64,000 nt of DNA from assembly GCA_030583765.1 (NCBI GenBank), contig CP129474.1, positions 405,168 to 469,167 on the forward strand, read 5' to 3'. A model generated the notes under the pieces. The model did not search any database, had not been told where the DNA came from, and saw only the letters and a list, made by a program, of their open reading frames with translations. The position numbers and the translations under genes are program-made. This document shows positions 1-64,000 of this stretch, piece by piece. How positions within the stretch are numbered: position 1 is the first letter of the stretch; the number at the start of each line of letters is the position of its first letter. This DNA comes from Minisyncoccota bacterium (GTDB taxonomy: Bacteria > Patescibacteriota > Minisyncoccia > 2-02-FULL-40-12 > GWA2-44-9).

Positions 1-409
1 CCGCAAGCCCATCCCCCTTCGGAGCAGACATGAGGCGAGCGACCTCGTCACCCTCAAGAAATGTTACCTGCCGCTCTTCCTGCTTTCCTAATTCAATCCT
101 TTCAGGTGCTACAGACTGTACGTTTCGTTTTACGAGATAGGTTAAAAAATTACGAATAGCAATGATGTGATAGTTTTGTGTTACGCGCTTGAGCGGTTTT
201 CCGTCAGCATCAGCTAAGCGGTTGAGGTGGAGACGGTATTTTCGGATAAGATCTTCGGAGACGTCAGAGATGTCGTTTGTGTTCGCGAAGCGCACGAATC
301 GCTCAAGATAGCGTCCATAATTTTCGACAGTTTTAGGTGACCGATTGCGCTCGATCTCAAGGTACTCAAGATATTCGTTTTTGAGGTCTTTAAGACGCTC
401 TTTGGCCAT
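1..409 (-). CDS. Tyrosine site-specific recombinase (XerC/XerD family), N-terminal part; the gene continues beyond the window edge
   Basis: Reverse-strand translation from ATG (complement of 407-409) gives MAKERLKDLKNEYLEYLEIERNRSPKTVENYGRYLERF..., the typical SAM-like N-terminal domain of XerC/XerD integrases. It was not in the ORF track because it is truncated by the window edge. Confidence 0.7.
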   Translation of the reverse strand, partial: MAKERLKDLKNEYLEYLEIERNRSPKTVENYGRYLERFVRFANTNDISDVSEDLIRKYRLHLNRLADADGKPLKRVTQNYHIIAIRNFLTYLVKRNVQSVAPERIELGKQEERQVTFLEGDEVARLMSAPKGDGLA

Positions 410-453
410 ATGTGGGTAGTATACACGCTTTTATGGCGCTCGTCTGGGCGCGC

Positions 454-482
454 TTGCAGCACTGCCCCTTTTATTGTATAAT
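454..482 (+). promoter_or_regulatory. sigma70-like promoter for rpsO (TTGCAG, 17-nt spacer, extended -10 TGTATAAT)
   Basis: TTGCAG at 454-459, TG at 475-476, TATAAT at 477-482. It lies about 80 nt upstream of the rpsO ATG. Confidence 0.5.
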
Positions 483-559
483 GGACGGGTACTGATTGTC
501 CCTCGAGTGGTCTGGCCCGCAGAACGCGCCTTACTCCTCCTGTGGCATGCATGTGTAGC

Positions 560-829
560 ATGGCATTATCAACACAACAGAAATCGAAGATCGTTTCCAA
601 ACATCAGACGCACGGCAAAGATACGGGCTCCCCTGACATTCAGGTCGCCCTTTTTTCATCGGAAATTGACCGCCTCGTGAAGCACCTTCGCAAGCATGCG
701 AAGGATAACAGTTCCCGAGTTGGGCTTTTAAAAATGGTTGCTAAGCGCCGCCGCCTTCTTGAATATCTCAAGCGCACAGAACCAAAGCGCTACGAGAAGC
801 TCATTAAGGATCTCGATTTGAAGAAGTAA
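560..829 (+). CDS. rpsO: 30S ribosomal protein S15
   Basis: MALSTQQKSKIVSKHQTHGKDTGSPDIQVALFSSEIDRLVKHLRKHAKDNSSRVGLLKMVAKRRRLLEYLKR is canonical S15. The ATG at 560 is the likely true start; the track ORF 542 starts further upstream. The gene sits in the conserved rpsO-pnp neighbourhood. Confidence 0.93.
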   Translation: MALSTQQKSKIVSKHQTHGKDTGSPDIQVALFSSEIDRLVKHLRKHAKDNSSRVGLLKMVAKRRRLLEYLKRTEPKRYEKLIKDLDLKK

Positions 830-837
830 CAACGGGC

Positions 838-868
838 GCGGACGGCACTGCCGTCCGCTGTTCGTTTC
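838..868 (+). terminator. Hairpin (9-bp perfect stem GCGGACGGC/GCCGTCCGC, loop ACT) followed by a T-rich run; rpsO terminator or attenuator
   Basis: The inverted repeat is read directly at 838-858, followed by tgttcgtttc. Confidence 0.5.
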
Positions 869-878
869 TATCACAATT

Positions 879-1505
879 ATGAATCATAAACTTTCAGTTC
901 CCCAGCGAAAAACGCACCGCGTTGGGGTGTTTGTGGATGTGCAGAACATGTATCATTCCGCAAAGCATTTGCACGGTGCGCGAGTAAACTTTAAAGAACT
1001 CCTCTCCATTGCCACAGCTGGCCGAGACCTCATTCGAGCTGTTGCATACGTGGTAAAATCAGATACAGAAGAAGAGCGTGCTTTTTTCGATGCACTCGAA
1101 AAGTCGGGCTTTGAACTCAAAATGAAGGACCTCCAAGTGTTCGCCGGTGGCATGAAGAAAGCCGACTGGGATGTGGGTCTTGCTATCGACGCTATTTCCC
1201 TGTCGCGACAGCTCGATGTGGTCGTTATTATTTCTGGAGATGGAGACTTTGAGCCGCTGGTAAATTATTTGAAACACCAAGGCCTCATTGTGGAGGCAGT
1301 TGCATTCCGTCGTTCAACGAGCTCTCGTCTCGTAGATGCTGTACACAACTTTATCGATCTCGATGAGACTGCAGCCCTCATGCGCTCTCGCCGAGCTTTG
1401 GCGCGTGGCCGTCGTAGCACGCGCACAGAGCGTCCGGAGCGGGAGGCGTCCGAGCCCCGCGCTGTAGGTACTGATACTGATGGTCTCGACGATGCTATCT
1501 CATAG
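879..1505 (+). CDS. NYN-domain (LabA/PIN-like) protein
   Basis: The N-terminal VGVFVDVQNMYH, the ISGDGDFEPLV motif and the overall length match NYN/LabA-like nuclease-fold proteins. Confidence 0.65.
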   Translation: MNHKLSVPQRKTHRVGVFVDVQNMYHSAKHLHGARVNFKELLSIATAGRDLIRAVAYVVKSDTEEERAFFDALEKSGFELKMKDLQVFAGGMKKADWDVGLAIDAISLSRQLDVVVIISGDGDFEPLVNYLKHQGLIVEAVAFRRSTSSRLVDAVHNFIDLDETAALMRSRRALARGRRSTRTERPEREASEPRAVGTDTDGLDDAIS

Positions 1506-1838
1506 ATTTTACGCAATTCTTGCTGTTGTTGTGGGCGTTGCCGCGCTCCTTTTGGGAGCGCGGCTTGCCCTCCGCGATGCGCACCAAGATGGCGCCGCGT
1601 CACCTACCCCTGGGTGCTACTACCAACAGGTGCAATGTATTCGCGCTCCATGTGATCCGGTGCTTGTGTGTCCAACGCCAAGCTACTAGTAATTCTCTTA
1701 TTGTTTCGGTATAGTCTCTTTGTATACCGCTTGTCGCACCTCCGCCATTGTCCGCATGGGGCGCTAGCCTTTTTTGTCCTCTTTGCGAGGACTAAGGTGG
1801 CCAGCTTCCGATGGGAGTGTGTGTGATCGCGGCAGCAT

Positions 1839-4040
1839 ATGCAGGAAAAAACATATACACGCACAATTGCCGGGAGAACGCTCTCTGTGCAACTGGGAAA
1901 ACTCGCACAGCAGGCGAACGGATCTTGTTTAGTTCAGTACGGTGAAACCACAGTCCTTGTGACTGCGGTCATGGGGGCGGACGCTAAGGACGTTGACTAC
2001 CTCCCCCTTTCTGTAGATTACGAAGAACGCTACTACGCTGCGGGAAAGATGAAGGAGTCTAAGTGGATGAAGCGCGAAGGGCGTCCGCCAGAAGAGGCCA
2101 TTCTCACGGGGCGACTCATTGATCGTGCAATTCGACCCCGCTTTAACCATGATATGCGCAACGAAATTCAAGTCGTTGCGACGGTTCTTTCATTTGATCG
2201 TGAAAACGACCCCGATATGGTTGCAATGTTCGGCGCTTCGCTCGCGCTCCTCATCTCCGACATCCCCTGGGACGGGCCGATCGCCGGCGTTCGCGTAAGT
2301 CGCGATGGGTCTCGCATGATCGCTCACCCAACCTATTCGGAGCGCACTGCCGGTGATTTCGATATCGCAATAGCTGGGACAAAAAACCGCATCAATATGA
2401 TCGAGGGTGGTGCGCGCATTGTCCCTGAAGCGCAGATTAGTGAAGCTGTTGCCTTTGGATTCCAGGCAATGCAAGAGCTTATCGCTTTTCAAGAGGAAAT
2501 CGCCGCGGAGGTGTCCGTCAAAAAGCGTCAGGGCGCCCTCGCTTCTATCCCCGACGATGTGTCTGCGCTTGTTGCTGGGGTGGCGACGCCGCTTTTAGAT
2601 AGGGCGGAGGGTGGGCTCTACGCAAAAACTAAAGAGGCGTTTTACACAAACGTTGCCGATGCGCGGGCAGAGGTGAAAAACGCAATTGACACCGCATATG
2701 CTGGCCGCGCTGACATCGCGAAGGTACACGAGCAGGCTATGGTTGCCTTTGAGCGCGTTGCGGATGCTGTCGTGCATAAAAATGTACTTGATCGCGATAT
2801 GCGACCCGACGGGAGGTCTCTCACTGAGGTGAGGGATCTTTCTGTACAAGTTGGCGTCTTGCCGCGTGTACATGGCAGTGCCCTATTTCAGCGGGGGCAA
2901 ACGCAGGCCCTATCAGTACTAACACTTGCGGCGCCCGGTATGGAACAGTGGATTGAGACAATGGAGATCGAGCTTACGAAAAAGCACTTCATGCACCACT
3001 ATGTGTTCCCGCCGTTTTCAGTTGGAGAAACGGGGCGCATGGGATCTCCTGGGCGTCGTGAGATAGGCCATGGTGCTCTTGCCGAGCGTTCGCTTGAGCC
3101 CATCATCCCCTCTCGAGACACGTTCCCGTACACTATCCGTGTAGTCTCTGAAATTCTCGGCTCAAACGGATCGTCGTCTATGGCATCGGTCTGTGGGTCC
3201 TCTCTTGCTCTTATGGAGGGTGGCGTTCCTATTGTTGCGCCAGCCGCCGGTATCGCGATGGGCATTATGTTTGATGGTGCTGGAGAAAAATATAAAATCC
3301 TCACCGATATTCAGGGGCCCGAAGATCACTATGGCGACATGGATCTTAAAATTGCAGGCACGCGCACCGGCGTTACCGGCATGCAGATGGACGTAAAAGT
3401 TGAGGGGATCACGCCGGCCATCTTTACAGAAACCCTTGCTCAGGCTCGCGAGGCCAGAATTCATATTCTTGACGCTATGGAGCGCGTGATTGCTGCGCCC
3501 CGTGCCGAGCTCTCGCCCCTTGCGCCACGCGTTCATACGCTGCACATTGACCCCAAGAAGATCGGCATGGTTATTGGATCTCAAGGAAAGACTATTAACG
3601 AGATTACTGAAACCACTGGTGCATCCATTGATATTGAGGATGATGGGACCATCTTCGTGGCGTCACCAGATGCGAGTAAGGCAAAGCAGGCAATTGATTG
3701 GATTGAGGCCATAACCTATGAGCCAAAGCCAGGAGATGCTTTTCAGGGAACAGTGACTCGCATTCTCGATTTTGGCGCCTTTGTTGAGTTTATGCCTGGC
3801 AAGGAGGGCATGGTGCATATCAGTGAGATTAATGGCGAGCAGCTTGATCATCCGAGCAAGGTCCTCCGTGAGGGACAATCAGTCTCCGTCACCGTAAAAG
3901 AGGTGGATGCCATGGGAAGAATTAATCTCACGATGCTCCCCCCAGGAGTCGCGCCTGCAGAGCGCCCCGCTCGACACAGTAGTGGGCCCCGCAGAGATGG
4001 CGGCCGTAGTCGCCCACCGCACCAAAAGAAGCGATACTAA
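1839..4040 (+). CDS. pnp: Polynucleotide phosphorylase (PNPase)
   Basis: 733 aa with two RNase PH-like cores (GETGRMGSPGRREIGHG), a KH region and a C-terminal S1 region. It lies downstream of rpsO, as is typical. Confidence 0.95.
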   Translation: MQEKTYTRTIAGRTLSVQLGKLAQQANGSCLVQYGETTVLVTAVMGADAKDVDYLPLSVDYEERYYAAGKMKESKWMKREGRPPEEAILTGRLIDRAIRPRFNHDMRNEIQVVATVLSFDRENDPDMVAMFGASLALLISDIPWDGPIAGVRVSRDGSRMIAHPTYSERTAGDFDIAIAGTKNRINMIEGGARIVPEAQISEAVAFGFQAMQELIAFQEEIAAEVSVKKRQGALASIPDDVSALVAGVATPLLDRAEGGLYAKTKEAFYTNVADARAEVKNAIDTAYAGRADIAKVHEQAMVAFERVADAVVHKNVLDRDMRPDGRSLTEVRDLSVQVGVLPRVHGSALFQRGQTQALSVLTLAAPGMEQWIETMEIELTKKHFMHHYVFPPFSVGETGRMGSPGRREIGHGALAERSLEPIIPSRDTFPYTIRVVSEILGSNGSSSMASVCGSSLALMEGGVPIVAPAAGIAMGIMFDGAGEKYKILTDIQGPEDHYGDMDLKIAGTRTGVTGMQMDVKVEGITPAIFTETLAQAREARIHILDAMERVIAAPRAELSPLAPRVHTLHIDPKKIGMVIGSQGKTINEITETTGASIDIEDDGTIFVASPDASKAKQAIDWIEAITYEPKPGDAFQGTVTRILDFGAFVEFMPGKEGMVHISEINGEQLDHPSKVLREGQSVSVTVKEVDAMGRINLTMLPPGVAPAERPARHSSGPRRDGGRSRPPHQKKRY

Positions 4041-4051
4041 GACATACACAC

Positions 4052-4080
4052 ACCGCGCAAAAGCGCGGTGTGGTTTTCTC
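4052..4080 (+). terminator. Rho-independent terminator after pnp (CACCGCGC aaaa GCGCGGTG + TGGTTTTCTC)
   Basis: A perfect 8-bp stem followed by a T-run, read directly. Confidence 0.55.
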
Positions 4081-4099
4081 GTGGTACAATGCAGGTGCT

Positions 4100-5440
4100 A
4101 TGGCAGATGCATCTTCAACGGGAAGTCTCGATGAACTCCTCCGCTCTCTTCAGGAAGAGCAAAAAAAGCAACCACCGGTTGCGGCTATGCCGCCCGCCCG
4201 CGAGCAATCTGCCGCCCCGGCGAACACCTCTCAGATCCCCCCTGTGCCAGTGAGCGTTGGGCAAGACCAGCTCGCCGCCCGTCGTACTCAAAAAAGCGAT
4301 GTCCCCTTTCAGCGTAAAAAAATTGATATTGCATCTCTTCCGCCGCTTGGGGGCAAGGCTTCCGCTCCGCAACAGAAACAGCCGTCCCAAGCAAGTGGAG
4401 CCCTTGAAGTAAAGGAGGAAAGCATCCCTGTTCCTCAGGGCCAAAAGACGATCATTCGTACTATGGCGCAAGATATCGCGAGCGCTGGCTCGGGGGGTGT
4501 CCTCTCCACAGGGACTCCCATGGAGGCACCAGTCGTTCTCCCTACACCTTCACGCCCGAAGCCTCAGGAGGCGGCTCAGTCGCCCAGCGAGCCCTCTTTG
4601 ACCGCGCCAGCGCCACAAGTGCCGCCCGCGTCTACGCATCACGGCCGCGTTGGTTCAAGGACAATTGCATACGTTGTCGTTACAGCTATCGCCCTCGGCG
4701 CTGGCGCGGCATATTGGATCTCCCAATCGCCAGAAGCTTCTCGCATGATTCCGCGTGAATCAAAAATCCCAGAGACACTCCCCATCCCCTCGGGAGAGCG
4801 ACAACAACTCTCTGTTTTGTTGGGCGGTGCGCTGGAAACTGTGACGCTTTCAGGCGAAGTTTCCGGCACATCAATACACGACGCCGCATCGTCACTATTG
4901 CCAGCTCCACAGCGTCTACGAAGGTTCCAAATCGCGGGGCTCGGGAACGAGGCGCCCGTAAGTCACCCGCGGGATATTTTTGATGCGCTTGGCGTCGTGC
5001 GTCCTAGCGAGATTGATACTATGTGGGGAGAAGAGGGGGCGATCCTAGTGTTTGGCCAGCCATCGATTTTTAATTCCCGTGGGGTGCTTGTCTCCCCTCC
5101 TCCTACACAGGAGACGCGCCTTATTTTAATCGGAGAAGTACTCGATGTGGCACAAGCATCTGCAGCTATGGATGTGTGGCGCGCGACGGGCGTAGACAAG
5201 TCGCTCGCAGATCTTCTGCGCTACGACATACTTAAGGCGAGCACGCCCGATATTCAAACTGGGACCTATAAGTCATACACAATTCACTACAAAAACTTCC
5301 CCTATAGCGACCGAGCTCTCGACTACGCGCTTGCGGATGGTCCCGATGGCCGAGCATATCTTCTCTTTGCAAGCTCAAAAGAGGCAATGAGCGCGGCGCT
5401 CGACCTTTTCCACGCACAGGCCGGCGAGACTGCTCTCTAG
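4100..5440 (+). CDS. Hypothetical Pro/Gln-rich membrane-anchored protein (one central TM helix, conserved-looking C-terminal domain)
   Basis: A long ORF with a coding-like composition. The low-complexity P/A/Q-rich N-terminal half is followed by the TM segment IAYVVVTAIALGAGAAYWI. The exact start is uncertain; the ATG at 4100 (MADASS...) is preferred over the GTG/ATG at 4070. Confidence 0.55.
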   Translation: MADASSTGSLDELLRSLQEEQKKQPPVAAMPPAREQSAAPANTSQIPPVPVSVGQDQLAARRTQKSDVPFQRKKIDIASLPPLGGKASAPQQKQPSQASGALEVKEESIPVPQGQKTIIRTMAQDIASAGSGGVLSTGTPMEAPVVLPTPSRPKPQEAAQSPSEPSLTAPAPQVPPASTHHGRVGSRTIAYVVVTAIALGAGAAYWISQSPEASRMIPRESKIPETLPIPSGERQQLSVLLGGALETVTLSGEVSGTSIHDAASSLLPAPQRLRRFQIAGLGNEAPVSHPRDIFDALGVVRPSEIDTMWGEEGAILVFGQPSIFNSRGVLVSPPPTQETRLILIGEVLDVAQASAAMDVWRATGVDKSLADLLRYDILKASTPDIQTGTYKSYTIHYKNFPYSDRALDYALADGPDGRAYLLFASSKEAMSAALDLFHAQAGETAL

Positions 5441-5700
5441 GATGTTGGTGACACAGTTGGTGACACAGTTGGTGACACGTGTCATGGCACTAGTGTCACG
5501 AAAACCACGTGACACTATATTTCGTGACACCATGAAAAAGTCATTATATTTTGGCCGTTTCTCCATACAATCGTCAGGGAGATGACACCAAAGGTGTCAT
5601 GGTGTCACTAAATATATTGAGGTGTCACACATGGTGTCGCGTGACACCATGTCACCTATCGTGACGCTGACATATCCACATTTTTGTGTTGACGCTATAT
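5441..5700. repeat. Array 1 of the palindromic heptamer GTGWCAC (about 15 copies in both orientations at about 10-11 bp periodicity, including the 3x tandem 12-mer GTTGGTGACACA)
   Basis: The copies were counted directly in the sequence. The array shares the 17-bp segment CGTGACACCATGAAAAA with array 2. Confidence 0.8.
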
Positions 5701-5716
5701 TTCCGTCGCGTATACT
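5689..5716 (+). promoter_or_regulatory. sigma70-like promoter (TTGACG, 16-nt spacer, TATACT) at the 3' edge of array 1
   Basis: TTGACG at 5689-5694 and TATACT at 5711-5716. It points toward the dksA-like gene. Confidence 0.45.
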
Positions 5717-5807
5717 GGCATTAGTTCCTTGTAGTTGATACGCGTTCGTTTTGTTCCTTCTGGCCGCGCGCAGCGTGCGCCGGTCGGTATATTCCCCCTA
5801 CACAGGG

Positions 5808-5875
5808 GCCCGCCCACTTGGAGAATCAATCCTTATTGTTTCCGGGGCTCGAGGCCCCTGTTTTTGTTTTTTATT
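5808..5875 (+). terminator. Hairpin ACAGGGGCC...GGCCCCTGT followed by TTTTTGTTTTTTATT; a terminator or attenuator upstream of the dksA-like gene
   Basis: A 9-bp inverted repeat with a long loop and a U-tract. It lies between the promoter at 5689 and the dksA-like ATG at 5898. Confidence 0.4.
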
Positions 5876-5897
5876 ATTTCGTATATAATCCATTTCT

Positions 5898-6257
5898 ATG
5901 GACCACGCATCGCTAAAGGCGTTACAGCAAAAACTCGAAGCAGAAAGGGGCGTACTCAAAGAGCGCCTGCGTGAGGTTGGAGTTGAAAATCCAGCGGTTC
6001 CCGGCGATTTCGAGCCAACGCTTCCTAATTATGGCGATGAATACGACGACACAGTAAACGAATCCACTGATTTAGACGCAAATATAGCCGTTGTTTCCGA
6101 GCTTGAGCGGCGATTAAAAGAAATAGAGATTGCACTTGGGAGAATCGAGAACGGTACCTATGGGGCGTGCACGACCTGTTCGACAAAAATAGCAGAAGAA
6201 AGGCTCCACGCGGTCCCTACCGCTGCGCTCTGCAGCACGTGCGCCCAGAAGCTTTAA
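5898..6257 (+). CDS. TraR/DksA-family C4 zinc-finger protein
   Basis: The C-terminal CTTCSTKIAEERLHAVPTAALCSTCAQ is a CxxC-x17-CxxC zinc finger preceded by a coiled-coil-like region. A -10 TATAAT at 5884-5889 sits only 8 nt upstream of the ATG, suggesting a leaderless or very short-leader mRNA. Confidence 0.7.
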   Translation: MDHASLKALQQKLEAERGVLKERLREVGVENPAVPGDFEPTLPNYGDEYDDTVNESTDLDANIAVVSELERRLKEIEIALGRIENGTYGACTTCSTKIAEERLHAVPTAALCSTCAQKL

Positions 6258-6276
6258 AAGCCCCAATGCGGGGCTT

Positions 6277-7806
6277 TTGTGTATGCCAACACGTATTCGA
6301 TCAGCTGGCATTGTAGGCATAGAAGCATCTCCTATCGATGTCGAGGTAGACGCTGTCCCAGGAATACACTCTTTCCTTCTCGTTGGATTGCCCGATAAAG
6401 CAGTGCAAGAATCGAAAGATCGAATAAGCGCGGCTGTGCGCAATAGCTCTTTCGCTCCGCCAAGCGCAAAGCACAAGCGTATTACGATCAGCCTAGCTCC
6501 AGCTGATTTACGAAAAGAAGGGCCCGCCTTCGATCTTCCCATTGCCCTTGGATACCTCGCAGAAACCAAGCAAATACAAGGAGATTGGAGTAACACGCTT
6601 TTTGCTGGGGAGCTTGGACTTGATGGCTCACTGCGCCCTATCCGCGGAGCGCTTCCGCTTGCCCTGTGTGCTCGGGCGGAGGGCGCTCAAGAAGTTGTAT
6701 TGCCCGTCGAAAATGCTCGCGAATGTGCGTGGATTGAAGGGATCTCCATAGTTGGCGCCAGGTCGTTGGGGGAAGTTGTTGCGCACATTATGCAAACAGT
6801 ACGATTAACAAAATGCACGGCGACTATCCGTGATGAGGTAGACGTACATGATCCCTTTGAACATATTGTAGGCCAGGATTCTGCAAAGCGCGCGCTCGTT
6901 GTCGCGGCGGCAGGAGGGCACAACGTGCTGATGTTCGGAGCTCCAGGGTCCGGGAAGACGCTCCTTGCGCGGGCTCTTGCGAGCCTTCTTCCTCCGCTTG
7001 AACACCAAGAAATGCTGGACGTAGCACGCATTTATAGCGCCGCAGGCCTACTCTCCGGAGACGCTGTTCCACGAAGGCGCCCATTTCGTAATCCGCACCA
7101 CACCGCCTCGGCAACTGCTATTATTGGCGGCGGAGCCATCCCCCGCCCTGGGGAAATTAGCTTAGCGCACCGAGGAGTCCTGTTTCTTGATGAACTGCCC
7201 GAGTTTCCCCGCTCGGTTTTAGAAAGCCTACGCCAACCACTCGAAGATGGTGTTGTGACAATCGCGAGAGCTTCTGGGTCAGCAACGCTTCCCGCCCAAT
7301 GCATGCTCGTTGCTGCGATGAATCCATGCCCTTGCGGCAACGCTGGGGATCCAGAGCTTGAGTGCGTGTGCTCTGGTGCGCACATTGCGCGGTACGCAAA
7401 GAAAGTTTCAGGACCGCTACTGGACCGACTGGATATTCAGGTGCGCGTTCCCCGAGAAGTGCGCGCATCATTTAAAAAGGACGTAGCGCCTAATGCTGTG
7501 ATAAATATGCGCGCGAGGGTTGCGCTTGCGTGGCAGATGCAAAAGGAAAGGAACGCTCATTTCGGTATTTTGCGAAACAGCGACATTCGCCACGGTTTTA
7601 TTCACGATGTATGCGCACTTTCTGATGGCGCCGAGCGACTACTTGAGTCTTCTGCGAGGGCATTTAAGCTCTCGATGCGGAGCATTCACCGGATTCAAAA
7701 AATTGCTAGAACTGTCGCTGATTTAGACGGCAAGGCGTGTGTTGAAGAGGGGCATGTAGCCGAGGCGGTGCAATTGCGCACATCCGACATGGTGTCAGCA
7801 ACCTGA
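6277..7806 (+). CDS. comM: Mg-chelatase-like AAA+ ATPase of the YifB/ComM family (competence protein ComM)
   Basis: 509 aa with a Lon-protease-like N-terminal region, Walker A GAPGSGKT, and MLVAAMNPCPCG, the hallmark of YifB/ComM. Confidence 0.9.
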   Translation: MCMPTRIRSAGIVGIEASPIDVEVDAVPGIHSFLLVGLPDKAVQESKDRISAAVRNSSFAPPSAKHKRITISLAPADLRKEGPAFDLPIALGYLAETKQIQGDWSNTLFAGELGLDGSLRPIRGALPLALCARAEGAQEVVLPVENARECAWIEGISIVGARSLGEVVAHIMQTVRLTKCTATIRDEVDVHDPFEHIVGQDSAKRALVVAAAGGHNVLMFGAPGSGKTLLARALASLLPPLEHQEMLDVARIYSAAGLLSGDAVPRRRPFRNPHHTASATAIIGGGAIPRPGEISLAHRGVLFLDELPEFPRSVLESLRQPLEDGVVTIARASGSATLPAQCMLVAAMNPCPCGNAGDPELECVCSGAHIARYAKKVSGPLLDRLDIQVRVPREVRASFKKDVAPNAVINMRARVALAWQMQKERNAHFGILRNSDIRHGFIHDVCALSDGAERLLESSARAFKLSMRSIHRIQKIARTVADLDGKACVEEGHVAEAVQLRTSDMVSAT

Positions 7807-8040
7807 CTAGTGTCACGATAGGTGACACTAGTGACACCGTGTCACCACAGAGATGACACCTATAGTGTCACCAATGACACCAATCGTGACACCATGAAAA
7901 AATAGAGCAAATAAGCCATATTTTGCATCGGTGAGTGGTGCCAAAAATGTTGGTGTCACCTACCGTGACACCCATCGTGACACTAGTGACACCGTGACAC
8001 CCATTGTGACACTTATGGTGACACCTAACATTGGTGACAC
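7807..8040. repeat. Array 2 of GTGWCAC / GGTGWCACC palindromic sites (about 16 copies, about 10-11 bp phasing)
   Basis: The copies were counted directly in the sequence. The array starts immediately after the comM stop and shares segments with array 1. Confidence 0.8.
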
Positions 8041-8072
8041 AAAAATAACCGCCAAGGTGGCGGTTATTTTTG
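8041..8072. terminator. Bidirectional rho-independent terminator (AACCGCC aaggt GGCGGTT, flanked by A-run and T-run) between convergent comM and the M23 peptidase gene
   Basis: A perfect 7-bp stem with a 5-nt loop, A5 upstream and T5 downstream. Confidence 0.65.
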
Positions 8073-9254
8073 TGCGAGCGGGTTCTTCGCTCCATGGACC
8101 TCAAAGTGTAAGTGGCATCCTGTCGACTTTCCCGTTGTTCCCATAAGGGCTATGACATCCCCCTTCTCTACAGTATCGCCAACAGCCACTAGGAGTCGCT
8201 GAGCGTGAGCATAAAGCGTCTCTGTTCCGTTGTTGTGCTGCACCTTAATATATTGGCCAAAACCACCATTATACCCCTCTGCGTCGCTGACAGATACGGT
8301 ACCGCTTGCTGCCGCATGGATGGGGGTGCCACAGGTATTCGCTATATCAACGCCATTGCGTCCATGAACTCTCCCCCAATTGAATCCTATAGTCGGAAGT
8401 TTGAAAAATGAGCCTAAGTCGGGCAGGTATCCAAAACGATTCGTTGCTGAGGCAACGTTTCTCTGTGCACTCATCTTGCCGTCCGGAACGGCAATTTCTT
8501 TACCTATCTGAAGCCTTCCATCACGGGGGATGCCATTAAATGTTATGACAGCGTCCTCAGTAACGCCGTACTTCTTTGCAATGGAGGCGATCGAATCCCC
8601 TTTCTTTACCGTATGCAATACACCAGAAATAGGAGGAATGCGTAGTGTTTGATTTGGCTTTATACTATCGGCATCGCGGAGGTTGTTTGCCCACAAGATT
8701 GATTCTGTAGAGACGCCGAAATCAGAGGCGATGAAAGAAAGAGTGTCCCCCTTTTGGACGCGATATGTAACGGTTCCACTACGTTTTTCAGTGATAAGAG
8801 CTGCGGCATTTTCGTCGGCTGGCGCGACGGTAAGAATTGCGCTCTCGCTAATCATGGCAAGGCTTGGCGATGTGGCGGCCTGCCCACCCCAGCCAGGAAT
8901 CGCCCCAATAGACGATACTGGAGTTTCCTGGGTGACCGTGTGCTCTGGGGACCCAACGAGCGCGGCAAGGTGCGCTTGCGCAAGGCGCAGGGGCTCTTGA
9001 GGGACAAGCGCAAAGCGCTCGCCCTGTGCACTAACCCCCGCGAATGAAAACAGAAGAGCGCTTGCGCCCATAAGTGCAAGAATGGCCTCTTTTTTTGTAC
9101 CGGATGGCACACGAATATCTCGTGTTACGCCCTGGTCCGGCGTGGCGTGCTCAAACGACGAATTGTCGGTGTGAGTATAAATAGTACGTGCGTTACCCTC
9201 TCCCTCTTCGCGTTCTGGTCTGTCGTTTCGTTCATGTGTGGGAAAGAGGCGCAT
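8064..9254 (-). CDS. LysM-domain / M23-family metallo-endopeptidase (cell-wall hydrolase)
   Basis: There are two LysM-like repeats (GDTLSFIASDFGVST..., GDSIASIAKKYGVTED...) and a C-terminal M23 domain (HxxxD...GTTGKSTGCHLHFEV). The track ORF extends to 9569; the ATG at 9254 (MRLFPTHE...) is preferred as the start because of the divergent yraN gene. Confidence 0.8.
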   Translation of the reverse strand: MRLFPTHERNDRPEREEGEGNARTIYTHTDNSSFEHATPDQGVTRDIRVPSGTKKEAILALMGASALLFSFAGVSAQGERFALVPQEPLRLAQAHLAALVGSPEHTVTQETPVSSIGAIPGWGGQAATSPSLAMISESAILTVAPADENAAALITEKRSGTVTYRVQKGDTLSFIASDFGVSTESILWANNLRDADSIKPNQTLRIPPISGVLHTVKKGDSIASIAKKYGVTEDAVITFNGIPRDGRLQIGKEIAVPDGKMSAQRNVASATNRFGYLPDLGSFFKLPTIGFNWGRVHGRNGVDIANTCGTPIHAAASGTVSVSDAEGYNGGFGQYIKVQHNNGTETLYAHAQRLLVAVGDTVEKGDVIALMGTTGKSTGCHLHFEVHGAKNPLAQK

Positions 9255-9323
9255 CTCCCCTAGGAAAACAAAAGCCCCCGTGGGGGGAGAATTGCTCCCG
9301 CCATGGTAGCATATAGGGAGGGT

Positions 9324-9737
9324 ATGCGTCAACGACCTTCGTCCACACGCGGCTTGAGTGAAAATGGGCAAAAAACGAGCGCTTTTGGCAACTACGCAGA
9401 AGATATGGCGGCGCAATTTTTGGTACGCAGGGGCTATGAGGTACTTGCACGCAATTGGCGCCGACCGTGGGGTGAATTGGACATCGTTGCGCGTGTTCGT
9501 GGGCTTCTTGTGTTTGTAGAGGTGAAGGCAGGAAAGGGTGGGGGAGCTGCTTTTGAGCCAGAGCTGCACGTAACTAGAGAAAAGATACAGAAACTACTGC
9601 GAACCGCGCGCACCTACCTTGCGGCACATAACTATAGCCCCGAACAGGAGTGGCAGATTGACGTCATTTCAGTAATGGTAGATGCGCCAGCGCAGAAGGC
9701 GCACATTCGGCACTATAAAAATATAGAAGTAGGGTAG
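9324..9737 (+). CDS. yraN: UPF0102/YraN-family endonuclease-fold protein
   Basis: AEDMAAQFLVRRGYEVLARNWRRPWGELDIVAR...LVFVEVKA matches the YraN signature. The start is ambiguous between 9303, 9324 and 9405. Confidence 0.7.
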   Translation: MRQRPSSTRGLSENGQKTSAFGNYAEDMAAQFLVRRGYEVLARNWRRPWGELDIVARVRGLLVFVEVKAGKGGGAAFEPELHVTREKIQKLLRTARTYLAAHNYSPEQEWQIDVISVMVDAPAQKAHIRHYKNIEVG

Positions 9738-9985
9738 GAGGGCTGGGTGGGTTCGTGAATGCTCGCGCTCCTACTCGCCCTCACCTTATACTAAGGAGCA
9801 ATCCTTACCGTTCGGGCTGCGGGAGGGTAGGATCGGGGGCATGCACAACACTGCGAGAACTAGCTGCGCCGCCAGTAGGGTGGCGACGGCGTGCTGAATC
9901 TTGGGGTGGGGTTTTGCAGAATATACGTTCTACGTGCGCGTTACACACATAGTAAGGCTGACATATATCGTGTACGCTAGGGGAT

Positions 9986-10831
9986 ATGGCAAAGAATGCT
10001 ATTGGTGTACACGTATCAATTGCAGGGGGCATAGAAAATGCTCCTAGTCGTGCGGCAGAAGAAGGGTGCGAAACGTTTCAATGCTTTACGCGCTCTCCTC
10101 AAGGCGGCCCGGTAGCTGAACTCACCAAAGAAACAATTACAGCTTTCCAATCTGCAATGCGCGAGCACGGCTTTTCTCGGTTTGTGGTCCACGCTCCATA
10201 CATTATTAATCTCGCATCTGATACTCCGCGTACGCGCCATGGGTCGGTAAGTATCCTTCGGAAAGAACTTGAGCGCGCCAGCGTACTCGGTGCGCAGTAT
10301 GTCATGTTCCACCCCGGATCCTACGGAGAAGCAACGCTTGAAGAGGGGATGGAGCGAGTAAAAAAGTCGCTCCATGAAATTCTCGATGGCTATACCGGAA
10401 TGACACAACTCCTCATAGAGATCTCGGCTGGTGCGGGACATGTGATGGGCAGCACGTTCCAAGAGGTAGGGGAGATGGTGCGCTCTGTTTCCCGGTTCGA
10501 TGCATTTGGCGGCGTCTGTTTTGATACGTGCCACGCGTTCGCATCGGGGTATGACTTTCGGACGTCAGAAGGCGCAGCGGCAATGCTTTCAGATTTTGAT
10601 ACTCACATTGGATTGCGCTTTTTAAAGATGAGCCACGTGAACGATTCACAAACGCCGCTTGGCGGAAAGAAGGATCGGCACGAACACATAGGCGCCGGGC
10701 ACGTGGGGGAGGATGGAATAAAGACCATTCTTACAACTCCCGCATTCTCTGCGATAGATTGGATTCTCGAAACAGAGCCAGGGGGGAGAGAGGGAGATCT
10801 CAAAAAGCTCAAAGAAATGCGCGAAAAATAA
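9986..10831 (+). CDS. nfo: Endonuclease IV (apurinic/apyrimidinic endonuclease)
   Basis: The IGVHVSIAGG start, FVVHAPYIINLAS, and His/Asp/Glu metal ligands spaced as in the Nfo TIM barrel. Confidence 0.88.
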   Translation: MAKNAIGVHVSIAGGIENAPSRAAEEGCETFQCFTRSPQGGPVAELTKETITAFQSAMREHGFSRFVVHAPYIINLASDTPRTRHGSVSILRKELERASVLGAQYVMFHPGSYGEATLEEGMERVKKSLHEILDGYTGMTQLLIEISAGAGHVMGSTFQEVGEMVRSVSRFDAFGGVCFDTCHAFASGYDFRTSEGAAAMLSDFDTHIGLRFLKMSHVNDSQTPLGGKKDRHEHIGAGHVGEDGIKTILTTPAFSAIDWILETEPGGREGDLKKLKEMREK

Positions 10832-10855
10832 GGGTTTTAGGCGCTTTTGAGGGCC

Positions 10856-10883
10856 TTGACTTTTCATACAGTTTTGCTATAAT
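10856..10883 (+). promoter_or_regulatory. Near-consensus sigma70 promoter (TTGACT, 16-nt spacer, TATAAT) at the start of the high-GC island
   Basis: TTGACT at 10856-10861 and TATAAT at 10878-10883. Confidence 0.55.
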
Positions 10884-10971
10884 ATACACATGCTGAGTGA
10901 GTTCACTTGGCCGCAATTTTAAAACCAATTCCCGCCATTCCGAGAGGGGTGGTACAGCCCAGGAGGGCGCA

Positions 10972-11604
10972 ATGGAGAAGATGCTGAAGTTGTTCGCGGC
11001 CGCGCTGGTCGCGATCCTCTGCGCCCCCGTCTGGGCGCAGGAGGTGTACCCCCGCCACCGCACGGAAGTGCGCGTTGGCGCCGACGTCCGCGTCGGCGAC
11101 GCTCGGTTCCGTGTCGAAGTTCGGCGCGGTGACCGCGATCGTCGCTATGGCTCTCGCTACGAGCGTCGTTCGTGGGAGCGATCCCACTACGATGACCGTT
11201 ATGGCCGCGGCTACTACCCGCCGCCGGAAGTCCGGGTGCTTCGTGCGCCCGTGACGTTCGGTGTCGGGCGGCCGGACGACCGCCGTGAGGTGGTCAGCGT
11301 TCCGCAGCCCACCGCCCCCCGCACCCCACGCGTCGAAGAAGCGCGAGAGCAGGACGCTCCCCGCTACAAGATGAAGGCGGGGGAGGTGTTCCTCACCAAC
11401 GAGACGTCGTGTCTCGTGGTGGTGAAGAACAACAGGCTCCAGGTCTCGAGAACGTTCGAATCGGGCGCCGGGACCATCGTCGTTGGGTGGGAGCTTGCGG
11501 ACCTGTCCGCGTTCGCCTACGACGGAGAGACGAAGAAGTACTATCCGATGGAGATCATCTTCTCGGATTCCGGTCCGGCGAAGTACCGGATCGTGGCGCA
11601 GTAG
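10972..11604 (+). CDS. Secreted Arg/Gly/Tyr-rich hypothetical protein (signal peptide MEKMLKLFAAALVAILCAPVWAQ)
   Basis: An AGGAGG RBS lies 7 nt upstream of ATG 10972. The sequence has about 66% GC with strong GC3 codon bias, unlike its neighbours. The track ORF 10897 uses an upstream GTG. Confidence 0.55.
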   Translation: MEKMLKLFAAALVAILCAPVWAQEVYPRHRTEVRVGADVRVGDARFRVEVRRGDRDRRYGSRYERRSWERSHYDDRYGRGYYPPPEVRVLRAPVTFGVGRPDDRREVVSVPQPTAPRTPRVEEAREQDAPRYKMKAGEVFLTNETSCLVVVKNNRLQVSRTFESGAGTIVVGWELADLSAFAYDGETKKYYPMEIIFSDSGPAKYRIVAQ

Positions 11605-11628
11605 ATAGGGCTAGGGAGGCCTGAGATC

Positions 11629-12051
11629 ATGAGCGATTCGACCCGTAACATTCTGATCGCCGTTGCCGTCGGTTTGCTGGTTCTGGCGATCGCGTTCTGG
11701 TTCTTCGGGGGCTCCAGCTGCCCGGAGAAGGGATGCAGGGACTACGGTGGCCTGTCCATTGCCCGCATCCAGCCCGTCAACGACGGCGAGGCACTGGCCG
11801 TGGCCGCTGCTCAGCTGGCAACCGCCGAAGATCGCCACGCGAAGGCGATTGCCGTCGAGACCGCGAAGGCTCGCGCCGAAGCGGATCGCGACAAGGCGGC
11901 GTTCCTCCTGCGCTTCATGGAGAAGCAGCAGGAAGCCGCCGAGCAGTCCGCGAGGAGGGCGGACGAGGCGATCGCCATCTCGGCGGGTGGACTGGCTGGC
12001 CGTCGCCGCGGCATCCCCTGCGGGCAGGATCGTTTTCTGCCCTGCAGGTAG
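11629..12051 (+). CDS. Hypothetical membrane-anchored protein (N-terminal TM, Ala/Glu/Arg-rich coiled-coil-like tail, Cys pairs)
   Basis: An ATG start follows a GGGAGG RBS. It shares the high-GC/GC3 skew of the preceding gene. The multiple overlapping alternative-frame ORFs here are GC artefacts. Confidence 0.5.
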   Translation: MSDSTRNILIAVAVGLLVLAIAFWFFGGSSCPEKGCRDYGGLSIARIQPVNDGEALAVAAAQLATAEDRHAKAIAVETAKARAEADRDKAAFLLRFMEKQQEAAEQSARRADEAIAISAGGLAGRRRGIPCGQDRFLPCR

Positions 12052-12102
12052 CACTGACCCCTCCTTCGCACACATACGTTGTGTAGCGGAGGAGGGACGA
12101 AG

Positions 12103-12159
12103 GTCCCGTGTGAGCTGAGTGGTTTTACCACCGCGCTCCACGGGCCTTTTATTTTTTTT
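12103..12159 (+). terminator. Hairpin (CCCGTG...CACGGG) followed by TTTTATTTTTTTT; the terminator that closes the high-GC island
   Basis: Read directly from the sequence. The loop is long (about 28 nt), so strength is uncertain. Confidence 0.4.
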
Positions 12160-12182
12160 CATACTCATGCCACAATGCATAC

Positions 12183-12653
12183 ATGCAGATAACGACCCAC
12201 TCAGCGCAGGAAACACAAGCGGTGGCGGCGCGTATTCTTGCCTCTCTTGATGCACTTCCTTCTTCTGGCAGTGCCCTGGTGATTCGCTTGGAAGGGGATT
12301 TGGGTGCTGGAAAGACGACCTTTGTGCAGGGGCTTGTGCGTGCCATGGGCGTTACCGATGCGGTGCGAAGCCCTACGTTTGTACTTATGAAGCGCTACCC
12401 ACGCCAGGGTGCGCGTGATGTGGTGCACATGGACTGCTATCGCATTCATCGTCCTGATGAAGTTGCTTCGCTCGATTTGCCCAGTCTTTTTACCGACCCT
12501 GATGTCCTCATGCTCATTGAGTGGCCAGAGCGCATCGCCGATATATTGCCATCATCGACGCTTACCATTTCACTTGCCCATGCAGGGGGAGATGCACGCA
12601 CTATCACTATTCCCGACGAGCTCTCCCAAGGCATGGAAAATAGTGTAAGCTAG
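12183..12653 (+). CDS. tsaE: tRNA threonylcarbamoyladenosine biosynthesis protein TsaE (YjeE ATPase)
   Basis: EGDLGAGKTTFVQG Walker A and SPTFVLMKRY, the typical TsaE motifs. Confidence 0.85.
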   Translation: MQITTHSAQETQAVAARILASLDALPSSGSALVIRLEGDLGAGKTTFVQGLVRAMGVTDAVRSPTFVLMKRYPRQGARDVVHMDCYRIHRPDEVASLDLPSLFTDPDVLMLIEWPERIADILPSSTLTISLAHAGGDARTITIPDELSQGMENSVS

Positions 12654-12659
12654 CCATAT

Positions 12660-15260
12660 ATGCGAAAGCTTGTTCTCATTGATGGAAATGCTCTGGTGCA
12701 CCGAGCATTTCATGCGCTTCCGCCTCTTACGGCGCCCGACGGCCGCGTGACCAATGCGGTGTTTGGGGTTGCTTCTATTTTGATCCGTATGATTGCGGAT
12801 GTGCGCCCTACGCACATCATCGCCACGTTCGACCGCCCAGAGCCGACATTCCGCCACGAGCAGTTTACGGAATATAAAGCACATCGAGAGAAGGCTCCTG
12901 ACGAACTTTACGCGCAGATCCCGCTCGTGCAGGAACTGATGGAGGCTATGGGCATTCCCGTGCTCCAAGCCCCCGGGTTTGAGGCTGACGACATCATCGG
13001 AACTCTCGTGCATCAACTCGAGAATGAAGAGGACATGCAGATTGTGATTGCGACAGGAGACTTAGATACTCTTCAGCTAGTGAAGGGGGAGCGTGTTGTA
13101 GTGCTTACACCTAAAAAGGGTCTTGGTGAAACGGCGCAGTATGACGAAAAGGCTGTACACGCTCGATTCGGCATTACCCCTGACCAAGTCCCTGATTTTA
13201 AAGGATTAAAAGGGGACCCTTCAGATAACATTCCCGGCGTGCCGGGTATCGGAGACAAAACCGCGTCAGCGCTCTTGGGAGCGTATGAAACGGTTGAGGG
13301 TGTCATTGAGGCGGCGACCACATTTGAGAAGGGGGCTAAAAAGGAGAAGAAAAAAGGCATCCTGACAGAGAAGCTGGCTGAGAAACTGGTGCTCCACGCA
13401 GATGAAGCTCGCTTTTCGCGAGAACTCGCGACGATTCGCACCGACGCACCCGTGTCGTGCTCGCTCGAGAGCGCCTTGTGGCGGGAGCGAGCAGATGCCG
13501 CAAAGGCCCGCGCGCTTGTTGAGGGGCTTGGGTTCCGTTCGCTCGTGCGACGCGTCGAAGAGCTCTTCCAAGATCCAACAGAAGCAGTAGATGAGCAGCC
13601 TGCAGAGGCGTTAGAGCTTTTTCCGGCGCAGGCATCGGGAAGCCTTTCTGATCTCACGCTTGGTAGTGTGATTGCGGTGATGCCAGGGGGTCCTGACGTG
13701 TGGGCTATGACAGAGGACGGTATTCCTGTGCGTGTCCCAGAAGAAAAAGTTGGGGAGCTTACTCCCTTTCTGGAAAAGGCGCCGCGTATTGTAGGGTACG
13801 ACATTAAAGAGATACTCCATCGAGTGCGTGCAGCTGGTCTTAAAGCGCTCCCCCGTGCGCCTCTCTTTGATACGCATATTGCGGCGTGGCTATGCGCTCC
13901 TGATGTGCGCGCCCACGATCTCCCGAGTGTTCTTCGTACACATCTCCGCAAAGAAGTCGGGGAGGAGGCGCTGAGCGAACAGTGTGCGTTGCTTTTTGAC
14001 CTTTCTCTAGCGCTTGAGCGCGCGCTCGCCACTGCAAAGATAGAGCATATCTACACAGATCTGGAAGCCCCACTCATTCCCGTGCTTGAGCACATGGAGG
14101 AGCGGGGCATTTTGGTGGACAAAGCGGTAGTTGAATTGTTGCGCAAAAAATCCCAGAAAGAACGGGATGATCTTTCAAGAGATATTTTTAAACTCGCAGG
14201 AGAAGAATTTAATATTAATTCGTCACAGCAGATGGCGAAAATCTTGTATGAAAAACTGGCGCTGGGAGGAAAGATTAAAAAAACGAGCACGGGACGCGCC
14301 TCAACTGCAGCGGGGGAGCTTGAGAAACTTCTCGGGAGTCACCCTATTATCGAAAAGATTCTCGACTATCGAGAACTTGAAAAACTCATTTCGACATACA
14401 TTGAGCCATTTCCAGCGCTCATAGCTGCCGATGGCCGCATCCATACGACGTATAATCAAACTGTGGCGGCAACGGGAAGGCTTTCGTCGCAAGACCCCAA
14501 CCTGCAGAACATTCCCACGCGCACTGCGCTTGGCCGCGAATTCCGAAAAGCTTTTGTTCCCGCCCCGGGGAGCGTATTGGTTTCGTGTGACTACTCACAG
14601 CTTGAGCTGCGCCTGGCGGCACACATTGCCGAAGATCCGGTCATGATCGAAGCCTTCCGCACTGGACAAGACATTCATGCCCGCACTGCGGCAACTATTT
14701 TTAAAGTTCCCCTTGAAGAAGTAACAAAAGACATGCGTCGCCAGGCAAAAGTGCTCAACTTTGGCATTCTCTACGGTATGGGTTCTCTTGGGTTTGCGCG
14801 CGCCGCGGGGGTCGACCGCGCAACCGCAACCGCGTTTATTGAGCAGTATTTTAAGGAATTTGCCGGCGTTGCGCGTTATGTAGAGCGCATGCATACCCAG
14901 GCACGCGAAGAGGGGTACGTTGCGACACTCTGGGGGCGCAAGCGCTTTACGCCAGATGCGCGTGCAACATTTCCTCAGATGCGCGCTCAAGCCGAACGCA
15001 TTGCGGTGAACCATCCGCTCCAGGGGACAAATGCAGACCTTATTAAAAAGGCAATGATTCAAATAGAGAGCGAGCTTCCAGGATACATGCTTCTCCAGGT
15101 GCATGATGAGCTCGTCTTTGAGCTCCCGAGGGATCGCGTTCTCGAGCTGGCGGGCCGCGCACGCACTATTATGGAATCAGTGGCCAAGCTCTCGGTACCT
15201 TTGGTTGTTGATGTATCCAGCGGCTCTTCGTGGGGCGACCTTGAACCGCTTTCGTTGTAA
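12660..15260 (+). CDS. polA: DNA polymerase I
   Basis: A 5'-3' exonuclease N-terminal domain with GDKTASALLG helix-hairpin-helix, and polymerase motifs A (DYSQLELRLAAHIA), B (RRQAKVLNFGILYG) and C (QVHDELVFE). Confidence 0.95.
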   Translation: MRKLVLIDGNALVHRAFHALPPLTAPDGRVTNAVFGVASILIRMIADVRPTHIIATFDRPEPTFRHEQFTEYKAHREKAPDELYAQIPLVQELMEAMGIPVLQAPGFEADDIIGTLVHQLENEEDMQIVIATGDLDTLQLVKGERVVVLTPKKGLGETAQYDEKAVHARFGITPDQVPDFKGLKGDPSDNIPGVPGIGDKTASALLGAYETVEGVIEAATTFEKGAKKEKKKGILTEKLAEKLVLHADEARFSRELATIRTDAPVSCSLESALWRERADAAKARALVEGLGFRSLVRRVEELFQDPTEAVDEQPAEALELFPAQASGSLSDLTLGSVIAVMPGGPDVWAMTEDGIPVRVPEEKVGELTPFLEKAPRIVGYDIKEILHRVRAAGLKALPRAPLFDTHIAAWLCAPDVRAHDLPSVLRTHLRKEVGEEALSEQCALLFDLSLALERALATAKIEHIYTDLEAPLIPVLEHMEERGILVDKAVVELLRKKSQKERDDLSRDIFKLAGEEFNINSSQQMAKILYEKLALGGKIKKTSTGRASTAAGELEKLLGSHPIIEKILDYRELEKLISTYIEPFPALIAADGRIHTTYNQTVAATGRLSSQDPNLQNIPTRTALGREFRKAFVPAPGSVLVSCDYSQLELRLAAHIAEDPVMIEAFRTGQDIHARTAATIFKVPLEEVTKDMRRQAKVLNFGILYGMGSLGFARAAGVDRATATAFIEQYFKEFAGVARYVERMHTQAREEGYVATLWGRKRFTPDARATFPQMRAQAERIAVNHPLQGTNADLIKKAMIQIESELPGYMLLQVHDELVFELPRDRVLELAGRARTIMESVAKLSVPLVVDVSSGSSWGDLEPLSL

Positions 15261-15263
15261 TCC

Positions 15264-16263
15264 CATGTATACGTTCTTACCTCCATGGATTCGGGGCTGG
15301 AAAGGCATTGCGCTCTTGGGCTGCCTTTTCGCCGTTGGTATATTTTTCTTGTTTTTCAACTCTACCGCCATTCCTATTTTGGGGGGAGGAGGGGGTGGCA
15401 CTGTGCGCTCAGAGAGCACTGCGTGCACTACCGCGCGGCCATGGGCGGTGATGCTTTCAGGCGATGTGATAACGCGACCCCTCTCGGGCATTGCGTCAGC
15501 GAGTATGGTCTTTGAAATGCCGGTAACACCAAATGGCGTTACGCGAACGATGGCAATTTTTTGCAACCTTCCAGAGCGCATCGGCTCGGTGCGCTCGGTG
15601 CGTGCCGAGTTCGTGCCGCTTGTGGCGGCGACGCACAGCATTCTCGTACACTGGGGAGGTGAGGCGGGGGCTTTAGAGCTGGTGCGCGAGCAGAAGCTCG
15701 ATCGGGTTGATGGGATGCTCTATGATGGGACATATTTTACGCGCTCAAAGAGCGTGCCGGCGCCCCACAATGGCTTTACGGGCAGGACGCTTCTGGTGAA
15801 GGCGGTAGAGCGGCTAGGGGTACCTACATTAGGGGCTCTTAAAGATTTCCCGCGTGGGGACGTTGCCCCTACAAAGAAGCTGGGAAGTATTGTGTCGCGT
15901 ATCGATATTCCGTTTCTCCCGCCCTTTGACGTCTCTTGGACATATGACCCACAGACGCAACGCTACGCGCGCATGCGCAACGGGACCCCAGAGATTGATG
16001 TGCGCAACAACGCCGCCGTCTCCGCAGATGTTGTAGTAGTGGTGCGTGCTCCCGCAGAGCAATTGCGTGACCAGTATCTCTCCATCGCTCTTTCTGGGGA
16101 GCGTCAGGCGACGATATATCAAAAGGGGGCAGTCATGAGCGCGACATGGAGCTTGCGTGATGGGGCGCTTGTGTTGCAGGGTGCGAGTGGCGACCCTATT
16201 ACCATCCAGCACGGAGTCGTCTGGGTGCATATTGTACCCGAAGGCATTGCGAGCACGCTATGA
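15264..16263 (+). CDS. DUF3048-domain (YerB-like) secreted/lipoprotein-like protein
   Basis: PWAVMLSGDVITRPLSGIASASMVFEMPVTPNGVTRTMAIFCN resembles the DUF3048 N-terminal signature. The ATG at 15264 lies just after the polA stop; the track ORF 15103 overlaps polA out of frame. Confidence 0.55.
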
Positions 16264-17261
16264 TTATTGCATTCTTTGGAACTGATAGTTATCGAATCAC
16301 CCGTGCGGTAGGCGATGTGATTCGTGCGCATGAGAAAAAGCATCCACATCACGGTGGAGTTCTGACTTGCGATTTTTCATCAGAAGAGGGGGTCCGTCTT
16401 GCGCACGATGCGCTACAGACAACCTCGCTTTTTGGGGGCGTTCGCTTGGTGCGTTTTCCTCCGGTGGCAGGGAAAAAAGACCTCGTTCATGTGGCCACTA
16501 AGCTTTTGAGTGATTTCCGCCTAAGCGAGGTGCGTGATGTTGTTGTGATCATAGCCGAGCAATCGGAAGAGGCTGCACTGCGCAAAGAACATCCTGCGTA
16601 TGCAGCAGCGCTCAAGGGGGCGCAGCTGGTAAAGACGTTCGCATTACCTCCTGCAGCACGCATGGAGACGTGGGTGCGTCAGGAGTGTGCCATACGCGGG
16701 CTGCAGATAGGTCCTGATGCGGCGCGAGCCCTCATCGAGCGTCGGGGAGTTGATCCATGGGCTCTTGCACACGAGATTGACAAATTGCAGAATTATGTCA
16801 ATAATAGTGAGGTTTTGCGGGCGGATATTGACGCCCTCATTTCCCCTTCGGTATCAGAAAATGCCTTTGCACTCCTTGACGATGTAGCCGATGGGAGAGT
16901 CGATAGCGCCCTTGCACGCTGTACGCGTCTTTTATCTGGCGGCGAGGACCCGCTTCGACTCTTAGGGTTACTTGCGCATCATGTGCGCACAACGATCATT
17001 ATTGGAGACCTTGCTCGTCGAGGGAGTCCTCCGGAGCGCATTGCTCGTGATGCTGGGATTCATCCATTTGTAGTGCGTAAATCCTACGCACGAGCTACGC
17101 GTATTCCGCAGGAGTACGGCGCCCGTTTGATGGAATTACTTGCTCGAGTAGATCGGGCGTTGAAAGAGGGGGGAGGAGCAGGGGTTGATGAGCTCGCTCG
17201 TATTACATTGCATGCTGCCACATTATCTCCACATCGGAAGCGCGCAGGATCTTTCGCATAA
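16260..17261 (+). CDS. DNA polymerase III delta subunit-like protein
   Basis: Its size, position (overlapping the previous stop), and a C-terminal helical region (ALLDDVADGRVDSALARCTRLLSGGEDPLRLLGLLAHHVR) are typical of HolA. The assignment is tentative. Confidence 0.5.
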   Translation: MIIAFFGTDSYRITRAVGDVIRAHEKKHPHHGGVLTCDFSSEEGVRLAHDALQTTSLFGGVRLVRFPPVAGKKDLVHVATKLLSDFRLSEVRDVVVIIAEQSEEAALRKEHPAYAAALKGAQLVKTFALPPAARMETWVRQECAIRGLQIGPDAARALIERRGVDPWALAHEIDKLQNYVNNSEVLRADIDALISPSVSENAFALLDDVADGRVDSALARCTRLLSGGEDPLRLLGLLAHHVRTTIIIGDLARRGSPPERIARDAGIHPFVVRKSYARATRIPQEYGARLMELLARVDRALKEGGGAGVDELARITLHAATLSPHRKRAGSFA

Positions 17262-17295
17262 TCGTCGCGCGTATTGGACGTATCGCGCCCTGGAA

Positions 17296-18786
17296 ATGCT
17301 CCCGGGCTTTTTAGCGTGGGGGACGCTTCTTGCAACGTTAGTTTTGCCGTTTTTTGCACCAACCCCCATAGCTCTCTTCATTATTGCGTTCGATGTGTAC
17401 TGGCTCCTGAAAGCGATGTATCTCTCGGCGCACATGCGCGCCACATTTAAAACGATGCGTGGGTATGTGCATCGCGACTGGGACGCTGAGGTGCGCACCA
17501 TAGTTGCCCAAGGACCCGAGCTCAAAGGGGCGCGATGGGAGGACATATATCATCTTGTTATTCTCCCAATGTATACAGAGCCCCATGCACTTGTTCGCGA
17601 GAGTTTTCTTGGTTTATTACGCTCTACATACCCACGAGAAAAAATGATTGTAGTGCTTGCGACAGAGGAGCGGGCCGGCGCTCCTGCTCAAGAAACGGCG
17701 GCGCGCATTGTCGCAGAGTTTGGATCTGCATTTCATGCATTGCTCGTCACAACCCACCCCGCCAATCTTCCAGGTGAAATCCCCGGGAAGGGTTCGAATG
17801 ATGCGTGGGCGGCTCGAAAGGTGGTTGCTGAATACATCGATCCGCATCATATCCCACACGAACGCGTCCTCGTTTCTGTTTTCGACGTTGATTCTATAGT
17901 GCATCCCAGCTTCTTTTCAATGCTTACTTGGCACTACCTTACCGCAGAGAAGCCAACGAGATCATCATTCCAGCCCGTGCCGCTTTTTACTAATAATATC
18001 TGGGAAGCTCCAGCATTTGCGCGCGTCTTTGCCTTTGCGACGACGTTTTGGCAAATGATCCAACAGGCTCGGCCAGAGCATCTGGTAACCTTTTCCTCGC
18101 ACTCAATGAGCCTGGCACCACTCGTAGATATAGGGTATTGGCAAACAAATGTTGTTTCTGAGGACTCGCGTGTATTCTGGCAGTGTTTACTGAGATTTGA
18201 TGGCGACTGGCGCACAGTTCCACTCGCTTTTCCTATCGCCATGGACGCAAACGTGGCGCCTACCTTCTGGCAAACACTCGTAAACCAATACAAACAGATT
18301 CGGCGCTGGATGTTCGGCGTTGAAAACAACCCATATTTTATGTATGGGTTTCTCCACAATAAACGAATTCCAATTCGCACAAAGCTCCGCGCTCTTTTCT
18401 TTATGATCGAGAGCTCTCATTCGGCAGCAACTCACTCACTTGTCATTTTTCTTCTTGGGTGGCTTCCTGTTATCGTCGGCGGGAGTGCATTTGCGAGCAC
18501 GGTTCTTTCGTATAATTTGCCACAAATTACTCGTTTTATTATGACGCTTGCCGCGGTCGGACTTGTGGCAAACGTGGCAATTAGCATCGCTCTTCTCCCG
18601 CCGCGCCCACCGCAGTATGGCAAGCGGGCATTTCTATGGATGGCCCTGCAGTGGCTTCTCCTGCCCATTAATCTCATGGCATTCGGAGCGCTTCCGGCCC
18701 TTGAGTCACAAACAAGACTTATGCTCGGCAAATATCTTGGGTTCTGGGTGACTCCAAAAGCACGACACACTACTGCGGGTGAGTAA
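17296..18786 (+). CDS. Processive family-2 glycosyltransferase (cellulose/chitin-synthase-like membrane synthase)
   Basis: It has the D, D, D and Q-I-R-R-W (QxxRW) motif pattern, the FDVDS motif, and multiple TM segments before and after the catalytic domain. The start is taken as ATG 17296 after the holA-like stop. Confidence 0.65.
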   Translation: MLPGFLAWGTLLATLVLPFFAPTPIALFIIAFDVYWLLKAMYLSAHMRATFKTMRGYVHRDWDAEVRTIVAQGPELKGARWEDIYHLVILPMYTEPHALVRESFLGLLRSTYPREKMIVVLATEERAGAPAQETAARIVAEFGSAFHALLVTTHPANLPGEIPGKGSNDAWAARKVVAEYIDPHHIPHERVLVSVFDVDSIVHPSFFSMLTWHYLTAEKPTRSSFQPVPLFTNNIWEAPAFARVFAFATTFWQMIQQARPEHLVTFSSHSMSLAPLVDIGYWQTNVVSEDSRVFWQCLLRFDGDWRTVPLAFPIAMDANVAPTFWQTLVNQYKQIRRWMFGVENNPYFMYGFLHNKRIPIRTKLRALFFMIESSHSAATHSLVIFLLGWLPVIVGGSAFASTVLSYNLPQITRFIMTLAAVGLVANVAISIALLPPRPPQYGKRAFLWMALQWLLLPINLMAFGALPALESQTRLMLGKYLGFWVTPKARHTTAGE

Positions 18787-20899
18787 TTGCGCGCACTTCT
18801 GCGACGCGGGCCTTGAGTTCCGGATAGCGTGAGAGGCGCGAGTCTTCATGGAGAAGTATTCGAGCGACATTTCGTGCGCGAGTGACCGTGCGGGATGATG
18901 CGCTGAGTGCGAGGCGCAGATCAGAGGTTCCTGACTGCTTAAAGCCGAAGAATTGGCCAGCGCCACGGAGCTCGAGGTCGTGTTCCGCGAGCTTGAATCC
19001 ATCGTCGCAAGACGCAAGCAGCGCGAGGCGCTCATGCTCTGTTTTTTCTGGGGATGAGGCAAAGAGAAAGCAGTGTGACTGCCCTTCGCCACGACCCACG
19101 CGTCCACGAAGCTGGTGTAGTTGGGCGAGACCGAAGTGGTCGGCGTGTTCAATTGCGATAATGCGTGCATTGGGGACATCAATACCGACTTCAATAAGCG
19201 TTGTTGCAACGAGTACGTGGTGCCAGCCATCGCGAAAGCCAGCCATCGCGGCGGAGCGCTCTGCCGGCCTCATGCGTCCGTGGATGAGCGAGACTGAAAA
19301 TTCTGGGAATACGTCTTGAGCGAGGACCGCGTGTGCCTTCTTTGCTGCTCGGAGATCATAAAGTGCCGATTCAAGTGGCGCATCGTCGGCCTCCTCATGA
19401 ATGCGCGGAGATATAAAAAATGCCTGGGCTCCATCGCGGATAAGCGTGCGCATATGCTCCATTGCTTTTGCCCGATCTTTTGGCGCGACAATGTGGGTGA
19501 TAATTGGATTGCGCCCCGCAGGCTTGGTGCGAATTGTTGAAATGTCCAAATCGCCAAGGATAGTGAGAGCTAGCGTGCGTGGAATGGGAGTCGCGGTGAG
19601 GGCAAGGAGGTGGGGCGCCTGTTTTGCTGTTGCGATTAGGGCGCGGCGCTGGTCTACACCAAAACGATGCTGCTCATCAATGATGGCAAGTCCTATGTGG
19701 GGGAGTGTGACCCCTTTTGCCATAAGCGCATGCGTCCCAATAATAAGATACGGAGCCTTTCCTTTGATGGCTGAACGGGCGCGAGCTTTCGGGACGGTGC
19801 GTCCATCAAGGCTCGTTTCTTGCGCAGTAATGAGCGCAACATGAATATTGAGGATGTTCCTGAGTCGCTCTGCGCTTTGTGCGTGTTGACGTGCTAGGGC
19901 ATCTGTTGGCGCCAAGAAAACCGCGTGATGGCCCGCGTGAACGGCGTGTGCAGCTGCAAGAAGTGCAACGATTGTTTTTCCACTTCCCACATCTCCCTGT
20001 AAGAGTCGGTTCATGGGGAATGGCCGCTCCATGTCAGTAATAATTTCGAAAAGCGCCACACGTTGGTCGTCGGTGAGTTTCATTGGGAGTTTATTGATGC
20101 GCGCCTTGAGAAACGCATGGTCCTGCGGGACTGGTATCCCTGGTATCGCGTGAGTAATGCGACGTTGCTGGAGTGCACCGATATGCAGTGCGAGGACGTC
20201 ATCGAAAGCGAGTCGTTCTTTGCCTCGCTTTGCTTCGCTTACTTCGGCGGGCACGTGAACCATACGGAGCGCTTCTTTAAGAGGTGGGAGAGACTGTTCT
20301 ACGCGGACTGCCTCCGGAAGGGGATCTGGCACATGCCAGAGTGCCAATATTTTTTTAACATAATTGTGTAGTCCGCGAGAGGTAATCCCTTCAGTTTCGG
20401 GATATACGGGGACAAGCCCAAGGGGCGCAGGTTCACCTCCGTCAAGCGAGATCGTCTCATATGAGGGACTTGCGAGGTATACGCCTTTTTTATCACGATA
20501 CGCCTTTCCAGCAACGCGCACTCGAGTTCCTTCGGGGAGTGCCTTTACGAGATATGATTGATGAAACCAGCGGATGCGAATTCGTTCCCCGTTATTTTCA
20601 ATGACCGCCTCTGTTGCGGTCATACGTTTCGGGAAAATGTAGGTATTAATAATGGAAACAATGGTACCAACGCAGGTGACAATATCTCCTGGGCGCACGT
20701 GGCCTGGCGAGCGGGGAAGTCCAAAATCTTGATATCGATGAGGTAGATGCCACAGAAGGTCTCTGGGTGTTTTAATGCCCAGTTTTTCAAGTTTGGCATA
20801 GTGCGCGGGGGCAATGCGGATCCACAATTGCAGAGACGTGCGTGCTTCTTCCCACGTGGTAATTGAGCGACTAGGCATGGCGTGCGTTAGAAATACCAT
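18770..20899 (-). CDS. recG: ATP-dependent DNA helicase RecG
   Basis: 709 aa with a wedge domain, Walker A GDVGSGKT, DEQHRFG, and helicase motifs through QLRGRVGRG. Confidence 0.92.
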   Translation of the reverse strand: MVFLTHAMPSRSITTWEEARTSLQLWIRIAPAHYAKLEKLGIKTPRDLLWHLPHRYQDFGLPRSPGHVRPGDIVTCVGTIVSIINTYIFPKRMTATEAVIENNGERIRIRWFHQSYLVKALPEGTRVRVAGKAYRDKKGVYLASPSYETISLDGGEPAPLGLVPVYPETEGITSRGLHNYVKKILALWHVPDPLPEAVRVEQSLPPLKEALRMVHVPAEVSEAKRGKERLAFDDVLALHIGALQQRRITHAIPGIPVPQDHAFLKARINKLPMKLTDDQRVALFEIITDMERPFPMNRLLQGDVGSGKTIVALLAAAHAVHAGHHAVFLAPTDALARQHAQSAERLRNILNIHVALITAQETSLDGRTVPKARARSAIKGKAPYLIIGTHALMAKGVTLPHIGLAIIDEQHRFGVDQRRALIATAKQAPHLLALTATPIPRTLALTILGDLDISTIRTKPAGRNPIITHIVAPKDRAKAMEHMRTLIRDGAQAFFISPRIHEEADDAPLESALYDLRAAKKAHAVLAQDVFPEFSVSLIHGRMRPAERSAAMAGFRDGWHHVLVATTLIEVGIDVPNARIIAIEHADHFGLAQLHQLRGRVGRGEGQSHCFLFASSPEKTEHERLALLASCDDGFKLAEHDLELRGAGQFFGFKQSGTSDLRLALSASSRTVTRARNVARILLHEDSRLSRYPELKARVAEVRAITHPQ

Positions 20900-20920
20900 T
20901 CAAGAGTGAATGGTGCAAGG

Positions 20921-21295
20921 CTAACGTACTATAACGGAGCACCGGGCGGTTTTTTCTCCGCTGGTTACAATGATTTCTTGTCGTCCTTCTGTTTCTGCAG
21001 AGAAAGCGATGATAGCAATTGATTCCGCGGTGGTGATGTAGGCAATGTTTGCGCCGGGGACATCCCAACGATAGGGTGGGCGGCCTCCTTCTGCAAAAAC
21101 AATGAGGTCTTGCTCAGGCGCGACGTGCGTGCTTTTGGGGGAGCAGACAAGAGGCTGCTGATCCGCGCCCGAAGAAGAGATTTCGGGAGTAAAGAGCGTT
21201 TGTTGAAACAACGCAAGCATACCAATGGTACCAGCAAACGTAGTGGCAATTACTGAAACCCATGTTCGTGATACGGAAAAAGAGTAGCGACCCAT
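20921..21295 (-). CDS. Small membrane-anchored protein with one copy of the Cys-bracketed GG-x-Y-x-W Ig-like repeat
   Basis: An N-terminal TM segment followed by LVCSPKST...FAEGGRPPYRWD...CSVIV. It is the last gene of the sortase/surface-protein operon. Confidence 0.55.
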   Translation of the reverse strand: MGRYSFSVSRTWVSVIATTFAGTIGMLALFQQTLFTPEISSSGADQQPLVCSPKSTHVAPEQDLIVFAEGGRPPYRWDVPGANIAYITTAESIAIIAFSAETEGRQEIIVTSGEKTARCSVIVR

Positions 21296-21299
21296 AGTG

Positions 21300-21932
21300 T
21301 TAGGGGAGCGGCGCTTGAATGACTCCTATGCCACACTCCGCGAATTGTCCAGAAGCGGAAACGCGGACGCTGTGATGTGTTACGCTCTCTTGTGGCGTTG
21401 TGGTAAAAGTATTCCCAGTTCCGCTGGCAGGATTGGTGCTTTGAGAACTCCATGCATAAGCTCCACTCCCGCCGGTAGCAAAAATGCGCGCACTTTGACC
21501 TTGGAAGAGAGTTTGGTAGAGCGGCACACATCGCAGCGGCGGCGTCGCTGCTTCTTGTGGGAAGGCTGCTTCGGTGACATATACTTCACAAAATGCGATG
21601 TCGTCTCCGCTTCGTACCACGACTGGTTTCCGGTGCGGGTCACCATCAATGGATCCTTGCATATATCGTGTTGTAAATGTGGCGTCAGATCCAGAGTTCT
21701 GTTCCGCATCTTCAGCAACCCAGGTATACACTCCACTACCACCGCTTGCCGAGAGGGTAACTGTGTCTCCAGCAATAACTGACTGGTATAGCGGGGAACA
21801 GCGCAGACTACCCGAAGAGCCGCTACTTTCGGACGGGACGGATTCCACAAGTGTGCGCGCAACCCACACCCCTCCTGCAGAGAGCAAGAGCAGTGCGACA
21901 ACGAGAACGTTTTTTTGGGTGAAGGATATCAT
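21300..21932 (-). CDS. Secreted/anchored protein with two copies of the Cys-bracketed Ig-like repeat
   Basis: A signal anchor MISFTQKNVLVVALLLLSAGG, then LRCSPLYQ...SASGGSGVYTWV...CEVYV and LRCVPLYQ...ATGGSGAYAWS...CGIGV. It overlaps the upstream gene by 4 bp. Confidence 0.6.
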   Translation of the reverse strand: MISFTQKNVLVVALLLLSAGGVWVARTLVESVPSESSGSSGSLRCSPLYQSVIAGDTVTLSASGGSGVYTWVAEDAEQNSGSDATFTTRYMQGSIDGDPHRKPVVVRSGDDIAFCEVYVTEAAFPQEAATPPLRCVPLYQTLFQGQSARIFATGGSGAYAWSSQSTNPASGTGNTFTTTPQESVTHHSVRVSASGQFAECGIGVIQAPLP

Positions 21933-24574
21933 TGCTTGAAGTTCTCACGCGCCCTCTCACGAACCAGTTCCTGGGCCTCTTTCGTGCGGAAGCGATTCGT
22001 GTGTGCATATGCGGCATATGCGGCACCTGCGAAAGAGCCGAGCGCAAGTGCTAGGAACAGCGTTTCTGCCGGGCCTGTTTGGACTTGGGCGACGATGGCA
22101 ATGGCGCTAGGGAGGAAGATTGGGAGCTCTGCTACGATGAGTGGAATGTTGTCTGCGCGAGCTTGTGATCGATTGATAATTGTGCGTCCCAGTGTTCCGA
22201 GACTTGCAGGATCGCGCATGAGCGCAGAAAAGCGCACTACACTTTCCTGGTTTGCCTGGAGCGTGCCTAGTGAGATTCCGGCTTCAATATTTGCATCAGG
22301 ACGGGAAACCCCATTAATACCAACAGAGCCAAACACGAAACTCATTTCACTTGGCAAGGTGTCTTGCACTATGACATTTGTGGCCGCTTGAGCACCTGCG
22401 CGCACGCGGAGCGTGAATTCAATTGTATCTCTTGCGCGTGCCTGTACTGGCGTTGTGGAAACTAGGTCTCCTTGAGTTATATTACGCCCCTCTTTTATCA
22501 ACTGCATTGAGACTGGAGAGCCTCCAACCCCTGGTGTGCCCGCCGTAGTGATTTGGACGAAAGCCTGATCACTCACGTTGAGGGCGTTAGTGGATCGAGC
22601 AAAGGCGGTGTTGATATGAGTTGATGTTCCCGCTGGGAATGAGCCGGCCCCAGCTACGCGTGCCTGGAAGCGGATAGTAGTACTCTGCCCAGGGACCATG
22701 TCTCCTATCACAATGTCGCCGTCTCCTGCGGGGGCTCCGTCGCGGGTCGTTGTCCCCGCCATACGAATGATAGTGGCCGGTTGCTCATCGGAGAATACGA
22801 CACTGCGCGCCGTATCATTCCCAACAGATCTGATCCGAATCGTATAAAACACGAGGTCTCCTGGTGCGGCGACAATGCTCTCACTGTCTGTGGCGCCAAC
22901 AATATCGCGCCGTACCAATTTCTCTATCTCAAGACGAACCGTTGGACCAGTACCTCCACCTCCGCCACCTCCTCCGCCCGATGGAGGGGGGCTCGTTGGC
23001 GTTGCCGTAGGTGTTGGACTTGCGGGCGGCACCGTAGGTGTCGGAGTGGGGGATGCGGGTGGATCAGTGGGTGTTGGTGTCGGAGTTACCGGTGGTGTTG
23101 CCGTAGGTGTTGGACTTGCGGGCGGGTCAGTAGGGGTTGGTGTTGGGGTTGGGGAGGAGAGAGGCGCAATCGCAACAATACAAGTGACGGTTGTTGCTCC
23201 ATCTGAGAGTACGACATCCTGACTTGAACTGGCAAAAGACGATGAAAAGGCAACAGAAAAGACGGGCCCAGTGCCTGTTGCGGGTTGGCCATTTACTGCA
23301 CTCCATGTATATATGCCGCTTCCGCCCGAGGCCACTACATGGGCTTCTTGGTTTGTATCAACGAGTTGCGAGAGCGGCTCACAAGACAAGGGGATCGCCG
23401 TAGGTGTCGGAGTGGGGGATGCGGGTGGATCAGTGGGTGTTGGTGTCGGAGTTACCGGTGGTGTTGGCGTAGGAGTGGGACTTGCGGGCGGGTCAGTAGG
23501 GGTTGGCGTTGGGGTTGGGGAGGAGAGAGTGACGGGGCATACTGCAGAGCGGCCTGTACGGCTCTCTACGACGACCTCTCGTTCTGCCGGGTCTGCGTCC
23601 GCGAAGGTGACTGTAAATGTATCTCCTTCGCCATCTTGCGGGTCAGCATCGTCGTCAAATGCTTGCCAGAGGAAAGGAGGAATTCCAGAACCAGAAAGAC
23701 TAAATGTTATCGGGACTCCGGGGAAGAACGGGCCAACAGGAGCAACGCAGGCAAAGTCTTCAAATGCGAGGACGACCTGACATGTGGCGGACTGGCCATC
23801 GCTTGCAACGGTTACATCAAAGATTGCTCCGCCGGCAACATTAGGATACTGCACACCAACAAGCGCGCCGCTTGTGCTGCTTAGACTACCTCCCGGAGCT
23901 GTCCACGTATATGTCCCACTCCCGCCGATTGCGCCAATAAATGCCTGATTATTTCCATTTCCTGGAGTAACAACTTGTAATGCGGGAACGCAGGTAAGTG
24001 TGGTAGGAGTCGGTGTGGGGGTAGGAGTCGGTGTGGGGGTAGGAGTCGGTGTGGGGGTAGGCTGTGCATATAGCTCATCACAGTAAAGTTGAGTGTTGTC
24101 TACATCCCCAACATCGCGGAACTGAACCCCCAAGAATTGACTCGAATGGAAGGATGGTGGCTCTGGTGCTGGGCCAAAAATAAGATCAACTTGTGAGTAG
24201 CATGCATCAATTGAAACAGAGAGATCAACCCAAGATCCTGGCGCAACAGACCGCGAATCTTCGTCATAAATAGTCTGCTGTGCGGTGTAGTGTGGGGGCG
24301 TTCCGCCACGATCTGACCAAATGCTATAGGAAACTAAAGTGATAACGCAATCAACATCGTTATCATTGCGAACTCGCGAAGACGCTGAGCCACCTGAGAT
24401 ATTTACTTTGCTACCCTGTGAGAAAATAAGGTTTTTATCACATACAGCAGCGTCCGATGATTGGAAGCGATCCAGTGTTGCTGGTATTTGAGTGGCGGCA
24501 ATAACGGCAAGCGCGGTGATGCTTGCAATACCGATGTACCCCAAAGCCTTTTTTATAGATGGGCTTAAAGTCAT
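21929..24574 (-). CDS. Large (881 aa) cell-surface protein
   Basis: An N-terminal signal anchor, three Ig-like repeats, (PT)n and Gly9 linkers, two DUF11-like domains, and the C-terminal sorting signal (VQTGPAE + TM + basic tail), all read from the translation. The gene contains a duplicated segment of about 130 bp. Confidence 0.75.
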   Translation of the reverse strand: MTLSPSIKKALGYIGIASITALAVIAATQIPATLDRFQSSDAAVCDKNLIFSQGSKVNISGGSASSRVRNDNDVDCVITLVSYSIWSDRGGTPPHYTAQQTIYDEDSRSVAPGSWVDLSVSIDACYSQVDLIFGPAPEPPSFHSSQFLGVQFRDVGDVDNTQLYCDELYAQPTPTPTPTPTPTPTPTPTPTTLTCVPALQVVTPGNGNNQAFIGAIGGSGTYTWTAPGGSLSSTSGALVGVQYPNVAGGAIFDVTVASDGQSATCQVVLAFEDFACVAPVGPFFPGVPITFSLSGSGIPPFLWQAFDDDADPQDGEGDTFTVTFADADPAEREVVVESRTGRSAVCPVTLSSPTPTPTPTDPPASPTPTPTPPVTPTPTPTDPPASPTPTPTAIPLSCEPLSQLVDTNQEAHVVASGGSGIYTWSAVNGQPATGTGPVFSVAFSSSFASSSQDVVLSDGATTVTCIVAIAPLSSPTPTPTPTDPPASPTPTATPPVTPTPTPTDPPASPTPTPTVPPASPTPTATPTSPPPSGGGGGGGGGTGPTVRLEIEKLVRRDIVGATDSESIVAAPGDLVFYTIRIRSVGNDTARSVVFSDEQPATIIRMAGTTTRDGAPAGDGDIVIGDMVPGQSTTIRFQARVAGAGSFPAGTSTHINTAFARSTNALNVSDQAFVQITTAGTPGVGGSPVSMQLIKEGRNITQGDLVSTTPVQARARDTIEFTLRVRAGAQAATNVIVQDTLPSEMSFVFGSVGINGVSRPDANIEAGISLGTLQANQESVVRFSALMRDPASLGTLGRTIINRSQARADNIPLIVAELPIFLPSAIAIVAQVQTGPAETLFLALALGSFAGAAYAAYAHTNRFRTKEAQELVRERARENFKQ

Positions 24575-25014
24575 GGTGTTAGCGTACAGTCATCTGTTCT
24601 CGTGGGTATCGTAGCTTGCGCCGGATCTCCACTGATAAGCAGCAGCCCATATCCAGGGAATGAAGTATTGATGGATGTGCTAAAAGTGCTACCCGAACCA
24701 GACGCTGGGGCTCCCCCGAAAGCGCGCCATGTAAATGTTCCATTTCCGCCACTTGCTGTTGCTGAAACGGAAATAGTGCCCCCCGCTTCTTCTAAAGAGG
24801 TAACCGTGCATAGGACGGGTTCTATGAGGTCAGAGAGTGAAATGTCGGCGGGGATTGAAGCGCTTCCGCGTTCGACATTGACGGCAACATCAGGAGCTCC
24901 AGAAAGCGCGAGCGCGAGGACAATGCCTATTGCAAGGAAAATCAAGAGTCCTGCGACCTTGCGTTCGTGGATTTGGACCCACTGCACTATTTGTTCTCGG
25001 GAGGGAGTGCGCAT
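24571..25014 (-). CDS. Small TM-anchored protein with one Ig-like repeat (GGNGTFTWRA)
   Basis: An N-terminal TM segment LLIFLAIGIVLALAL. It overlaps its neighbours by 4 bp and 28 bp, as expected for translational coupling within the operon. Confidence 0.55.
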   Translation of the reverse strand: MRTPSREQIVQWVQIHERKVAGLLIFLAIGIVLALALSGAPDVAVNVERGSASIPADISLSDLIEPVLCTVTSLEEAGGTISVSATASGGNGTFTWRAFGGAPASGSGSTFSTSINTSFPGYGLLLISGDPAQATIPTRTDDCTLTP

Positions 25015-28000
25015 GTTATTGACCCATCGCTTTGTATATTACATTCTATCACATTTGCTGCCTGAGATCCTGAGAAATCAACATCTCCTGGCGGCGTAAT
25101 CGCAATAGACGCAATGCCAAGGAGTACGAGCGTTAGGGGTGCGGTTGCAAAATTGAACGTTGTTGATTGTGCGGCTAGCTCGCGAGCTTCTCCAGTCTTC
25201 CATCTGTGCAATCGTGTAATACCAAGCCATGTGCCAGCGACAATAAATGCTCCTCCAAGGGCAATGAGAAGTGACTCGGCGATGCCCGTTGACACGGCGC
25301 TTGCGTCCCGCAGGCCCCCTCCCATGAGAATAGTGGCGTGTTCCGCCTGAACTCTGGAAAGGTTGGTTGCTTCTACGGCTGCGCGAGTGACAAGTGCCTG
25401 TGTCCCAATGCCTGCTCGCAGCTCCGTTTTAGTAGAGAATCGGACACTCACCGTGTCGCCAGCTCGCAACGATCCTAGTGCAATATTGCGACGTATGTCC
25501 GCGTTAGCGTCCTGTACACCGTTGATAGAGAGGGTGCCAGGTACAAACGTGAGGTATTCAGGAAGAGTGATTGTGGCAGTTGCGTTGTTTGTGGTATGTA
25601 TTGCGCGCACGAGAAGGGCGAGCTCGAGTGTTTCGCCTTGCATGGCGCGGGTTTCTTGCGAGAGTTGCGTGGCTCCTCGCGAAAGATTACGCCCACTGAG
25701 CGAGAGAGTGATGGCGGGTATCCCTGGGGAGATGTTTTCTCCGCCTTGATTATTCGAATTACCTATCTGTGGAGAGGCCCGGAAGATGGAAAGTGTTCCT
25801 GCGTGGGCGATGCGGCCATGTGTGTCGCTGGTGAGGGATGCGGTAATGGGAATGACCGTTGTCCCGATTGCAAATGCGGACTCATTTGCTACGGAGAGGG
25901 TCCCAGAAATTTCTATCGTGCGCGTTCCAGAGATGCTCCCAATACGAACGGTGCGCCCGTCGACCGCCCCTGAAGATGTGCGCAATGAATTTGGTACGAG
26001 GGATACTGTGCTTGGTAGCGCAAGTGTTAGAGATGCATTTGTAAGCGCACTAACAGACTGTGTTTCCACAAGGATGCGCATAGCAACGTTTTGTCCAGGA
26101 GTGCGGGAAAGGGTGTTCGTGAATGCTCCCGTAGCTTCTGGTTCGCGGAATCCAATAGCGAGAGAGATGCTGTCTGCTTGGGTGGTTGGGTTTTGTGATG
26201 TAGCAGTGGCTTGCCGCACAGTGACGCCACACACTGCCGACCGCGTTCCATCAGAGACGGTGACGGAACGGGATCCAGGGGCACTAAAGCGTGTGGTAAA
26301 CGATGCTCCCGTACCCTGTGAAGGGGTACCCGCCCCAGAGCTCCATGTATATGTTCCGCTGCCGCCACGAGCCCGAATGAGAGCATCATCTCCTACTGAG
26401 ACAGACTGAGAAAGCGGCTCACAGGCAAGGGTCTGATTGTTTTCTGATGCGGGAGTTTCTTGTACAACAATACTGCATGCCTGCGATACTCCACCGCTAA
26501 CAACGGTGACTATATGTGTTCCTGGAGAGTCTGGCGTTGTGCGGAAGACAGATGCGCCGCCAGTGCGAGGGATGCCGTTGGATGTTGACCATGCGTATGC
26601 CCCCGTGCCTCCGGTGGCGAATATATTTGCTGCTTGTCCGCGAGTAATAATTTGATTAAGTGGTGTACACGCGAGGGGTGCGCTCGGAATTTGTGGGGGA
26701 ATGTTGACAAGTGTCGTTGGGCTTGGTGTTGGCGAAGGCGTCGCTTGCGACGACGGGCTTGGCGTTGTGGTCACGGGCGCTGTCGGAGTCGGGGTTATTT
26801 GTGAGGTGGGTGTTGGTGTGAATGCAGGCGTGCTACTTGGCTGGATGCTTATGATTGGGGTCGGTGACGAAGAGACTGGCACCGGTTCTGGGGCAACAAG
26901 GACGAGGCATGAAGTTGTCTCCGCGCCACTGCGCACAGTCACCGTGTGTTGATCAAGGCATGTCGGACCTAGGAGCTGTGCATTAAAAATCGGAATTGTG
27001 TCTGACGAAATAGGACAAAGGAGCCGAGGAGTATTCAGGGTGTAGCGCGTACTAAAGCTTGTCCCGGTGCCGGCGGACGTGGTCGCTCGTGGTGCGCTCC
27101 ATTGATACGTTCCCGTGCCTCCAGTTGCGGTGAAAATTACCTCTTGTCCCGGTGCGACAACTCGTGATGAGGGTACGCAGGCAAGCGTTTGTGGGCCAGG
27201 TGTTGCACTGGGAGCCGGTGTTGTAGTGGGCGTGCGCGTTGGGGTTGGTGTGGCGCCAGAGCAGGGGATGCCAAGTATCTTATATCCGATGGCGCGATGC
27301 ACTGCGCGAAGCGTGTCTCCATGTTCGCGCGTACCAGATGGACGACCATATGAGAACATGGTGATCGCTTTTACGCGGCGGTCGTTATAAGCCGCATAGT
27401 ATGCCGGAGCCTGAAGGTCTTTGAGTGTAGTGAGATTTGTCCACGAACCATTCCTCGCGTACGCCATCATGACGATAACTATGTCTTTCGATGCTGGAAC
27501 GCGTTGTTTCGCGCGAGAAAGGAATGAGGAGAGGGCTCCCACGTTTGTGCTCGAGGTGTTGCTACCTGGCGGATCGATATAGGCCTCAATGCCGACCCAA
27601 TCGAGGCCGTCAGAGAATAGCATGTCTTGTTGCATGAGCTGATCATCTGTATAGACGACCCCCACTGGTCTCTGAGCAAGGTTTCGCGCTCGCAACTTTG
27701 CCTCAATGTCTTTTATGCGCTGCTCTGTTTGAGCTCGTGTCCAGTTTGGTTCGTCTCCGAGCTCAATGCGGGTCACCTTGCTCCAGTAGGGGCGCATCAT
27801 GTCGAGCACACGGTTGATCGTTGTATCTGTGACCTGGTCGCGCTCCATGCCGAGGGCAAGGTAAATATTCTTATTGTCCTCAAATGCTCGGCGCACTGCC
27901 GCATCCATTTTTGGGATCCAGACATCATCGCTTTCTTCAGAGTGGGATTCATATCCACGTCGTACCCATGCGTGATATGTGTTGGTGAAGCTTGAGACTT

Positions 28001-29024
28001 CGTTATATACATCCCCATAGCGTCCATCGGTAAAGTAGTATGCAAAATCAATGGGATGGTTGGGGTTGGGAAGCGCGGCACACGTACTTGGGAACGGAGT
28101 CGCTATAGGCGCTGGGGTTGGTGTTGCCTGATTGCAGGATATGCCATAGTTAAACACTACATTAAAACCCTCTCCAGTACCTTCGCCATCGATAAGCCAT
28201 TCGGCGCCTTGCACAATGCGGCCACAGTTATATGCGCCAGTGTCGTAGCTGATGCGCCATTGCTGATTTTTTCCTTGGCCAAAGTGCGTTTCGCCACGAT
28301 CAAATCCTTGCGCCCACGTTGTGCCAGGCTCGCTGTTATTTCTACTCCACCCAGCAGTCGGTACGTGATCGGCATAGAATTTGAGGTTTACTTCTTTTCC
28401 AGTAGTGTTGTCCAACAAGCCTCCTGCAAAAATTTTGGAACACGAAGAGAGGGGATCGGTATTTTCCTGATCGCCAAATTTAGAAAAACTACACTCATCT
28501 GTTGAGCGCGAAAGATCCCACGAAAACGATCCTGGGGCCTGTGATGGAGGGTTGCATTCACCGTTCGAGCAACCATACTCACATGCGGGCTCTAGATTTT
28601 CTCCATTGCAATTACTGTAGTGCTGGAAAACATATTCTTTCCTCCCTACGCCATTGCATGAGCGATAGGTTTCTTCACACGCTTCTCCACTTCCGGATAA
28701 TCCAGGATTCTCTACGTTTTCCGCGTTGGTAATGATGCTCTGGCTGCCTGTGGAATTGTATGGATCAGTAGGGCACGAACCAACCTCGGCGTAGGTGCCG
28801 TCCGGACATTCTTCAAAGCCACTTTGCTCGAATGGTCCAGGCGCTGCACGGAACTCAGACAAACGGATAGACAGAAGTGTCCCACCGTAAGCGACGGCAA
28901 CAATAGCGAGCGTAGCGATACTAATAGTGAACCACCTTACTCTATGCAGTGCGTGCACAAAGAAGCCAATGCGCGAGGCTATGGCGCCAAAGAGTTCAAC
29001 GAGAGAATCTCGCCCTGATTGCAT
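24987..29024 (-). CDS. Giant (1345 aa) cell-surface protein
   Basis: It begins with an N-terminal TM segment, a Cys-rich segment and a TIM-barrel-like, hydrolase-like region. Next come (PT)n linkers, three Ig-like repeats, DUF11-like domains and the sorting signal VSTGIAE + TM + RLHRWK. All were read from the translation. Confidence 0.75.
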   Translation of the reverse strand: MQSGRDSLVELFGAIASRIGFFVHALHRVRWFTISIATLAIVAVAYGGTLLSIRLSEFRAAPGPFEQSGFEECPDGTYAEVGSCPTDPYNSTGSQSIITNAENVENPGLSGSGEACEETYRSCNGVGRKEYVFQHYSNCNGENLEPACEYGCSNGECNPPSQAPGSFSWDLSRSTDECSFSKFGDQENTDPLSSCSKIFAGGLLDNTTGKEVNLKFYADHVPTAGWSRNNSEPGTTWAQGFDRGETHFGQGKNQQWRISYDTGAYNCGRIVQGAEWLIDGEGTGEGFNVVFNYGISCNQATPTPAPIATPFPSTCAALPNPNHPIDFAYYFTDGRYGDVYNEVSSFTNTYHAWVRRGYESHSEESDDVWIPKMDAAVRRAFEDNKNIYLALGMERDQVTDTTINRVLDMMRPYWSKVTRIELGDEPNWTRAQTEQRIKDIEAKLRARNLAQRPVGVVYTDDQLMQQDMLFSDGLDWVGIEAYIDPPGSNTSSTNVGALSSFLSRAKQRVPASKDIVIVMMAYARNGSWTNLTTLKDLQAPAYYAAYNDRRVKAITMFSYGRPSGTREHGDTLRAVHRAIGYKILGIPCSGATPTPTRTPTTTPAPSATPGPQTLACVPSSRVVAPGQEVIFTATGGTGTYQWSAPRATTSAGTGTSFSTRYTLNTPRLLCPISSDTIPIFNAQLLGPTCLDQHTVTVRSGAETTSCLVLVAPEPVPVSSSPTPIISIQPSSTPAFTPTPTSQITPTPTAPVTTTPSPSSQATPSPTPSPTTLVNIPPQIPSAPLACTPLNQIITRGQAANIFATGGTGAYAWSTSNGIPRTGGASVFRTTPDSPGTHIVTVVSGGVSQACSIVVQETPASENNQTLACEPLSQSVSVGDDALIRARGGSGTYTWSSGAGTPSQGTGASFTTRFSAPGSRSVTVSDGTRSAVCGVTVRQATATSQNPTTQADSISLAIGFREPEATGAFTNTLSRTPGQNVAMRILVETQSVSALTNASLTLALPSTVSLVPNSLRTSSGAVDGRTVRIGSISGTRTIEISGTLSVANESAFAIGTTVIPITASLTSDTHGRIAHAGTLSIFRASPQIGNSNNQGGENISPGIPAITLSLSGRNLSRGATQLSQETRAMQGETLELALLVRAIHTTNNATATITLPEYLTFVPGTLSINGVQDANADIRRNIALGSLRAGDTVSVRFSTKTELRAGIGTQALVTRAAVEATNLSRVQAEHATILMGGGLRDASAVSTGIAESLLIALGGAFIVAGTWLGITRLHRWKTGEARELAAQSTTFNFATAPLTLVLLGIASIAITPPGDVDFSGSQAANVIECNIQSDGSITCALPPENK

Positions 29025-29077
29025 TACTCACAGTATACCTCTGTGCATGCGAGATTGCATGCATTTTTGTCCACATC

Positions 29078-29707
29078 TTACTCAAAGACGCGCTCTGCAT
29101 AGACCGCGATGCGACGATAGTTTGTGCCAACCGGCCAGCAACTGAGGAGCACAAGGCTGGGGGTGTTTGTCTGCTCGAGCTCGGTGAGGCGCGCATCATC
29201 GGCAAACGGGTTAAAGACAATAGATTTTTTCATTTCAAATACAAACGTTCTCCCGTCTTCATATCGCACATAGAAGCGCTCGCCTGGGTGGAGCTTGCCG
29301 AGCAAGGCAAACACGGAGCCGTATGCTCCACGATACCACGGATACGCTGAGCTGTGTCCTAAAACGATTGCGATGCCGTCTTGTCCCGGTTTCACGCTAT
29401 TACCATAGTGGACAACGCCGTCTTCGAGGCGCTCATAGATATCATCGTTCTGTGGCGGAACGTTAAAGACTATTGGAGCATCAACGCCGAGCCGATCAAT
29501 AACGAGGCGGGCGTTATGAGGGAGCGGACGCTGGGCGATGTCGTCGGCGAGAGGAAAGAGCGTCGGGATTCCAGCGAGAGAGTCGTCTCGGATAATAGTG
29601 CCCGGAGCAACGAAGTACCGAATGTTTGCGCCCACAAAGCGAATATTGAGGAGGCTAAAAATAATAATGAATGAAAAAGTAAAAATGCCCGCAAAGCGAA
29701 TTTTCAT
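29078..29707 (-). CDS. Sortase (transpeptidase)
   Basis: An N-terminal TM segment, then LVIDRLGVDAPIV, a catalytic His in IVLGHSS, Cys in LVLLSCWP, and Arg in YRRIAVYA. This is the sortase TLxTC/His/Arg triad pattern. Confidence 0.75.
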   Translation of the reverse strand: MKIRFAGIFTFSFIIIFSLLNIRFVGANIRYFVAPGTIIRDDSLAGIPTLFPLADDIAQRPLPHNARLVIDRLGVDAPIVFNVPPQNDDIYERLEDGVVHYGNSVKPGQDGIAIVLGHSSAYPWYRGAYGSVFALLGKLHPGERFYVRYEDGRTFVFEMKKSIVFNPFADDARLTELEQTNTPSLVLLSCWPVGTNYRRIAVYAERVFE

Positions 29708-29788
29708 GGCACGCGCATGGTTGTGGAGATGTGGGGGCATATAACACACAGCGCCCTCGCGGGCGCTGTGTAGTGTGCATCACAAACG

Positions 29789-32566
29789 TTATGCCGTTAG
29801 TGACCGCCCGCGCTGGCGAAGTAGCTGAGCTCCAGTATAGCGCATGTGGCCGTAGGTGACGAGCATACTGCCAACAAGTGCGAGCACGGCGGTGTCTGCT
29901 GGTCCTGTGGGAACCTTTCCAACAGTACCAATCGACGTACGGGAGATGGGCAGCGTCGCGGAAACCTGGGACGCATTATCTGCGCGCGCATACCCAACAT
30001 TAATGACGTTATATGTGCCAGAAGGGAATGTGGTCCCTGTGTTTGTGCGCGTCGAGAAGCGAACGCTCGCCTCTTGATTTGGTGCGAGTGAGCCGATTTG
30101 GATACCTCCGCTGGTGACGCCATCGCCAACGGCAATACTGTTTACACCGGTTGAGCCACCGAGATACGTGAATCCTTCGGGAAGCGTATCCCATACCACG
30201 ACGTTTGAAAGCGTCGTGCTGGTTGTATTGCGAACGCGGAGTGTAAATTCAATTGTTTCATTTGATCCAACGACGAGAGATGAGGACTCCGTAACCTGTC
30301 CACGCGAAATATTGCGTCCAGTTTTCTGAATAGACATCTGTCCGTTGCCCGGGTTGCCATAGCCTCGTGAAACATTCACGAGAGCGGTGTCGGAGACGCT
30401 CCCCGTATTGTTCGCAGTTGCAGTTGCAGTGTTGACGAGCGTGGTTGTGCCGCTTGAGAATGCAGAGTCGTTGTCGACAGTTGCGCGGAATCGCACTGTG
30501 ATCGTGCGCCCCGAGCTATAGGATCCGAGGTTGAGACCGGAAGACGTGAGTGTGTCGCCAGTGTAGGAGCCATCGATAGTGGTGCTTCCCGAAACGTAGG
30601 TTGCGCGATGGGGCAACGCATCGGTGAGACGCAAGTTTTCGACATATGTGCCGCCATGAATATTAATGCGAATGACGTATTCCAGTGAGTCGCCCGGGTC
30701 GGCGGCAACGACGTCTTGCTCATTTGTGCCATCCGAGATGTTGCGTACCTGTTTCGTAAGGGAGATATTTGCGGATGAGTTATTGTTGCCAATGCGAACG
30801 GAGCACGTTGCGGTCTGGTTTCCGCTCGAGAGATACACCATATTCGTGGTGTCGTATGAGCTATACCACCGTGTCGAGAAGCTCGAGCCCGTGCCATAAT
30901 TCGGATCGCCACCCGAGGCGTTCCATGAGTAGGAGCCAGTGCCACCGTTTGCGTAAAAGTACACCGTTTGGCCGCTCTGAGCGTTCTGATATGACGGTGA
31001 GCAGGAGAGAGATTGGTTCTGCGTCGGCTGTACGTATACGGAGCACGTTGCGGTCTGGTTTCCGCTTACCACCTGCACATTGCGTGTGCCAGAATATGAG
31101 AACGAAGAGGTGAAGTTTGAGCCGCTGCCAGTTGTTGGGTTGCCATCATACGCAAACCATGAATATGTTCCGTTGCCACCCTGTGCGAAGAAGATGGCGT
31201 TTTGGTTGATAGTAACTGTTTGGTTCGCTGGCGAGCAGGTAAGAGTCTGGTTCTGCGTCGGCTGTACGTTCACTGAGCATGCTGTGCTTTGGGTGCCGCT
31301 CACTACGTACACATTGCGTGTGCCTGGAGTACTAAACGTTGTGGCGAAGGACGCGTTTGAGCCAAAACTTGGGTTGCCGTCGTATGCGTTCCAGATATAT
31401 GAGCCAGTGCCACCGCTTGCCACAAATTGTGCCAACTGTCCTACAAACACTGTTTGGTTTGCTGGCGAGCAGGTAAGAGTTTGATTTTGTGCGGGCTGCA
31501 CTGTTACAACGCAGGTAGCGCTTTGAGTGCCACTGACAAGATACACATTGCGTGTGCCTGGAGTACTAAACGTTGTGGCGAAGTTTGAGCCGGTTCCGTA
31601 TGTTGGGGTGCCATCATACGTGTTCCAGACATAAGTGCTCGCTCCGCCTGAGGCAGAGAATTGCGCGAGCTGCCCCACGACAACCGTTTGTGTGGTGGGT
31701 GAGCATGAGAGAACTGTTGGCGTTGGAGTCGGGGTTGGTGTGGGAGTGACGGTTGCGCCACAAGCTTGAGCGGTTACGGCAACGGCGACCGTGTTTGAAG
31801 AAACGAGCGGGTGAGCTTTTACACGGTAGGTGTATGTGTTGCCGAGAGAAACTGCGGTGTCGGTGTAGATGTTGCTGTTGTATGCCGGTCCTGGCGTGAT
31901 GAAAAATCCCTCGCCGCCGTTGATGGTTTTAATGACTCCGTTCGAATTGCGATTCGCAACAAGATTCCACGTAAGGTTAATGCGTGGATTTGTGCCACCA
32001 ACGCATTGCGCTGAAAGCGTAGGGGAGGTAGGGAGAACTGTTGGCGTTGGGGTCGGGGTTGGTGTGGGGGTTGGTGTTGGAGTGGGAGTTGCGATGGCGC
32101 CACAGTAATTTGGGTGTTCAAATTTATCTATCGATGCTACGAGATAGTGCCCACTTGTTGGTCCACCGAAAAATGGAGGCGTGAGCGGCTCGCCCTGGAA
32201 CAAATCTAGCTGGTATTTGCAGGTTGTCGGGACGCTTACCTGCAGACGGGTTGAGCCAATGGTTTCTCCCGGTGCAAGAGTAAACGTCTTTGCATCATGA
32301 AGCGTTTGGTTAGCGAGTTCGCCATTTGGATTAACGCGATATGACGCAATGCCAATGGTGTATGTGCATGATGTAGAACGGTTCTCGATCCACGCCATTG
32401 CACGTGGGTCCTGGGCGCTACCAGTTGCGGTGAAATGTCCAAAAAGATGTTGAGACGCATCGTCACAGACATCGGCAGCAGTGACAGGTGTGCCAGAAAG
32501 GGCCCCAGAAAAGAGGAAAATGGCAAAAAAGACACCGATTCCTGCCCATGGAGTGAGTTTTTGCAT
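29789..32566 (-). CDS. Large (925 aa) cell-surface protein
   Basis: The translation reads signal peptide, N-terminal Cys-containing domain, (PT)n, an FN3-like domain, four tandem Ig-like repeats, and two DUF11-like domains. It ends with the sorting signal VPTGPAD + TM + basic tail. The Ig-like repeats are encoded by tandem DNA repeats of about 230 bp. Confidence 0.8.
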   Translation of the reverse strand: MQKLTPWAGIGVFFAIFLFSGALSGTPVTAADVCDDASQHLFGHFTATGSAQDPRAMAWIENRSTSCTYTIGIASYRVNPNGELANQTLHDAKTFTLAPGETIGSTRLQVSVPTTCKYQLDLFQGEPLTPPFFGGPTSGHYLVASIDKFEHPNYCGAIATPTPTPTPTPTPTPTPTVLPTSPTLSAQCVGGTNPRINLTWNLVANRNSNGVIKTINGGEGFFITPGPAYNSNIYTDTAVSLGNTYTYRVKAHPLVSSNTVAVAVTAQACGATVTPTPTPTPTPTVLSCSPTTQTVVVGQLAQFSASGGASTYVWNTYDGTPTYGTGSNFATTFSTPGTRNVYLVSGTQSATCVVTVQPAQNQTLTCSPANQTVFVGQLAQFVASGGTGSYIWNAYDGNPSFGSNASFATTFSTPGTRNVYVVSGTQSTACSVNVQPTQNQTLTCSPANQTVTINQNAIFFAQGGNGTYSWFAYDGNPTTGSGSNFTSSFSYSGTRNVQVVSGNQTATCSVYVQPTQNQSLSCSPSYQNAQSGQTVYFYANGGTGSYSWNASGGDPNYGTGSSFSTRWYSSYDTTNMVYLSSGNQTATCSVRIGNNNSSANISLTKQVRNISDGTNEQDVVAADPGDSLEYVIRINIHGGTYVENLRLTDALPHRATYVSGSTTIDGSYTGDTLTSSGLNLGSYSSGRTITVRFRATVDNDSAFSSGTTTLVNTATATANNTGSVSDTALVNVSRGYGNPGNGQMSIQKTGRNISRGQVTESSSLVVGSNETIEFTLRVRNTTSTTLSNVVVWDTLPEGFTYLGGSTGVNSIAVGDGVTSGGIQIGSLAPNQEASVRFSTRTNTGTTFPSGTYNVINVGYARADNASQVSATLPISRTSIGTVGKVPTGPADTAVLALVGSMLVTYGHMRYTGAQLLRQRGRSLTA

Positions 32567-32574
32567 ATGCTTGT

Positions 32575-32603
32575 ATTCTACAATAAAATGTTTTTAAAGT
32601 CAA
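32575..32603 (-). promoter_or_regulatory. sigma70-like promoter for the surface-protein/sortase operon (minus strand: TTGACT, 17-nt spacer, TAGAAT); the predicted TSS is essentially at the ATG, so the mRNA would be leaderless
   Basis: The reverse complement of 32598-32603 is TTGACT and of 32575-32580 is TAGAAT. The ATG lies at 32564-32566. Confidence 0.5.
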
Positions 32604-32654
32604 TTACGGCGGGTGGCGAAAACCAAAGGTTTTTCAAGCATTATATCACACCAC

Positions 32655-32729
32655 TGGTGCCCTCGCGTGGAATCGAACCACGATTACAAGTTCCGGAAAC
32701 TTGCGTCCTATCCGTTGAACGACGAGGGC
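32655..32729 (-). tRNA. tRNA-Arg (anticodon CCG)
   Basis: Cloverleaf GCCCTCG...CGAGGGC-A-CCA, anticodon loop TTCCGGA, and T-arm GTGGTTCGATTCCAC. Confidence 0.85.
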
Positions 32730-32770
32730 TTTCATGAACTCTAGTATGCGCCACTCGGTGCTGACAAGCA

Positions 32771-32794
32771 AAAACCCGATACATCGGGTTTTTG
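32771..32794. terminator. Bidirectional hairpin AAAACCCGAT-acat-CGGGTTTT between tRNA-Leu and tRNA-Arg
   Basis: Read directly from the sequence. Confidence 0.45.
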
Positions 32795-32798
32795 CTTG

Positions 32799-32885
32799 TG
32801 GTGCCCGGGGTGGGAATCGAACCCACACGGCCTTTCGGCCACATCATTTTAAGTGACGTGCGTCTGCCAGTTTCGCCACCCGGAC
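32799..32885 (-). tRNA. tRNA-Leu (anticodon UAA), type II with a long variable arm, CCA encoded
   Basis: Acceptor GTCCGGG/CCCGGGC, anticodon loop CTTAAAA, variable arm TGGCCGAAAGGCCG, and T-arm GTGGGTTCGATTCCCAC. Confidence 0.85.
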
Positions 32886-33356
32886 TTTGCTTTTGTTTTT
32901 TCCTCGATGCGTTGCCTGAAGGCTATGACAATTAGGGCAAAGAATGCGTAAGTTTTCAATCCTATTATCGCTGTGGTCGCCGTTTATATGATCAAGCTCG
33001 ACTGGTATTCTGCCATCTTTTGCAGTTTTTGCCCAGCTGCACTCCTCGCATTGTGGCTGTTTTAATCCTGCCAAGAAAAGACGCTTTTTTAACTTAAAAC
33101 TTTGGAAAGCGCTACCACGCACAAGGATGTCTTCTAGTGTTCTACGTGGTTTCCCGATGCCTCGGAGACCCTTATTCCACGCAGATCCAGTGAAATGATC
33201 TATGGGAACTTGTAGCGCTGTTAGCCTCGCCTTAATGCTTTGGTAGTTCCCGCCGGCGGGGATGAGGTTGAGGCGACTAATAACTTCACGGATGCTTTTG
33301 CTCCGTTGTGTGGCTGTGCGAAGTTTAGCGTCGCTCCACGTGCGTCCTCTTGGCAT
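32844..33356 (-). CDS. Free-standing HNH endonuclease (homing-endonuclease-like), inserted between tRNA genes
   Basis: ELDHINGDHSDNRIENLRILCPNCHS carries the HNH His-Asn-His and Cys4 motif. The last roughly 40 nt of the ORF overlap the 5' half of tRNA-Leu. GC is lower than the flanks. Confidence 0.8.
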   Translation of the reverse strand: MPRGRTWSDAKLRTATQRSKSIREVISRLNLIPAGGNYQSIKARLTALQVPIDHFTGSAWNKGLRGIGKPRRTLEDILVRGSAFQSFKLKKRLFLAGLKQPQCEECSWAKTAKDGRIPVELDHINGDHSDNRIENLRILCPNCHSLQATHRGKNKSKVRVAKLADARHLK

Positions 33357-33412
33357 AAAGCTATTATACCACAGGTAAGCGTTTTAAAAAATGATGCGAC
33401 TACCTAAACGAA

Positions 33413-33486
33413 TGAGGCGCAGGTGGGAATCGAACCCACGCGTGGGAGTTTTGCAGACTCCTGCGTTACCACTTCGCCACTGCGCC
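33413..33486 (-). tRNA. tRNA-Cys (anticodon GCA)
   Basis: Acceptor GGCGCAG/CTGCGCC, anticodon stem-loop GGAGT-CTGCAAA-ACTCC, and T-arm GTGGGTTCGATTCCCAC. Confidence 0.85.
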
Positions 33487-33495
33487 AGAGATGAG

Positions 33496-35061
33496 TTATG
33501 AAAGTGCTTGGGCAACTTTCTCTTCAGTGTATGCCTCTAGAATGTCTCCTTCAGCGATTTCGCGTTGTGCGCCGGTGATATCAATGCGCAGACCCGCTTC
33601 TAACCCCTCGCGGACATCTGCGGCATCTTCCTTATTATGCTGGAGCTGGGTGAGCTTGCCAACATATGCATCGCCAACGCGTAAGAGGGTGCCGCGGCTC
33701 ATCTTTCCTGAAGTTACGCGCCCACCCACAATACATGACCGCCCCTCTTTTTTAAAGACTGCTAAAATGCGCAACTTTCCTTGGGCGGTTGCGATTGTTT
33801 CGGGTTCGAGAAGTCCTGCCATTGCCTCTCGCACGGCATTGACCAATTCATAGATAATATCAAACGTGTGAATCGAAACTTTTTCTCGTTCTGCGAGCTT
33901 TTCAACGGATGCGCCAGCGCTTACACGAAATCCAAAAATTGCTGCTTGGCTTGTACGTGCTGTGCGCACGTCAGCATCGGTGATAGAGCCAACGCCGTAA
34001 TCTAAAACCGTAATACCTACGCGAGTAGAGCGGATCGCGCGCAGTGCACTCTCAAGCGCCTCAAGAGAACTCGTAACGTCAGCGCGGAGAATGATGGGAA
34101 GCGTTTTCTCATATGCTGGCGTATCTGCCATCGCTTCTTTCAAAAACTGGAAGAGGGGAGCAATGTTTATGTTGGTATCGCGAGCTTCTTCCGCTTCTTC
34201 CTTTGTGGCTCGCGCATGGAGTTCACGACCAATAATAGGGGCCTCATTCCAGCCGGTGATGAGTATTGGTTGTGAGGGAACCGCTTCGGTCATAGACGCG
34301 CCCGTGAAGTCTTCGAGTGAGCGAATCTTTGCAACCATAGTGCCCACCGACACCCAGTCGCCAGTGTGTACGGTACCTTTCGTGACGAGCGCCGTTGCTA
34401 CAAATCCTCGGCGCTTGTCGAGGTGTGATTCAATAATAATGCCTTCGCCGGGAACGGCTCGTTCATCGGGGAGTTCGGCGAGGTCTGCTACCAACAGCAC
34501 CATGTCGAGTAGCTCATCAATGCCCGTGCCGTTCTTGGCGGAAATTTCTACAGCGGGCACGGTGCCGCCCCATTCTTCTACGAGCACTGACTCTTGGGCT
34601 AAGTCTTGTTTGACCTTTTGAGGGTTTGCGCCCTCGCGATCTACCTTATTAATAGCAACGACAAACGGAATTCCTGCCTCTTGAATGATAGAAATCGCTT
34701 CTTTCGTTTGTGGCTTGACGCTTTCATCGGCAGCAACCACAAGGATGGCGACATCGGCGACACGTGCGCCACGAGAGCGAATGGCGGTGAACGCCTCGTG
34801 CCCGGGGGTGTCCAAAAAGGTAATGAGACGGTTCCGTGCGGTGGCTTGGTAGGCTCCAATATGCTGGGTGATGCCTCCTGATTCGCGCTCAGCAACGCGC
34901 GTCTTACGAATGGTATCGAGAAGCTTTGTTTTGCCATGATCCACATGCCCAAGTACAACCACGATAGGTGGGCGTGCGGCTTGTGTGTTTGGTGTAGATG
35001 CTGGTGCCATAGTGAGCGACTCACCATACCACGCTTTTTTGGCGTTGACAATGAAACTCAT
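33496..35061 (-). CDS. infB: Translation initiation factor IF-2 (short form, G domain to C-terminus)
   Basis: [28 protein letters not shown], and a C-terminal beta-barrel region; 521 aa. Confidence 0.9.
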
Positions 35062-35102
35062 AAAGAAAAGGCGGCTAACCGTGCGTGGGCACGATTAGCC
35101 GT

Positions 35103-36191
35103 TTAGAAAAGGCTCCGTTGCGCGGGGTGCTCCCGGAGGCCGCGGATGATCAGCTCACCGCGGACGTAGTACGGAGCAGCCGGGATAGTGAACCGGCACG
35201 TGTCTTGCACGGGACACGTGCGACACGATCGTTCGAATGCCCGGGTTTGGGCTTCATCCCACGTGACTGCGAGCGGGGTGAGCTCTGTTTTTCTTCCGCC
35301 GCCCTTTCCGCGGTACACAGTTGTGTTGCCGGGATGTTGTGTGCAGACTGCGCGGGACAGTCCCCACACAACCTCGGAGAGGTGAACGGGATCTGTGGCG
35401 TGTGTGTGGGCGTACCACGAGAAGAAGTCACGCAGTGCCGAGAGGACGATCGGATGGAAGTAGTTGAGTTTTCCATTCTTTTCGCCTCCCTCGATGATGC
35501 GCACGATGTCGTGTGCGACCATGACGCGGAGCACATGGAAGTCGATGGGCGCGGGGAAGGTGAATGGATCTCCAAACCCGGCTTCAACCAAGAAGTAGAT
35601 CAGCATGCTGACCATCTTTTCTTGGAACCCAAGGAACCCGTGATGGTGCGGCTCGTACGCGCGCGCCTTTTTCTTCTTGTTTTGAATGCGCAGACACGCT
35701 TCTTCAAAGGTGGTAACGCCGTTCATGAGCGTGCGCGGGTCTGCGTCCCAGTGGTCGCGTAGCCGTCGGAAGTTCTCAACCCAGAACGAGCTAATCTCTT
35801 CACTGTTGAAGTTCAGGCCGTTACGGGCGAGGATGTCTCGAATCTCTACCGGATCGCAAGTACTCACGACTTCGGGACGAACCAGTTCCGGGCGCACTTC
35901 GTAGATGCGACTCAACGACTGTGCAGCCCTGTCACTTGTGATACCCCCTCGCATATAGAAACATAATGCGAAGAGGTAGCAGGCGTGGTCTCGATTGTCT
36001 GCGAACCCACCTCGGGGCAGATTCTCAGGGATCTGTGGCGGGAGAGCTTTCTTCAGAGTGAAGGGGAAGCTCTTTTCTCGAAACGCGCGCATGAGCGTGG
36101 TAAGGATCCGCGCACCATGTTCACGATCTACAACTATGCGCATTGGCACGGGCACCTCCTTTTCCTGCCAATAGGGCGGATTGAACCACAA
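35103..36191 (-). CDS. Hypothetical protein with a C-terminal Cys cluster (CRTCPVQDTCRF)
   Basis: A long ORF with coding-like composition and no motif I can name with confidence. The start is ambiguous (36191 or the internal Met at about 36143). Confidence 0.5.
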   Translation of the reverse strand: MWFNPPYWQEKEVPVPMRIVVDREHGARILTTLMRAFREKSFPFTLKKALPPQIPENLPRGGFADNRDHACYLFALCFYMRGGITSDRAAQSLSRIYEVRPELVRPEVVSTCDPVEIRDILARNGLNFNSEEISSFWVENFRRLRDHWDADPRTLMNGVTTFEEACLRIQNKKKKARAYEPHHHGFLGFQEKMVSMLIYFLVEAGFGDPFTFPAPIDFHVLRVMVAHDIVRIIEGGEKNGKLNYFHPIVLSALRDFFSWYAHTHATDPVHLSEVVWGLSRAVCTQHPGNTTVYRGKGGGRKTELTPLAVTWDEAQTRAFERSCRTCPVQDTCRFTIPAAPYYVRGELIIRGLREHPAQRSLF

Positions 36192-36230
36192 TGTTTAGCG
36201 TGATGCAATCATTGACCTCACGATGCACTT

Positions 36231-36905
36231 TTGTTAATGCGATATGGAGGAGGTGAAACAGTGCCTGCAGTATACACTGACGCACAACGCTCTGCGTTGA
36301 TCGGTCGTTTTTTCGTATTCGCCACGCGCAAGATGTTCGGGGGAAACCCTGCGCGCACGAAGGCTCTTGGGGATGGTGATCTCTGGAACTTCGCGGATGA
36401 GTGGGCGATCGAGGTCAAGGCAACCAACCACCTTGATAAGCCAAAAATCTTCTTGTGCCAGGCTCGCGCGTTCGCCGATGGCGGATGGCCGCTCCAGCAT
36501 CGTGTGGTGTGTACGTGGTTCTACCTGAACGGCTTGCGTCACAATGAGCGCATTCTCCGCGGCGCAAAGACGACACATCGGCTCGATACGCTTCTTGCGC
36601 ACCGAACGCGACTACTGGTTGTGTGTGATGCGACGACACTGCTCCGTTTCGCCGAGAGGTATGGGACATACACTGTCGTGCGCGATGGCGCGAGTGCTGA
36701 GATCGTTCACATGACTTATGCACGCATGCGCCAACACGCCGAGAATCCGCAATGCTTGCGATCCGAACTCGGGCTCGATAAGAGCCACGTGGCGAGCACA
36801 CGCGAAACAACACTTCGCTTTCGTGGGCGAGGGATGGCATTCACTATGTTGACGCTTGTCACGCGAGCAACGTACGATGCTCTGCGCTTTTCGGAAAAGT
36901 TCTAG
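36231..36905 (+). CDS. Hypothetical protein with a PD-(D/E)xK-like nuclease motif (GDGD...ADEWAIEVK)
   Basis: The D...E-x-K spacing is typical of the restriction-endonuclease fold. It is divergent from the upstream hypothetical gene. Confidence 0.45.
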   Translation: MLMRYGGGETVPAVYTDAQRSALIGRFFVFATRKMFGGNPARTKALGDGDLWNFADEWAIEVKATNHLDKPKIFLCQARAFADGGWPLQHRVVCTWFYLNGLRHNERILRGAKTTHRLDTLLAHRTRLLVVCDATTLLRFAERYGTYTVVRDGASAEIVHMTYARMRQHAENPQCLRSELGLDKSHVASTRETTLRFRGRGMAFTMLTLVTRATYDALRFSEKF

Positions 36906-37012
36906 CTCGCGCCCGCATTTCCTACGAAATGGGGGCGCGCTTTCTATAGCGCATGACTCGTTGCGTAAAGCCTATAATTCCAGTATAGTGTGACCCTAGG
37001 ATGCGGATATAT

Positions 37013-37104
37013 GGAGGCGTGTCAGAGTGGTCTAATGTACCTCTTTGCTAAAGAGGCAGGGGCGTTAAAACCCCTCGGAGGTTCGAATCCTCCCGCCTCC
37101 GCCA
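37013..37104 (+). tRNA. tRNA-Ser (anticodon GCU), type II, CCA encoded
   Basis: Acceptor GGAGGCG/CGCCTCC, anticodon loop TTGCTAA, long variable arm CAGGGGCGTTAAAACCCCTCG, and T-arm GGAGGTTCGAATCCTCC. Confidence 0.85.
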
Positions 37105-37142
37105 CACTAACAGAGACTGCCAAATGGCAGTCTCTGTTAGTG
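37105..37142. repeat. Perfect 17-bp palindrome CACTAACAGAGACTGCC-aaat-GGCAGTCTCTGTTAGTG immediately after tRNA-Ser
   Basis: Read directly from the sequence. It could be a terminator or processing hairpin, or a protein-binding site. Confidence 0.7.
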
Positions 37143-37189
37143 TTCTAGTGAATCCTTCCGCCGCTTTTGCTATAGTTCCTTCATGCATT

Positions 37190-37276
37190 GGAGAGGTGGC
37201 TGAGTGGTTGAAAGCAGCGGTTTACTAAACCGCCGGGCTCGCAAGAGCCTCGTGGGTTCGAATCCCACCCTCTCCG
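37190..37276 (+). tRNA. Ser-like type-II tRNA whose anticodon loop reads TTACTAA (apparent anticodon ACU); possibly tRNA-Ser with a G34A change, or a pseudo/variant tRNA
   Basis: Acceptor GGAGAGG/CCTCTCC-G, 3-bp D-stem GCT/AGC, anticodon stem GCGGT/ACCGC, long variable arm CGGGCTCGCAAGAGCCTCG, and T-arm GTGGGTTCGAATCCCAC. CCA is not encoded. Confidence 0.6.
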
Positions 37277-37431
37277 CATATGCTTTTGAACATGCCTTTA
37301 GGCATATTTAAAAGCATCTAGTGTGGAAAGTGGGGCGGCATTCGAACGGCCGGAGTGATGTTGCGTCACCAGATGCAACCACGAGGCCCGGCCCTGAGGC
37401 TATGACGAGCGACGGCGAGTCAGAGACCGAA

Positions 37432-37454
37432 GGCGAACCCCACCCTCTCCGCCA
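37432..37454 (+). repeat. 23-bp imperfect direct copy of a tRNA 3' end (GGCGAACCCCACCCTCTCCGCCA, compared with GGTTCGAATCCCACCCTCTCCGCA of the upstream tRNA); att-like scar
   Basis: Found by direct comparison with positions 37254-37278. Confidence 0.55.
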
Positions 37455-37463
37455 AAATTGAAG

Positions 37464-38195
37464 TTATATCTCCCGCGCGATGACGAGCGCGGAGACAGAG
37501 GAAGCGCCTGCGGCGCGTAAAGCTGTGGCGCACGCATCAAGTGTGGCGCCAGTCGTGCATACGTCATCAATGAGCAGAATACTTTTTCCTTTTACGAGCG
37601 AAGGGTGTGGGCATGAGAATAAATTCTGCACTGATAAGAATCGCTCGGTACGCGAATGGTGCACTTGGGTTTCAGTGTGGTGGGTGCGCATAAGTGTGGC
37701 CGGCGCGTAGATCTGCTGTGTGGCGTGCGCAATAATCTCTGCAATGCGCCCTGCTTGGTTGAACCCGCGCCAGTTTAGGCGCCGCGTGTGGAGAGGCACG
37801 GGAACAATGAGGGGGTTTTCGGAAAAGATATTGCGCGTACGCGACATGCGCTTGAGTGCGCGCAACACTACGCGGCCGAGCGGGCGGTGCAAGTCTTCAA
37901 TGCATCCATACTTATATGCGTGAAGTGCGGTGCGCACGGCAGGGTGTTGAAAGTGGGTGGCGGCGTAGAGCGCACTAATATTCCATTCTGGAGCGCACGA
38001 GGAACACGCTACGCCTTGTGGTGTGGCGCGAGCGCAGCCAATACATTGTCCGGATGCGCTCACAGGAATGCGGCCGGCACACGCGCGACAGAGGTAGCGA
38101 TCGCGGGGATCGTAGGGGAGCGCGTCACACGCGACGCATCGCGGCGGGAAAATGGCATCGGCAAGGGTGGTGCACAGCTGGGCGATGGAGGGCAT
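37464..38195 (-). CDS. comFC: ComF-family protein (ComFC; phosphoribosyltransferase-like competence protein with N-terminal double zinc ribbon)
   Basis: An N-terminal zinc-ribbon region with CxxC pairs (CVAC...CRAC...CIGC...CSSC), and a C-terminal PRTase motif ILLIDDVCTTGATL. Confidence 0.8.
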   Translation of the reverse strand: MPSIAQLCTTLADAIFPPRCVACDALPYDPRDRYLCRACAGRIPVSASGQCIGCARATPQGVACSSCAPEWNISALYAATHFQHPAVRTALHAYKYGCIEDLHRPLGRVVLRALKRMSRTRNIFSENPLIVPVPLHTRRLNWRGFNQAGRIAEIIAHATQQIYAPATLMRTHHTETQVHHSRTERFLSVQNLFSCPHPSLVKGKSILLIDDVCTTGATLDACATALRAAGASSVSALVIAREI

Positions 38196-38218
38196 GGTAT
38201 ACTACAGGTGACGTTACC

Positions 38219-39268
38219 ATGTTCAAACTTTTTCAGTCAAAAGGAAAACTCGGTGTCGATATCGGGACACATGCTATTAAAATTGTCGAGCTTGGGAAGG
38301 ATAACGGGCGCTTTACTCTTTTAAACTATGGCATCTTCGCATTTCCCGAAACGGGCACAGGCACAACGCCCGAAGAGCGCGATGCATTCCTTACGCAGGG
38401 GATTAAACAACTCATCGAGCAGTGCAAGTTCTCTAGCGTAGATGCCGTTGCCGCAATTCCACCGTTTTCACTGTTCACGACGGTGATTGAAATGCCGTAT
38501 CTTTCGGAAGACGATCTTGCAAAGGCGATTCCCTTTGAGGCGCGTAAGTATGTTCCTATTCCATTAAGCGAGGTGGTGTTGGATTGGTCTATTATTGGCG
38601 TGAATGAAGCGGCGCCAGGATCTACTACGCCACCAACCGTCGAGATTTTTATTGCTGCCGTACCTCGCGAAGAAACAGCTCGCTATCAGGCGATCATGCA
38701 AGCGGCTGGTTTAAATCTTGTTGCACTCGAATTGCAGAACACGGGGCTTATCCGTGGACTACTCGGTAACGATTTAAGTCCCACGGCGGTCGTTGATATC
38801 GGAGGGCGGGGCACAACTATTATTGTCGTGAATAAGGGATATGAACGAGTGAATCGTTCCTATGAGGTGGGGAGTTTTGAAATTACGAAATCCATTGCTC
38901 GCGCGTTGAGCATCAGTGAAGGGAAGGCAGAGGGATTGAAGATGCAGTATGGTTTGCGCGAGGGAGATGACAATGTTATTCGCGATTCAGTAATTTCGCT
39001 TGTCGACCTCATTGTATTTGAAGCAAGCAAAACAATCGCCGGATATGAGGAGTCTAAAAATACAAAAATCGGCCGCGTTGTCGTTACCGGAGGGCTCGCA
39101 AATATGCCAGGTTTTGTTGCATATTTTACAAAGCGTCTCGCGCGCGATGTTATTGTGGGGAATGCGTTCTCTCGGGTTGTCTACCCACAGCAGTTGGCGC
39201 CGGTGATTCAAGAGCTTTCAAACACGCTTGCGGTAGCCACAGGTTTAGCCATGCGCGAAGAAAGCTAA
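38219..39268 (+). CDS. pilM: Type IV pilus assembly protein PilM (actin-like ATPase)
   Basis: MFKLFQSKGKLGVDIGTHAIKIVEL, the typical PilM N-terminus. The start is taken at ATG 38219, 23 bp from the divergent comFC. Confidence 0.8.
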   Translation: MFKLFQSKGKLGVDIGTHAIKIVELGKDNGRFTLLNYGIFAFPETGTGTTPEERDAFLTQGIKQLIEQCKFSSVDAVAAIPPFSLFTTVIEMPYLSEDDLAKAIPFEARKYVPIPLSEVVLDWSIIGVNEAAPGSTTPPTVEIFIAAVPREETARYQAIMQAAGLNLVALELQNTGLIRGLLGNDLSPTAVVDIGGRGTTIIVVNKGYERVNRSYEVGSFEITKSIARALSISEGKAEGLKMQYGLREGDDNVIRDSVISLVDLIVFEASKTIAGYEESKNTKIGRVVVTGGLANMPGFVAYFTKRLARDVIVGNAFSRVVYPQQLAPVIQELSNTLAVATGLAMREES

Positions 39269-39309
39269 TGGTATACTAGCGACAGGGAGCATTCCGCTCT
39301 CTCTTTCCT

Positions 39310-39939
39310 ATGCCAGGCCGCGGCGGCATTCAACTTCTACCTACACTTCCCGGCACCAAGAAAATCGACGTAGCAACGCCGGGGGAATACACCGTACTCA
39401 TTATTGGAGTACTTATTTTCGCTGTGGGCATTGGGTTTTCGCTGTTCGCGTGGCTACAGGTGAAGGCAAAGGAAGAAAAAATTGCAGCATTGAACGTAGA
39501 AATCGAGCAGATTGAAAAATCACGTATTGTAAAAGATGAGCAAACAATTATTGCGTTTCGCAAGCAGCTTGCTCCCGTGGGAAGCATTCTCGACAATCAC
39601 ATATTTGTATCTCAAGGCTTAACGGCTCTTGAGAGCCTTATCCACTCTAAAGTGCAAGTAAAAAACTTATCAATACAAGCACAGCAAGGCTCTGTGTCGG
39701 TGAGGGGATTTGCTCCAGATTACACAACGATCGCGCAACAGCTTGCTACGTTCTTGCGTAAAAATAAGCATGTTACCTCTGCGGTGCTTGGCGGCATGCA
39801 AACAAACAATGCGGGCGGACTTGATTTCGACGTATCGCTTTCAGTGAATAGCGATGCATTTTTCAAGAAGCAACCATCGCCAACGCCTCGGCCGAGCCCT
39901 TCTGGTAAGCCATCTCCCGCAGTTTCTCCTCAGCTATGA
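39310..39939 (+). CDS. pilN: Type IV pilus assembly protein PilN
   Basis: A single N-terminal TM segment, a coiled-coil and a periplasmic domain. It sits in the pilMNO order. Confidence 0.65.
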   Translation: MPGRGGIQLLPTLPGTKKIDVATPGEYTVLIIGVLIFAVGIGFSLFAWLQVKAKEEKIAALNVEIEQIEKSRIVKDEQTIIAFRKQLAPVGSILDNHIFVSQGLTALESLIHSKVQVKNLSIQAQQGSVSVRGFAPDYTTIAQQLATFLRKNKHVTSAVLGGMQTNNAGGLDFDVSLSVNSDAFFKKQPSPTPRPSPSGKPSPAVSPQL

Positions 39940-40523
39940 ATCTCCCCGCTGCGCCAAAAGACATGATCGGTGCGACGCTTGCGGCCATTGGCGTCGCGTT
40001 GGGTTGGGGCTTGGGATACGCACACATGAGCACCTTGGGCGCCCATGATGATGCTATAGCTGAGCGCGAGAGCTTTGTAGAGAAACGCCTTCAGCAAAAA
40101 GCGAATTTTGAGGATCTGTTTGCGGCATACACCTCAGCGAGTGATATTAAGCGCGCAACGCAGGAGATTTTGCCCACCGAAGAAAATATTCCCGAACTTA
40201 TTTCTGCGTTGCAGCAAATGGCTCGCGACTCTGGCGTCGGGGTAAAATCAATTTCAGTGACAGGCGCAGGAGGGGGGAAGGGCACACAGGCATCAGTGAC
40301 GATCCAGCAAGTGGGTATTTCGCTGAGTGTGCAGGGTTCGTATAGTAGTATCAAAACTCTCCTCTCGTTTATAGAGAAGAATCGTCGCATCATTGATGTC
40401 TCAACAATAGATTTTGCTCCAAGTGCAATTGATACGACGATCATTGATACGACGATCTCCGCGAGTGCTTACGTTGCACCCGAACAAGCGCAGCGTGATG
40501 AAGAAACGCCGACGAAGAAGTAA
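39936..40523 (+). CDS. pilO: Type IV pilus assembly protein PilO
   Basis: An N-terminal TM segment plus a coiled-coil, overlapping the pilN stop by 4 bp. Confidence 0.6.
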   Translation: MNLPAAPKDMIGATLAAIGVALGWGLGYAHMSTLGAHDDAIAERESFVEKRLQQKANFEDLFAAYTSASDIKRATQEILPTEENIPELISALQQMARDSGVGVKSISVTGAGGGKGTQASVTIQQVGISLSVQGSYSSIKTLLSFIEKNRRIIDVSTIDFAPSAIDTTIIDTTISASAYVAPEQAQRDEETPTKK

Positions 40524-40538
40524 ATTCTTTTCATACCA

Positions 40539-40823
40539 ATGACACAGCAATCTTCCGGATCACAAATATACATTATTCTCGGCGCGATTGTGCTCTTGGG
40601 GGCCGTTGCGGGATACATTGTTTCGGGCATGGTGAGTCAGGGTGTAGATATCCCTCCATACACTGTCCAAAAACCTGATACACTCAAAGAGCTTGATGGC
40701 CCCGGATTTCAATTTGGGTTGTTGCGCGGCAACGCAACATATACTTCGTTGCAGTCGTTCGGTGAGTCGACAGTAACAATCCCAGCAGGAGGTCGTCTCA
40801 ACATGTTCGCGCCCGTGCAGTAA
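40539..40823 (+). CDS. Small membrane protein in the pilus locus (PilP-like position)
   Basis: 94 aa with an N-terminal TM segment IYIILGAIVLLGAVAGYIV. The call rests on its position only. Confidence 0.4.
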   Translation: MTQQSSGSQIYIILGAIVLLGAVAGYIVSGMVSQGVDIPPYTVQKPDTLKELDGPGFQFGLLRGNATYTSLQSFGESTVTIPAGGRLNMFAPVQ

Positions 40824-40829
40824 TCATGT

Positions 40830-42590
40830 ATGGCAAATCGTACCCCCATTCTCCTGATTCAAGAATTAGTTCGTCAAAACCTCATTACCGAGGATGCGGC
40901 GCTTGCGCTTGACGCGCGCGCACGTCAGGAGCGGAAAGATCTTTCAGATTTGCTTGTCGAGCAAAATATTATTTCAGAAAAGGATCTCACCGCACTTCGT
41001 TCAAAGCTATATAAATTGCCGAGCCTCGACGCAGGCACGCTGCAGCCAAACCCAGACGCACTTGCGCTTATCCCAGAAGATGTTGCTGCTTTTTATCGCA
41101 TTGTCGCATTTGATCGGGATGACACTACACTGAAGGTGGCATTGGTAAACCCAGAGGATATCGATGCCCTTGAGGCGTTGAAATTCGTTGCTGTAGGAAA
41201 GGGGCTCCGCCTTGAAAAATACATTGTATCCGCCCAAGGGCTCGAAAAGCTTCTCGCGAATAATCGCACATTGAGTGGCGATGTTGGACTTGCGCTTGAT
41301 GCGCTGGCACAAGATGCTACCGAAGTGAAGGCAGAAGCAGAGGCGAGTACGTTGCAGCTTGAAGAGATTACCGCAGAATCTCCGGTTATTAAGATTGTTG
41401 GCGCTATTTTAAAACATGCCGTTGAGTCTCGTGCTTCGGATATTCACATCGAGCCGTTTGAAGAGCGCGTACGAGTACGCTATCGCATCGATGGTGCGTT
41501 GGTGAAAACACTGCAACTCCCGCGGCAGCTGCACCCCGCAATTGTCACGCGTGTCAAAATTCTCTCCGAGCTCAAGATTGATGAAACGCGCATCAGTCAA
41601 GATGGTCGATTCTCGCTTCGCGTTGGTAGCCGCAAGATCGATTATCGTGTTTCCACGCTACCCACGAAACATGGTGAAAAAATTGTGATGCGTATTCTTG
41701 ATCCATTCGGGAATGATGTCGGCATGGAACAGTTGGGATTTCAAGACGAACCGCGCGCCGCGCTGGAGCGTGCAATCGCAAAGCCATACGGGAGCATCCT
41801 TATCACCGGTCCTACAGGCTCTGGTAAATCAACAACGATTGCTGCGGTGCTGCGACGATTGAACACGGAAGATGTAAACATTGTGACCTTGGAAGATCCG
41901 GTAGAATATTTTTTGGATGGAGTAAACCAGTCTCAGGTGCATGAAGAAATTGGCTACACGTTTGCCACCGGGTTGCGTAGTATTTTGCGCCAAGACCCGG
42001 ATATCGTAGTGGTCGGTGAAGTGCGTGACCATGAAACGGCGGGTCTTGCAACACAAGCCGCACTCACTGGCCACCTCGTGCTCTCAACGCTGCACACGAA
42101 TGATGCGATCGGAGTCATTCCTCGTCTCATTGATATGGGAATCGAGAAATATCTTATTCCGCCAACCCTTAATGTGGTGGTGGGGCAACGGTTGGTGCGC
42201 AGACTATGCAAAGCGTGTGCGCTCACCGAAAAAGCGAACGCAACCGAGCAGGAAATGATTACTAAAGCGGTGCAAGAAATGCCGCGAGCGTATCAAGAGA
42301 CATATGCGGTGAAGGACGGTTACACAATCCAAAAGCCAAATATCAATCCTGGCGGGTGTCCGGAGTGTGGCGGGAAGGGATACAAAGGCCGTGTCGGTGT
42401 TTATGAGGTGCTCGAAATGACCCCCGCAATCGAAAAGCTAGTGCTCAGCACCTTTTCCGAGGCTGCGCTTCGTCAGGAAGCGGAGCGACAGGGGATGCTT
42501 ACTATGTATCAAGATGGTATTCTCAAGGTGCTCCAAGGCATGGCGTCGCTTCAGGACATCTTAGAGCTTGTTGGCGATTCTTCATCATGA
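40830..42590 (+). CDS. pilB: Type IV pilus assembly ATPase PilB (GspE family)
   Basis: N-terminal GspII_N-like domains, Walker A GPTGSGKSTT, and a tetracysteine motif CPECGGKGYKGR. Confidence 0.9.
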   Translation: MANRTPILLIQELVRQNLITEDAALALDARARQERKDLSDLLVEQNIISEKDLTALRSKLYKLPSLDAGTLQPNPDALALIPEDVAAFYRIVAFDRDDTTLKVALVNPEDIDALEALKFVAVGKGLRLEKYIVSAQGLEKLLANNRTLSGDVGLALDALAQDATEVKAEAEASTLQLEEITAESPVIKIVGAILKHAVESRASDIHIEPFEERVRVRYRIDGALVKTLQLPRQLHPAIVTRVKILSELKIDETRISQDGRFSLRVGSRKIDYRVSTLPTKHGEKIVMRILDPFGNDVGMEQLGFQDEPRAALERAIAKPYGSILITGPTGSGKSTTIAAVLRRLNTEDVNIVTLEDPVEYFLDGVNQSQVHEEIGYTFATGLRSILRQDPDIVVVGEVRDHETAGLATQAALTGHLVLSTLHTNDAIGVIPRLIDMGIEKYLIPPTLNVVVGQRLVRRLCKACALTEKANATEQEMITKAVQEMPRAYQETYAVKDGYTIQKPNINPGGCPECGGKGYKGRVGVYEVLEMTPAIEKLVLSTFSEAALRQEAERQGMLTMYQDGILKVLQGMASLQDILELVGDSSS

Positions 42591-43657
42591 TTGATCCAAA
42601 AGCATTTCTTGCAGAGTTGCTCACTATTACCGCACAACAGGGTGCGTCCGATTTGCACCTTTCACCTGGGTACTATCCCGTGGTGCGCGTTGATCGTCGT
42701 CTCATGCCGCTCACTAATAAGCCGATCCTTGATCGAGAGACTTTGGAAAGTCTCGCCGACCTTCTCATGGGACCGGAGCGAAAGGAGCGTTTTAAGAAGG
42801 ATCGAGAGCTCGACTTCTCATTTAGTTTTGAAGATAAGGCTCGCTTTCGCGTAAATGCCTACTATACCAAAGGGAATATCGCTGCCGTGCTACGTTTTGT
42901 CCCCGATAATATCCGGACCCTTGAAGAGCTCAAGTTGCCCCCGATACTGAATGTGTTCACGAAGCTTTCACAAGGTCTTGTGTTGGTGGTTGGGCCGAAT
43001 GGACACGGCAAATCAACGACGCTCGCGGCCATGATTGAGCGGATCAACCAAGAGCGTGCGGAAAAAATTGTCACCATTGAAGACCCGATTGAGGCTATTT
43101 ATAAATCGGAGAAGAGTATTATTGACCAACGTGAGGTGGAGCAGGACACCCTTTCATTCTATAAGGCGCTCCGCGGGACATTTCGTCAGGATAACAATGT
43201 GATTGTGGTTGGTGAAATGCGCGACTATGAAACGATGAGCGCTGCGGTCACTGCCGCAGAGACGGGCCGCTTAGTGTTCGCATCATTGCACACCAACAGT
43301 GCGCCCCAAACAGTGGAGCGTATTATTGACAGCTTCCCACCGGAGCAACAGCCGCAGATTCGCGTTCAGCTCGCAAATATTCTTTCTGGAGTTGTGTCAC
43401 AGCGTCTCGTGCCGCGTATCCAAGGGGGGCTTGCCGCTGCCGTTGAAGTGATGATGGGCACTACCGCAGTGCGCACGATGATTCGAGAAAATAAGATTAA
43501 ACAATTAGAGCAGGTTATTGAGACAAGCCAAGATGTGGGCATGATCTCGCTTGATCGATCGCTTGCCGACTTAGTGCGCAAGCAGGAGGTGAGTATTGAG
43601 AATGCTGAATTCTACGCCACAAACCCACAGAACCTGAGGTCAATGCTGCGCATATAA
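42587..43657 (+). CDS. pilT: Twitching-motility/retraction ATPase PilT
   Basis: LVLVVGPNGHGKSTTLAAMI and the AIRNLIRE-like motif VRTMIRENKIKQLE. Confidence 0.88.
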   Translation: MIDPKAFLAELLTITAQQGASDLHLSPGYYPVVRVDRRLMPLTNKPILDRETLESLADLLMGPERKERFKKDRELDFSFSFEDKARFRVNAYYTKGNIAAVLRFVPDNIRTLEELKLPPILNVFTKLSQGLVLVVGPNGHGKSTTLAAMIERINQERAEKIVTIEDPIEAIYKSEKSIIDQREVEQDTLSFYKALRGTFRQDNNVIVVGEMRDYETMSAAVTAAETGRLVFASLHTNSAPQTVERIIDSFPPEQQPQIRVQLANILSGVVSQRLVPRIQGGLAAAVEVMMGTTAVRTMIRENKIKQLEQVIETSQDVGMISLDRSLADLVRKQEVSIENAEFYATNPQNLRSMLRI

Positions 43658-43659
43658 TT

Positions 43660-44868
43660 ATGGAATTTCTCTATCAAGCCAAAGACCAAACGGGTCGCGT
43701 GTTGCAGGGTGTGGTTGACGCGCCAAACGAGGGGATCGCAGTTGATACTCTGCATAATAAAGGGCTTACCCTCCTTTCTATTCAATCAGCGAAAAAACCT
43801 CTCGTCTATTCTGATATCGGCCTTCTTTTTTCTAAGCCAAAGCAGAAGGACATCGTTATTTTTACGCGCCAGTTAGCAACGCTCATTGAAGCGGAAATGC
43901 CGCTCGCCGAAGGCTTGCGTACGCTCGCAAAGCAGACAGAAAAGAAAACATTCCAGAAAATCATCAATGACATAGCTGATTCCGTTGAATCGGGCGTAGG
44001 GCTTGCTGACTCCATGAATGCTCATGTGAGTCTTTTCTCTCCTTTTTATGTCAAATTGGTAAAGTCAGGAGAAATCTCCGGTAAATTACAGGAATCACTT
44101 CAGTATCTTGCTGACTACTTAGAGCGAAGCTACGCCCTTACGGCAAAACTAAAAGGGGCCCTTGCATATCCTGCATTCATTATTTTTGCGATGGCTGTTG
44201 TCGTTATTATTATGATGACCTATGTGCTCCCGCAGCTACTCGTTGTCTTTGAAGAGGCGGGGAACATTGAACTCCCGCTCCAGACGCGCCTTCTTATTGC
44301 CACTTCAAACTTCATGACGGAGTACATCGTCTATATTCTTGTAGCCTTAGTGTTGGGTGCGGTTGGTCTTTGGCGATATATAAAAACGCCGACGGGCCGC
44401 GTACAATTTGACGCGCTCCAACTGCGCGTGCCTGGGTTTGGAAAGATTTTCCGTAACGTATACCTGTCTCGCATCGCAGAAATTTTTTCCACGCTTATTA
44501 AGTCAGGTGTGGGCATTTTGGACGCTATTAAACTTGTTGCAGATCTTGTTGGCAACAAATCCTATGAAGCTTTACTACTCAAGGTAGAGCAAACGGTTCG
44601 AGGCGGGGGAGGTGTTGCCACTACGCTTGCAGAAAATCCAACGCTTATTCCTGCGCTCATGAGCTCCATGGTCGCCATCGGTGAGAAGACTGGTAAGCTC
44701 GATAGCATGCTTACGTATGTGGCAAAGTTTTATCGTGCTGAATCTGAGTCAAGCGTGCAGTCCATCTCTTCGCTTGTGGAGCCTGTGCTCATGCTTTTCC
44801 TTGGTTTTGGTGTTGCAGTGTTGGTTTCTGCAATTCTTTTACCGCTCTACAGCCTTACTGCGCAATAG
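43660..44868 (+). CDS. pilC: Type IV pilus platform protein PilC (GspF family)
   Basis: Two repeated GspF domains and three TM regions; 402 aa. Confidence 0.85.
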   Translation: MEFLYQAKDQTGRVLQGVVDAPNEGIAVDTLHNKGLTLLSIQSAKKPLVYSDIGLLFSKPKQKDIVIFTRQLATLIEAEMPLAEGLRTLAKQTEKKTFQKIINDIADSVESGVGLADSMNAHVSLFSPFYVKLVKSGEISGKLQESLQYLADYLERSYALTAKLKGALAYPAFIIFAMAVVVIIMMTYVLPQLLVVFEEAGNIELPLQTRLLIATSNFMTEYIVYILVALVLGAVGLWRYIKTPTGRVQFDALQLRVPGFGKIFRNVYLSRIAEIFSTLIKSGVGILDAIKLVADLVGNKSYEALLLKVEQTVRGGGGVATTLAENPTLIPALMSSMVAIGEKTGKLDSMLTYVAKFYRAESESSVQSISSLVEPVLMLFLGFGVAVLVSAILLPLYSLTAQ

Positions 44869-44918
44869 TGTTGTTGATAATATCCCTTGTGCCTCTGTGC
44901 GGTAAGCGCGATAATACA

Positions 44919-45443
44919 ATGCAGCGATATATGAAACATTCCCACCTCCGCTCTCGGTTTGCTCGAGGCTTCACGCTCGTTGAGTTGCTGGTGGTCATTG
45001 CCATCATTGGTATTTTGGCAACTACTGGGCTGACGCAGCTCGGATCTGCACGCGCGAAAGCGCGCGATGCCCGTCGCATTTCTGACATACGTGAAATAGC
45101 GCAGGTGATCGAGTTTTATAATAATAGTGAAGATGATGGATATCCCGCCGACATTACTGCAGGTACGCTCGATGCGTATATTTCAGGCAATGTGGTACCA
45201 ACGGATCCAGCGACCGGAGACCCATACAACTACGCGACGTCCGTAGGCGCCCCCCGCCGCTACTATCATCTCTGGATTGAGCTGGAGGCGTACTCCCGAG
45301 TTCTTGAGAGCGATGCGGACATTGATTCAGAGACCCTCACCGAATGGACCGGCGATACTATCGATGCGTCTGATAGCGCCATAACCGAGGCTTGCACAAC
45401 TGCTGACAATGACTGCGTGTATGATGTGGGGCAGAAGTTATAA
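44919..45443 (+). CDS. Type IV (pseudo)pilin, major pilin paralog 1
   Basis: Class III signal RGFTLVELLVVIAIIGILA, and a C-terminal Cys pair (CTTADNDCVYDVGQK). Confidence 0.8.
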   Translation: MQRYMKHSHLRSRFARGFTLVELLVVIAIIGILATTGLTQLGSARAKARDARRISDIREIAQVIEFYNNSEDDGYPADITAGTLDAYISGNVVPTDPATGDPYNYATSVGAPRRYYHLWIELEAYSRVLESDADIDSETLTEWTGDTIDASDSAITEACTTADNDCVYDVGQKL

Positions 45444-45517
45444 TGTAGTTATAAACAATAATCGTGGCGAACCGGGCGGTCTCTTGAGAACACACGGCGC
45501 GCCACACCATTTCTAGT

Positions 45518-46018
45518 ATGCGAAAAAAATTACAACAAGGATTTACACTGATTGAGCTGCTGGTGGTCATTGCCATCATCGGTATTTTGGCAACAACAGC
45601 ACTCACTCAGTTGGGAAGTGCGCGCGGACGTGCACGTGATGCAAAGCGCTTAAGTGATATTGCGCAAATCGCACAGGCGATCGAGATCCACAATGATCAA
45701 GTGGGTGGATATCCGGACGATATCTATACAGATCTTATCAACTACATCTCTGGGACGACGGTCCCAATAGACCCCTCAACCGATGGGGAATATAACTATC
45801 TGTATCGTGGCGGTTCGGCTGGTAAGCGAACGGCGTACCACCTTTGGGCTGAATTAGAGTCCAATAATAGGGCGTTAAATAGTGATGCCGACATCAATTC
45901 GAGGGAAGTCTTAACGCCAGCATGGACTGTTGGCAGTGGTGCGGCGGAAGATGGCGCAGCAGAAACATGCACAAACTCGTCTTCTATTGACTGTGTCTAC
46001 GACATCGGACAGAAGTAA
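45518..46018 (+). CDS. Type IV pilin, major pilin paralog 2
   Basis: MRKKLQQGFTLIELLVVIAIIGILA and a C-terminal CTNSSSIDCVYDIGQK. It is collinear with paralog 1. Confidence 0.8.
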   Translation: MRKKLQQGFTLIELLVVIAIIGILATTALTQLGSARGRARDAKRLSDIAQIAQAIEIHNDQVGGYPDDIYTDLINYISGTTVPIDPSTDGEYNYLYRGGSAGKRTAYHLWAELESNNRALNSDADINSREVLTPAWTVGSGAAEDGAAETCTNSSSIDCVYDIGQK

Positions 46019-46035
46019 TTGTACGCACAAAAACA

Positions 46036-46067
46036 AAACGGCCCATATCGGGGCCGTTTTGTTTTTG
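46036..46067 (+). terminator. Rho-independent terminator after the pilin genes (CGGCCC-atatc-GGGCCG + TTTTGTTTTT)
   Basis: Read directly from the sequence. Confidence 0.55.
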
Positions 46068-46080
46068 GTATGATGACTCT

Positions 46081-46836
46081 ATGGATATTATGACGCTGAT
46101 CCTCGCCGGAATATGCGGTGCGTTTCTAGGAAGTTTTGTGAATGTACTCGTTATGCGCACGGGCAAGGGAGAGTCGTGGATTTCCGGACGCTCTCACTGT
46201 GTCGCGTGCGGGTCTCGCATCGCATGGTACGATCTTATCCCGATTCTGAGTGCTCTTTGGCTTCAATTTCACTGCCGTACGTGCAAGCAGAAGTTCTCTG
46301 CAGAATATGTGTGGGGTGAGGCTGGTATGGCCGGTCTTGCGATGCTCTGGGCCTCCGCTTACTGGCCGCCAGCTGAACCAATCGTCATTGCATATGCATG
46401 TGCACTGGTTCTCTTTGTTGCTCTCATGCGACTTGATGCAAGATACTTATGGCTTCCCGATGTGTTTACGGGGTGCGTGGCTGCTGTTGCAATAGTGGGG
46501 CACGTTGCTAGTGGGCATCCATTGCCAGAATATCTACTTTCTGGGGCTGGGCTTGCAGCTTTTTTTGGTATACTACATGGAGTATCGCGTGGTCGATGGA
46601 TTGGTCTTGGTGATGCAAAGCTAGCGGGAGGCATTGGATTGCTTCTTGGATACCCGCTTGGATTTTTAGCAATTGTTGGTGGCGTGTGGCTTGCGGCGGC
46701 ATGGGCGCTCGTACTTGTTATAACAAGGCGGGCAACGCTTCAGACCGCTATTCCGCTCGGAACATTTTTGTGTGCTGGTGCGAGTATTGTAATTCTTTTT
46801 CCTTCTTATGTACGATCACTGGAACGACTTTTCTAG
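46081..46836 (+). CDS. pilD: Prepilin peptidase (A24 family) PilD
   Basis: An N-terminal CxxC...CxxC zinc region, multiple TM segments and conserved Asp residues. Confidence 0.85.
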   Translation: MDIMTLILAGICGAFLGSFVNVLVMRTGKGESWISGRSHCVACGSRIAWYDLIPILSALWLQFHCRTCKQKFSAEYVWGEAGMAGLAMLWASAYWPPAEPIVIAYACALVLFVALMRLDARYLWLPDVFTGCVAAVAIVGHVASGHPLPEYLLSGAGLAAFFGILHGVSRGRWIGLGDAKLAGGIGLLLGYPLGFLAIVGGVWLAAAWALVLVITRRATLQTAIPLGTFLCAGASIVILFPSYVRSLERLF

Positions 46837-46897
46837 TAAGGCTGCAACTGCAGAGCTTGTAGCGCGAACGCGCGCCGATGAAGTGCGTCCCCCCAGC

Positions 46898-47272
46898 ATG
46901 TTCGTGCAGCTGCTCATCGTCGCAGTGTTTCTGGGCGCTCTTATCGTTTCGGGGGGCGGCGATCAGGGCACCGCACAGGTTGCATTTGCGTTACCGCAGG
47001 GAACGCGAGTATTTGAGGGAGATGTTGTTCGGGGCATGACGCTTGTCGATGCCTTGAATGCCGCTGCAATGGCTGGGAATATTACGCTTCGCTTCGCTAT
47101 CGATGAGGGACGCGGCATGCGCATTATGGCACTCGATGGTATTGCAACGCGATCAGCTCAGGTAGCGGTGCCGGTAAAAATAATGCGCAACACGCAAGCC
47201 GTTGACGTGAGTAAAGCTCACGCGGTGCCTATTCGTCCCGGCGACATGGTGAGCGTTTCACTTGATGAATAA
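46898..47272 (+). CDS. Hypothetical small membrane protein in the pilus locus
   Basis: A TM segment MFVQLLIVAVFLGALIV. The start is uncertain (46808, 46850 or 46898). Confidence 0.4.
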   Translation: MFVQLLIVAVFLGALIVSGGGDQGTAQVAFALPQGTRVFEGDVVRGMTLVDALNAAAMAGNITLRFAIDEGRGMRIMALDGIATRSAQVAVPVKIMRNTQAVDVSKAHAVPIRPGDMVSVSLDE

Positions 47273-48491
47273 TTTTCGTCGTTCGCTCGGCTTTACACTC
47301 ATTGAGATTCTCGTTGTCATCGCAATTACCGGCGTTGTCACAACCGGTGTAGTTACCCGTTTCAATAAAACGACGGTTGTGACGCGAAAAGCCGCCGAAC
47401 GATTTGTCACCGATGTGCGCTCAACACAATCGCGTGCGCTTTCCGGGACTCAATACGAAAATGCGTTTCGTTGTGGTTTTGGTGTCACCGTAACAACGGA
47501 AACAACATATGCGCTTTACGCAGGACCCGATGCAGGGAGTGTGGTGTGCGCAAACGAGAATAGAAATTATGAAGAAGGAACTGACGCGATCATTGAAGAA
47601 TTTTCGCTTCTTGATCCAACTCTTTCATTTAAAACCGCGGTAGGAGATGTTTTCTTCGAGCCACCAAGCGGCACTGCGGCCCTCGATAATACTATTGGAG
47701 CGGACCAGGCTCCCATGGATGTTGTTATTGGGCCGACGGATACAGACTGTGATGCTTCTGCGGAGCAGTGTCAGCGTGTATGTATATTCGCAACCGGGAA
47801 AGTCGATCTTATCCGCGCTGATGCAAGTTGCGCCACGCCGCTATCATCTGGCCCACCCCCCACCCCAACGCCGACACCAACACCCACTCCGACCCCCACC
47901 CCAACGCCGACACCAACACCCACTCCGACCCCCACCCCAACGCCGACACCAACACCATTTGCAACTCTTTCCGCCCCAGCGAGTACGACAGGGGGCTCAT
48001 CTATTCAGGTTTCCTGGCAACGTTTTTATTTTTCCGGGTATGCGTCTGATTGGATTGCTATCGTGCCCTACGGACAAACGTGGGTGAATACTAGTGCAGG
48101 CCTCCGCACGTGGCGCTACCTGAATAGCTCACAGTCGATTCCCGGGTCTACTGTGTCTGGCCCGAGCTCTATCACGATACCTGTTCCTACCACCGCTGGG
48201 ACATATTGGGCGCTATTTTATATCAATAATAGTGTTGCTGACGGAGATATCATGGGGTCAAGCGCAGCGATTTCGGTTTCTGCGGCACCAACACCAACCC
48301 CAACGCCGACTCCAACTCCCACACCAACACCAACCCCAACGCCGGAGCCAATGACGTGTGCGGAAATGGGATGGTATGACGCTGATGCACTTGACCAGTG
48401 TAATGATGAGTGTTCTGGAACGTGCGTGAGTAAGCAGTGGTGCGGCAATGATTTTTGTCCGTGGCCAGGGTATTGCTGGAAATGCCAATGA
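47262..48491 (+). CDS. Large minor pilin / pseudopilin with (PT)n repeats and a Cys-rich C-terminus
   Basis: A prepilin N-terminus RRSLGFTLIEILVVIAITGVV, two (TP)n tracts of 15 or more and 9 or more repeats, and a C-terminal CxxxC-rich tail. Confidence 0.7.
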   Translation: MMNNFRRSLGFTLIEILVVIAITGVVTTGVVTRFNKTTVVTRKAAERFVTDVRSTQSRALSGTQYENAFRCGFGVTVTTETTYALYAGPDAGSVVCANENRNYEEGTDAIIEEFSLLDPTLSFKTAVGDVFFEPPSGTAALDNTIGADQAPMDVVIGPTDTDCDASAEQCQRVCIFATGKVDLIRADASCATPLSSGPPPTPTPTPTPTPTPTPTPTPTPTPTPTPTPTPTPFATLSAPASTTGGSSIQVSWQRFYFSGYASDWIAIVPYGQTWVNTSAGLRTWRYLNSSQSIPGSTVSGPSSITIPVPTTAGTYWALFYINNSVADGDIMGSSAAISVSAAPTPTPTPTPTPTPTPTPTPEPMTCAEMGWYDADALDQCNDECSGTCVSKQWCGNDFCPWPGYCWKCQ

Positions 48492-48964
48492 CACTCCCTC
48501 GTCCCAATGGTTTTTCATTGCTTGAATCGCTTGTCGCGCTTTTTCTTTTAACTATGGGCATCTTGCCCGCGCTTCTCGTTGCGACGGCCTCTTCTCGATC
48601 ATCGGACAGCATTCGCAATAGCCTAATTGCATCGCAACTTGCACAAGAGGGCGCAGAGATTGTGCGCGCCTTACGAGATGCTGATTGGTTTGCTGGTAGT
48701 GCGTTTGGTACCCGTGTTACTGCAGGAGATTGGGAAATCGCATGGAATGAGGATACGTTAGCAGCGGCAACTAGCCAGCCATTGCTCGTCAACGCATCGG
48801 GGATCTATTCGTATTCCGATGGTGTTGCAACGCCTTTTGTGCGCACGATCCGCATATCGGCCGAAAGTGCTTTCGAATTTCTCGTACAAAGTGAGGTTGT
48901 GTGGGAAGAGCGTGGAAGGACTCGGAGTATCGTAGTTGAATCTCATATCTATGACTGGTACTAA
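48488..48964 (+). CDS. Minor pilin (PilV-like)
   Basis: A prepilin N-terminus RPNGFSLLESLVALFLLTMGIL. Confidence 0.6.
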   Translation: MTLPRPNGFSLLESLVALFLLTMGILPALLVATASSRSSDSIRNSLIASQLAQEGAEIVRALRDADWFAGSAFGTRVTAGDWEIAWNEDTLAAATSQPLLVNASGIYSYSDGVATPFVRTIRISAESAFEFLVQSEVVWEERGRTRSIVVESHIYDWY

Positions 48965-49469
48965 AAATAAAAACGGGTTTACACTTGTTGAGACGGTTGT
49001 AGCTATTTTTGTTTTTTCCGTTGTGGTTATTGCGTCTCAGGGAGTTTTCGGTAAGGCGCTCACGGTGGTGAAGAGCGGTGCTGCGGCACAGCGCGTGCAG
49101 GAGAGTGTGCAATATGCACTTGAGCTTATGGCCCGCGATATCAGAATGAGTAGTATTAGCGCTGATCAAGAAGACGCATCGTGTGCGCTCTCTCAGCTCA
49201 CTCTCGTACATCCAATCTTGGGTGCGGTCATTTATCGTCACGATGGCGTCGCGATCGAACGTACGGTCGATGGCGTTTCAGGACACATCACCGCAGGTGA
49301 AGTACTGATTCAGGACCTTTCTTTCTGTGTGCGCCACGCCGGTCTTGATGGCGAGCAGACGCGCGTCACCATTCTCATAAATGCGGTGTATGATAGCGAG
49401 AGGGTTTCCGAACAGAAAGAGCTGAACGTTCAAACGACCGTTTCTCTTCGAGACTATGAAACAGAATAA
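48951..49469 (+). CDS. Minor pilin (PilW-like)
   Basis: A prepilin N-terminus KNKNGFTLVETVVAIFVFSVVVIA. Confidence 0.6.
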   Translation: MTGTKNKNGFTLVETVVAIFVFSVVVIASQGVFGKALTVVKSGAAAQRVQESVQYALELMARDIRMSSISADQEDASCALSQLTLVHPILGAVIYRHDGVAIERTVDGVSGHITAGEVLIQDLSFCVRHAGLDGEQTRVTILINAVYDSERVSEQKELNVQTTVSLRDYETE

Positions 49470-49812
49470 TCAGAGGGGTTCTATTATTATATTTACAGTG
49501 CTCTTGCTTGCGGTGATGATGACCATCGTCCTCGCGTCGCTGGGTGGGTTTGCGGTAAGTCAGCGCTCTGCCGCGCAGGCTACGGAAGCGGTAATTGCGC
49601 TTTTTGGTGCGGACAGCGCTGCAGAATTTTGTTTATATGAAGCGCGTCGTGGGGCGGCTGACCTTGTGTTTACAGATCCAGACCTCTCCTATGAGCTCAT
49701 CGATATTGCTACTGGAATTGCGTTAACAAGCTGTGAAAATCAGGGGGCGGCTGCATTTCGTGCGCAGGGCATATACCGTGGCACGGGTCGCGCCCTTGAG
49801 CTTGGTCAGTAG
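49456..49812 (+). CDS. Minor pilin (PilX-like small membrane protein)
   Basis: An N-terminal TM segment GSIIIFTVLLLAVMMTIVLASL at the end of the pilin operon. Confidence 0.5.
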   Translation: MKQNNQRGSIIIFTVLLLAVMMTIVLASLGGFAVSQRSAAQATEAVIALFGADSAAEFCLYEARRGAADLVFTDPDLSYELIDIATGIALTSCENQGAAAFRAQGIYRGTGRALELGQ

Positions 49813-49827
49813 TGTTTGGTGTGATAG

Positions 49828-51873
<2,046 letters not shown>

Positions 51874-51903
51874 TGCCGGAGACTTCCTGATAGGCTAGGC
51901 AAT

Positions 51904-52194
51904 ATGTCAGAGCGTATTGATATTAATCACGTAGCTCGCCTCGCGCGACTCTCGCTGGCGCCAGAAGAGAAAGAGAAGCTCGCCAAAGATTGCGATGCGA
52001 TTTTGGCGTACATTGACCAACTTGCCGCGGTTCCCACAGAGGGAATCGAGCCGCTCTTACAAACGACGGGTTTACGCAATGCGTGGCGCGCAGATGACGG
52101 CGTGTCGATTGCCAGCAGCTCACTCGTGGACTCAGCGCCGCGTCACGATGAGGCCTTTGTGCGCGTGCATACAGTGTTACGAAAGAAAAAATAA
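51904..52194 (+). CDS. gatC: Asp-tRNA(Asn)/Glu-tRNA(Gln) amidotransferase subunit C
   Basis: The 96-aa sequence INHVARLARLSLAPEEKEKLAKDCDAILAYIDQL. Confidence 0.85.
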   Translation: MSERIDINHVARLARLSLAPEEKEKLAKDCDAILAYIDQLAAVPTEGIEPLLQTTGLRNAWRADDGVSIASSSLVDSAPRHDEAFVRVHTVLRKKK

Positions 52195-52197
52195 TAC

Positions 52198-53577
52198 ATG
52201 CAGCACACGCTTACTACATTTAAAGAAGCACAGCTTACGGAGGGCCTTGAAAGGCTCCTTGCTGAATATCGCGCTGCACGGGAGGCCCGAGCGGATCTGA
52301 ATGCATTCATTTCAGACGCTACTGTGATGCCTGCACATACTCAGGGGCTACTGGCCGGCGCCCCGATTGCGGTGAAGGACAACATTTTAGTGCGTGGCGA
52401 GGCGTGCACTGCCGGCTCCCGTATTCTTGAGGGATATATTGCCACATATCACGCAACGGTCGTTGAAAAACTTCTCGCGGCGGGCGCGACTATCTTTGGA
52501 AAAACAAACTTAGATGAATTCGCAATGGGTTCATCGACAGAAAATTCTGCGTTTGGTGTAGTGAAAAATCCACTCGATACTTCACGCGTGCCGGGAGGAT
52601 CTTCTGGTGGTTCTGCAGCTGCGGTTGCTGCGGGGTTGTGCGTGGCGGCGCTTGGCACTGACACTGGCGGATCAATCCGCCAGCCAGCGGCATTCTGTGG
52701 AATTGTTGGCCTTAAGCCAACGTATGGACGCGTGTCACGCCACGGCGCAATAGCTATGGGGTCGTCTTTGGATCAGATAGGGCCGCTCACTCGCAATGTG
52801 GCTGATGCTGCGCATATACTCGAAGTAATTGCTGGGCATGACCCATATGACGCTACAACAGTAGAGCGTCCAGTTCCCGCATATACAGAGAAGATGCTTG
52901 AAGATATTTCAGGTCTTCGCGTTGGTGTGGTGCAGGAGCACTTCGGAGACGGCCTTGCTCCTGAGGTGCGTGAAAATGTAGAGCAGGCGATAGAGGCATT
53001 GCGCGCACAGGGTGCGCAGATTGTCGATGTCTCATTGCCACATGCGCCACTCGCGCTTGCCGTGTATTATGTCGTGATGCCGTGTGAGGTTTCAGCGAAC
53101 CTTGCACGCTTTGACGGTGTGCGTTATGGGTTCTCGGACACGAGCGCTGAGACTGTGTTAGAGGCGTATGAGCGTGCACGAAGTGGTGGTTTTGGCGCAG
53201 AGCCGAAGCGGCGTATTATTCTGGGAACGTATGCGCTTTCCGCCGGGTATTTTGATGCGTATTATATGAAGGCACAACGCGTTCGCGCTCTTATCTCGCA
53301 AGACTATGATCGTGCTTTCGAGAACGTTGACGTCATTGTCGGCCCGACAACTCCAACAACGGCGTTTCGCATCGGAGAAAAAAGCGACGATCCTTTGGCG
53401 ATGTATCTCTCTGATATGTACACGGTCCCAGCAAATTTAGCCGGACTTCCAGCGCTTTCTGTGCCGTATGGCGTTGGACGTGAGAGCGGTATGCCGGTTG
53501 GCGTTCACATCACTAGTAAAGCGTTTGACGAAGAAACAATGTTGCGCATTGGGTATGCGCTCGAACGTGCGGTATAA
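52198..53577 (+). CDS. gatA: Glu-tRNA(Gln) amidotransferase subunit A (amidase family)
   Basis: The GGSSGGSAAAVAAG amidase signature and a Ser-cisSer-Lys triad region. Confidence 0.92.
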   Translation: MQHTLTTFKEAQLTEGLERLLAEYRAAREARADLNAFISDATVMPAHTQGLLAGAPIAVKDNILVRGEACTAGSRILEGYIATYHATVVEKLLAAGATIFGKTNLDEFAMGSSTENSAFGVVKNPLDTSRVPGGSSGGSAAAVAAGLCVAALGTDTGGSIRQPAAFCGIVGLKPTYGRVSRHGAIAMGSSLDQIGPLTRNVADAAHILEVIAGHDPYDATTVERPVPAYTEKMLEDISGLRVGVVQEHFGDGLAPEVRENVEQAIEALRAQGAQIVDVSLPHAPLALAVYYVVMPCEVSANLARFDGVRYGFSDTSAETVLEAYERARSGGFGAEPKRRIILGTYALSAGYFDAYYMKAQRVRALISQDYDRAFENVDVIVGPTTPTTAFRIGEKSDDPLAMYLSDMYTVPANLAGLPALSVPYGVGRESGMPVGVHITSKAFDEETMLRIGYALERAV

Positions 53578-53586
53578 TAGAACTCT

Positions 53587-54228
53587 ATGCAACCGGAGGG
53601 ATTGCTGAACGATATTGTCGGAGAGCTGTATGCGAACATTGCTTCGGCGAGTCTTCCCGCGGCAAATATTCCGGCGCTCACTTCAGAGATTGCATCGAGA
53701 GCAAGTGCTTTTGAACAGGCACGTTTTTTATTCGATACATTCTCTGTTGCGTTCTCTGTAGTGAAGGGCATTGGCATGATTCTTTCAGTTGCTCTCGGGG
53801 CGGTGCTTATCTGGATTGCGTATAAATGGATTCTATTAAACAGTGAGGCAGTTGCCACGCCGGAAGCGTCAACTCCAGACGCACTTCCCGAACCAGCAGA
53901 GGGAGGGCCTTTCCAGGCGCGGTGGGACGAGATTGTGCGTCACATGGAGTCACCTCAAGAAGCGCAGTGGAAGCTTGCTATTGTGGAGGCGGACACGCTT
54001 CTTGATCTTGCGCTTGCACGAGCTGGATTCCCAGGATCTTCAATTGGCGATCGTCTTATGCGTATCACTGATGGACAGCTTCCTGGTCTCGACGACATTT
54101 GGGGTGCGCACAAAATTCGTAACCGGATCGCGCACGATATTGGGTTTACGTTATCATATGCTCAGATGCGCTCTGCTTTGAATGCGTATGAACGTGTCCT
54201 GCAAGATTTAGGAGCTATCCGATCATGA
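53587..54228 (+). CDS. Hypothetical membrane protein (central TM helix; C-terminal region with an R-x4-H (RNRIAH) motif)
   Basis: An ORF with a TM segment ILSVALGAVLIWIAYKWIL. Its function is unknown. Confidence 0.45.
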   Translation: MQPEGLLNDIVGELYANIASASLPAANIPALTSEIASRASAFEQARFLFDTFSVAFSVVKGIGMILSVALGAVLIWIAYKWILLNSEAVATPEASTPDALPEPAEGGPFQARWDEIVRHMESPQEAQWKLAIVEADTLLDLALARAGFPGSSIGDRLMRITDGQLPGLDDIWGAHKIRNRIAHDIGFTLSYAQMRSALNAYERVLQDLGAIRS

Positions 54229-56012
54229 TGAAAAGAATCTTCCTTTTTGTGGGCGGTGGCGTTGTGGTCCTTGGCGTGATCGCGGGCTTTGTGTTGCTTT
54301 CTCTTTTTTCAGACCGCTTTTTACCAGGAACGCACATTGGCTCGCTGCCTGTCGGCGGCCTTACCATGGGAGAGGCGGAAGGCGTGGTGCGCGATCGAGT
54401 AGAAGCACTCCTTGCGGAAGGCGTGGTGCTGCGCATCGATAATGAGCGCGAAGAGCGCGTGATGCTCTCTACTGAATCGTTCGCCGTAGATCAGGCGGCA
54501 AGCATCGCGCGTGCATGGAGTGTCGGCCACCGCGGCCCATGGTATGAGCGCCTTTGGGATCGGGCACGTGCGCTTGCGTCTCCTCGAATCATTGCCCCTC
54601 TCGTGACGCAGGATGCGTGGGCGCTCGAGCAGGATATCGCCCTTGTTTCACAAGTAGTCGATCAGCCGGCAAAAGACGTGCGTCTCCATGTGCAGGGAAC
54701 CAGGATTTCTATTCTTTTAGATACAGAGCCTGGGTTGCGCATGAATGCAGAGCAAGTGCTTTCTGATGTCAGTGCACGCTTGTACCTGCTTGATGCTACT
54801 CCAGTTGTTGCGCTACGTACGCCGCATGCGCCGATTGCTGACCCCGTAACCGCTGCTGAGGCCAAGAGCGCTGCTGAGCGCCTGATTCGGACTCCATTGA
54901 CGCTGCGCATCCAAGATGCAGAAGATGTCCTTATTACTCGCACACAGCTCGCCTCTTGGTTAGTTACGAAGTATGAGGGCTCGCGCGTAGTTGCTGGTAT
55001 CAACGATCGTATGGTGAGTTCGTTTGTGACCAACGTTGCTGGGCGCACCAATATTCCAGCTCAAAATGCGGCGCTGACAATTGCTGATGGCCGCGTGACG
55101 TCCTTCACGCCCCCTCGTTCAGGCCTTGCTGTTCAAGAGGAAGACCTCGTGCGTGCTATCCTTGCCGAACTCGACGCTCGCGCCACGGGGTCGTCAGCGC
55201 GTGCAGCTATTGATGTGCCACTCAAAGTAACAAGGCCACAAGAAAATGAGCTCGATCCTGCTTTCGGTATTACTGAGCGCATTGGAGGCGCTACAACTAG
55301 CTTTAAGGGGAGCCCATCAAATCGCGTGGGGAATATAAAGAATGGAACGAAGTTTTTGAGTGGCGTTATCGTGCGCCCTGGTGAAGAGTTCTCTACGATC
55401 AAAACGCTGGGCGTCATTGATAATACACAGGGCTACTTACCTGAGCTGGTGATTCGAGGCGATCAAACAATCCCAGAATTTGGCGGAGGGCTATGCCAAG
55501 TTTCGACAACACTCTTTCGCGCAGTGATGGATGCGGGTCTGCCGGTGACGGCGCGTCGCAACCACTCTTACCGTGTTTCATACTATGAAAATGATGGTGA
55601 CGGAAAATATATCGGGCCCGGCCTTGACGCAACGATCTACGAACCGTATCCCGATTTTCGATTTAAAAATGATACTGCACACCCCATATTGCTTTATGGC
55701 TTTGTGAAAGGGGATCGAGTGACGTTTGAATTGTATGGAACCGCAGACGGCCGGTCGAGTAAGATTGTCGGCCCCACAACGCTCACCGAAGTCCCTGCAG
55801 GGGAGCCTATTTATACAGATACTGACACATTGCCAAAAGGCGTTGTGAAGCAAACTGAAACACCGCACCCTGGCGGCACTGCAGTTGCCAGCTATTTCAT
55901 TACCTATGCAGATGGAACGGAAAAAAAGCAAGAGTTTACGTCCGTCTATCGTCCGTGGCCGGCCCGCTTTCTCGTCGGCACAGGGGAGCCGGCTACTCCT
56001 GCAGCGCAGTAG
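54225..56012 (+). CDS. VanW-family protein
   Basis: An N-terminal TM segment and a VanW core (GGATTSFKGSPSNRVGNIKNG...PGEEFS...GGGLCQVSTTLFRA). It overlaps the previous stop by 4 bp. Confidence 0.75.
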   Translation: MMKRIFLFVGGGVVVLGVIAGFVLLSLFSDRFLPGTHIGSLPVGGLTMGEAEGVVRDRVEALLAEGVVLRIDNEREERVMLSTESFAVDQAASIARAWSVGHRGPWYERLWDRARALASPRIIAPLVTQDAWALEQDIALVSQVVDQPAKDVRLHVQGTRISILLDTEPGLRMNAEQVLSDVSARLYLLDATPVVALRTPHAPIADPVTAAEAKSAAERLIRTPLTLRIQDAEDVLITRTQLASWLVTKYEGSRVVAGINDRMVSSFVTNVAGRTNIPAQNAALTIADGRVTSFTPPRSGLAVQEEDLVRAILAELDARATGSSARAAIDVPLKVTRPQENELDPAFGITERIGGATTSFKGSPSNRVGNIKNGTKFLSGVIVRPGEEFSTIKTLGVIDNTQGYLPELVIRGDQTIPEFGGGLCQVSTTLFRAVMDAGLPVTARRNHSYRVSYYENDGDGKYIGPGLDATIYEPYPDFRFKNDTAHPILLYGFVKGDRVTFELYGTADGRSSKIVGPTTLTEVPAGEPIYTDTDTLPKGVVKQTETPHPGGTAVASYFITYADGTEKKQEFTSVYRPWPARFLVGTGEPATPAAQ

Positions 56013-56147
56013 AGATATGCACATGAGTGCTCCACGGCATGGGGGTGCATGCTATACTTTTTCTATACGTAGTGCGCACGCCATGTCCGCACCGCGCTCC
56101 GAGGGAGCGCATGTGCGTCCGCATTCGTTGCTTCCATCTAACTAAGC

Positions 56148-56648
56148 ATGCAATCGAATATGAAATATCTTTGGTATGGTATCGGAGCCCTTGTGGTGCT
56201 CTTCGTCGTGTTTAATGTTACGTCAAATAGTCCGGTAACAGCGCCCGATGCAAATAATCCTGGTCAGGCGATGAACGCAACGCCAGTGCCGTCATCGGCG
56301 CCGGCACAAGCAACGCCAAAAGTTGCTGCAAAGCCGAAGAGCACAACGCCTTCGTCTTCGAGCAATATTTCGTATGAAGAGGCGCTTCGTTTGTACAGCA
56401 AATCGCGCATTCAATTTGGAGTGACGTGCCAGGCGAGCCCAAATTCAATTACGGTTTTGAATGGTACGAATGTGATGTTTGATAACCGTTCAGGAGATGC
56501 GCGCTGGATTGCCCTCAATGGCCAAGCATACTATTTGGAGGGGTATGGCTTTAAGATCCTCCCGATGAAGAGCCAGACGTTGCCGCAGACAGTCGTGCTT
56601 GATTGTGGTGCAGCAAAGAATGTTGGTAAAATCCTCATCCAGCAATAA
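56148..56648 (+). CDS. Hypothetical secreted/anchored protein (N-terminal TM, Pro/Ala/Ser-rich linker)
   Basis: An ATG-initiated ORF. It ends at a strong terminator. Confidence 0.5.
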   Translation: MQSNMKYLWYGIGALVVLFVVFNVTSNSPVTAPDANNPGQAMNATPVPSSAPAQATPKVAAKPKSTTPSSSSNISYEEALRLYSKSRIQFGVTCQASPNSITVLNGTNVMFDNRSGDARWIALNGQAYYLEGYGFKILPMKSQTLPQTVVLDCGAAKNVGKILIQQ

Positions 56649-56669
56649 CCATCTGCGAGCACAGAAACC

Positions 56670-56693
56670 AAAACGGGGCACGTGCCCCGTTTT
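56670..56693 (+). terminator. Rho-independent terminator AAAACGGGGCACGTGCCCCGTTTT
   Basis: A perfect palindromic stem plus a T-run. Confidence 0.7.
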
Positions 56694-56701
56694 AGCTTCT
56701 G

Positions 56702-56729
56702 TTGACAAAATATTAATAGCGTATATGAT
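56702..56729 (+). promoter_or_regulatory. sigma70-like promoter (TTGACA, 16-nt spacer, TATGAT) driving a non-coding transcript
   Basis: TTGACA at 56702-56707 and TATGAT at 56724-56729. Confidence 0.55.
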
Positions 56730-56735
56730 GTGGCG

Positions 56736-56968
56736 TGCTTGAGTAACAATTGCCTGGCGGCCACCTCGTCGTAGAGAGGCGTTTGGGTTCAAGTCCCATT
56801 AGTTGGGGATTGCGGAGAGTATACGCGGTGCGCAGTATAGGCGGGAGGCATTGAAGCAAACTTTTCGGAGCTTGCTGAGCCGACAGTGAGATACCGCCCT
56901 AAGCGTGGAAACCCAATATCCTACTCAAGCACACCCTCATGCCCCGCACATCGCGGGGCTCTTTTTTA
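56736..56968 (+). ncRNA. Candidate structured small RNA (about 230 nt) with its own promoter and terminator; the family could not be assigned (6S-like terminal helix)
   Basis: The 5' GTGCTTGAGTA pairs with the 3' TACTCAAGCAC as a closing helix. There is an internal T-arm-like GGGTTCAAGTCCC, and the RNA ends in the terminator GCCCCGC-acat-GCGGGGC+T7. It contains no ORF. Confidence 0.45.
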
Positions 56969-57006
56969 ACTGGTCTCGTAGAGCTGGATTCACCCGCATA
57001 CGTCTC

Positions 57007-57035
57007 TTGACGTATTATTATAATGCGAGTATAAT
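57007..57035 (+). promoter_or_regulatory. Consensus sigma70 promoter (TTGACG, 17-nt spacer, TATAAT) about 420 nt upstream of tRNA-His with no CDS in between
   Basis: TTGACG at 57007-57012 and TATAAT at 57030-57035. Confidence 0.55.
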
Positions 57036-57459
57036 CGCTTTATTAACAATTAAATATTAATTCAAACGCATTGACGAAGAAAGAGTAGGATTGAGCTAGA
57101 GAAAAGCGAGCCCAGGACAGTGTGAGCTGGGTCTCAAATTCTTTCCGAACACATCTTCCGAGCGGCTAGTGAGAAAGCCATACAGCAAAAACTAGACGGG
57201 GGTCACTCCTCGTGAACGCAAAATCGAGTGCTTAGATTTACCGAAAGGGCGTCTAAGAATAAAGGATGGGACCGCGGGCAGTCGTTAAGACTCTCGTTCC
57301 TTTTGTTTGCTATTCAATTTTTGGATAGTGCAAAAGGAATGGGAGTTTTTGCGTTTTTAAGGCGAAAGGAGGCCTATGCGCAAGCAACACCATCGAGCGC
57401 TGGGCGGCATGGGACCGCACTAGGCTCGGGGAGGAGATAATCTCTCCTCCCGCCGTTCT

Positions 57460-57533
57460 GGTTCTGGTAGCTCAATAGAAGAGCGGTGCCCTGTGAAGGC
57501 ATTGGTTGCGGGTGCAAGTCCCGTCCAGAACCC
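57460..57533 (+). tRNA. tRNA-His (anticodon GUG) with encoded G-1
   Basis: G-1 at 57460, acceptor GTTCTGG/CCAGAAC, D-arm GCTCAATAGAAGAGC, anticodon loop CTGTGAA, and T-arm GCGGGTGCAAGTCCCGT. The downstream ATG overlaps the 3' end. Confidence 0.8.
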
Positions 57534-58439
57534 ATGAGTTATAAAAAGAAGAAACAACAAAAGAGCATTGTTAACCAACTCAGCTATCGCGTTGGGTTGG
57601 TTAAAGCTGCGCTTTTGAAGTTCTGGTCACAGTTTAACAGAAAGGAGAAATGTGTGCGCTTACCACAAACGCAACGCGTAATGGAAACGCTCCGGATTCT
57701 CAATCGGGGCGTTCGCAAAAACAACAAGCGGGTCGATGGTTGGGTGGATGAATATGTAAATTCATGCGCTCTCAATGGACAGCCAGTCGAGGTATTACTT
57801 CAATGGTGCACCGCCCTAGGATTGGAGCGGCGGAAGGCTCAGCAGGGAGGCAGATTCATTCCACTTCCCGCAGAGCGTGAGCTTATTGAGAAAGAAATGC
57901 CACGTATCCTTAATCTCTTTACTCAAAACAGCATCGAGGTGACGTGGTTCGTCACGTTCAACCGTTCCTATGTGCAAGAACGACGTTTGCCGGCAGAACC
58001 CTTCCGAGAATATATGGACATGATCCGAGAGCTCGCTCAAGACATTCCTGAGCTATCTCGTGTTGTCTTTCTTGACTGGGAGGCTGATGTCCTTGGAGGG
58101 GAGCCGAAGCCAAGTCCTGCAGTGCTCACTAACTTCGATGCCTTCATCTCGAAACAGGCGCTTTTAGTGGAGCTTCAAAACTTCACTCGCATGCTTGCGG
58201 CATATCCTGGGAAGCAGGCAACTCCAGAAGAGCTTAAAGAAGAAGCAAAGCTTCGTATTGCTTGCGAAGCTGAAGAAGCTCGCTTCTTGACGGGCGGTGA
58301 CTCACCGTTCCGAAAAGGGGAGTTCATCCTTATCCCACTGGAGGTGCCAGAGCGGTACGCTTTCTTCCGAACGCTGGTTCCAGACTTCGATAAGAGGATT
58401 GTCTCGGTCGTGAAGCAGTATCCTTGGCGAGTGTCGTAG
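57534..58439 (+). CDS. Hypothetical protein (301 aa, Lys-rich N-terminus) between tRNA-His and tRNA-Met
   Basis: An ATG start directly after the tRNA. The gene ends at a strong terminator and has somewhat lower GC than the flanks. The track ORF starts at 57486 inside the tRNA. Confidence 0.5.
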   Translation: MSYKKKKQQKSIVNQLSYRVGLVKAALLKFWSQFNRKEKCVRLPQTQRVMETLRILNRGVRKNNKRVDGWVDEYVNSCALNGQPVEVLLQWCTALGLERRKAQQGGRFIPLPAERELIEKEMPRILNLFTQNSIEVTWFVTFNRSYVQERRLPAEPFREYMDMIRELAQDIPELSRVVFLDWEADVLGGEPKPSPAVLTNFDAFISKQALLVELQNFTRMLAAYPGKQATPEELKEEAKLRIACEAEEARFLTGGDSPFRKGEFILIPLEVPERYAFFRTLVPDFDKRIVSVVKQYPWRVS

Positions 58440-58448
58440 CAGTGCAAA

Positions 58449-58476
58449 GGGCTCCGCAGTTACGGAGCCCTTTTTT
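58449..58476 (+). terminator. Rho-independent terminator GGGCTCCG-cagtta-CGGAGCCC + TTTTTT
   Basis: A perfect 8-bp stem and a T6 run. Confidence 0.7.
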
Positions 58477-58593
58477 CTTGTACCCGCCGCCTACTGGCGC
58501 GGGGCACTGCGTCGCCTTCGCTCGCATTACGCTTGTACCCCTTCGGGGCACTGCGCAAACGGCCATTTGTTTTTTCTATTGAGCGTTTGCTTG

Positions 58594-58665
58594 TTGCGGG
58601 GGCTGGATTCGAACCAGCGACCTCCAGGTTATGAGCCTGGCGAGATACCACTTCTCCACCCCGCG
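58594..58665 (-). tRNA. tRNA with anticodon CAU (elongator Met or Ile2-type)
   Basis: The reverse complement gives ...GAGAAGTGGTATCTC-G-CCAGG-CTCATAA-CCTGG...GCTGGTTCGAATCCAGC-CCCCGCA. The exact ends are uncertain by 1-2 nt. Confidence 0.7.
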
Positions 58666-58761
58666 ATATAAGTGCCCTGTGAATATACCAGCAAAAAGAG
58701 GGGAGGGCAAGTCGGCTCCGTTGAAAAAACAAAGGAAATCGTGTACGATGCTGATACTTTT

Positions 58762-58837
58762 GCCGGCGTAGCTCAGTGGTTAGAGCGAAGCATTCATAAC
58801 GCTTAGGTCGGAGGTTCGATCCCTCCCGCCGGCACCA
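58762..58837 (+). tRNA. tRNA with anticodon CAU (Met/fMet/Ile2-type), CCA encoded
   Basis: Acceptor GCCGGCG/CGCCGGC-A-CCA, D-arm TAGCTCAGTGGTTAGAGC, anticodon loop TTCATAA, and T-arm GGAGGTTCGATCCCTCC. Confidence 0.8.
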
Positions 58838-58841
58838 CACT

Positions 58842-60128
58842 ATGAACCTTATCCATTCCACCCACACGTTTCCTTCAGGTTTGCGCGTTGTCACTATCCC
58901 CATGCCTGCCACGCAGACGGCAACCGTGCTCGTGCTTGTGGGTACGGGTTCTAAATACGAGGCAAAGGAAATCGGAGGAATTTCGCATTTCTTGGAACAC
59001 ATGATGTTCAAGGGAACAGAGCGTCGCCCTGGTCCGCTTGATATCGCGCGCGAGCTTGATGGCATTGGTGCGGATTACAACGCATTTACGAGCAAGGAAG
59101 TCACGGGTTATTACGCAAAAGCAAGCGTCGCGAAGCTCGATGTGATTACTGATGTTGTTTTCGATATTTTTCAGAACGCGCTTCTTGATGAGACGGCGAT
59201 TGAGCGTGAAAAAGGTCCGGTGATTGAAGAGATCAACATGGATAAAGACAATCCTATGCGCCATGTGGCTGATGTGTTTGAAGACGCAATGTATGGGGAT
59301 CAGCCGGCAGGGTGGGACATTGCGGGGACGAAAGAATCAGTTGCTGCACTCACGCGCGATCAGGTCGCTGATTATTTTCATTCACACTATGTTGCAGCAA
59401 ACACGGTGATCGCAGTGGCGGGGAATGTGAGTCACGAAGACGTTGTTGCTCGTGTCACAAAAGCATTCGTGCATGTCCGAGAAAGCGCAGCGCCCACGAA
59501 ACTTACAACGCGCCATGCAGACGCTGGCCCAGTTGTGCGCGCCATAAATCGCGACACAGATCAGACACATTTTATTCTTGGCCTGCGCGGCATCGATTTA
59601 AAAGACGAACGTCGCTATGCTATGGGTCTTGCGAGCACTATTCTTGGTGGTGGTATGAGCTCGCGTCTCTTTACCGAAATTCGGGAGAAGCGAGGGCTCG
59701 CATACTATGTTGGCTCACGACATACTACGTATACGGATAGCGGATATCTCATGATGCGCGCTGGCGTGAATGCTGAAAAGGTGCAGGAAGCGGCGACGGT
59801 CATGCTTGAGCAATGTGCCGACATAGCAATGCGTGGCGTTTCTGAGGAAGAGCTCAAGCGCGCAAAAGATAATATGGAAGGCTCACTTGTGCTGGGTCTT
59901 GAGCACTCGGACACGGTTGCCGATACATACGCTATGTCGTGGCTCCTTGACGGTTCTATTTTGACGCCCGAGCAAGAACTCGATAAACTAAAGGCTGTAA
60001 CTGGCGAAGAAGTTCGTGCTGCAATGCGTGAAATTCTTGCTCCTGAACGCGCTGCACTCGCACTCATTGGCCCACAGAGTAACGAAGGGTCATTACAAGA
60101 GCTCATCATTCAGTATGCCAAACGATAA
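58842..60128 (+). CDS. M16-family zinc peptidase (insulinase-like)
   Basis: The HFLEHMMFKGT (HxxEH) inverted zincin motif plus a second-half M16_C-like region. It starts 5 nt after the tRNA. Confidence 0.85.
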   Translation: MNLIHSTHTFPSGLRVVTIPMPATQTATVLVLVGTGSKYEAKEIGGISHFLEHMMFKGTERRPGPLDIARELDGIGADYNAFTSKEVTGYYAKASVAKLDVITDVVFDIFQNALLDETAIEREKGPVIEEINMDKDNPMRHVADVFEDAMYGDQPAGWDIAGTKESVAALTRDQVADYFHSHYVAANTVIAVAGNVSHEDVVARVTKAFVHVRESAAPTKLTTRHADAGPVVRAINRDTDQTHFILGLRGIDLKDERRYAMGLASTILGGGMSSRLFTEIREKRGLAYYVGSRHTTYTDSGYLMMRAGVNAEKVQEAATVMLEQCADIAMRGVSEEELKRAKDNMEGSLVLGLEHSDTVADTYAMSWLLDGSILTPEQELDKLKAVTGEEVRAAMREILAPERAALALIGPQSNEGSLQELIIQYAKR

Positions 60129-61167
60129 TACTCTTACTCTTGAAATCTCTGCCGCGAGCATTATGCGCGCTCTGGCACTGACTGCCGGGGCGCTTTTGCT
60201 CTATGCGCTTAAGGAGATCTTCGCCATTGTGCTCTTTGCGATTATTATCGCTTCGGGCATTTCTCCGTTTGCGTCTTCGATGGAGAGGCGGGGCATTCCG
60301 CGTATCTTTGCCGTACTTCTCTTATACGTAATTGTCTTTGGGCTCCTGCTCTTCTTAGCATCCCTCGTGATCCCTTTCTTGTCTCAAGATCTTGCACAAC
60401 TCACGTCAGCGTTCCCGCGCATTCTTGAGGGCGTTACATCTTCTCTCGATACAGTACAAAATGGTTCTCCGCGGTATTTTGACTTCGTGAGCGAGCTACA
60501 AAATATTCTCGCCATCTTTAGTAGCTATTTACAGCAATTTTCGCAATCGAGCATCAGTTTTGTGATCAGCATCTTCGGTGGTCTCTTTGCGTTTGTCGCT
60601 ACCATTGTGATCTCATTTTACTTCTCTATCATGAAGGATGGTATTGACGCGTTCATTCGTTCAGTAACTCCCACAAAATACGAGAACTATCTCATTGACC
60701 TATGGCACCGTGCGGAGGTGAAAGTCGGACGTTGGCTCCAGGGGCAAATGCTCCTTGCGCTTATTGTTGGCTTGCTGGTGTATGTGGGCCTCGAGCTCTT
60801 CAATGTAAAGTTTGCGCTCTTGTTGGGCATCCTCGCTATGGCGCTAGAGATTGTTCCATTTGCAGGTCCCATCCTTGCGGCGATTCCCGCTATCGGCCTC
60901 GCGTTTCTTCAGGATCCGATGCTTGGTGTGTGGGTATTCGTTTTCTATGGCTTGGTGCAGCAGATTGAAAGTCACGTGTTGGCTCCTCTCGTGTTAGGAA
61001 AAACAACCGGCATGAATCCGGTCGTGGTTATTCTAGCATTATTGATCGGTGCGAAACTCTATGGAATTGCAGGGGCGCTCCTTGGCGTGCCCGTAGCGAC
61101 GGTTGTGGTTGAGGTGATTGATGACCTTGCGCGCCGTAAGGAGCTCCGCCGACAGCAGTCGGCATAA
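60115..61167 (+). CDS. AI-2E family transporter (UPF0118/PerM-like permease)
   Basis: About 8 TM segments and a C-terminal LGVPVATVVVEV...RRKELRRQ, typical of the family. The ATG at 60115 overlaps the upstream gene by 14 nt. Confidence 0.75.
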   Translation: MPNDNTLTLEISAASIMRALALTAGALLLYALKEIFAIVLFAIIIASGISPFASSMERRGIPRIFAVLLLYVIVFGLLLFLASLVIPFLSQDLAQLTSAFPRILEGVTSSLDTVQNGSPRYFDFVSELQNILAIFSSYLQQFSQSSISFVISIFGGLFAFVATIVISFYFSIMKDGIDAFIRSVTPTKYENYLIDLWHRAEVKVGRWLQGQMLLALIVGLLVYVGLELFNVKFALLLGILAMALEIVPFAGPILAAIPAIGLAFLQDPMLGVWVFVFYGLVQQIESHVLAPLVLGKTTGMNPVVVILALLIGAKLYGIAGALLGVPVATVVVEVIDDLARRKELRRQQSA

Positions 61168-61168
61168 C

Positions 61169-61906
61169 ATGGGAACTCTTTTTATCGTTGCAACGCCGAT
61201 AGGGAATCTTGACGATATTACCTTGCGTGCAATCAATACGCTCGCAAGTGCAGACGTTATCTTTGCGGAAGATACGCGCACTACCCGGGTGCTGTGTGAG
61301 AGGCATGCCATTAAGACGCCACTCGTTGCTTTCCATCAGCACAGCAGCGCACATGCTTTTCGGAAGGTTGCTGATGCGCTCCGTGGAGGTCAGCGCGTCG
61401 CGCTTGTTTCTGACGCAGGGACTCCAGGGATTAACGATCCGGGCGGCATGCTCATTGCGTTTATCCGTGAGGCGGTTCCTGACGCGCACATCGTTCCCAT
61501 TCCGGGTGCCAATGCAGCCGTTGCTGCGCTTTCGGTGAGCGGGTTTCCTGCAGATCGTTTCGTATACCTTGGTTTCCCACCACACAAAAAGGGCCGTCAG
61601 ACCTTCTTCCGCTCTCTTGCAGAGATGCATGATACATTGGTACTCTACGAGTCGAAGCATCGAATCTTAAAGACGCTTGAAGCGTTGCGCGATGTTTCAC
61701 GCATAGGAGAGCGGCAACTGCTAGTGGCCCGTGAACTCACGAAACAGTTTGAGACTATTGTGCGAGGCACTATCGAAGAGGTGATTCGCGAGTTCTCTCG
61801 AGGTGATCCACGCGGAGAGTTTGTGGTCGTTGTTGCTCCAGAGAAGCGAAGTGTGCGGAAGAATAAAGAGTCAGAAGAAGACCCAACCGAAGAAGATGCA
61901 GAATAA
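61169..61906 (+). CDS. rsmI: 16S rRNA (cytidine1402-2'-O)-methyltransferase RsmI
   Basis: MGTLFIVATPIGNLDDITLRAINTLASADVIFAEDTR, a tetrapyrrole-methylase-fold signature. Confidence 0.85.
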   Translation: MGTLFIVATPIGNLDDITLRAINTLASADVIFAEDTRTTRVLCERHAIKTPLVAFHQHSSAHAFRKVADALRGGQRVALVSDAGTPGINDPGGMLIAFIREAVPDAHIVPIPGANAAVAALSVSGFPADRFVYLGFPPHKKGRQTFFRSLAEMHDTLVLYESKHRILKTLEALRDVSRIGERQLLVARELTKQFETIVRGTIEEVIREFSRGDPRGEFVVVVAPEKRSVRKNKESEEDPTEEDAE

Positions 61907-63431
61907 TCGCTTTTACATTACGACAGCTATACCATATGTGAATGCCCAACCCCACATTGGTTTTGCGTTGGAACTCGTGCAAGCTGACGCACTTGCGCGA
62001 TATCATCGCATGCTTGGCGAAGACGTGCGCTTGGTAAATGGCAGTGATGAGAATGCGCTCAAAAATGTACAAGCGGCGGAAAAGGCCGGTGTCTCAGTGC
62101 AGGCATTTGTAGATGAGCATGCCCAGCGGTTCCAGGGCCTCTCAGATGTGCGGGTGCTTAATATTTCAAATGATGATTTTATCCGTACCACGGAAGAGCG
62201 TCACGTGCGCGGTGCTCAAAAGCTTTGGGCGGCATGCAAAAAGGAAGACATTTATAAGAAGACATACGATGGGTTGTATTGCGTCGGGTGCGAAGAATTT
62301 AAGACCCCCAAAGAACTTATTGACGGGCTGTGTCCTGAGCACAGAGTAGCGCCAGAACGCGTTGCTGAAGAAAATTATTTTTTCAGACTTTCTCACTACC
62401 AAAATGCACTGCTCGAGCTTATCGAGTCGGGCGCGCTTACTATTACGCCAAGTACCCGCAAGAACGAGGTGCTCTCATTCATTCGTGAAGGGCTCGAAGA
62501 CTTTAGTATTTCTCGGAGTGTCGCCCGCGCAAAAGGGTGGGGCATCGATGTGCCAGGAGATTCAAGTCAAAAAATGTACGTCTGGTTTGATGCGCTTACC
62601 AACTATATTACCGCACTCGGATATGCGGATAATGCCGAGTTGTTCCAGCGCTACTGGCTAGAGAATGACCAGCGGGTGCACTTGGTAGGCAAGGGGATCA
62701 CGCGCTTTCACGCTATTTACTGGCCCGCCATGCTTCTCTCTGCTGGCCTTCCCGTGCCCTCAACTATTTTAGTGCACGGATATGTGACTGTTGACGGAGA
62801 AAAGATTTCTAAATCACTGGGCAACGGTATTGATCCCTATGCTGCTGTAGAGCAGTATCGCACTGATGTCGTGCGCTACTTTTTATTGCGCGAGATACCT
62901 TCCGGCGAGGACGGTGATTTTTCTTTCGAAAAACTAAAGGCACGCTATGCAGGCGATCTTGCAAACGGGTTGGGAAATCTTGTACAACGCACCGCGGTTT
63001 TGGCTCAGACTAAAATCGGAGATTCATTTATGTGGGACCTTGCGGGGGAGCGACGCTCTGAGCACTGGCATTTTGTACATGCTGACGAAAATTATCACGC
63101 CGCATTTCAAGAGTTCCGCTTACATGATGCTGTCGCCGACGTATGGAAAAAGATCGCTACAGTGAACCAATACATTAATGAAGAAAAGCCGTGGGCTCTT
63201 GAAGCCGGAGAGCGTCAACGCGACATTCTTTTGCACATGATTGGTATGGTTGCGCACATTGCGTGGCTCCTTCAGCCATTGATGCCAGAGACTGCGCAAA
63301 ACATCTTTGCATTGTTCGGTATTGAGTCAACGAAGGAGCTTATTCCTGGTACGGAGTTGCGCATAGAAAAAGGCGAGGGGTTGTTCCCTCGCCTCCAGCG
63401 GGCGATGCTTAATCGCCCTCGGTGTCGCTGA
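61896..63431 (+). CDS. metG: Methionyl-tRNA synthetase (short form)
   Basis: TTAIPYVNAQPHIGF (HIGH-like) and KISKSLGN (KMSKS), plus an anticodon-binding helical domain. Confidence 0.9.
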   Translation: MQNNRFYITTAIPYVNAQPHIGFALELVQADALARYHRMLGEDVRLVNGSDENALKNVQAAEKAGVSVQAFVDEHAQRFQGLSDVRVLNISNDDFIRTTEERHVRGAQKLWAACKKEDIYKKTYDGLYCVGCEEFKTPKELIDGLCPEHRVAPERVAEENYFFRLSHYQNALLELIESGALTITPSTRKNEVLSFIREGLEDFSISRSVARAKGWGIDVPGDSSQKMYVWFDALTNYITALGYADNAELFQRYWLENDQRVHLVGKGITRFHAIYWPAMLLSAGLPVPSTILVHGYVTVDGEKISKSLGNGIDPYAAVEQYRTDVVRYFLLREIPSGEDGDFSFEKLKARYAGDLANGLGNLVQRTAVLAQTKIGDSFMWDLAGERRSEHWHFVHADENYHAAFQEFRLHDAVADVWKKIATVNQYINEEKPWALEAGERQRDILLHMIGMVAHIAWLLQPLMPETAQNIFALFGIESTKELIPGTELRIEKGEGLFPRLQRAMLNRPRCR

Positions 63432-63813
63432 GCTGTTTGTCCGCGACCCCGCTTTTGTGGACGTAGTAGCCGAGCGGCCAGATCACGAGCGTGAGCCACA
63501 TGGCTCCCGTCACGGTGACGCGTTCCCACTTGTTCTTCCAGTTTGCCCGCGAAAAACCACAGAGCAGGGCAAGGTCTTCGCGCCCCCACGTCTCGTATCG
63601 GTGCAGGAACCAGAAGCCGAGAGCGAAGTAGCAGGCTAGGCCGATGGCTACCGAGCCGAACAGCATGCCGACGACGATCGGCGTGAGCGGCAAGAACCAC
63701 CACCACGCATCGGCGATGCTTTGACAGGTTGCTTTGAACACTAGCGCCTCCTTGGTGCGGTATGGTACGCTTTTCCTTACATTATGCAATACCTGTTCGA
63801 TACCCACGCACAT
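63409..63813 (-). CDS. Hypothetical small membrane protein (2-3 TM segments, Trp-rich)
   Basis: The ORF has high GC and coding-like composition. It is convergent with, and slightly overlaps, the 3' end of metG. The true start is uncertain (possibly the internal Met near 63661). Confidence 0.4.
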   Translation of the reverse strand: MCVGIEQVLHNVRKSVPYRTKEALVFKATCQSIADAWWWFLPLTPIVVGMLFGSVAIGLACYFALGFWFLHRYETWGREDLALLCGFSRANWKNKWERVTVTGAMWLTLVIWPLGYYVHKSGVADKQLSDTEGD

Positions 63814-64000
63814 CCGCAGATGAAGAACTTTGATCGCGATCGCGACGAGGTACTTGCACGCGCAAAAGAAGATGGAGTGCGCATGGTGTGCGTTGGCGTT
63901 GATTTGGATTCTTCACAGGCTGCAATTGAGCTTGCGGCGGCACATGATCATGTTTGGGCTTCGGTGGGTCTTCATCCTAACGACAACCTTGCTGAGGTGT
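63784..64000 (+). CDS. tatD: TatD-family metal-dependent hydrolase, N-terminal part (continues beyond the window)
   Basis: MQYLFDTHAHPQ...GVRMVCVGVDLDSS; DTHAH is the TatD signature. It was not in the ORF track because it is truncated. Confidence 0.7.
   Translation, partial: MQYLFDTHAHPQMKNFDRDRDEVLARAKEDGVRMVCVGVDLDSSQAAIELAAAHDHVWASVGLHPNDNLAEV

Follow-up and report, generated by a model that had tools for sequence, protein, structure and literature searches.

A candidate homing endonuclease gene abutting tRNA-Leu(UAA) in a Minisyncoccota genome and across the Patescibacteria

Introduction

How does a free-standing HNH endonuclease gene come to lie within a tRNA cluster of a bacterial chromosome, with its 3' end inside a tRNA gene, and is it mobile? 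The question is raised by a locus in the middle of the stretch analyzed here (64,000 nucleotides of the Minisyncoccota contig CP129474.1, hereafter the window), which an earlier note had read as a mobile homing endonuclease inserted next to tRNA-Leu. A few phages are known to carry homing endonuclease genes among their tRNA genes. Judging from sequence comparison, we assign a probability of about 0.72 to the reading that the gene encodes an intact, free-standing homing endonuclease that targets the tRNA-Leu(UAA) locus specifically, which has its own extended -10 promoter and is co-transcribed with the tRNA.

Results

Organization of the locus

On the minus strand, infB (33496-35061; an ORF of 521 aa encoding IF-2, with GTP_EFTU/IF-2 Pfam domains on the identical gene in L001) is followed by tRNA-Cys(GCA) (33414-33486), the HNH ORF (32844-33356; ATG start, 170 aa, containing DHINGDHSDNRIENLRILCPNCHS), tRNA-Leu(UAA) with an encoded CCA (32799-32885) and tRNA-Arg(CCG) (32655-32729). 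ARAGORN identified the three tRNA genes, and their Rfam scores are 65.9 (Cys), 50.4 (Leu) and 57.2 bits (Arg; gathering score 29). ARAGORN, the ORF and Pfam HNH_3 agree with the earlier note that a 170-aa HNH protein is encoded between tRNA-Leu(UAA) and tRNA-Cys(GCA), and both ARAGORN and Rfam find tRNA-Leu(UAA) uninterrupted, so that its call stands. The flanking tRNAs are intact and the HNH gene is intergenic.

The overlap with the 5' half of tRNA-Leu, put earlier at roughly 40 nt, measures 42 nt (32844-32885, tRNA positions 1-42), and the stop codon of the ORF (TGA, 32846-32844) lies within the tRNA. The conserved endonuclease core (residues 1-154, 32895-33356, as defined by profile, alignment and model) stops at N154, 9 nt ahead of tRNA-Leu. 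The remaining C-terminal tail with the stop codon (32844-32894) is translated tRNA (VRVAKLADARHLK) that homologs do not conserve, and its last two 10-residue blocks have pLDDT values of 58 and 49. We infer that the overlap is a by-product of tight abutment and no selected feature; the abutment would also account for gene callers running these ORFs into tRNA-Leu.

Directly after tRNA-Leu lies a terminator-like hairpin that is bidirectional (about 32764-32799; 16-bp perfect stem, -29.1 kcal/mol, z = -5.6); runs of A and U flank it on both sides. The hairpin noticed earlier between tRNA-Leu and tRNA-Arg is real, but it and tRNA-Arg, part of the ancestral Cys-Leu-Arg cluster, belong outside the insertion, because a relative without the HNH gene (L084) has both. 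A promoter-like site (32738-32767) precedes tRNA-Arg(CCG). The GC content of the HNH gene is indeed lower than that of the window (47.8% vs a mean of 52.8%, sd 3.5% in windows of the same size), but to call it visibly lower was too strong, as the dip is weak and falls at the 5th percentile.

The encoded protein

The protein matches Pfam HNH_3 (PF13392) with 31.4 bits (cut-off 24.8), HNH (PF01844) with 20.9 bits, just under its cut-off of 21.4, and, over its full length, PHROG 10822 ("HNH endonuclease", 1e-38); its top PADLOC model is "homing endonuclease" (1.7e-19). It comprises an N-terminal three-helix domain of a DNA-binding type, a linker, and a beta-beta-alpha-metal HNH domain with a zinc site of two CxxC motifs. 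In the AF2 model (pLDDT 83.8) the HNH fold matches the HNH domains of ZRANB3 and McrA, and the N-terminal domain matches small HTH DNA-binding domains. The hallmarks of the His-Me finger are present (catalytic His, Asn, metal-ligand His and structural zinc site), and both the catalytic residues (D122-H123, N135, H144) and the zinc ligands (C103, C106, C140, C143) are invariant among 101 homologs. A sequence search against solved structures gave nothing significant for the protein, and NCBIfam has no family-level model for it.

A restriction or defence HNH nuclease (McrA, ZorE, Cap5, Cas9/IscB) was rejected, because the matches span the catalytic motif only (NCBIfam ZorE 20 bits against a cut-off of 600, IscB 16.5 against 175) and no partner genes occur within 10 kb. 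That no methylase or Cas gene lies nearby had been noted before and holds for about 10 kb around the gene, a neighbourhood of IF-2, DUF11/PKD surface proteins, sortase and type IV pilus genes.

Presence and absence in related genomes

The homologous locus was located in relatives using infB as an anchor that is independent of the HNH gene (50 anchored loci). The two closest relatives, L084 and L085 (IF-2 91% and 90% identical), have no HNH gene, and their tRNA-Cys and tRNA-Leu are only 15 nt apart, i.e., they represent the empty site. Homology to it ends after CATT (33414-33411), 4 nt past tRNA-Cys, which forms the left flank of the insertion, and resumes at the 3' end of tRNA-Leu. The segment that differs is about 610 bp long and holds just the HNH ORF and tRNA-Leu, preceded by a 5' non-coding part (33357-33410, as delimited by aligning the window to L084 and L085); both of its flanks are syntenic with HNH-less relatives. 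The gene occurs patchily in 4 of the 50 anchored loci, and the sister strain L253 also carries it; a Cys-Leu spacer of at most 28 nt was found in 21 of the 50. This presence/absence comparison, which the earlier note had suggested, supports its reading of a mobile free-standing homing endonuclease through the empty site in the nearest relatives.

Relics of degraded nuclease genes are an expectation of the classical homing-endonuclease cycle. No degraded HNH copies were found in the intermediate Cys-Leu spacers of relatives (135-315 nt; hmmsearch on six-frame ORFs, E up to 1). The host site is the ancient cysT-leuZ operon (tRNA-Cys(GCA)-tRNA-Leu(UAA)): glyW-cysT-leuZ of E. coli has the same order of tRNA-Cys and tRNA-Leu, with a 12-nt spacer.

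A family tied to tRNA-Leu(UAA)

The wider family was surveyed in 80 loci of Patescibacteria genomes, the top-ranking ones of at least 510 hits; family members of greater divergence may therefore have other locations. Within these best matches, the gene lies directly against the 5' end of a tRNA-Leu(UAA) gene of the same strand in 79 of 80 species genomes (GTDB), the 80th locus being cut by a contig end. tRNA-Leu(UAA) lies between -101 and +31 nt from the end of the ORF (79 of the 80), the conserved core ends 3-70 nt from tRNA position 1, and the stop codon falls within the tRNA in 36 of 81 loci (44%), all three figures again referring to the best of at least 510 matches.

The placement, described earlier as unusual, is therefore the defining trait of the family (79 of 80 genomes among those best matches), and phage tRNA clusters are also known to hold HNH genes. 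Conservation of the gene at this position in all relatives had been named as evidence against mobility: distant lineages do share the site, but close relatives lack the gene, and this combination is the signature of a site-specific mobile gene and not of vertical conservation.

In 56 of 80 phage-contig loci, tRNA-Leu(UAA) has an HNH homolog as its neighbour. The phage relatives are located 39-67 nt downstream of the tRNA, and a long, GC-rich variant adjoins the 3' end of tRNA-Leu(UAA). The gene belongs to a very large and apparently selfish family that resides right beside this one tRNA gene in the majority of the genomes examined from ultra-small bacteria, high-GC bacteria and phages.

Expression signals

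An extended -10 promoter box (TGGTATAAT, 33363-33371, minus strand), predicted from the sequence and from box statistics across the family, ends 6 nt from the HNH ATG, which predicts a leaderless or near-leaderless mRNA. Among the 80 best of at least 510 matches, TATAAT is matched at five or more of six positions in 63 loci (26% in shuffles) and TGn is present in 46 (15% in shuffles); in 46 of the 80 the conserved box (consensus TGnTATAAT) ends 6-7 nt ahead of the ATG. Given the distances between core and tRNA, the space ahead of tRNA-Leu is too short for a separate promoter. On the question of a single precursor, raised by the overlap, these distances suggest that the HNH gene and tRNA-Leu probably share one. 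Inverted repeats that might act as an operator upstream of the HNH gene were not enriched (39 of 80 loci vs 43% of shuffles), and a GGTAAACG...CGTTTACC pair occurs upstream in a subset of loci only.

The tRNA-Leu allele and a possible mobile cassette

tRNA-Cys of the window is identical to that of the HNH-less closest relatives (73 of 73 positions), whereas tRNA-Leu is only 72% identical, which suggests that the tRNA-Leu allele changed together with the HNH gene. However, reshuffling of the tRNA-Cys and tRNA-Leu alleles in this clade also occurs between genomes that lack the HNH gene and have 97% identical IF-2, and the replacement of tRNA-Leu in the window cannot be pinned on the nuclease; in general, the tRNA alleles at the Cys-Leu locus do not track the host genome. 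The polarity of gain versus loss between the window and L084/L085, with L086 as the outgroup, gave no signal (all three tRNA-Leu alleles are 72-80% identical to each other). In the anticodon stem, the 30:40 pair is C:G in 71 of 83 (85%) HNH-linked alleles with a canonical pair at this position and in 14 of 46 (30%) unlinked ones. Phage-linked tRNA-Leu genes had no 30:40 base-pair pattern. As a clue to cleavage specificity or to resistance of the nuclease's own allele, the C:G bias is only a lead.

A more far-reaching reading takes the HNH gene and tRNA-Leu(UAA) as one self-contained mobile cassette, which replaces a tRNA gene that is essential and present in a single copy. The nuclease would cut naive tRNA-Leu(UAA) genes near the anticodon stem, and repair would bring in the nuclease gene and, with it, a tRNA-Leu allele that has C30:G40 and is resistant. 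The 5' half of the previous tRNA, displaced by this event, would stay upstream as a scar, whose anticodon loop (CTTAAAAT) would have become the -10 box for transcription of the nuclease gene. Through exchange between Patescibacteria and their phages, tRNA-Leu alleles would then sweep horizontally through the phylum. Taken with all these steps, we regard this reading as doubtful. tRNA-Leu-like pseudo-halves upstream of the HNH gene are not general (significant in 5 of 80 loci, 0 of 400 shuffles), and the pairwise scores at other loci are mostly matches to tRNA-Cys or to -10-like words.

Transfer, selection and other explanations

In every computable pair of genomes, dS of the HNH gene is lower than dS of the adjacent infB (e.g., 0.84 vs 3.4 and 1.5 vs 4.8, although values near saturation are rough), which indicates transfer; between L064 and L133, HNH is 90% identical and IF-2 62%. 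As far as these divergences tell, the history of the HNH gene is discordant with that of the host genome and points to horizontal spread. The gene is at the same time under strong purifying selection (dN/dS 0.04-0.12 between species; 0.073 against the sister strain L253, with three amino-acid changes among 14 nucleotide changes), and in 98% of genome pairs its product shows higher conservation than IF-2. We note that a housekeeping-like dN/dS and conservation above that of IF-2 would also fit a function beneficial to the host.

If the nuclease had been domesticated for a host function linked to tRNA-Leu(UAA), and were kept by selection at the level of the cell and not by homing, it might destroy phage or foreign DNA carrying a different tRNA-Leu(UAA) allele, or might regulate the tRNA operon. 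The selection values just given favor this explanation, as do the conserved promoter belonging to the gene itself and the preponderance of C:G at 30:40 in HNH-linked alleles (85% vs 30%), and the phage contigs with tRNA-Leu(UAA) beside an HNH gene (56 of 80 loci) make the tRNA gene a plausible battleground. We nevertheless consider domestication unlikely, because the gene is missing from the closest relatives and from 46 of the 50 clade members, has no partner genes, matches defence HNH proteins in the catalytic motif only, and has a dS below that of host genes, indicating transfer.

Less probable still is an immobile relic, i.e., an old inactive insertion that persists since its deletion from the tRNA operon would put tRNA-Leu expression at risk. 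An ORF that reads into the tRNA without a stop codon of its own, a GC content that deviates only marginally (consistent with long residence), and the sharing of the gene by the window and L253 would suit such a relic, but the catalytic and zinc residues are all intact, dN/dS against L253 is 0.073, and a stop codon within the tRNA is normal for the family, given that 44% of its members have one. Since tRNA genes serve as classic integration sites and phage contigs commonly encode relatives of the protein, the edge of a larger phage or genomic island at a tRNA-Leu attachment site might be proposed, or else an ORF belonging to a group I intron of tRNA-Leu(UAA), as HNH-bearing introns of this kind occur in that gene in Bacteroidota (PMC13011429); both are very improbable and are refuted at the window locus by a continuous tRNA-Leu, the absence of an integrase ORF, a difference of only about 610 bp from the empty site with flanks syntenic with HNH-less relatives, and an Rfam search of the insert at E up to 1 that revealed neither a group I intron nor any other structured RNA.

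Discussion

If the gene is a homing endonuclease specific for this locus, tRNA-Leu(UAA) loci without it would be nicked or cut by the HNH protein and repaired from an HNH-bearing copy, with the conserved tRNA genes as homology arms, and the repair would copy in the HNH gene plus the linked tRNA-Leu allele. Transcription from the extended -10 promoter would produce a leaderless HNH mRNA that continues into tRNA-Leu and ends at the hairpin, and RNase P would then free tRNA-Leu from the joint transcript. In the window and in about 44% of loci, RNase P would thereby separate the stop codon from the coding sequence, and the resulting non-stop mRNA should keep the nuclease scarce.

The kind of nuclease is already known from phage tRNA clusters (T4 SegB, T5 F-TflIV). 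The literature searched contained no description of a linkage between HNH genes and tRNA-Leu(UAA) in Patescibacteria, and the chromosomal, phylum-wide form tied to a single tRNA appears to be undescribed so far. If the reading holds, the strategy would have spread to chromosomes throughout a bacterial superphylum at one fixed address, the universal cysT-leuZ operon, and would also be at work in phages and GC-rich bacteria. It would provide thousands of natural variants of a small nuclease, presumably reading one highly conserved DNA target, a series usable for the study or engineering of target recognition, as well as a concrete mechanism for the horizontal replacement of an essential tRNA gene. 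It would also imply a natural mRNA-tRNA fusion transcript. Almost half of the members should lose the stop codon from it when the 5' end of the tRNA is processed, and this loss may act as a built-in brake on an enzyme that is toxic.

Among known systems, T4 SegB follows the same logic of a nuclease among tRNA genes that spreads itself and the tRNA region: it cuts the tRNA genes of relatives without it and drives the inheritance of itself and of the surrounding tRNA genes (PMC2330249). Unlike the window protein, SegB has a GIY-YIG fold and recognizes a generic T-psi-C motif, so that many tRNA genes are cut; it acts in phage co-infection, whereas the window gene is located on a bacterial chromosome. 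The intron systems of PMC13011429 resemble the window gene in nuclease class, host phylum or target tRNA and share the rationale for mobility, but the window has no intron: its tRNA-Leu is uninterrupted, and the HNH gene lies between genes.

F-TflIV of T5 (hegA; relatives F-TflI and F-TflII) is likewise encoded by a free-standing HNH gene within a tRNA region. For the T5 enzymes, site-specific cleavage was reported by Akulenko et al. (2004), as cited in PMC5714182. hegA is located 23 nt after tRNA-Ile2 and is annotated as F-TflIV in phage BF23, and two members of the family from CPR genomes were named "F-TflIV" by their depositors. T5 hegA aligns with residues 72-154 of the window protein only (44% identity, E 1e-15). 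It differs in that it is phage-borne, does not share the N-terminal DNA-binding domain and has other neighbouring tRNAs, whereas the window gene is part of a chromosome (its neighbours are infB and genes for surface proteins and pili, and the locus is syntenic with relatives) and is associated with a single specific tRNA, whose 5' end it adjoins or overlaps.

For HNH genes of phage tRNA clusters, a role in the turnover of the tRNA repertoire has been proposed (PMC6409571). Those of actinophages and T4-like phages are full-length homologs of the window protein (31-48% identity), although they reside in phage genomes and have various partner tRNAs. Similar overlaps occur among them: the HNH CDS gp26 of Gordonia phage Norvs overlaps the downstream tRNA-Asn by 10 nt, and an HNH-like ORF of Aeromonas phage avDM5 reads into tRNA-Leu.

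Organization of the tRNA Locus and the HNH Protein

The genes of the locus are all on the reverse strand, in the order infB encoding IF-2 (33496-35061, identified by ORF scan), tRNA-Cys(GCA) (33414-33486), a 170-aa ORF with a Pfam HNH_3 match above threshold (32844-33356), tRNA-Leu(UAA) (32799-32885), tRNA-Arg(CCG) (32655-32729), and a gene for a 925-aa surface protein; the three tRNAs were confirmed by Rfam. The final 42 nt of the HNH ORF are positions 1-42 of tRNA-Leu(UAA) and its stop codon (TGA) lies immediately 3' of the anticodon, i.e., within the tRNA, so the overlap described in the earlier note was accurate. The hairpin it had placed between tRNA-Leu and tRNA-Arg was also found (16-bp perfect stem, -29.1 kcal/mol, z = -5.6, with A- and U-runs on the flanks), and, as it had stated, there is no partner methylase or Cas gene near the HNH gene in the window. 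The lower GC content it had ascribed to the gene exists, but the dip is modest (47.8% vs. 52.8 ± 3.5%, 5th percentile).

The reverse strand at 21929-32566 encodes three surface proteins of very large size (881, 1345, and 925 aa) with DUF11 domains, PKD domains, and linkers of Thr-Pro repeats, and a sortase gene (29078-29749) lies directly downstream of the tRNA cluster. The IF-2 of the window has just 521 aa; the extended N-terminal region that bacterial IF-2 typically has is missing. At 37190-37277 (forward strand), a tRNA-Ser with anticodon ACU (loop UUACUAA, Rfam tRNA 60.6 bits) starts 85 nt past a normal tRNA-Ser(GCU) (37013-37104); serine tRNAs with A34 are unusual among bacteria.

The HNH protein matched about 7,100 database clusters, nearly all of 156-172 aa and from Patescibacteria (CPR). 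Its conserved core extends from W7 to H150-R151-G152-x-N154, and D122-H123, N135, H144, and four zinc cysteines are invariant among the homologs. The AlphaFold model (mean pLDDT 83.8) predicts a linker and a beta-beta-alpha-metal domain that matches the HNH domains of ZRANB3 and McrA. The tail past N154 is unconserved and poorly modelled; in the window it is translated tRNA (VRVAKLADARHLK), and the C-terminal tails of many homologs likewise resemble translated tRNA 5' ends. The top PADLOC model was "homing endonuclease" and PHROG 10822 spans the entire protein; NCBIfam has no curated model for it.

Linkage of the HNH Family to tRNA-Leu(UAA)

A scan for homologs, with each species represented by one genome, gave at least 510 relatives, of which the best 80 were kept (from Saccharibacteria, Paceibacterota, Moranbacteria, Magasanikbacteria, Falkowbacteria, Peregrinibacteria, and other groups). 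A same-strand tRNA-Leu(UAA) follows the HNH ORF in 79 of these best 80 loci, at a distance of -101 to +31 nt relative to the end of the ORF; the sole exception is a locus ended by the contig end. The linkage to tRNA-Leu is thus a trait of the gene family. The core ends 3-70 nt (typically about 16 nt) before position 1 of tRNA-Leu, and the stop codon lies within the tRNA in 36 of 81 loci. Upstream, 46 of 83 loci have a tRNA-Cys(GCA) no more than 300 nt away; its usual distance from the ATG is 53-70 nt. Since the same Cys-Leu order occurs in Escherichia coli (glyW-cysT-leuZ, spacer 12 nt), the HNH gene sits within an ancient tRNA operon.

Occupancy of the Cys-Leu Spacer and Exchange of tRNA Alleles

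As an anchor independent of the HNH gene, we used the window IF-2 and took 80 metagenome loci (IF-2 identity 42-91%). tRNA-Cys is followed by tRNA-Leu(UAA) in 50 of them, with a spacer of 28 nt or less in 21, 61-76 nt in 4, 135-315 nt in 10, and 589 nt or more in 15. Only 4 of the 50 carry the HNH gene (8% occupancy, one clade), adjoining tRNA-Leu in all four. The earlier note had proposed comparing related genomes for presence or absence of the gene; it is missing from the two closest relatives, L084 and L085 (IF-2 91% and 90% identical), where the spacer is an empty 15 nt. It is present in the sister strain L253 (infB 95.7%, HNH gene 97% nucleotide identity). The tRNA-Leu of L253 differs from the window (32799-32894) by one base, G28 to A; in the anticodon stem, the wobble pair G28-U42 thereby becomes A-U, and in the overlapping ORF tail R167 becomes H.

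Between the window and L084/L085, homology is perfect through tRNA-Cys and CATT, ends at 33410, and returns from the tRNA-Leu 3' end onward, with the hairpin and tRNA-Arg included. tRNA-Cys is identical (73/73) whereas tRNA-Leu is only 72% identical, a distance like that of relatives whose IF-2 is 55% identical. It is thus one block of about 610 bp, comprising the HNH gene plus the tRNA-Leu allele, that differs; gain and loss of the block both fit the outgroup comparison. In the clade (L084-L163), allele identity follows IF-2 identity poorly (r = 0.17 for tRNA-Cys, 0.22 for tRNA-Leu): L089 and L091 have 97% identical IF-2, yet their tRNA-Cys and tRNA-Leu are 78% and 76% identical, and an identical 87-nt tRNA-Leu occurs in five loci with about 59% identical IF-2 (L072, L096, L110, L111, L131), with the HNH gene present or absent. 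The Cys-Leu locus is therefore a recombination hot spot. The sequences do not allow the allele change in the window to be attributed to the HNH nuclease alone.

The spacer also behaves as a cargo hot spot. A LAGLIDADG-type ORF (Pfam LAGLIDADG_3, 39 bits vs. a cut-off of 22.5) was found in the Cys-Leu(UAA) spacer of HNH-less relatives (L116, 5688-6398; also L145 and L134); a second homing endonuclease class shares the tRNA-Cys/tRNA-Leu(UAA) address. In eleven loci (L106, L125, L117, L131, L145, L133, L098, L134, L101, L115, L119) a dTDP-glucose/GDP-mannose dehydratase-type gene lies between the two tRNAs, sometimes accompanied by more sugar-nucleotide genes.

Selection and Transfer

The HNH gene is maintained, as indicated by dN/dS values of 0.04-0.12 between species (0.073 vs. 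L253). Across the phylum, HNH identity levels off at about 65%; it is higher than that of IF-2 in 98% of pairs. In every pair with both values computable, the HNH gene has a smaller dS than infB next to it (e.g., 0.84 vs. 3.4, 1.5 vs. 4.8, 1.8 vs. 4.5; near saturation and hence rough), and the HNH genes of L064 and L133 are 90% identical, compared to 62% for IF-2, which argues that the gene passed between lineages after their split.

Clues to the Target

The 30:40 pair of the anticodon stem is C:G in 71 of 83 HNH-linked alleles with a canonical pair (about 85%), as opposed to 14 of 46 unlinked ones (Fisher's test: 4e-10 overall, and p = 0.005 for 5/5 vs. 14/46 within the clade; the sequences are non-independent). 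The pair is C:G in the window and G:C in L084 and L085. Furthermore, 5 of 80 loci, none of them with an adjacent tRNA-Cys, have a significant tRNA-Leu pseudo 5' half just ahead of the HNH promoter (0 of 400 shuffles). Both features are only leads to a possible target. The pseudo-halves (L046, L015, L010, L051, L069) lie about 20-75 nt upstream of the ATG (nhmmer E 2e-6 to 2e-4) and differ from the intact downstream tRNA-Leu; in L046, the anticodon loop of the pseudo-half aligns with the -10 box.

Predicted Expression

We infer transcription and processing, like the cleavage site of the nuclease, from sequence. A promoter-like TGGTATAAT at 33371-33363 ends 6 nt before the HNH ATG in the window, which no Shine-Dalgarno sequence precedes. 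A -10 box matching at five of six positions or better is present in 63 of 80 loci (26% of shuffles), with a TGn extension in 46 of 80 (15% of shuffles). In 46 of 80, 6-7 nt separate the end of the box from the ATG, a position that predicts a leaderless mRNA. Because the core-to-tRNA gap is too short for a promoter and a terminator-like hairpin lies 3' of tRNA-Leu, the HNH mRNA and tRNA-Leu should share one precursor, into which transcription from tRNA-Cys may also read through. Release of tRNAs is an established role of RNase P; in the window and in about 44% of the family members, this step would sever the mRNA before its stop codon. The transcript left without a stop codon would be a trans-translation substrate, plausibly a brake on a toxic enzyme.

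Related Genes in Phages and Other Settings

Of 600 viral candidates, 482 were HNH relatives, and a same-strand tRNA-Leu(UAA) adjoins the gene in 56 of the best 80 viral loci; its end usually lies 39-67 nt upstream. Cultured phages carry homologs within tRNA clusters, e.g., in Gordonia phage Norvs (MZ388552.1, 1201-1692) an annotated HNH CDS that shares 10 nt with tRNA-Asn, and in Aeromonas phage avDM5 (1501-1884) an unannotated HNH-like ORF running into an annotated tRNA-Leu. T5 hegA (annotated F-TflIV in phage BF23) shows 44% identity to window residues 72-154. The described cases closest in mechanism are T4 SegB, a nuclease that cleaves tRNA genes and promotes inheritance of the tRNA region (PMC2330249), the T5 F-Tfl enzymes, as cited in PMC5714182, and the HNH genes of phage tRNA clusters, for which a role in shuffling tRNA repertoires has been proposed (PMC6409571). 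Patescibacterial HNH genes are known from tRNA introns (PMC13011429), whereas the window gene is not intronic. Our literature searches gave no description of a chromosomal HNH family tied to tRNA-Leu(UAA).

Long variants of 272-287 aa with three tandem N-terminal modules occur on contigs of about 70% GC (L164-L166, L250, L251); in all five loci their orientation is convergent to that of tRNA-Leu(UAA), whose 3' end they touch. An alpha/beta-hydrolase gene adjoins these long variants.

Follow-up and report, generated by a model that had tools for sequence, protein, structure and literature searches.

The window, by which we mean the whole 64,000-nucleotide stretch of DNA analysed, belongs to a Patescibacteria (CPR) genome and carries a pair of tRNA-Ser genes in tandem orientation, adjoining an operon of ComFC and pilus genes; such a pair occurs in a broad set of Patescibacteria. 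The locus probably consists of the tandem tRNA-Ser(GCU)/tRNA-Ser(ACU) pair together with a module made of a tRNA, a hairpin and a structured element designated X, the ACU tRNA being a functional reader of AGU and X being trailer-like. The features are as follows.

37013-37104, plus strand: tRNA-Ser(GCU), type II, CCA encoded (ARAGORN; Rfam tRNA, 51 bits over 37013-37101)
37104-37143, no strand: hairpin H1, a perfect 19-bp palindrome touching the 3' end of tRNA-Ser(GCU) (repeat analysis; alignment of relatives)
37150-37162, plus strand: remnant copy of the tRNA-Ser(GCU) 3' end, GAATCCTTCCGCC (12 of 13 positions identical to 37085-37097)
37190-37277, plus strand: tRNA-Ser(ACU), type II, G73, loop UUACUAA, CCA not encoded (ARAGORN; Rfam; fold; family covariation)
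37280-37317, no strand: hairpin H2, an 18-bp imperfect palindrome between tRNA-Ser(ACU) and X (repeat analysis; alignment)
37321-37454, plus strand: element X, about 130 nt, structured (fold, RNAalifold, covariance model R1)
37434-37452, plus strand: 3'-end direct repeat, the 3' strand of the X closing helix plus tail, copying the tRNA from T-loop to C74
37464-38195, minus strand: ComFC-like gene, double zinc ribbon plus phosphoribosyltransferase (Pfam; synteny)

The ComFC-like gene is convergent with the tRNAs and is followed by the pilM/pilO/pilB operon. By synteny it is a conserved neighbour of the tRNA-Ser pair in four other loci (L095, L170, L124 and L345), and the locus is rearranged between the window and its relatives, as the original prediction of a rearranged tRNA locus had proposed. 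All five items of that prediction, tRNA-Ser(GCU) among them, are present, either in place or displaced by at most 2 nt. The two open reading frames upstream of the tRNAs (346 and 222 amino acids) matched no integrase and no protein family in Pfam or PHROGs. No promoter and no terminator-like site was detected in a scan of 36850-37550. Rfam searches with the gathering thresholds and with E <= 10 (36880-37620) gave, apart from the two tRNAs, nothing but chance matches (sX4, plastid UTR motifs, miRNAs and tmRNA_permuted), and no family for X. The tmRNA_permuted match reached 13 bits where the gathering score is 47, and neither a standard nor a permuted tmRNA was found by ARAGORN.

The arms of H1 (37104-37122 and 37125-37143) are 19 nt each and 100% complementary across a 2-nt spacer, so that the perfect palindrome predicted after tRNA-Ser(GCU) is present and slightly longer than the 17 bp first noted. 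Homologous hairpins follow tRNA-Ser(GCU) in relatives, and the H1 region aligns with those of L170 and L095. H1 was not scored as an intrinsic terminator because it lacks a U-tract; no T-run follows H1 or H2, as a Rho-independent terminator would have. The hairpin structure expected between tRNA-Ser(ACU) and the repeat was found as the single palindrome H2, and a hairpin is seen at this position in most of the units of tRNA and X, being not evident in a few (L193, L182). The repeat itself, CGAA[T/C]CCCACCCTCTCCGC, occurs at 37259-37277 and 37434-37452 with 18 of 19 positions identical, and in two strains of the same species, L088 and L089, the identity is 19 of 19, confirming the predicted copy of the tRNA 3' end downstream; two matches were obtained in none of 100 shuffled sequences. 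One copy had been missed earlier. Beyond its own hairpin tRNA-Ser(GCU) is also followed by a copy of its 3' end, GAATCCTTCCGCC, and at the equivalent place in L170 and L095 a full X is located. From the sequence, 37150-37162 looks like an X element with its body deleted.

By sequence comparison, H1, H2 and the 3'-end repeat all belong to one recurring module, in which a tRNA is followed by a hairpin and then by X. The closing helix of X, P1, pairs a 5' G-rich/AUUCG strand with a 3' CGAA(Y)CCC strand and is followed by two long hairpins; the 3' tail corresponds to the acceptor 3' strand, G and CCA of the upstream tRNA. The fold of X has a z-score of -4.9, a consensus structure is given by RNAalifold, the window copy scores 118 bits against the covariance model R1, and conservation is seen in the alignment with L188, L095 and L170. 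With R1 a total of 13 copies of X were detected in related loci, 11 of them shortly downstream of a tRNA that ARAGORN recognised. No upstream tRNA was called for the copies of L188 and L025, the former retaining a decayed tRNA remnant. In most units the 3' end of X copies the tRNA upstream, be it of the Ser-GCU type, the Ser-ACU type or, in L005, tRNA-Lys. Within the X alignment, which was fitted to R1 and so favours the structure, 90.9% of the cells are paired and 23 of 32 pairs show compensatory change, a level reached in none of 500 shuffles, while slid controls gave at most 47%. Where two copies of X occur in one genome (L170a/b and L152a/b) they have diverged and kept the structure, which speaks for selection and against recent transposition. 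Unlike in the tRNA alignment, the paired columns of X hold 13 G.U pairs against 15 A.C mismatches; since G.U does not exceed A.C, the pair counts favour neither strand, nor selection at the RNA level. The distribution of X is uneven. In L095 and L345 no X follows the ACU tRNA, a decayed copy exists in the window (37150-37162) and a partial one in L095, and R1 detected no X on 83 viral, MAG or phage loci. A single match to the X pattern in viral contigs is a chance one, rejected by the model.

Element X may be either a trailer RNA with a tRNA-like end, which we prefer, or a miniature integrating element. In the preferred reading X would be co-transcribed as the trailer of the tRNA; at a tRNA without encoded CCA, RNase Z would remove the 3' trailer and release X, and the tRNA-like helix ending in GCCA would provide X with a defined tRNA-style 3' end. 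Because X ends in a copy of the acceptor and T-arm 3' strand plus CCA, it would undergo maturation or recognition as tRNAs do.

The other reading, which we consider rather unlikely, is that X with its hairpin represents an integrating element of miniature size, or else a conserved end of such an element, inserted site-specifically in the segment of the tRNA from the T-loop to the 3' end; about 19-25 nt of the tRNA would thereby be duplicated and its original CCA end carried to the far side. In this form the att-site idea of the original prediction is retained with a conserved mini-element replacing the lost island, and one part of that idea stands: the repeat has the geometry of insertion at a tRNA 3' end, as expected of an att site, and its extent from the T-loop to C74 places it in a known class of integration sites in tRNA genes, reportedly described by Williams in 2002. 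The scar of a lost island is not supported, since the aligned loci of relatives carry between the repeats the same element of about 130 nt, which also recurs behind other tRNAs. An integrating element would account for the match of the X end with whichever tRNA precedes it, tRNA-Lys included, and for the rearrangement of the locus between relatives; the sporadic occurrence of X and its decayed copies also fit a selfish element, and the lack of a G.U over A.C bias fits selection at the DNA level. The CCA ends point both ways, as the tRNAs of the window, L152b, L193 and L182 lack CCA while the end of X has GCCA plus flank, like attL/attR, but in L095 and L170a the pattern is opposite to that predicted. 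Against integration, no tyrosine or serine recombinase domain was detected in the scanned ORFs flanking X in the window and L095 (for the window in agreement with the original prediction, which saw no adjacent integrase), and no clean pair of filled and empty, otherwise identical sites was found. Moreover, copies within the same genome are strongly diverged with pairing kept by compensation, which is unexpected for a double-stranded att site.

The second gene of the pair, predicted as a Ser-like type-II tRNA with the loop TTACTAA, was identified as such by ARAGORN, Rfam and folding, both tRNAs of the locus being called by ARAGORN and the second one with the anticodon ACT. The Rfam RF00005 match at 37190-37276 scores 60.6 bits (gathering score 29), exceeding the 51 bits of the GCU neighbour, and the sequence folds as a clean cloverleaf. 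The 3' end reads CCGC followed directly by ATATG, so that CCA is not encoded, as is the case for half of the tRNAs in the window. The characters of bacterial type-II tRNA-Ser are all present (long variable arm, G73, 3-bp D stem, and G1-C72 and G2-C71 in the acceptor stem), and these serine-type features persist across 25 aligned sequences, the variable arm and the D stem showing compensatory changes. Nearly the same tRNA body with G34 is carried by Yanofskybacteria-like relatives, and tRNA-Ser(ACU) is therefore a G34A derivative in the evolutionary sense. As judged from these comparisons, it descends from a tRNA-Ser(GCU) lineage and A34 has been kept for a long time: the derivation proposed in the original prediction holds, but its recent date does not, A34 being invariant among 28 distinct sequences.

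These 28 sequences come from 40 loci, the window included; the other 39 are those with A34 among 120 metagenome matches to the tRNA body pattern. In their alignment 99.1% of the cells are paired and 10 pairs are compensatory, which none of 500 shuffles equalled. The search pattern fixed the anticodon stem, the T arm and the acceptor 3' strand, so the breadth and invariance outside A34 are partly imposed; compensatory change is present in every helix that the pattern left free. A tRNA-Ser(gct) lies near Ser(act) in 20 of the 40 loci, upstream every time, and L124 holds all five Ser anticodons. The ACU loci carry cellular genes (RecG, TyrRS, GroEL, FtsZ, ComFC), and the relatives that could be named are Patescibacteria/Minisyncoccia, the taxonomy of most loci resting on a single protein search. 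In the NCBI Patescibacteria MAG GCA_040384165.1 a divergent act/gct pair is located beside TyrRS-ComFC-PilM-PilO-PilB. A scan of GTDB genomes with IF-2 yielded relatives of at most 60% identity, with no ACU tRNA within 10 kb of IF-2.

The same anticodon is found in phages. Viral contigs gave at least 120 loci, every one called Ser(act), with 72 distinct sequences; only one Ser(gct) occurs among these loci, and AGT is their top serine codon. Phages seem to prefer ACU over GCU. Rhizobium phage RHph_TM30 (MN988521.1) has an annotated tRNA-Ser(act); the isolated phages checked by BLAST carry mostly tga, gct and cga, with act in Rhizobium phages only. The view that A34 is essentially unknown in bacterial tRNAs outside Arg-ACG is accordingly not supported, since many viral contigs have the ACU anticodon and the annotation of an isolated phage includes it. 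The literature searches turned up no natural bacterial tRNA-Ser(ACU), and no paper on such a tRNA in phages or on a chromosome.

Taken together, tRNA-Ser(ACU) is predicted to be a functional fifth serine isoacceptor and not a damaged copy. The anticodon is not used by SerRS, and charging by SerRS would therefore be expected from the identity elements. Most likely the tRNA reads AGU with an unmodified A34: the base would pair with U in the Watson-Crick manner, making the tRNA a dedicated AGU reader, while the adjacent tRNA-Ser(GCU) would read AGC and wobble on AGU. Phages have this kind of tRNA in their tRNA arrays, and their genomes are AT-rich, with AGU as the serine codon used most. In the window AGU, AGC, AGA and AGG are all used, and the excess of AGU in the ACU-tRNA loci is modest, tracking the overall T/C bias. 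An engineered ACU tRNA in E. coli read AGU, with AGC below detection and no sign of inosine (PMC11066159).

It is improbable that A34 is deaminated to inosine, in which case the tRNA would read AGU, AGC and AGA and the decoding of AGA would be ambiguous or reassigned. In favour of deamination, bacteria as a rule accept A34 only in the form of inosine (tRNA-Arg ACG), U33-A34-C35 and A37-A38 of the loop are also present in the TadA substrate, and A34 of an engineered Phe-tRNA(AAA) of a two-fold box is reported to have become I34 in E. coli (2026 preprint). The TadA target, however, is U33-A34-C35-G36, whereas the loop here is U33-A34-C35-U36; the engineered ACU tRNA read neither AGC nor AGA, its authors reporting no inosine signal and thus no deamination (PMC11066159); AGA and AGG serve as ordinary codons, and in L095 a tRNA-Arg(UCU) lies 29 nt from the ACU tRNA. 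The A-to-I edit suggested in the original prediction is thus unlikely. The CGN-box tRNA, where visible in ACU loci, is GCG and never ACG, which hints that these genomes may not rely on TadA. A scan for the TadA motif in the 64-kb window and the ACU loci, a small fraction of the genome, gave no convincing match.

The anticodon base was verified in metagenome loci. The right-hand part of the locus (about 37247-37463) was recovered in independent assemblies from several sequencing runs, Logan contigs of the same species never cover 37128-37247, and the anticodon was confirmed via metagenome loci: L209, a metagenome contig unrelated to the window, has a tRNA that is identical through A34, which excludes the sequencing error considered in the original prediction. 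In L094 a putative variant junction follows tRNA-Ser(GCU). Samples in which the organism is present include SRR26372211, SRR26372204 and SRR31091725. It is scarcely credible that tRNA-Ser(ACU) duplicates tRNA-Ser(GCU) as a decaying or neutral copy, or that its A34 is a recent G34A mutation or an assembly error, as the canonical gene 86 nt upstream, which makes the copy appear redundant, and the missing CCA might suggest, because A34 is invariant in the 28 cellular and the 72 viral sequences, the cloverleaf is preserved through compensatory changes (arguing also against the pseudogene initially considered), the Rfam score exceeds that of the GCU tRNA, the independent contig agrees, and the lack of CCA is shared with half of the tRNAs in the window.

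There is a reasonable, if somewhat less than even, chance that Patescibacteria and many phages maintain a tRNA-Ser(ACU) with unmodified A34 as a decoder of AGU, and that a subset adds an undescribed structured RNA, X, with a tRNA-like end. Unmodified A34 is treated as almost absent from prokaryotes, and A34 in two-fold boxes as effectively forbidden for a reason that remains a puzzle (preprint 10.64898/2026.05.15.725136; PMC11066159). If the proposal is true, a natural and widespread exception exists to the near-universal avoidance of anticodons starting with A in split boxes, and the conserved tRNA-Ser(ACU) offers a natural test case for the modification of A34, the avoidance of misreading of AGA/AGG (Arg) and the gain from a Watson-Crick reader of AGU. 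The apparent preference of phages for ACU over GCU makes it relevant to phage-host biology. For annotation, tRNA-Ser(ACU) genes should not be thrown out as pseudogenes. X would add a new family of tRNA-linked structured RNAs or mini-elements, and would account for many apparent att scars after tRNA genes in these genomes.

Among known systems, the tRNA-Thr(AGU) of Mycoplasma capricolum has an A34 that is left unmodified (Andachi et al. 1987, as cited in PMC11066159). It is likewise a natural bacterial elongator with encoded A34 outside tRNA-Arg(ACG), in a reduced genome and coexisting with an isoacceptor of the same box, as in the present case; it serves, however, a four-codon box in which misreading is harmless, whereas the ACU anticodon of the window is in the split AGN box (Ser/Arg), where prokaryotes are considered to have essentially no A34 (preprint 10.64898/2026.05.15.725136). 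The phage tRNA-Ser(act), for example that of RHph_TM30, resembles the window tRNA in the loop UUACUAA and the type-II serine-like body, with about 78% identity. The phage genes are single genes in tRNA arrays without a GCU partner; in contrast, the window gene is chromosomal and in conserved synteny with tRNA-Ser(GCU) and ComFC.

For X, two comparisons can be made. The tRNA-linked repeats of E. coli, with the rtT RNA of the tyrT operon, repeat the last 19 or so nucleotides of the tRNA including CCA, and the tRNA transcript yields rtT RNA as a small RNA. For the rtT family, Rfam RF00391, no match was obtained at E <= 10 in 36880-37620. Like the rtT region, X lies downstream of a tRNA and repeats its 3' end, but its conserved fold, with two hairpins and a closing helix, is its own, and a long hairpin lies before it. 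The tRNA integration sites of islands and prophages (T-loop class) share with the locus the repeat from the T-loop to the 3' end and the displacement of the CCA end downstream. Here, in contrast, no integrase was identified among the ORFs scanned, the repeats are only about 156 bp apart, and the DNA between them forms a conserved structured family of its own in which compensatory changes are seen.

The tRNA locus of the window is more interesting than a one-off mutation. Comparative sequence analysis points to a serine tRNA with A34, undescribed yet widespread, that belongs to a split codon box, and to a new tRNA-linked structured element of about 130 nt, X, the function of each being predicted. 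A total of eight tRNAs was called by ARAGORN in the window, two of them belonging to the following set of tRNAs and repeats (the palindromes and repeats by a repeat finder).

37013-37104 (+), tRNA-Ser(GCU), 51 bits with the Rfam tRNA model
37104-37122 paired with 37125-37143, perfect palindrome, 19 bp
37150-37162, copy of the GCU-tRNA 3' end, GAATCCTTCCGCC, just past the first palindrome
37190-37277 (+), tRNA-Ser(ACU), 60.6 bits with the Rfam tRNA model
37280-37297 paired with 37300-37317, imperfect palindrome, 18 bp
37321-37454, element X
37084-37102, 37259-37277 and 37434-37452, direct-repeat family of tRNA 3' ends, three members

The gathering score of the tRNA model is 29 bits, and the fold of the ACU tRNA is a clean cloverleaf whose variable arm has 6 bp. 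Both tRNAs, the hairpin between the repeats, the 3'-end repeat of the ACU tRNA and the perfect palindrome agree with the original prediction, except that the palindrome arms are 19 bp instead of 17 bp; the GCU-tRNA 3'-end copy was unmentioned there. None of 100 shuffles contained the 19-nt repeat twice. The missing CCA of the ACU tRNA is no defect: an encoded CCA is absent from four of the eight window tRNAs.

The ACU tRNA shares its body (acceptor GGAGAGG, T stem GUGGG, anticodon stem GCGGU) with the IF-2-adjacent tRNA-Ser(GCU) of several relatives, and the GCU tRNA of the window itself is a member of a second GCU lineage. A metagenome scan for this body with A or G at position 34 gave at least 120 loci, and G34 was found in 81 and A34 in 39 of the matches listed. 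With the window included, A34 is kept across at least 40 cellular loci and at least 28 distinct sequences, in disagreement with a recent one-off G34A mutation; one metagenome tRNA (L209) is identical to that of the window within unrelated flanks. In the alignment of 25 distinct ACU sequences, 99.1% of cells are paired, and both-side changes are present at 10 pairs, namely the whole D stem, the whole variable arm and pair 7:66, which represent every helix unconstrained by the search pattern. These values were matched by none of 500 shuffles, and slid partners pair at 34-60%. Judged from this pairing and these both-side changes, the ACU tRNA is a tRNA under selection, and the proposal of a pseudogene is contradicted.

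Among the matches listed and the window, tRNA-Ser(gct) is located near the ACU gene in 20 of 40 loci, always on the 5' side, the pairs being divergent in 13 and tandem in 7 with a spacing of usually 80-120 nt; all five serine anticodons are present in one locus, L124. The ACU loci carry cellular genes such as RecG, TyrRS, GroEL, FtsZ, a PBP and ComFC. The best named relatives of the TyrRS in locus L159 are from Patescibacteria and Minisyncoccia MAGs, one of which (GCA_040384165.1, contig JAWVHB010000245.1) contains a divergent act/gct pair 100 nt apart, together with RecG, TyrRS, ComFC, PilM, PilO and PilB, the neighbourhood of the window.

In the original prediction, A at position 34 was called essentially unknown for bacterial tRNAs other than Arg-ACG. 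A search of IMG/VR with a looser pattern, GGTTTACTAAACC followed by a gap and the T loop, gave at least 120 viral loci, and the matches listed were all called tRNA-Ser(act), with at least 72 distinct sequences. Since Rhizobium phage RHph_TM30 (MN988521.1) is also annotated with 'tRNA-Ser(act)', the anticodon is known at the level of annotation; in other isolated phages that were checked, the anticodon is tga, gct, cga or gga. A full-text literature search found no published description of a natural tRNA-Ser(ACU), and a 2026 preprint (10.64898/2026.05.15.725136) still states that bacteria lack anticodons beginning with A, ACG excepted. The viral act genes among the matches listed are mostly within tRNA arrays with Asn, Thr, Gln, Arg(tct), Glu and Lys tRNAs. 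Only one Ser(gct) was found among the listed viral loci, in which AGT is the top serine codon (19.3 per 1000).

The ACU tRNA has the serine identity features of a long variable arm and G73, and SerRS makes no use of the anticodon; charging with serine would thus be expected by default. Deamination of A34 to I34, the A-to-I edit raised in the original prediction, would lead to misreading of AGA. Against this, the ACU loop has U36 where the TadA substrate has G36, AGA and AGG are ordinary codons of the window, the ACU tRNA of L095, the closest relative, has a tRNA-Arg(tct) 29 nt upstream, and the CGN-box tRNAs visible in ACU loci are GCG, not ACG. For these reasons we favour an unmodified A34, which would read AGU by Watson-Crick pairing. 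The best experimental guide to decoding is an orthogonal ACU-anticodon tRNA in E. coli, which decoded AGU, with AGC and AGA below detection, AGG at 0.4% and no sign of inosine (Schmitt et al. 2024, PMC11066159). Codon usage points weakly to the same AGU reader, the ratio AGT/(AGT+AGC) being 0.57 in ACU loci versus 0.35 in Yanofskybacteria-like loci showing only a GCU tRNA, in part by a general T/C bias. The ACU loci also carry tRNA-Ile(tat) (L113, L145, L159), not the usual lysidine-dependent Ile(CAU), and tRNA-Arg(gcg) (L124, L138, L152), not the inosine-dependent Arg(ACG), which hints at a decoding set with little modification dependence in these Patescibacteria.

The stretch behind the ACU tRNA gave a folding z of -4.9 against shuffles. 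The RNAalifold consensus of X consists of a closing helix P1, formed by the 5' strand GGGAUUCG and the 3' strand CGAAUCCC, and two long hairpins. The covariance model, built from eight copies, matched 13 copies in the loci compared (window, L088, two in L170, L188, L095, L005, two in L152, L192, L193, L182 and L025) and no copy among 83 loci of viral or other origin. In the alignment of the 13 copies, which was fitted to the model, 90.9% of cells are paired compared with 69.6% after shuffling and at most 47% after sliding, and both-side changes are found at 23 of 32 pairs. X is located just 3' of an ARAGORN-called tRNA in 11 of the 13 cases, mostly with a hairpin between, for instance behind tRNA-Ser(GCU) in L095, and behind each of the two serine tRNAs in L170. 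In L188, X lies upstream of the ACU tRNA and the tRNA upstream of X is reduced to a decayed remnant; no tRNA was called upstream of X in L025. The 3' strand of X plus its tail is a copy of the last 20-25 nt or so of its own upstream tRNA, whether of Ser-GCU type, Ser-ACU type or tRNA-Lys (L005), except for L182, where the end is Ser-GCU-like despite an upstream ACU tRNA. The 'direct repeat' of the original prediction is therefore identified, from sequence, as the 3' strand of X. Behind the GCU tRNA, the perfect palindrome reads as the hairpin of another such module, with the body of X lost and only GAATCCTTCCGCC left.

In L192 (10079-10260, -), an extra stretch of about 180 nt between tRNA-Ser and X, starting with GGTGGGATTCGAAC and ending with GAGATTCCCACCCTCTCCG, appears to be a divergent, X-like unit, the second of a tandem pair. 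A 153-aa ORF of no family in L095 (6174-6635, -) has as its start codon the ATG in the junction CCGCATATG right behind X; the junction, CCGC joined to ATATG, is also found in the window behind the ACU tRNA, and in L188 ahead of the hairpin.

The flanking genes in the window code for a short IF-2 (521 aa), a ComFC-like protein, PilM, PilO and a PilB-type ATPase. On the IF-2 side are located:

32844-33356 (-), free-standing HNH endonuclease ORF, 170 aa (phrog_10822, E = 1e-38; Pfam HNH_3), between tRNA-Leu(taa) and tRNA-Cys
33496-35061 (-), IF-2, GTPase and C-terminal domains present, long N-terminal region absent
35103-36143 (-), orphan ORF, 346 aa
36237-36905 (+), orphan ORF, 222 aa

The short IF-2 is consistent with a reduced CPR genome, and the HNH ORF may be a homing-type endonuclease within the tRNA cluster. 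The nearest IF-2 genes among GTDB species representatives (55-60% identity) belong to Patescibacteria MAGs, Candidatus Yanofskybacteria among them, which assigns the window to an uncultivated bacterium of the Patescibacteria (CPR). These relatives have the common order tRNA-Ser(gct), IF-2, tRNA-Cys, tRNA-Leu(taa), tRNA-Arg(ccg), and no second serine tRNA was found close to IF-2 in them. L095 and the window are collinear from the pilus operon through ComFC, and differ in that the window has two additional orphan ORFs between IF-2 and the GCU tRNA, and that the ACU tRNA is on the IF-2 side in L095 but in tandem behind the GCU tRNA in the window. The tandem pair of L170 is in inverse orientation to ComFC, and 'rearranged tRNA locus' is thus a fair description. 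Both orphan ORFs occur in L094, a contig of the same species, and are absent from this position in L095, have no match in Pfam or PHROGs, and lie in a stretch with a GC content of 0.55-0.58 against 0.48-0.54 in the surroundings; they look like a lineage-specific insertion. An E-V-K motif, seen by eye in the 222-aa protein, recalls PD-(D/E)XK nucleases.

The segment 37247-37463 is reproduced by same-species contigs from several sequencing runs, either identical or with three SNPs, one of which turns the 3'-end repeat perfect. L094, a left-side contig, matches the window at 99.98% identity for 5.1 kb, exactly as far as the CCA of the GCU tRNA, while its last 24 nt (5552-5575, ATTTTCACTTTTTGTGAAATCGTA) differ from the window from 37105 onward and are not found in the window; this may be a strain-level structural variant or an assembly tip. 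The right-side Logan contigs (L081-L093) all end at about 37247 or 37274, in the T arm or 3' end of the ACU tRNA, and a left-side contig ends within the first palindrome. None of those Logan contigs spans the tRNA pair, probably owing to k-mers common with related tRNAs and to the palindrome.

We tentatively regard X as a trailer RNA, with confidence somewhat short of even. RNase Z would cut at the CCA-less tRNA, setting X free, and the enzymes that act on tRNA 3' ends would process its tRNA-like helix, which ends in GCCA. The structure of X survives heavy divergence, even between two copies of one genome, and X always keeps one position and orientation with respect to the tRNA, both in favour of a trailer RNA. 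X could also be a mini integrating element, which we consider less likely: the repeats extend from the T loop to the 3' end as in tRNA att sites, the CCA is gone from the tRNA and carried by the X end in four units, X is sporadic with some copies decayed, and its 13 G.U pairs against 15 A.C mismatches give no G.U excess, unusual for RNA. However, no recombinase was identified beside the X copies examined, and the CCA pattern is reversed in two units. The att-site scar of the original prediction keeps its repeat geometry, but the repeat itself belongs to conserved X. The remaining weight falls on X being neither a trailer RNA nor a mobile element. As to the trailer RNA, X has no homology by Rfam to the tyrT repeats or rtT RNA of E. 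coli, but these tRNA-linked repeats and their RNA provide a precedent for it.
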